Of a DNA stretch of 64,000 nucleotides, positions 1-64,000 are shown one piece after another. The notes under the pieces are model-generated. The model was not told the DNA's origin. It did not search any database and worked only from the letters and a program-made list of their open reading frames with translations. Numbering within the stretch: the first letter of the stretch is position 1; each line of letters starts with the position of its first letter. The DNA comes from Saccostrea echinata (lineage: Eukaryota): positions 2,418,001-2,482,000 of the forward strand of contig NW_026889756.1 in assembly GCF_033153115.1 (NCBI RefSeq). Reading direction: 5' to 3'. A program made the position numbers and the translations under genes.

Positions 1-26502: not shown

Positions 26503-27804
26503 CTATCCATCGTCACGTGTCGACTTTCGTGCTTTTCTACTTGAGTTGCTAGGTTTCCTGGTGTTTTTTTTTTTTTTTAGATCTTTGATCATCTCTGAAA
26601 CGTCCATTTGTGTCGAGTCTTTGCCCCGCATTCTGGATGTAGACGCAGACCTTGCAGATGGTCTAGAGCGTAGACGTGAAGCCACTTCTCCAATAATCAT
26701 ACCCAGGTTGTTTTTTCCAGGCCACGACTTGGAACGAGTCTGACTTGTCTGTTTTGCGTCAAGTCCAGATGCCCAAAAATTGTCATACGTCGTTTCTACG
26801 AACACAGTAGGATTTTTTGAGCTTTTTAGCGTGTCGGCAAAGGTTGGAAGCTGAGCAGCTTTGGCTTCAATTATCTCAGCCATCAAGGACACCTGATTGG
26901 TAACAAAGCTAGGAGAAGGAGTGACCATATTGCCGATTCTCTTCGCTTCCAGAGCCGATTTTGCCGATTGGATAGCCGATGCTCGTGGAATGTCGCCGCT
27001 TCTCATTGCTTTTACATATTGATATGCATGTTCGGCTGATTTGTGGTCAAAGCCAAAGATGTTTATATTGCAAGGGTAGAAATTTGATAGACAGTTTGCC
27101 TCTCCAGAGAATGGAACAACATCGACATTTGGCTCTGTAAAGTGTTCACATTCTGCGTCGCCTGGCTTATGCCCTTCTAACTTGCATACTTTCCACCTTG
27201 GATTGTTAGGACAATCTTTTTTGAAATGCGAGTCTTACCAGCACTGGGTACAAAAAGGGATGCGTTTATTTGAGGGCTGTCCATAATGATAAATGAAACA
27301 TTTTAGGCCTGCGCATATGCTAGTCCGTGGGAGAAAATTCCCGGCCTGCAGAGCTTTCACATAAATAAATCTATTGCCATTTAGAATTCCTGTCATCTTA
27401 TGAGTTTCCGGGTGACGGATTTTCTCATATTTGAGCTCACTAGTAAAGCTAAGATTGAATTTTTGAAGCATTTTCATCACTTCATCATCGTCAACGGATA
27501 AAGGGACACCCTTGACCGTTATTTTCATAACATCCTCATTTGGGCTAGAAATACCCGCAGAAAAGGGGTTTATATCGTAAATCTTCACACTGATATTTCG
27601 AATCTCAAAGCCTTCGTGTAAAAGTTTCACTCGGTTTTCCAAACTGTTTACATAGAACCTCTAAAGATCACGATCTTTTTGTACACATTTAAGATCTTGC
27701 ACACATGAAGCCACAGCAATCGACAACTCATAGTCTGTAATTCTATTGTTATTTTCATGAGGAAGCTCAGAGTTTTTCACATATACAGGTTTTAACATTT
27801 CCAT
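26503..27804 (-). pseudogene. LINE ORF1 (gag-like: RRM-like region, two CCHC-type knuckles, C-terminal NADAR/YbiA-like domain)
   Basis: Single reading frame from ATG 27804 to the stop at 26503 with two premature stops (27661-63, 27235-37): MEMLKPVYV..KITVKGVPLSVDDDEV..CTQCW*DSHFKKDC..WKVCKLEGHKPGDAEC..CLSNFYPC..SAEHAYQYVKA..EAKRIG..VETTYDNFWASG..WPGKNNLGMII. Confidence 0.85.
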
Positions 27805-28114
27805 TGTTATTGTTTTTGCTATCAATAGAACTGTTAGAACCGTTAGAGTTATCTCTCGGTGAAGAGTATTCAACCGAACACAGCGAACACAGGTATAGGC
27901 TACTGAGCAGTGCTCAGTTACTCAGATCCGAAGAGAGAAAAAAAGATTTAGACGATGTTTATTATTGAAAAAAAAATTGTAAATAATTTAAAAGGTGATG
28001 AGGATAATAAAGAAAACAGTGATGATGAAATTATCTTCAGTTTTGTAGTAACTCAGTGTCATAAATTATTGAAACTGTGTACATAGATTAAACCAACTAA
28101 TAATAAATCTGATC

Positions 28115-28420
28115 GGTCGCAACAGCCTAGTGATCCGAGGTCACATGCTTGATTCCCCTTCGCCGCGCCGCTTCAAACCTAAGACATAAACATAGGTAGC
28201 GACTTTTCCTTTGGCAAGCGCCCGACATTCGAACAGAAAAAGCGGGTCCTATGGATGAGACACTAATCCCGAGGCCCTATGTCAATCTAGGATTTGGCAA
28301 TAGAGAGAACCTTCATTGCACAATGACCCAGAGTGCCGAGTAAAGATTTAAATTTGAAACCTTTCTTCGGTTATGGTGGCAACACTACATGAGTTAAAAT
28401 TTTTTGAATGGGACCTAAAG
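28115..28420 (+). mobile_element. Old degenerate copy of the 1795-type SINE
   Basis: Diverged similarity to 1860-2115 (GGGTCCTATGGATGAGAC..CCGAGGCCC..AGTGCCGAGTAAA). Confidence 0.7.
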
Positions 28421-28529
28421 CATCATATATACTTATGAATTTAAAGACAAAGATCAAGGTCGTAGGTAGCGATATCACTGCAATTCTTATTAATCGAATT
28501 CTTTCGAAGTATTCCTTTAAAAACTTGGA

Positions 28530-29303
28530 CACTTTCCCCTTTTTTTCTTCAAGTGCCTTGACATTATCTTTTGCCTCAGGAACGACTGTTTTCCATATGT
28601 CTGTCGCCCGCGTGGCGCAGTGGTTAGAGCGTCTGCTCTAGAGTTGCGAAGTAAGGAGTTGATCCTTACGTCGCGGTTTCGAATCCCACTGTGGGACGTG
28701 GAGACCGGTGCTTCGGATGAGACCGTATAAACCGAGGCCCCGTGTCGCAGTAGGTGCTGGCACGAAAAAGACCCCTCACTGCTCAATAGCCCTGAGTGCT
28801 GAGTATAGGACAAAATTTGCAGCTCTCCACCGGCAAGTGGTGGTGTCTCCATATGAGTAAAAAAAATTCTCGAGAGGGACGTTAAACAACATACAATCAA
28901 TCAATCAATCTTCAAGTGCCTTGACATTATCTTTTGTCTTAGGAACGAATGTTTTCCATATGTCTGTCATTTCCTTCAGGAATTGCTATATGATGTCATT
29001 GAAGATGTTTAGATGATTACTGTGATCTTGCGAAGAGCAGACAGAACAGGCAGAGTCCTGGGAATCATCACAGTAGACATACATGTATATGTTTTTTGGG
29101 GTGGATCCTGCATTTCTCTGAAGGAAGTTTTCTTTTTCTCTCGTGATAGACGACAATCTCATGCCTATTGTTCTGCTCTAGATGTGGCTGTTTGCATTGG
29201 TCACAGATTCGCTGTTGACATGTTTTGCAGTAAAACTCAAATTCCTGCATAATTCTGTGTCAAACTCAATGTAGTGTTTGGCTGTATCTGCTTCTTGGTC
29301 CAT
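28530..29303 (-). pseudogene. Truncated paralogue of the B-box/TRIM-like gene, frameshifted and interrupted by a SINE
   Basis: ATG at 29303 (MDQEADTAKHYIE..), FYCKTCQQRICDQCKQPHLEQN..RKRKLPSEKCRIHPKK. Nucleotide similarity to 54000-54423; lacks the NHL region. Confidence 0.85.
28603..28909 (+). mobile_element. tRNA-derived SINE (Deu/Nin-like core)
   Basis: GTGGCGCAGTGGTTAGAGCG head, TTCGAATCC B box, (CAAT)n tail; flanked by a 59-bp direct repeat. Confidence 0.9.
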
Positions 29304-29559
29304 AACTGTTGATCAAAAATCTAGAAAACATTTGTTATCATACATGTAGTGTACATTATGCACTTATAAATTGGCGTAGCTTTCAACACACTTCTTTATA
29401 ATTAAAAGAGGAGACTTACTATACTCGTTATTTTTATGCCCCCGGATCGAAAGATCCAGGGGGTATATTGTTTTTGTCCTGTCTGTCTGTTTGTCTGTTT
29501 ATCTGTTTGTCTGTTTGTCTGTTTATCTGTTTGTCTGTTTGTCTGTTTGTCTGTCTGTC

Positions 29560-29829
29560 TGTTGTCAACTTTAACCTTGCCCATAACTTTTGATTGGTTT
29601 GAGCTATGACTTTCATATTTCACATGTGTATTCCTTGTAGGTCTTTCTTTGGGTATCATTATATTTGACCTTTTGACCTTGACCTTGGAATTTGACCCAC
29701 TTTTGCAAAATGTTATGAGACTTTAACCTTGGCCATAACTTCTGAACAGTTGGTGCTTGGGGTTTCAAATTTCACATGTGTATTTTTTGTGACAAGGCCT
29801 TCCTTTGGATACCAACAGCTTTGACCTTT

Positions 29830-29860
<31 letters not shown>

Positions 29861-30920
29861 GAAAAACTTTAACCTTGGCCATTACTTTTGAACAGTTGGT
29901 GCTTGGGGTTTCGAACTTCACATGTAAATTTCTTGTGACAAGACCTTTCTCGGGATATCAACTTCTTTGACCTTTTGACCTTGACCTAGGAGTTTGACCT
30001 ACTTTTAACAAACTTTAATCTTGGCCATAACTTTTGAATGGTTGGAGCTAGGGCTTACATACTTCACATATGTAATCCTTGTGACAAGTCCTTTTTCGAT
30101 ACTAACCACTTTGACCTTTTGACCTTGACTAGGAGTTTGACCTACTTTTGAAAAACTTTAACCTTGGCCATAACTTCTGAACAGTTGGTGCTTGGGGTTT
30201 CAAACTTCACATGTGTATATTTTGTGACAAGGCCTTCCTTTGGATACCAACAACTTTGACCTTTTGACCTTGACCTTGAAGTTTGACCTACTTTTGAAAA
30301 ACTTTAACCTTGGCCATTACTTTTGAACAGTTGGTGCTAGGGCTTTCATACTTCACAAATATATTTCGTGTGACAAGAACTTCCTCTGGATATCAATCTC
30401 TTTGACCTTTTGACCTTGACCTAGGAGTTTGACCTACTTTAACAAACTTTAATCTTGGCCATAACTTTTGAATGGTTGGAGCTAGGGCTTACATACTTCA
30501 CATATGTATTCCTTGTGACAAGACCTTTTTTTGATACCAACCACTTTGACTTTTGACCTTGACTAGGAGTTTGACATACTTTTGAAAAACTTTAAGCTTG
30601 GCCATAACTTTTGAATGGTTGATGCTAGGGTTTTCATACTTCACATATGTAATCCTTGTGACATCACCTTCCTTTGGATACCAACCCCTTTGACTTTTGA
30701 CCTTGACAAAGGAGTTTAACCTACTTTCGAAAAACTTTAACCTTGGAAATAACTTTTGAATGGTTGGTGCTTGGGCTTTCATACGTCACATATGTAATCC
30801 TTGTGACAAGACCTTTCTTTGGATACCAACAACTTTGGCCTTGACCTTGACGTTTTACTTACTTTTAAAAAACTTTAACCTTGTCCGTAACTTTTGAACA
30901 GTTGCAGCTAGGACTTATAA
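29560..30920. repeat. About 146-bp tandem array (about 9 copies) in the Helentron 5' region
   Basis: Repeated ACTTTAACCTTGGCCATAACT..TGACCTTTTGACCTTGACC units with about 145-146 bp spacing. Confidence 0.9.
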
Positions 30921-32332
30921 TGAGATAATTATCTCGATATAACGAGTTAGTTATTTCGTTGAACAAAATAGTTTTCTCTTTATTTCGAGATTTAATAGCA
31001 ATATAGGAATAAAAAATGGCTGTAGTTTTTAATGCCATTGAATTTTTAGCTAGTAATTATCAGTCTAATTTAAGTTTTACAATTCATAAATGGTTGAAAA
31101 TTTAATTTGCTCTGGGGTTTACTTATGATTAAATCTTGAAATATCTCACTGTCAATAATCATATTTTGATACGTAAAGCAACTATAGGCGAACAAAAAAT
31201 TAATTTACACATTAATTCATGAACGCCTCCTCAAAATGTTGCATTAGGACGCGATATTTTTATGCCCAGGAATCGAAAAATCCAGGGGGTATATTGTTTT
31301 TGTCCTGTCTGTCCATTTGTCTGTCTGTTGTCAACTTTAACCTAGCCCATAACTATTGCACTGTCAAGGGTAAGGCTTTAATATTTGAGATGAGTGTTCA
31401 TTATGACAAGATCTTTCCATTGGTACAGAAATTATTTATCATGTGACCTCAACTGTGACCTTTGACCTACATTTGAAAAACTTTTACATTGGCCATTACT
31501 ATTGCACTGTAGCCCATACCTTTTACACTGCAAGACTGTAAGGAGGTAAGGCTTAATATTTAGCGTGCCTTTTCATTATGACAAAACCTTTCTGGTGGTA
31601 CAGAAATTTCGATCATGTGACCCTTCACCTACATTTGAAAATACTCTACTCCCATTTTAGAGTTTACCCACATTAAGATAAAAATAAACATGCAGATTTG
31701 ACTTACTTTAAGGTCATATCAGTAGATTCTCAATTGCAAGGATTAGAAAGACTTTTATGTTTTTCTTCCTGTCAGTCTTGTTGATTTAACATCTGGAGAT
31801 GTAGATCATTTCCAGTGGTTTCAGTGAAATTTTATGCAGTCAATTCTAATGACCCCATGCACATGATTTCATATTATAGATGCATAGTCTATAAGGTATA
31901 AGTGTGAAAGGGCCTAACTGTCTGGGAATTGATATATTCCTGTTATTTCTACAGTGGCAACATCTCACCGTAAACCATTACTAAAGCCCTGATACTTAAT
32001 ATGTCTAGATCTAACGAGCCATTTACAGTAGTTACATTGAAATTTGGTGCAGTAGTCTTTTCTAATGACCCCAGGCCCAGGATTTCACATAATTGATGCA
32101 TAATGTCACTGAGGTGTAATTATGAAAGGAGCAAACTGTCTAGGAATCGATATGTTCCTGTGATTTGTACAGTGGTGACATTTCACTCTAATTAATAATG
32201 ATAACATTCATAGAAGTGTATATTTAATGGGACTTTTTATTTTACTGTGAGCTAAGAGTATAATTTGATTACATTTCAGGTACAGTCAGTTTACTGTTGT
32301 TTGACTATATTTTCCTACTCTTTAACAGAATC

Positions 32333-35300
32333 ATGCCATTCATATGCCCTCAGTGCCATAGAATATTCAGCATTGAAAAGACACTTATTAATCACAAATG
32401 TCCTTATTGTCCAGAGTGCAAGAAAATTTACAGTACATTCCAAAAATTCACCCAGCATAAGTGTACCAAAGTAGAGGTAGCACCAGAAAAGGCAAAGGCA
32501 TCCACGGATATCAATGACATTTCCAAAGGAGGTGTTTTAATACCAGATGATGTGATCTGCAAGGTGCTTTCTTTATTAAGAAATCAATGGACAGACGTTC
32601 ACATCGGTCATATGATGCCATCAGAAGTAGAAGTGTTGAGAAAAAATCATTCATCTCCAGACTGCATTCCTTTAAATCTGCATGCCATCAACATTCATTA
32701 TATTGACAGTCATTGGGTTGCATCCTGGCAGGATCCTTGTGATTTGACAGTAAAAATTTACGATTCCTTGTACAATGGGTATCGCCTACTGACGCTGATG
32801 CCTATATTGAGACTGATGTATGATCTTAAAGTCTATACACAGATATATGTCTCAGGAGTAACTCAACAGAAGGAAGTGTCTTGTGGAGCTTATATATGCT
32901 GCTGCATTTGTCGTGTGCTGTGCACAACATAAACCACCAGAAGAATACAAATTCCTTCCTGATATGCAAATGAGGCATCACCTTCTTCAGTGCATTGTGA
33001 ACGGACAAATGACTTCGTTTCCAATTGTGGAAACTCAAAACATTTCTGATCATACATTGAGTAAAAACAGAGCAGCTGTCGGGACTCAAAAAATTTCTTC
33101 TCATGGGATTGGAGCTAAGTTTCTGTTAAATACATTGAGTGAAATCGAAAGACAGAAGCAGTTGCAAGTGAGAAAGGATGAAAACAGAGATCACAAAGAG
33201 CAACACAAAAAAATCAAAAGGTTGAAAAGTCTAGTTCGTCAGTCAAGTATAAGGAGTGATGAAAAGACTGAAGCAAAACGTAAGAGAGAAACAGGTGATA
33301 GAGATAGACATGCTGTGCAAAGAGAAAAAGAAACTCCTGAAGCCAAAGTGAACAGACAAAAAGTTGATAGAGAAATGCATTCTGTGCAAAGGAAAAAAGA
33401 AACTCCTAAAGCTGCAATGAAAAGACAGAAACTTGATAGACAAAGACATTCAGTGCAGAGAGAAAAAGAGACTCCTGAAGCTACAGATAAAAGGTTGAAG
33501 ATTCAAAAAGTGAGACAGACAAATCTACGAAAAAAGGAAACTCCAGAAGCTACAATGAAGAGACAGAGAGTGGATAAAAAAAGACAATCAGTGCATAGAG
33601 AAAAGGAGACTCCCGAAGCTACAGATAAAAGGTTGAAGGTTCAAAGACTGAGACAGACAAACCTCCGAGAAAAGGAGACTCCAGAAGCTACAATAAAGAG
33701 ACAGAGAGTGGATAAAGAAAGACAATCAGTGCATAGAGAAAAGGAGACTCCTGAAGCTACAGATAAAAAGTTGAAGGTTCAAAGACTGAGACAGACAAAC
33801 CTCCGAGAAAAGGAGACTCCAGAAGCTACAATGAAGAGACAGAGAGTGGATAAAGAAAGACAATCAGTGCATAGAGAAAAGGAGACTCCTGAAGCTACAG
33901 ATAAAAGGTTGAAGGTTCAAAGACTGAGACAGACAAACCTCCGAGAAATGGAGACTCCAGAAGCTACAATGAAGAGACAGAAAGTGGATAAAGAAAGACA
34001 ATCAGTGCATAGAGAAAAGGAGACTCCTGAAGCTACAGATAAAAGGTTGAAGGTTCAAAGACTGAGACAGACAAACCTCCGAGAAATGGAGACTCCAGAA
34101 GCTACAATGAAGAGACAGAAAGTGGATAAAGAAAGACAATCAGTGCATAGAGAAAAGGAGACTACTGAAGCTACAGATAAAAGGTTGAAGGTTCAAAGAC
34201 TGAGACAGACAAACCTCCGAGAAAAGGAGACTCCAAAAGCTACAATGAAGAGACAGAAAGTTGATAAAGAAAGACAATCAATGCATAGAGAAAAGGAGAC
34301 TACTGAAGCTACAGATAAAAGGTTGAAGGTTCAAAGACTGAGACAGACAAACCTCCGAGAAAAGGAGACTCCAAAAGATACAATAAAGAGACAGAAAGTT
34401 GATAAAGAAAGACAATCAGTGCATAGAGAAAAGGAGACTCCCGAAGCTACAAATAAAAGGTTGAAGGTTCAAAGACTAAGACAGACAAACCTTCGAGAAA
34501 AGGAGACTCCAGAAGCTACAATGAAGAGACAGAAATTTAATAAAGAAAGACAATCAGTGCATAGAGAAAAGGAGACTCCTGAAGCTTCAGATAAGAGGTT
34601 GAAGGTTCAGAGACTGAGACAGACAAACCTCCGAAAAAAGGAGACTACAGAAGCTACAATGAAGAGACAGAAAGTTGATAAAGTAAGACATTCTGTGCAT
34701 AGAGAAAAAGACACTCCTGAAGCTTAAACAAAGAGACAGGAAGAAGACAGGGACAGACATTCATGCACGAGACATCCAAATTCAGTAGAAAAAGCTCAAA
34801 AATTGCTTCTAAAGGAGATAACAAAAAGTCCTGAATATGCTTGCACTATTTGTCACCGAACAATGTACAATGAAAACACTACTCAGTTAAAAGTATCAAG
34901 TTATAAAAAACATTGAACTAGTGAATAGCTGTCGAACGTATCTTAGAACTGTTGCAGACAAAGAGTGGATATGCAAAACTTGTCAACGCCATCTGAAGAA
35001 ATGCATTATTCCACCACAGGCCCAAGTCAATAACATGGCAGTATCTCAAGAGCCATGTATTCTTGATGAACTCACAGACTTTGAATCCAGACTTCTTGCC
35101 AAAAGGATTCCATTCATGAAGATCACTGCCTTACCCAGAGGAAGGCAGAGGGGAATCATAGGGAGTGTTATCAACGTTCAATCAGATGTTGATCAAACGT
35201 GTGAGGTATTACCAAGGACACCAGTTTCCTCTGGCATCATTCCCGTAAAGCTTAAACGCAAACTAGAATACAAAGCTCATGTATTCTACGAACATGTACG

Positions 35301-38300
35301 GCCTAAAAATGTTCTGGAAGCTTTTGATTGGCTCAAGAAAAACAACATACATTATCAGGATGTGACAGATGCATCTGATGTATGGGAAAAAACTTTTACC
35401 CAAGAAGATAGTCAGTTGTGGAATCACCTCACAAAGCCGAAAGGAGAAAATGAAGATAATGAGTTATTGTCTGATGAAGAGACATCCTTCCAAGATGTTG
35501 AAGCAAAGGACAGTTCAGTACCTGAGGAGAGTCAGTCAGCTGATCCACAAGTAGATCATCCATTGGATACCTGTGTTGAGATAAATGATCTAGCTTTAGA
35601 TGTCAGCAAGGTAATAAATGTTGCTCCTGGGGAAGGCAAGAACCCTGTTGGATTGATGATGGATCATGGTTGTGAGGAAATGGCTTTTCCAAAATTGTTT
35701 CCAACTGGCAAATTTGGTTTTGATGCTGCAGGAGAAACTGCAATCACACCAAAGAAATACTTCAATGCTAGGATTCTCAACAAAAGTGGAACATTTGCTG
35801 GAAACACAGAATACTTATTCTTTGCACAGTATGTTACGGAGTACAAACAGGTGATGGACAACATTTCCATAGCATTAAGAAAGTCCTACAGTTGTACAGA
35901 GTCTGTAAGCCAAATAAACTCAGGCATGCTGTCAAATTCAGATACATTGTCATCAATCATAGCAAAAGATCATGCCTACCAGTTTTTGCAGACAGTGAGA
36001 GGATCACCCCCATACTGGCAAAAAGCTATGTATAAGTTGCTTGCAGCAGTGAAACAGTTCGGAATTTTCACGTTTTCTGTCACTCTTTCATCTGCAGATC
36101 TCAAATGGCATGACACTCTTCAAGCAAAATCTAGACAACAAGGGAAACCACTGACTGATAAGGATGTTGACAATCTATCATTTGAGGAAAAGTCATCTTT
36201 ATTGCGATCAAATCCTGTAATTGCAGCTTGTCATTTCAACTATCGTCTTCAAAGTTTCTTCAGGTCATTTCTCCTCTCACCTGCACAGCCTCTAGGGAAG
36301 ATTCAGCATTACTCATACTGCATTGAGTTTCAGCAGCGTGGATCGCCTCATGCACACATAGTGATATGGACAGAGAATTCACCAACCCCATTAGAGAAAG
36401 ATGAAATCTTAAGTGAATTCATTAACAAGTACTTTACTTGCAGAATTCCATAAGAGAAAGATGACCCTTACCTGTACAATCTCGTCAAAACAGTACAGCA
36501 GCATCACCATACGGCAACATGCAGAAAGAAAGGCACAGCTTGTCGATTTAACTTCCCAAAATTACCGTCTGCTGATACTGTTATTGCAAAAACACTTGAA
36601 ATGGATGATCCAGTAGAGATGCAGAGGGTGAAACAGAACAACTTAGCAATTCTTTCAACAGTTCATAATCTCTTAGGGGAAAACTTCACATTTAACTCAG
36701 TTGAGGACTTGGTCAAGAAGTTGGGGATATCCATGGAGGACTATAAGAGTGCTCTGAAAATGACCAGCAAAGGATCATCAGTAGTTCTTCAACGTCAACC
36801 TGCTGAAATACACACCAACTACTACAACGAACACTTATTGCGTGCCTGGGGTGCCAACATCGATGTCCAGTACTGCCTTGATCCCTATGCCTGCATCAGC
36901 TACATGGTGGCCTACATCACGAAGAATGAGCGAGAGATGAGCCAGATTCTGCAGGCTGTTTCAAAGGAATGTACCGGTATTACTTGGCACCAGAAGATGA
37001 AGAATTGTGCTAAAGCTTTTCTGAATGCTAGAGAGATCATTGCCCAGGAAGCAGTGTATAGACTTATGAGTTTCCCACTCTTCAAATGCAGCTTCAAAAC
37101 TGTTTTTGTACCGGCTGACCTTCCAAAGAATCGGGTTGTGTTCCTCAAACCATTGTCAGAGATCAGAACTATGGAAAGTGATGAAGAGGATATATTTATG
37201 AAAAACATTATGGACAGGTATTCTCTGAGACCAACAGTTCTCAAGAACATGTGCCTAGCCCATTTCGCAGTTTGGTATGTTCCAGTGTATAGCTGAAACT
37301 GACAGTGATAAGGGTGATGAAGGAAATCCATTTGAAGAAATAACTTTACTTGACGGATGTAGTCGCATGAGAAAGAAATCCAGCCCTGCTGTTCTCAGAT
37401 ACCACAAGAAGTCACAGGAAAAGTCACCAGAGGAATACCTCTACAGTCAGCTCCTTCTTTACCTTCCCTGGACTGATGTACAGAAAGTACTTGAAGTTTC
37501 ATGTTATGAAGACTATTATAATGCCAACATTGGTGTGATAAAACAGAACAAAAGGGAATTTGAGCACCACTCAGATATCATTGAATCTGCACTACATGAG
37601 CTTGAAGTTAATGGCCCTCCAGTGCATGCATATGATGAGATTTCCCCAGTTACCGAGCAAGAACAAGGTGACCAGGAAGACGAGGGTGTAGAGCTGGAAC
37701 TGGGCTCTGTTCTTCAACCGCTACCAGAACATGAAGAATCTAACAATTCAGCCATTGATTCTGTTCCCAATCAGGCACTATCCTTTAGCATAGAGATGAG
37801 ACCAGGAGTACTTTCAGATGAAGAGTATCATGCACTTGTCAGATCACTCAATGACAAGCAAAGGGATGTGTATCAGCATCTTATCAACTGGTGTACCACA
37901 TTCTCTAACAGAAGCAAAACAGGACTGACTCCAGGTCAGATGTGCTTATTTGTATCTGGTGGGGCTGGCACCGGAAAGTCACACTTGATATCTGCTGTGT
38001 ATCAAATGGCTACAAGAAAGCTTTCACTGGCAGGAGACAACCCAGATGAAGTCAGAGTCACCCTAGCTGCACCAACAGGAACAGCTGCCCATAATATATC
38101 AGGAATTACCCTTCATTCAGCATTCCTCTTACCACTAGGGCAGACTAAGAACTACATTAGATTGTCAGACGAAAAGAGGAACGGATTAAGAGCAAAAGCA
38201 GGCAATCTTGATTTGCTAATCATTGATGAAATCTCCATGGTAAGCAGCGATCTATTGCTTCAGATTCACCATAGACTTTGTGAAATCAAAGCGGTGAGTC

Positions 38301-52151: not shown

Positions 52152-52643
52152 CAACAAGCATTCTGAGAGTATTGCATTAACAATACTACTCCCCTACCGG
52201 CAAGTGTAATCTGGTTCCCGTTAAGAATTGAAAATGCCATAATTCCGTCAAAAATTAATGAAGCGGGACGAAATGCAAACTTAATCTGTAACTTATCAAG
52301 GTAAAGCCACATACTAGCTCAATATCTACAAGCGTTCAGAAGAAGATTGCGGAAAACCCGTAAAAATTGAAAAGGCCGTAATTCAGTCAAAAATCAATGA
52401 AGCGAAACGAAATGCAAACTTGATCTGTAACTCATCAAGATACACTCACATACCAAAAATCAGCTCAATATCTGCAAGCGTTTAGGAAAATAGTGCGGAA
52501 AACCTAGTGCGACAGACTGACAGACAGACAGAGGGACAGACAGACAGAGAGACGGACAGACAGAGGGACAGACAGACAGACGGACGGACAGACTCAGAGG
52601 AAACTTAAGTCCCCTCCGGTTTCACCGGTAGGGGACTAATAAA
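52152..52643 (-). mobile_element. HINE (non-autonomous Helentron, CvA/pearl-like)
   Basis: AGTCCCCT..CCGG..CCGGTAGGGGACT terminal inverted motif, (GACA)n microsatellite, two internal tandem units, subTIR TCCCCTACCGG near the other end. Confidence 0.75.
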
Positions 52644-52791
52644 AGATATTGCATGGCAACAACACCAGGAAAACATAATTTCAAAACCAAGTATTCATTT
52701 GTCAAACTGTTTTATTTAATGTTACCGAGCTCACGCCAACAGGTGTTGTGACACAAAATGATCCAGCATAAGCAATGATGTATATAAAATA

Positions 52792-54423
52792 TTATTTTTC
52801 TGTCTCTTGCAAATACGTGTAGACAGAGATAGTAGAACTATCCCATCCTCCGACCCAGAGGTTGTGTTGATTATCAATACAGAGAGCACAGGGACATAGA
52901 GGACAATGATCTGGTGTGAGTAGGAGAGACAGGAACTGACCATTAATATCCAGCAGGTGGACAGCAGAGCAATTCTCGTTTAGTGTAAAATAGCCATTAC
53001 ACACCAAAATGTGTCCCAGAACATTTGTACAAATTCCATGAGGCCGGAATCCAGACTGAGCGTGGAGGCCAGAGTAAGAGAACCGGTACTTTCCTGACGC
53101 AGTCACCACCACCACCTTTTTGGCTTTCAAGTCTGATACACAAATGTCACCATTAATGTTCTGTGTGATATAGTCAACACTTTTGTAGAGAGATTGTCCT
53201 TTATCATCCCTCTGAATGTCCTGTAACTGCCTTCCTTTTCTGTTGTATCTGGTTATTTTCTGGTCTAAATTTGTTGTCATCCCGACCAATATGTGTCCAT
53301 TGATAGGAGAGGAATAAATGGCTACAGGTACCCAGCTCCCTGTCTCAATAAATTTGGTGATGGACATGTAACTAGTAACTCTGTAGACAGTGTTTTCATT
53401 GTTATCTGTGTAAAGTAGTTCTCCCTCTGTTGTGACTGTGTGGTTACCTATGATATACCACATACTGGTGGATATTTTCTGTAAGATGTTTCCTTCCATG
53501 TCAGACTGAATGAGATTCCCCGAGCCTTCAGTGGCCCAAAATCTGTTGGGAGGCAAGGGAGACAAATGAGAAGTTCCTTGTCCTTGGATAGTTACTTCAC
53601 TTACTTTTGTAACAGAAGAAAGCTTAAACCTTTCAAGTTCAATTTCACCAAGTTGTTTGGCTATTTCTTCTTTGTTAATTGTACCTAGTGTAAAAATTGG
53701 TAGTTTGGGTTCTGCTTTGTTAGGCATCTTCAAGAAAGCAAATGAAATATTTTTATGGAAAATTATTAATTCAGTGGGTTTTATTGATGACATTTTACTC
53801 TCATAGTCTACAATCATTTTTTCTAGGTACTTTATGTAGTCCTCTGTTTCCTTCTGTTGTTCTACCATTTCATTAAGGACAGAGTTCTCGATCTCATCCA
53901 GTTTTTTATTATTATCAGTAAGTATACTATCAACAGCCTTCTTCAGTTCATCTGCTCTCTCCTTCATGGAAGTTCTTACAATGGCAATTTCTTTCTTGAC
54001 ATTTTCTCTTTTTTCTTCAAATGTCTCAACATTATCTCTAGCCTTAGGAATGTCTGTTTTCCAGATATCAGTAACTTCCTTCTGACATTGCTGTAAAATG
54101 TCATTGTAGATGGTTTCAAGGTCACTGGTATCATGATTTCTGTGATGTAGGACAAAGCATGTAGAACAAAGAGGATCCTGGCAATCAGTACAGTAAATAT
54201 CTATATTTTTGGTGGGGTGGATCCTACATTTCTCTGAAGGAACTTTTCTCTTTCTCTCTTGATAGAGGACAATCTCATGTCCAATGTTCTGTTCTAGATG
54301 CGACTGTTTGCATTGGTCACAGATTCGCTGATGACAGTTATTGCAGTAGAACTTGGAGGAATTCCTACAGGATTCCGTGTCACACTCAATAAAGTGCTGG
54401 GCTGTATCTGGTACTTGGTCCAT
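52792..54423 (-). CDS. Intronless RING-less TRIM-like protein (two B-boxes, coiled coil, NHL-type beta-propeller), 543 aa
   Basis: Uninterrupted ORF with B-box motifs (C..C..FYCNNCHQRICDQCKQSH; CRIHP..YCTDCQDPLCSTCFVLHHRNH), a coiled coil, and NHL-like repeats (NINGDICVSD, PHGICTNVLGHILVC, ALCIDNQHNLWVG). Typical of the expanded bivalve B-box/NHL family. Confidence 0.9.
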   Translation of the reverse strand: MDQVPDTAQHFIECDTESCRNSSKFYCNNCHQRICDQCKQSHLEQNIGHEIVLYQERKRKVPSEKCRIHPTKNIDIYCTDCQDPLCSTCFVLHHRNHDTSDLETIYNDILQQCQKEVTDIWKTDIPKARDNVETFEEKRENVKKEIAIVRTSMKERADELKKAVDSILTDNNKKLDEIENSVLNEMVEQQKETEDYIKYLEKMIVDYESKMSSIKPTELIIFHKNISFAFLKMPNKAEPKLPIFTLGTINKEEIAKQLGEIELERFKLSSVTKVSEVTIQGQGTSHLSPLPPNRFWATEGSGNLIQSDMEGNILQKISTSMWYIIGNHTVTTEGELLYTDNNENTVYRVTSYMSITKFIETGSWVPVAIYSSPINGHILVGMTTNLDQKITRYNRKGRQLQDIQRDDKGQSLYKSVDYITQNINGDICVSDLKAKKVVVVTASGKYRFSYSGLHAQSGFRPHGICTNVLGHILVCNGYFTLNENCSAVHLLDINGQFLSLLLTPDHCPLCPCALCIDNQHNLWVGGWDSSTISVYTYLQETEK

Positions 54424-57204
54424 TATTGTTGATCAAAACTCTAAAAAGAACCCCATTTATTACCATAATAAAGGTATGACACTTATAAATGGGTATAGCT
54501 TACAACACATACTACACTCAATTTTCAAAAGAGGAGATTTACTAACTCTCTTACCTTTTCTGTGATCTGGTAAATGAATCTCTTTCACAATACCTTACCA
54601 GTCAAGATTGGTGTCGGCCATTTGTAATGTATGACGTGTGTCCAGGTAGAATGCAGTTTACTTCCTGCTTCAAACAAAAACATTTAAATCTCCAGTCTTT
54701 TCACAGGTGCAATAGTTAAAGAGAAAAAAACTGTGCAATGATTTAAATAACATAATGGTAGCTTGAAGGGGATAATGATGTTAAACATACTGGCTGGTCC
54801 CTTATATTTTAGAAGTGTTTATCATTTGATAAATAAAAGACCTNNNNNNNNNNNNNNNNNNNNNNNNNNNNNNNNNNNNNNNNNNNNNNNNNNNNNNNNN
54901 NNNNNNNNNNNNNNNNNNNNNNNNNNNNNNNNNNNNNNNNNNNNNNNNNNNNNNNNNNNNNNNNNNNNNNNNNNNNNTTGGTTTTAAACTTAGAAATTAA
55001 TTCATGCATTTTAGTAAGAAGTCATATAAGAAACATTGTTAAAGAAGTATCAACATACTGAATGGGTTGACCAAGTGGATAAGGTATTAAAGGATGAATT
55101 AGAAAAAGTTCAATGATGCAATCAGGCTTCTGGGCATATTCGAAGCAAACAGAGTAAAAGTTTGAATATGCAAAGGTATTTTTACCGGAATTTTGAACAC
55201 CTGGACCATTTAGTCAAGTGTTCTGGTCCCGGCCAAGGCTCTTTTATCTTGTATTCTGCCGAGCAAAGTTACTCCCCTTTGCCATTCACCTTTGATAAGT
55301 AATCATTGTAAACAATGTATTTGAAAGGTTAATAGAATACAAAAATTATGCAAAAATATTTATTGTATAATACAAAAAGTACTTTAATAGTTTAAATGAT
55401 CAGGTAGACTTGGAAATAATAGATGAATAAAAATGAGACAAAATTAACTTATCTTTTTAAATGTTCTTCAAAGGCCAAGAGAGGCCAATGTGAGAAGTAA
55501 TAATAAGGGGGTTTTGTTTATAGTCTGCATGGTAATAGTGATAAATGGGAGACAGATAGATACTAGACCTATTATTTTGCTAATAATAATATTTTTCTTG
55601 CTTTTGGGCAACAAAGCTTCATTTATCAGTTATGGATCCTCTAAATTATTGTAATGTTGTATTGTACTCAGGTGACCGTTAAAGCCCTTGGGCCTCTTGT
55701 TATTTGCTGGAATTTCATTTTCGTGTAGTTATGCAAGACTGCTTGCTTACAAAAAATTCACTCACATATATTTGTATTGTTAGGGATTATATACAACAAT
55801 TATAGTTGGTAAAGATTTTGTTTCCCTTATAATACCAAACAGCTAACTCGCAAAAATATGATGTCAAGCAAAATTCAATTTGATCTACAATTTGTGGTAT
55901 TACTGTACAATTCTCAATAAAAAGGACTCCAACCTTTATGTATTATTGTTTTCTCTTGATCCACTCCTATGAAGTTATCTTAAGCTTGAAATCCAGCTAG
56001 AGGTCAAAATGTTTCGATACAAGTTGCATTTCATTTAAACTTTTTCACTAATATTACAGGTTCCAGAAAGTCTTCAGAAGGCAGTTTTAAGCCAGGCTGC
56101 CTACCACCTGATGTGTGGAGAATATGAGGGAACACAGAAATCATCACATGACAGACATCTTCCTGTTGATGTACCCCTGAGAGACTTAAAAACAAGGCTA
56201 CACAAACTAAAGATTCTGTCACAGCACATCTAGTCTCAAGGTTCAGTGCTGTATAATGGGAATCTCAAAACTAGTTCAGTTTTCAACAGTTTCTAATTTA
56301 ATTTTATATTGTGTGTGTTCACAAGCTTCCTGCATTTAAAGAATTGAATTATTTTTTGTGATTAAATATTGAAAACTATATGAATTTATTCGTTGTTTTA
56401 TTAGGAAACTGCTGAGGGAGCAAATCATCCACGTGTTTATATCAATACTTTACTCCACTGTGACAATGTTTAAAACAAAGGAATTGGAGGACAAATACAA
56501 ACAAAGTGTGCCAGAGTTTATCACATGCCTCCAAAACAGAACCTTCTCTCACAGGGACAGTGAACAAATAATCCAAACCATAACAGATCTCCTGTACGGA
56601 GTTATGGGGACTGATCTATTTATAGTCAGGGAGTGTTTGAGTGGAATACTTGCAGTATCTGATGATGTGACTGATATGAGTACAGTAGGGAGACTGTGTG
56701 TGTATGTAGGTCTACTGGGCATGCTCCTCCACAGACCTAGGTCGCCTGTGGATCCTGTAATCAAGACACTGATCAAACTACAACTCAAACAAAGGGAGGT
56801 AAGGCAAACTGGGGAACATAGATTAAGAGCATAGAAATTTTTTTTTAAAAATGTCTGGAATTTCCTTTCTGCTATTCAATATTAACTTTTTTGCAAAATT
56901 ATGTTAGGTAATGATGATTTTTAAAGTAATTGGAAATAAAATTAAGTTTAGGAGATTAATAAATACATTGAGGTCAAGGTCATCCATCACAGACAAATGA
57001 CAGGTCTACATCTGCAGGACACGCCCTCCCGCCTACAACATCCTTTGATCCTCAACTTGATTGACAGGAGGGAGAAGTTACAGAGACAGAAGCCTTACAG
57101 TCCCAGCAGGCCTACAGAACAAGCACCTGTCAGGTTATGGATGTATATTTCAGAATTAATAATTAATATGATGACTATAAATTAATTATATGACGCTGTT
57201 ATCA

Positions 57205-57212
57205 TTTTTACA

Positions 57213-57244
<32 letters not shown>

Positions 57245-59121
57245 CCATTTTTGTCTGTTGTCGTGTGTAGTCCGTCGTGCGTTAACTTTTGAACATTTTC
57301 AACTTCTTCTCAAGAACCGCTCAACCAATTTTGGCATATAGCATTTTTGGGTGAAGGGGAAGAAAAATTTTGAATTTCATGGCCCCTCCCCCCCCCCCCC
57401 CCGGGGCCCCAGGGTTTGGGCTAAAACCAACAAAATTGATACAATCTTTAAAAATCCTCTTCTTTACTCCTAAACATCAAGTAGTCAAACTGTTGGCATG
57501 TTTGTAATAAGCATTGGGCCCTCTACCTAAATTGTGAAATTCATGGCCCCAGGGCCAGGGGTTCTGGTGCTAGGGCGAGGCTATATAGATCATATAGTGA
57601 AAGTGCATTATTTCCCTGAAAATCTTCTTCTCTTCTCCTGGGTATTATTTAAACAAACTCAGTGCATAGTTATGATAAGCATTGATGCCTTTTCCAAAAT
57701 TGTGAATTTCATGGCCCCTTGGTCAGGGGTTCTGGTGGTAGGGCGGGGCTCTATTGATTATATAGTGAAAATGCATTAATTCTTTGAAAATCTTCTTCTC
57801 TGCTCCTGATTATTATTAAAATAAACTAAGTGCATGGTTATGATGCACAAGGATGCTTTTTCCAAAATTTTGAAATTCATGGCCCCAGGGACATGAGGTT
57901 CTGGTGTTAGGGTGGAGCTCTATTGATTATATAGTGAAAATGCATTAATTCTTTGAAAATCTTCTTCTCTGCTCCTGGATATTATATAAACAAACTAAGT
58001 GCATGCTTATGATAAGCATTAATGCCTTTTCCAAAATTGTGAATTTCATGGCCCCTGGGTCAGGGGTTCTGGTGGTAGGGAGGGGCTCTATTGATTATAA
58101 AGTAAAATGCATTAATTCTTTGAAAATCTTCTTCTCTGCTCCTGGGTATTATTTAAACAAACTAAGTGCATGGTTATGATACACAAGGATGCTTTTTCTA
58201 AAATTGTGAAATTCATGGCCCCAGGGACAGGGGTTCTGGTGTTAGGGTGGGGCTCTATTGATCATATAGTGAAAAAGGATTTATTAATACTTAATATATT
58301 ATTTATTAATAAAATGAAAATGTTTTAAATCTATGAAAATCTTCAACTAAGTGCATAGTTATGATGAAGAGGGTACCTCTACCAAATTAATGAATTTCAT
58401 GATCCTGGGACATGGGTTTTAGTGTTAGGGTAAGGGTATGTTGAATCTGTAGTGAAAATGCATTATTTCTTTGAAAATATTCTCTGCTCCTTGGCATATC
58501 AAAGGCAAACAGAATTAAAGTTTTAATAAGCAAGGATATTTTTACCAGATTTTTGAACATCAGGACCATTTGGTCAAGTGTTCTGGTCCTAGTCAGGGCT
58601 CTATCAATTTGTATTCAACTGAGAGAAGTTATTCCCCTTTGCCATTTACTTTTGATAATTAATCACTGTAAATAATGTATTTGAAAGTTAATAGAATAAG
58701 AGAATTATGCAAAAAAATTTATTGAATAATACAAAAAGTACTTTCAAAGTTTAAAGGATCAGGTAGACTTGTAAATAATAAATAGATAAAAATGAGACAA
58801 AAATAACTTTATTAAATGTTCTTCAAAGACCAAAAGAGGCCAATGTGAGAGGTCACAATGTGGGGTTAAAAGTAGTACAGAGGAACTAATAGTTTGTTAA
58901 TAGTCTGCATGGTGATAGTGCTAAATGGGGGATATTTAATTAGAATTTAATGTATGAGTTGTTACTAAATACTAGACTAATCATTTCATTGATTCTTATC
59001 ATCCTATTTCTCTTGCTTTTGGGCAACAAAGCTTCATCTATCAGTTTATTTTATATGCTATGGATCTTCTAAATTGTTGTATTATACTCAGGTGACTGTT
59101 TAGGCCCTTGGGCCTCTTGTT
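57205..59121 (+). mobile_element. HINE carrying an array of about 166-bp satellite monomers (Cg170-like); a 3' fragment of the same family lies at about 55040-55701
   Basis: 5' TTTTTA..TCACCTGAGTCACTCAGGTGA; repeated AAATTGTGAAATTCATGGCCCC units; 3' ACTCAGGTGA plus hairpin AGGCCC-TT-GGGCCT and TT. Confidence 0.85.
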
Positions 59122-61849
59122 AACAATTTTAGCCGTGCCTGTGAAACAGTAGTTAAGGATTGAATTTATTGTCACTTTGAAATTCATTCCTCCATTGCAG
59201 TACAAACAACTTATGAGTATGATAAGGGACTTTGTTAACACCAATGGATCTGTCACTCACAAAATTCAGCTAATGGAAAAATTATTAAGGGTTTGCCAAT
59301 CTGGAGAATTAACCAGTGAGATTGCAGAAGAGAGGACCTGGCAGAAAACTCACCAGCGATTGGTCAGCTCCCTAGAGCAGGAGTTCCCTTTGTACAGAGA
59401 CATCACCACACCCTTCATAGTCGCCCTCCAACAGGTGAGTGAATATAAAGGTTAGACCTGATGCCAGAATTCAGTGCATCATCATGGTAAACCACAAGTT
59501 TTTGAGTCCCTTCTGTTTCCACAAACCTGGAGCTGTCTTCTGCAAGGCTTGCTCTTTCTTCCAAATGAAAATCTCAATATTTATGAACGGTCACCAGATT
59601 TAATGTAGAAGTCATACATACTGTGATGATGTAGAGACCCCTATAAATGCAACTGTAAAAGTAAGGTATACATGAGATCTTACTTCTTTATTTTAGGTGA
59701 GATGTGGTATAAGGCTTATTGCTGGCTGTGTCAAAGAAGCGTACAATGCTCAACAATTAACTGACAGAAAGACTGAAGGTGACCAGTCAGGTAGGAAAGC
59801 ACTTCTAATGATGGAATAGGTTTCGATTACAAGATACATTCTTTCGTAATTCAAAAATCTACTGGTATTTAGTTGTAGCATGCAGTTATTTTGAATTTTC
59901 TCAGAGATATTATGGAAGTGTGTGATTTTTTTCTCAAGGTCCATGAGACAATAGGTCACGTCAAGGAAGCAGGTCAGCCTTTAGAAAAATTCCCATTTAT
60001 TTCATCAGATGTGATCAGCAGTTTAAAGCTAGCTCAGAAAATCCTGCTAGTGGAGAGGCTGGTGTTAGGTTGTGGGGGTCAGGTGAAGGAGAACAGGACA
60101 GACCAAACTTCAAGGTATACACTAACAAGTATACATTTTTATCCTGCCTCATAGGCAAATATTGAAATTCCATTGGTTAAGAAAAGTACTGCCTCTATAA
60201 TATTGTTAATATCCCTCCCTCCTTCCACTTGACCTACCGACAAGATTTAAATTCCTTATAACATTTTCACTTGACTTGACCTCTTACGGAGCCTAATAAC
60301 TTACAAGACTATGAACTTTTACAGGCATGATAAATTAACTTTGTACTCATTAAAGGAGTTAATATGCTTTGTCCAATATGTATTTTTTCAAGGACCCCTT
60401 CTAAGTGTCTTTGATACATAACTAGTTGTGATATTAAGGGTATGAACCTGGTAGCCTATGTACATGTGTGATGTATATGGCCTTTATTTGTATGCATATT
60501 TGACTGTGACAGATTCTTCTGCATTTTATGTATTGTTTTAAATTACTATTATTTTCAGACTGTACCTTGGTGCATTAATAATTTTTACTGCGAAACTCAG
60601 CCATGATGAGAAAAGAATTGAACAGAGAGATCCTGTTGTCTCTGCACCAAATCTTCAATTGTTTTATGTTGCCATGGAAACAACAGGAGGAGATACGACG
60701 TCAGAAAGAGGCTGGGGAGGGTCTGTATAAATACAAGACAAAACTTCACGGTGATGACAGAGACAATGAGGTGATAGAGGAGGAAGAATTCAGACAGAAT
60801 TTTCCTTCCTTTCAACAGGTTAGTCAAGGTGTCATTGCACAAGACTATATTAAAAGTCCTGGAATGATAGTAAGATGTGTATTCAAAAAGTGAAAGAAAA
60901 TCGGATTAATGATATTGTTATTCTGCATTTGTATTAAATCCTACTGACCATTGATATACTTAATACAAGTAAATAAATGATTTAGCTCTAAAGCAGTTGG
61001 TAATTGCATGATCCAATATTTTTGCCAAAATCAACTTCAGTATGGAGCAAAAGTTGTTTCATATACATACATGTAATCTGCTTGATTTTTGATAGGATTT
61101 CCAAGACTTGATACCACCTTCTTCTCTGGAAGACACTGGATTTTCTGAGCATTTGGAACCTGAAATAGAAGATACACCCCATAGAGTTACAGAGAGAGAA
61201 GTGACTGCTGTAAGCTTCACCCACCAGCAACTGTTCTCAAGTCTGTCTTCCTCTGATTGGTAATAGCAAAATCATGTGACAGAGGTCACAACCCAGGACA
61301 TCATAGAGCCAACATTGCTGTGCTATAGCATTGCTGCACCTTTGTATAGAGGGCAATGGAACTGTAAGTTTATCGTACAAATTTTCAGTAGAGACATTTG
61401 ATGACCAACTTTGAGGCAGATTTCATGTCAGTAAGTGAATTTAAAAAGTATATAATATTTTTTTTTAATTTCAATTTTTCTCTCCTTTACAGTGTCAGAA
61501 GTGGAAACACAGACATTAGGGAACCACCTGCTGGCTAGTCAGTCACTACAAGAGGAGATAACTCCTGTATATGATAACCAGGCCGAGAAAGCATCGCCCC
61601 AGGGTTATGATGTTTACCATGATTCTAACTTGTCAGAGGTCATTAACTGTGTCCCTATACTACAAAGACTGATGGTCAGAGTGAGAGAACTTCAAGAGGA
61701 GTGGCCTGACCATCCAATATTAATACAGGTAAGGTTAAACATCATCAGTATGTTAATGTATCAAGTATAAACTCCTGAGGAAAATGCACAATGCATGTAT
61801 ATGAAATACAGGATCTTGATATATTTTTTGCTTAGACATGTACCGTAAT

Positions 61850-64000
61850 ACTCTTTTCATACTGTTCCTCTCTTGTACAGGTCACACAGGCTCTCTATTA
61901 TAAAGGTGACATAGATTGTCCTGTTATACTCTTTTGATACTGTCCCTCTGTTATACAGGTGACACAGATTGTCCCGTTATACTGTTTTGATACTGTCCCT
62001 CTGCTATACAAGTGACACAGATTGTCCTGTTCTACTCTTTTGATACTGTCCCTCTGTTATACAGTTGTCACAGATTGTCCTATTATACTCTTTTGATGCT
62101 GTCTCTCTATTATAAAGGTGACATAGATTGTCCTGTTATACTCTTTTGATACTGTCCCTCTGTTATACAGTTTTTGCTAAGACATATACCATAATACTCT
62201 CTTCATACTGTCCCTCTGTTATACAGGTGACACAGATTGTATTGTTATACTGTTTTGATACTGTCCATCTGTTATACAGGTGACACAGATTGTCTGTTAT
62301 ACTGTTTTGATACTGTCCCTTGGTTATACAGGTGACACAGATTGTCCTGTTATTTCTTTTGATATTGTCCCTCTGTTATACAGGTGACACAGATTGTCTG
62401 TTATACTGTTTTGATACTGTCCCTCGGTTATACAGGTGACACAGATTGTCCTGTTAAACTCTTTTGATACTGTCCCTCTGTTATACAGGTGACACAGATT
62501 GTCTGTTATACTGTTTTGATACTGTCCCTCTGTTATACAGGTGACACAGATTGTTCTGTTATACTGTTTTGATACTGTCCCTCGGTTATACAGAGGACAC
62601 AAATTGTCCTGTTAAACTATTTTGATACTGTCCCTCTGTTATACAGGTGACACATATTGTATTGTTCTACTCTTTTGATACTGTCCCTCTGTTATACAGG
62701 TGACACAGATTGTCTGTTATACTGTTTTGATACTGTCCCTCTGTTATACAGGTGACACAGATTGTCCTGTTAAACTCTTTTGATACTGTCCCTCTGTTCT
62801 ACAGGTGACACAGTTTGTTCTGTTATACTCTTTTGATACTGTCCCTCGGTTATACAGGTGACAGAGATTGTCCTGTTATACTGTTTTGATACTGCCCATC
62901 TTTTAAACAGGTGACACAGATTGTCTGTTATACTGTTTTGATACTGTCCCTCGGTTATACAGGTGACACAGATTGTCCTGTTATTTCTTTTGGTATTGTC
63001 CCTCTGTTATACAGGTGACACAGATTGTCTGTTATACTGTTTTGATACTGTCCCTCGGTTATACAGGTGACACAGATTGTCCTGATTAACTCTTTTGATA
63101 CTGTTCCTCTGTTATACAGATGACACAGATTGTCCTGTTATACTGTTTTGATACTGTCCCTCTGTAATACGGGTGACACAGATTGTCCTGTTATACTGTT
63201 TTGATACTGTCCCTCTGTTATACAGGTGACACATTTTGTATTGTTATACTCTTTTGATACTGTCCCTTTGTTATACAGGTGACACAGATTGTCCTGTTAT
63301 ACTCTTTTGATACTGTCCCTCTGTTATACAGGTGACACAGATTGTCTGTTATACTGTTTTAATACTGTCCCTCTGTTATACAGGTGACACAGATTGTCCT
63401 GTTAAACTCTTTTGATACTGTCCCTCTGTTATACAGGTGACACATATTGCACTGTTATACTCTTTTGATACTGTCCCTCTGTTATACAGGTGACACAGAT
63501 TGTTCTGTTATACTCTTTTGATACTGTCCCTCTGTTATACAGGTGACACATATTGCACTGATATACTCTTTTGATACTGTCCCTCTGTTATACAGGTGAC
63601 ACAGATTGTTCTGTTATACTCTTTTGATACTGTCCCTCGGTCATACAGGTGACAGAGATTGTCCTGTTATACTCTTTTGATACTGTCCCTCTGTTATACA
63701 GGTGACACAGATTGTCTGTTATACTGTTTTGATACTGTCCCTCGGTTATACAGGTGACACAGATTGTCCTGTTATACTGTTTTGATACTGTCCCTCTGTA
63801 ATACAGGTGACACAGATTGTCCTGTTATACTCTTTTGATACTGTCCCTCTGTTATACAGGTGACACAGATTGTCTGTTATACTGTTTTTATACTGTCCCT
63901 CTGTTATACAGATGACACAGATTGTCCTGTTATACTGTTTTGATACTGTCCCTCTGTAATACGGGTGACACAGATTGTCCTGTTATACTGTTTTGATACT
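61850..64000 (+). repeat. 52/53-bp minisatellite made of a splice acceptor plus probable exon start
   Basis: Unit TTTTGATACTGTCCCTCTGTTATACAG|GTGACACAGATTGTCCTGTTATACTG, about 40 copies running to the window end. Confidence 0.95.

Follow-up and report, generated by a model that had tools for sequence, protein, structure and literature searches.

A YbiA-type NADAR domain in the ORF1 protein of an L1/Tx1-like LINE of Saccostrea echinata

The ORF1 protein of a LINE from Saccostrea echinata carries, behind its nucleic-acid-binding modules, a NADAR domain of the YbiA type that has kept the equivalents of the catalytic residues. The copy described here lies in a stretch of 64,000 nucleotides (contig NW_026889756.1, positions 2,418,001 to 2,482,000; hereafter the window, to which all positions refer). 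In the intact ORF1 proteins the modules follow each other as two RRM-like folds, two CCHC knuckles, the YbiA-type NADAR and a basic tail, with ORF2 (endonuclease, reverse transcriptase, zf-RVT) downstream. LINE ORF1 proteins are regarded as nucleic-acid chaperones. The presence in such a protein of a conserved domain with a predicted catalytic site suggests that nucleic-acid ADP-ribosylation acts on animal retrotransposons. We propose, with a probability of roughly 45%, that the domain is an active N-glycosidase that removes ADP-ribose from bases and in this way shields retrotransposition from ADP-ribosyltransferases.

The window contains a LINE with this domain in ORF1 (about 23065-27949, minus strand), bounded by a TSD of 11 bp. 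From its 5' to its 3' end the features are:

27950-27960, minus strand: 5' copy of the TSD, AAACATCGTCT, an exact 11-mer found at both junctions
27805-27949, minus strand: 5' UTR of the LINE, reaching from the TSD to the ORF1 ATG; alignments of same-family copies begin at query position 1
26503-27804, minus strand: ORF1, 433 codons plus stop, with in-frame stops at 27661-27663 and 27235-27237 (translation; colinear with intact relatives)
27277-27790, minus strand: two putative tandem RRM-like folds, approximate limits (colinearity with the modelled intact relative L007)
27211-27252, minus strand: CCHC knuckle 1, C-x2-C-x4-H-x4-C, with a stop codon inside it in the window copy (sequence; zf-CCHC at the same place in the relative L038)
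27148-27195, minus strand: CCHC-type knuckle 2, C-x2-C-x4-H-x6-C in relatives, lacking the first Cys in the window copy (alignment with relatives)
26668-27120, minus strand: NADAR/YbiA-like domain (Pfam, PDB profile match, fold match, residue tally)
26506-26667, minus strand: basic, Ser/Lys/Arg-rich disordered C-terminal tail with one short helix (predicted model)
23590-26480, minus strand: ORF2 remnants with many frame breaks (Pfam matches)
25699-26019, minus strand: APE fragment of ORF2 (Pfam Exo_endo_phos, E 4.4e-5)
24632-25156 and 23976-24560, minus strand: RT fragments of ORF2 (RVT_1, E 1.1e-4 and 4.8e-13)
23719-23727, minus strand: site of an internal deletion in the C-terminal part of ORF2, where about 0.8-1.1 kb is missing relative to other same-family copies
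23065-23125, minus strand: A-rich 3' tail of the LINE (sequence inspection)
23054-23064, minus strand: 3' copy of the TSD, AAACATCGTCT, directly after the A-rich tail

The element has the features of an L1/Tx1-type LINE, namely an A-rich 3' tail with a TSD, and an ORF2 that combines APE, RT and a C-terminal zinc-binding part (as fragments in the window, intact in the relative L038). It is an L1/Tx1-like LINE, the Tx1 label resting on a report on oyster homologues (PMC12477816). Its subfamily has about 10 copies in the genome (91-97% identity) and is extinct. At the deletion site the other same-family copies all have 795-1123 bp where the query passes from position 4224 to 4232. The window copy is an old, inactivated insertion that cannot itself make the ORF1-NADAR protein, as two in-frame stops interrupt its ORF1, its ORF2 has broken up into fragments and a deletion has removed about 1 kb.

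A preliminary description of this DNA had placed the domain inside a TSD-bounded element and not in a neighbouring gene, in line with the exact 11-bp repeat at both ends, and had read ORF1 (27804-26503) as one frame through two stops. Both stops could be located within the 433 codons, and the peptide quoted in that description is present on the minus strand. Of the two CCHC knuckles that it placed before the NADAR domain the positions stand, but neither is intact, knuckle 1 being interrupted by a stop and knuckle 2 having lost its first Cys; at the position of knuckle 1 the intact relative L038 matches Pfam zf-CCHC with E 9.9e-6. In the alignment the window ORF1 runs colinear with intact Crassostrea ORF1s and with those of its own genome, 403-489 aa long. 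Its last piece (27234-26506) is open, the 242 codons occupying 26506-27231 (minus strand). The C-terminal tail is modelled at a pLDDT of about 50, with its helix at residues 211-221 of the 242-aa piece.

The AF2 model of the L007 ORF1 (pLDDT 89.6) matches RRM structures at residues 1-86 and 94-178 with Z 7.4-8.3 and rmsd of about 2-2.6 Å; a Z near 8 is suggestive of RRM-like folds and is not proof of them. Type I LINE ORF1 proteins reportedly consist of RRM and CCHC knuckles in the classification of Khazina and Weichenrieder. The same succession of RRM fold(s) and CCHC knuckle(s) is seen here, its RRM part at the suggestive level just given, and the two RRM-like folds and then the two knuckles make up the N-terminal two thirds of the ORF1. 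To our knowledge, the canonical type I protein ends after the knuckles and the type includes no enzymatic domain; the esterase type is the sole enzyme-bearing ORF1 type that we know to have been described.

The domain behind the knuckles is a genuine NADAR of the YbiA type, as the preliminary description had recognised. The Pfam NADAR profile (PF08719, DUF1768; cutoff 35.1 bits) matches the window piece with E 4.1e-20 and 73.1 bits over profile positions 9-163 of 163, corresponding to 26668-27102 (minus strand). For seven intact ORF1s the E-values run from 1e-20 to 1e-24, and intact relatives score 72-87 bits. A family profile searched against the PDB retrieved the NADAR of P. nicotianae in complex with ADP-ribose (8bau, E 4.8e-17) and E. 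coli YbiA (2b3w, E 5.6e-11); these matches were obtained by the family profile only, a single-sequence phmmer search of the PDB with the window piece returning nothing. A comparison of an AlphaFold model with solved NADARs, suggested at the outset, points the same way. The model exceeds a pLDDT of 90 over the NADAR domain and has the alpha-helical core with small flanking beta sheets of the YbiA-like fold, and 8bau and 2b3w were the sole structures matched by Foldseek (prob 1.00, TM 0.71 and 0.72). VIA-align of the whole ORF1 model gave Z 18.2 and rmsd 2.1 Å over 157 residues against 8bau, and Z 16.3 against YbiA. The ORF1 NADAR has in common with these two enzymes the fold, the Glu/Lys/Glu set and the motifs LSNF, SxEHxxQxxKA, AKxxG, E...D..W and GxNxLG, at 24-28% identity. 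While 8bau and YbiA are free-standing enzymes, the ORF1 NADAR follows RRM and CCHC modules within a single transposon protein.

Residue equivalences were mapped via the 8bau alignment and the data of PMC11543638, and were tallied over 137 domains. The window copy keeps the Glu of KSAEH and the Lys of YVKA (27007-27042, minus strand) and the Glu of VFVET (26764-26805, minus strand), equivalent to E43, K50 and E125 of P. nicotianae; the claim that the conserved acidic residues are present was thus correct. The Glu (E43, or E88 in the E. coli C7 NADAR) and the phosphate-binding Lys (K50, or K95) are the residues by which a catalytic NADAR is recognised, and mutation of any of the three residues in the C7 enzyme abolishes catalysis (PMC11543638). 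A Glu at the E125 position marks the YbiA subfamily, BC4488 having Asp and phage NADARs His at this place (PMC11543638), and the window ORF1 has the Glu. The E43 equivalent is found in 134 of the 137 domains, that of E125 in 123, and the K50 position is Lys in 113 and Arg in 5 more. The W133 equivalent, present in the window copy, also occurs in 134 of 137. Over the whole ORF1 alignment the active-site motifs form the most conserved columns. Because the loop between the E125 and D130 equivalents (from the second Glu to Asp-x-x-Trp) lacks one residue relative to 8bau and YbiA, HMMER puts the E125-equivalent Glu one residue out of register; we infer the equivalence of the VFVET Glu from motif and fold. 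The W89 equivalent is Phe in the subfamily of the window copy, and conservation of the R79 equivalent fails in register. The shorter loop, the Phe and the R79 position were counted as points against a counter-defence role.

At least 150 NADAR matches were found in the same genome (923 Mb). About 40 of these fall into ORF1 frames that are open over 380-500 aa, and some of the open ORF1s are followed by an open ORF2 with APE, RT and zf-RVT. In L038, for example, an ORF1 of 455 aa precedes an ORF2 of 1259 aa, in which the domains Exo_endo_phos (E 8.6e-18), RVT_1 (E 8.5e-33) and zf-RVT (E 1.8e-7) were recognised. Among 75 cluster representatives of 300-800 aa, taken at 50% identity, 57 have a CCHC knuckle immediately upstream of the NADAR, and all same-family copies that reach the region carry the domain. 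This recurrence, both in copies of the same family and across many diverged families whose ORF1 and ORF2 are intact, agrees with the initial view that the NADAR belongs to the element. Among named homologues, the ORF1s come closest to uncharacterized proteins of C. angulata (XP_052685275, 77% to family L007 in the NADAR region), M. gigas (K1QZF9) and C. virginica. A FastTree tree of the 137 NADAR domains, labelled by the upstream knuckle, was uninformative, since many of its sequences are fragments, support is lacking on 57 of 134 branches and an outgroup is missing.

The dN/dS calculation on the domain that had been recommended speaks against neutral evolution. Between families dN is 0.24-0.55 with dS saturated, and omega is 0.2-0.25 where computable. 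NG86 dS was undefined for most between-family pairs, and therefore codon-position distances were used; third positions differ at 0.62-0.71 per site and second positions at 0.12-0.33. Third positions near saturation at such dN values indicate purifying selection on the NADAR domain, as strong as that on the RRM/knuckle part of ORF1.

The preliminary description knew of no account of the architecture, allowed that one might exist, and had named earlier annotation as a finding that would take away the novelty. Such an account exists, and novelty is limited accordingly: YbiA-family NADARs have been reported in the ORF1 proteins of several Crassostrea gigas Tx1 LINE families (PMC12477816, Genome Biol 2025). 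The architecture of these Repbase families is the same, with the NADAR in the C-terminal part of ORF1, whereas the window element comes from another genome and another subfamily. The report devotes one sentence and a supplementary alignment to them and does not analyse the structure of the domain, its catalytic residues, its copy number, the selection on it or host transferases. The present analysis contributes evidence on the catalytic residues and on selection, on the structure, and on how widely and in what context the domain occurs. It also describes Gypsy LTR retrotransposons of Ectocarpus that recruited a YbiA-family NADAR. There the domain stands at the N-terminus of Pol and not in gag/ORF1, in another class of element, and has its best matches in bacteria, which the authors regard as a separate acquisition (PMC12477816).

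In the role that we propose, the RRM and knuckle modules would hold the NADAR on the nucleic acids of the element, where it would free guanine, and possibly cytosine, of ADP-ribose in the LINE RNA, the nascent cDNA or the nicked single-stranded target DNA, so that nucleic-acid ADP-ribosyltransferases would no longer block retrotransposition. The obvious candidate source of such transferases is the bivalve-concentrated CARP-1 family, with bacterial pierisin-like toxins second. Counter-defence by erasure of base ADP-ribosylation, which the preliminary description had proposed together with packaging of the eraser in the RNP, is plausible. The proposed logic, a parasite-borne eraser of guanine ADP-ribosylation against a nucleic-acid ADP-ribosyltransferase, is that of the DarG1/DarT1-associated NADARs and the "orphan antitoxin" NADARs of phages (PMC11543638, PMC11825919). 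The bacterial and phage antitoxins differ in the residue at the second Glu position, which is Asp in the BC4488 type and His in the phage type, and in binding ssDNA by a basic N-terminal extension where ORF1 has RRMs and knuckles. Unlike the DarTG1 system, the ORF1 NADAR belongs to a eukaryotic host.

The chemistry of an N-glycosidase does not fix the substrate, as YbiA proper acts on intermediates of the riboflavin pathway. An active NADAR could thus process the RNA of the element itself, removing an NAD- or ADP-ribose-derived modification at the 5' or 3' end or another N-glycosidic adduct, with no part in counter-defence. Such a role was proposed generically for the NADARs of RNA viruses and extended to oyster Tx1 and Ectocarpus Gypsy (PMC12477816), and the conserved catalytic residues, the adjoining RNA-binding modules and the NADAR in the polyprotein of an oyster RNA virus would all fit it. 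We nevertheless consider it rather unlikely: no NADAR substrate of this kind is known, the demonstrated activities on nucleic acids all being base de-ADP-ribosylation (PMC11543638, PMC12945103), and a NADAR ORF is also linked to MULE, a DNA transposon without an RNA intermediate, which indicates a shared need beyond RNA processing.

Less probable still is a domain without catalysis that reads nucleic acids or ADP-ribose, or that is a structural module in place of the C-terminal domain by which other ORF1 proteins assemble their RNP. Its C-terminal position and the ADP-ribose-contacting positions that differ from 8bau (R79 out of register, W89 replaced by Phe in the window subfamily) would suit such a module, but not the retention of the three residues essential for catalysis in the E. 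coli C7 NADAR in 82-98% of 137 diverged domains, nor the concentration of conserved ORF1 columns in the active-site motifs. The Glu of the YbiA subfamily, to which the enzymes acting on riboflavin intermediates belong, could be taken to point to metabolite repair, or the domain could be a host-gene passenger irrelevant to transposition. This is very improbable, since a passenger is expected to decay, whereas the domain stays in frame across families with saturated third positions, under a constraint equal to that on the RRM/knuckle part, and occurs in no fewer than 57 of the representatives clustered at 50% identity. The broken state of the window copy, and nothing else, speaks for a chance similarity or for a neighbouring host gene or exon outside the LINE. 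With an E-value of 4e-20 and a fold Z of 18, a domain in frame with the knuckles within a TSD-bounded unit, always the same arrangement at no fewer than 150 loci, linkage to intact ORF2 and its presence in same-family copies, we regard that explanation as ruled out and its residual chance as negligible.

Hydrolase activity of the ORF1 NADAR, if demonstrated, would tie the poorly understood CARP-1 transferases of bivalves to genome defence and would carry the bacterial DarT/NADAR conflict over to eukaryotic mobile elements. The question is tractable, as the domain comprises some 150 residues and defined substrates with G- or C-ADPr are already available. It may also be, though we hold this to be a speculative and on balance doubtful extension, that base ADP-ribosylation (e.g. 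by CARP-1) serves oysters, and perhaps bivalves as a whole, as a genome defence or antiviral system, against which parasites of unrelated kinds (Tx1-like LINEs, a MULE family and a nidovirus) independently recruited NADAR erasers. If this is true, the arms race between bacterial DarT1 and phage NADARs has its counterpart in eukaryotes.

CARP-1 homologues occur mainly in Bivalvia, and on ssDNA as well as ssRNA both G- and C-ADPr are reversed by NADARs, those of the YbiA type included (PMC12945103). Guanine-ADPr is hydrolysed by YbiA-type and eukaryotic NADARs, and reactive riboflavin intermediates by YbiA and its plant homologues (the latter as background in PMC11543638). The Pacific oyster nidovirus PONV1 encodes NADAR/YbiA-like domains (PMC12377751). 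Together with the MULE-linked NADAR, the bivalve CARP-1, the activity on ssDNA and ssRNA and the nidovirus domains form a circumstantial case for counter-defence that is stronger than the preliminary description could make it. A search of the genome with Pfam Enterotoxin_a (PF01375) and ADPrib_exo_Tox (PF03496) gave 0 matches, as it did in the control genomes, and is therefore uninformative; one PF01129 ecto-ART-like ORF without a PDB relative was found.

Two NADAR loci of 31% identity, at one point considered as host genes, proved to belong to a repeated family in which the NADAR is linked to a MULE transposase. A search of one such MULE-linked locus of 8 kb yielded no terminal inverted repeats. 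In this second mobile-element family of the genome, the NADAR ORF is paired with the MULE transposase at a minimum of seven loci, and the NADAR is a separate accessory ORF of the phage-like His variant.

ORF1 of the LINE copy forms one frame of 433 codons (27804-26503, minus strand), which is interrupted by two in-frame stops (27661-27663 and 27235-27237). The peptide in which the preliminary description saw a NADAR/YbiA-like domain is found exactly in the last open piece (27234-26506, minus strand), and NADAR (PF08719) is the sole Pfam family matched there by hmmscan. The match (E 4.1e-20; 73.1 bits, curated cutoff 35.1) spans profile positions 9-163 of 163, i.e. 26668-27102 on the minus strand; each piece of the broken frame was searched separately, and the two upstream pieces of ORF1 gave no Pfam match with hmmscan. 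The NADAR observation is confirmed at a level well beyond chance. The two CCHC-type knuckles that had been read immediately upstream of the domain are also there, but both are damaged in this copy. The features of the copy are as follows.

Features of the LINE copy in the window
27950-27960 and 23054-23064, minus strand: 11-mer target-site duplication (TSD) AAACATCGTCT, flanking both ends of the unit
27211-27252, minus strand: CCHC-type knuckle 1, with one in-frame stop inside it
27148-27195, minus strand: CCHC-type knuckle 2, first cysteine missing
25699-26019, minus strand: APE endonuclease fragment, downstream of ORF1
24632-25156 and 23976-24560, minus strand: reverse transcriptase fragments, downstream of ORF1
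ending at about 23065, minus strand: A-rich tail, 3' end of the copy

Given the A-rich tail and the flanking 11-mer, the unit is a TSD-bounded LINE insertion of ~4.9 kb; the duplication encloses ORF1 and the ORF2 remnants, and the NADAR domain thus lies within the element, as had been proposed. The APE and reverse transcriptase remnants are scattered across many broken frames. Searched at the DNA level, the assembly from which the window comes (923 Mb) yielded about ten copies of the same family at 91-97% identity, and the NADAR part is kept in every one that extends into the ORF1 region. All of them hold an extra 0.8-1.1 kb at ~23719-23727, where the window copy is deleted. No intact ORF1 occurs among the scored copies of this subfamily in the genome, and the subfamily looks extinct. 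In the 3' UTR, before the A-rich tail, a GC-richer stretch (ccagggagctcctggcaccccaggtgagg...; 23130-23240, minus strand) contains short self-complementary segments and might be a candidate 3' recognition stem.

The window instance is a dead member, from another oyster-like genome, of the NADAR-ORF1 LINE kind known from Crassostrea gigas Tx1. A study of Ectocarpus transposable elements (Genome Biol 2025), which found a Gypsy lineage whose Pol contains a YbiA-family NADAR, had already described NADAR in ORF1 of these Tx1 elements, in one sentence and a supplementary figure (PMC12477816). By the preliminary description's own yardstick of prior annotation, the novelty it had allowed for the architecture is therefore lost. 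A full-text literature search found no other paper tying NADAR, DUF1768 or YbiA to LINE ORF1.

The structural reading of the ORF1 domain as a NADAR is right, as anticipated. A profile built from 21 ORF1s matches two PDB entries, the Phytophthora nicotianae NADAR with ADP-ribose (8bau; E 4.8e-17) and E. coli YbiA (2b3w; E 5.6e-11), and the same two are the only Foldseek matches of the AlphaFold model of the 242-residue window piece (target-normalised TM 0.71 and 0.72, respectively), in which pLDDT exceeds 90 throughout the NADAR domain. In the model of an intact ORF1 from another locus of the genome (L007; 441 aa, mean pLDDT 89.6), residues 228-394 superpose on 8bau with Z 18.2 (rmsd 2.1 A, 157 residues) and on YbiA with Z 16.3, and residues 1-86 and 94-178 give RRM matches (Z 7.4-8.3).

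The key residues E43, K50 and E125 of the P. nicotianae enzyme correspond to E88, K95 and D171 of the E. coli C7 NADAR, mutation of which abolished guanine de-ADP-ribosylation (PMC11543638). Transferred onto the ORF1s via the 8bau alignment, they fall in the window copy on Glu in KSAEH, Lys in YVKA and Glu in VFVET. Among 137 NADAR domains from this genome and the database representatives, E43 is conserved in 134, K50 in 113 (plus five with Arg), E125 in 123, K75 in 125 and W133 in 134, in agreement with the conserved acidic residues noted earlier. The Glu at the E125 position assigns the domain to the YbiA subfamily, whereas DarT1-associated NADARs have Asp and phage NADARs His at this position. 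Compared with 8bau, the loop following this Glu is one residue shorter, the equivalent of W89 is Phe in the window subfamily, and that of R79 is not conserved in register. The ORF1 NADAR is probably catalytically active.

A six-frame search with the 151-residue domain yielded at least 150 NADAR matches in the genome (31-100% identity), and among those listed about 40 belong to open frames 380-500 aa long. Seven ORF1s of different families all match NADAR (E 7.5e-20 to 1.6e-24). Several diverged families have both frames open, e.g. at L038 (G000:C2:21470500-21480000), where a 455-aa ORF1 with zf-CCHC and NADAR is followed after 30 nt by an open 1259-aa ORF2 (Exo_endo_phos, RVT_1, zf-RVT). Some of these families have multiple copies with the same domain score (six or more in one family, all with open ORF1 frames), pointing to recent activity in this genome. 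Between families, NG86 dS is undefined or ~2 (synonymous sites being saturated) and dN is 0.24-0.55; omega is 0.2-0.25 for the pairs where it is computable. Per site, third codon positions differ by 0.62-0.71 and second positions by 0.12-0.33, and the constraint on the NADAR part equals that on the RRM/knuckle part. The knuckle-NADAR fusion is a property of many LINE families and is maintained by selection; the domain is neither confined to one copy nor evolving neutrally.

NADAR is also found beside a transposase of another type. At L039 (G000:C64:1692000-1700000) two head-to-head ORFs (2938-5058, minus strand, and 5043-7304, plus strand) encode a 706-aa NADAR protein and a 753-aa MULE/Mutator transposase. 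The former contains proline-rich tandem repeats; its NADAR domain (Pfam E 3.8e-24) carries His in place of the second catalytic Glu (E125 position), like the phage NADARs, and GDSL is matched weakly (E 0.027). The pairing recurs at at least seven loci, mostly decayed, and suggests a second mobile family, putatively a DNA transposon with an accessory gene for NADAR; the 8-kb locus showed no terminal inverted repeats.

The fold, catalytic residues, selection and physical fusion to RNA/ssDNA-binding modules are shown; beyond these, the best-supported inference is that ORF1p would deliver an active glycohydrolase for base-linked ADP-ribose to the RNA or cDNA of the element or to ssDNA at the target site. 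That the ORF1 NADAR serves specifically as an eraser countering ADP-ribosylation is plausible, at a probability of roughly 45%. Guanine-ADPr is a substrate of eukaryotic and YbiA-type NADARs (PMC11543638), and on ssDNA and ssRNA both G- and C-ADPr are reversed by NADARs, among them YbiA-type enzymes and one from a sponge (PMC12945103). Orphan NADARs in phages reportedly defeat DarT1 (PMC11825919), and NADAR/YbiA-like and macro domains also occur in the Pacific oyster nidovirus PONV1 (PMC12377751). The nidovirus and the MULE-linked ORF fit a conflict; because DNA transposons move without an RNA intermediate, the MULE case mildly favours action at the DNA level or a general anti-defence role rather than RNA processing alone. 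What counts against the eraser reading is that no nucleic-acid ADP-ribosyltransferase was identified in the genome; the Pfam models PF01375 and PF03496 gave no match here but were also silent in control genomes, and so are uninformative. The only PF01129 (ART) match (36 bits) is at L041 (G000:C54:46133243-46136737; ORF 1282-2067, minus strand), a 261-aa R-S-ExE-type ADP-ribosyltransferase-like protein with a hydrophobic C-terminus and no sequence relative in PDB. The interest lies in a testable hypothesis and in several oyster genetic parasites converging on NADAR.

When 1.84 billion cluster representatives were searched exhaustively with a profile, 16,057 proteins matched NADAR, and 95 of these reached E <=1e-30. 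Of the 150 top-scoring ones, 75 have lengths of 300-800 aa, and in 57 of these a CCHC knuckle immediately precedes NADAR; the knuckle-NADAR ORF1 group is therefore large and diverse. The close relatives that bear names are all from oysters (Crassostrea angulata XP_052685275, Magallana gigas K1QZF9 and others, C. virginica XP_022316717). Other fusions among the nearest relatives of the LINE domain (P0084, 666 aa; P0171, 749 aa; P0124 and P0126, 618 aa) comprise PHD + NADAR + GDSL esterase, NADAR + integrase (H2C2 + rve) and NADAR + TatD DNase, and three of the fusion proteins carry GDSL. PHD and esterase domains occur in other LINE ORF1 types. Finally, P0018 (535 aa, ENA) has a distant NADAR (25-34% identity) behind a long charged helical N-terminal part without CCHC knuckles, and is possibly a different ORF1 type with the same domain.
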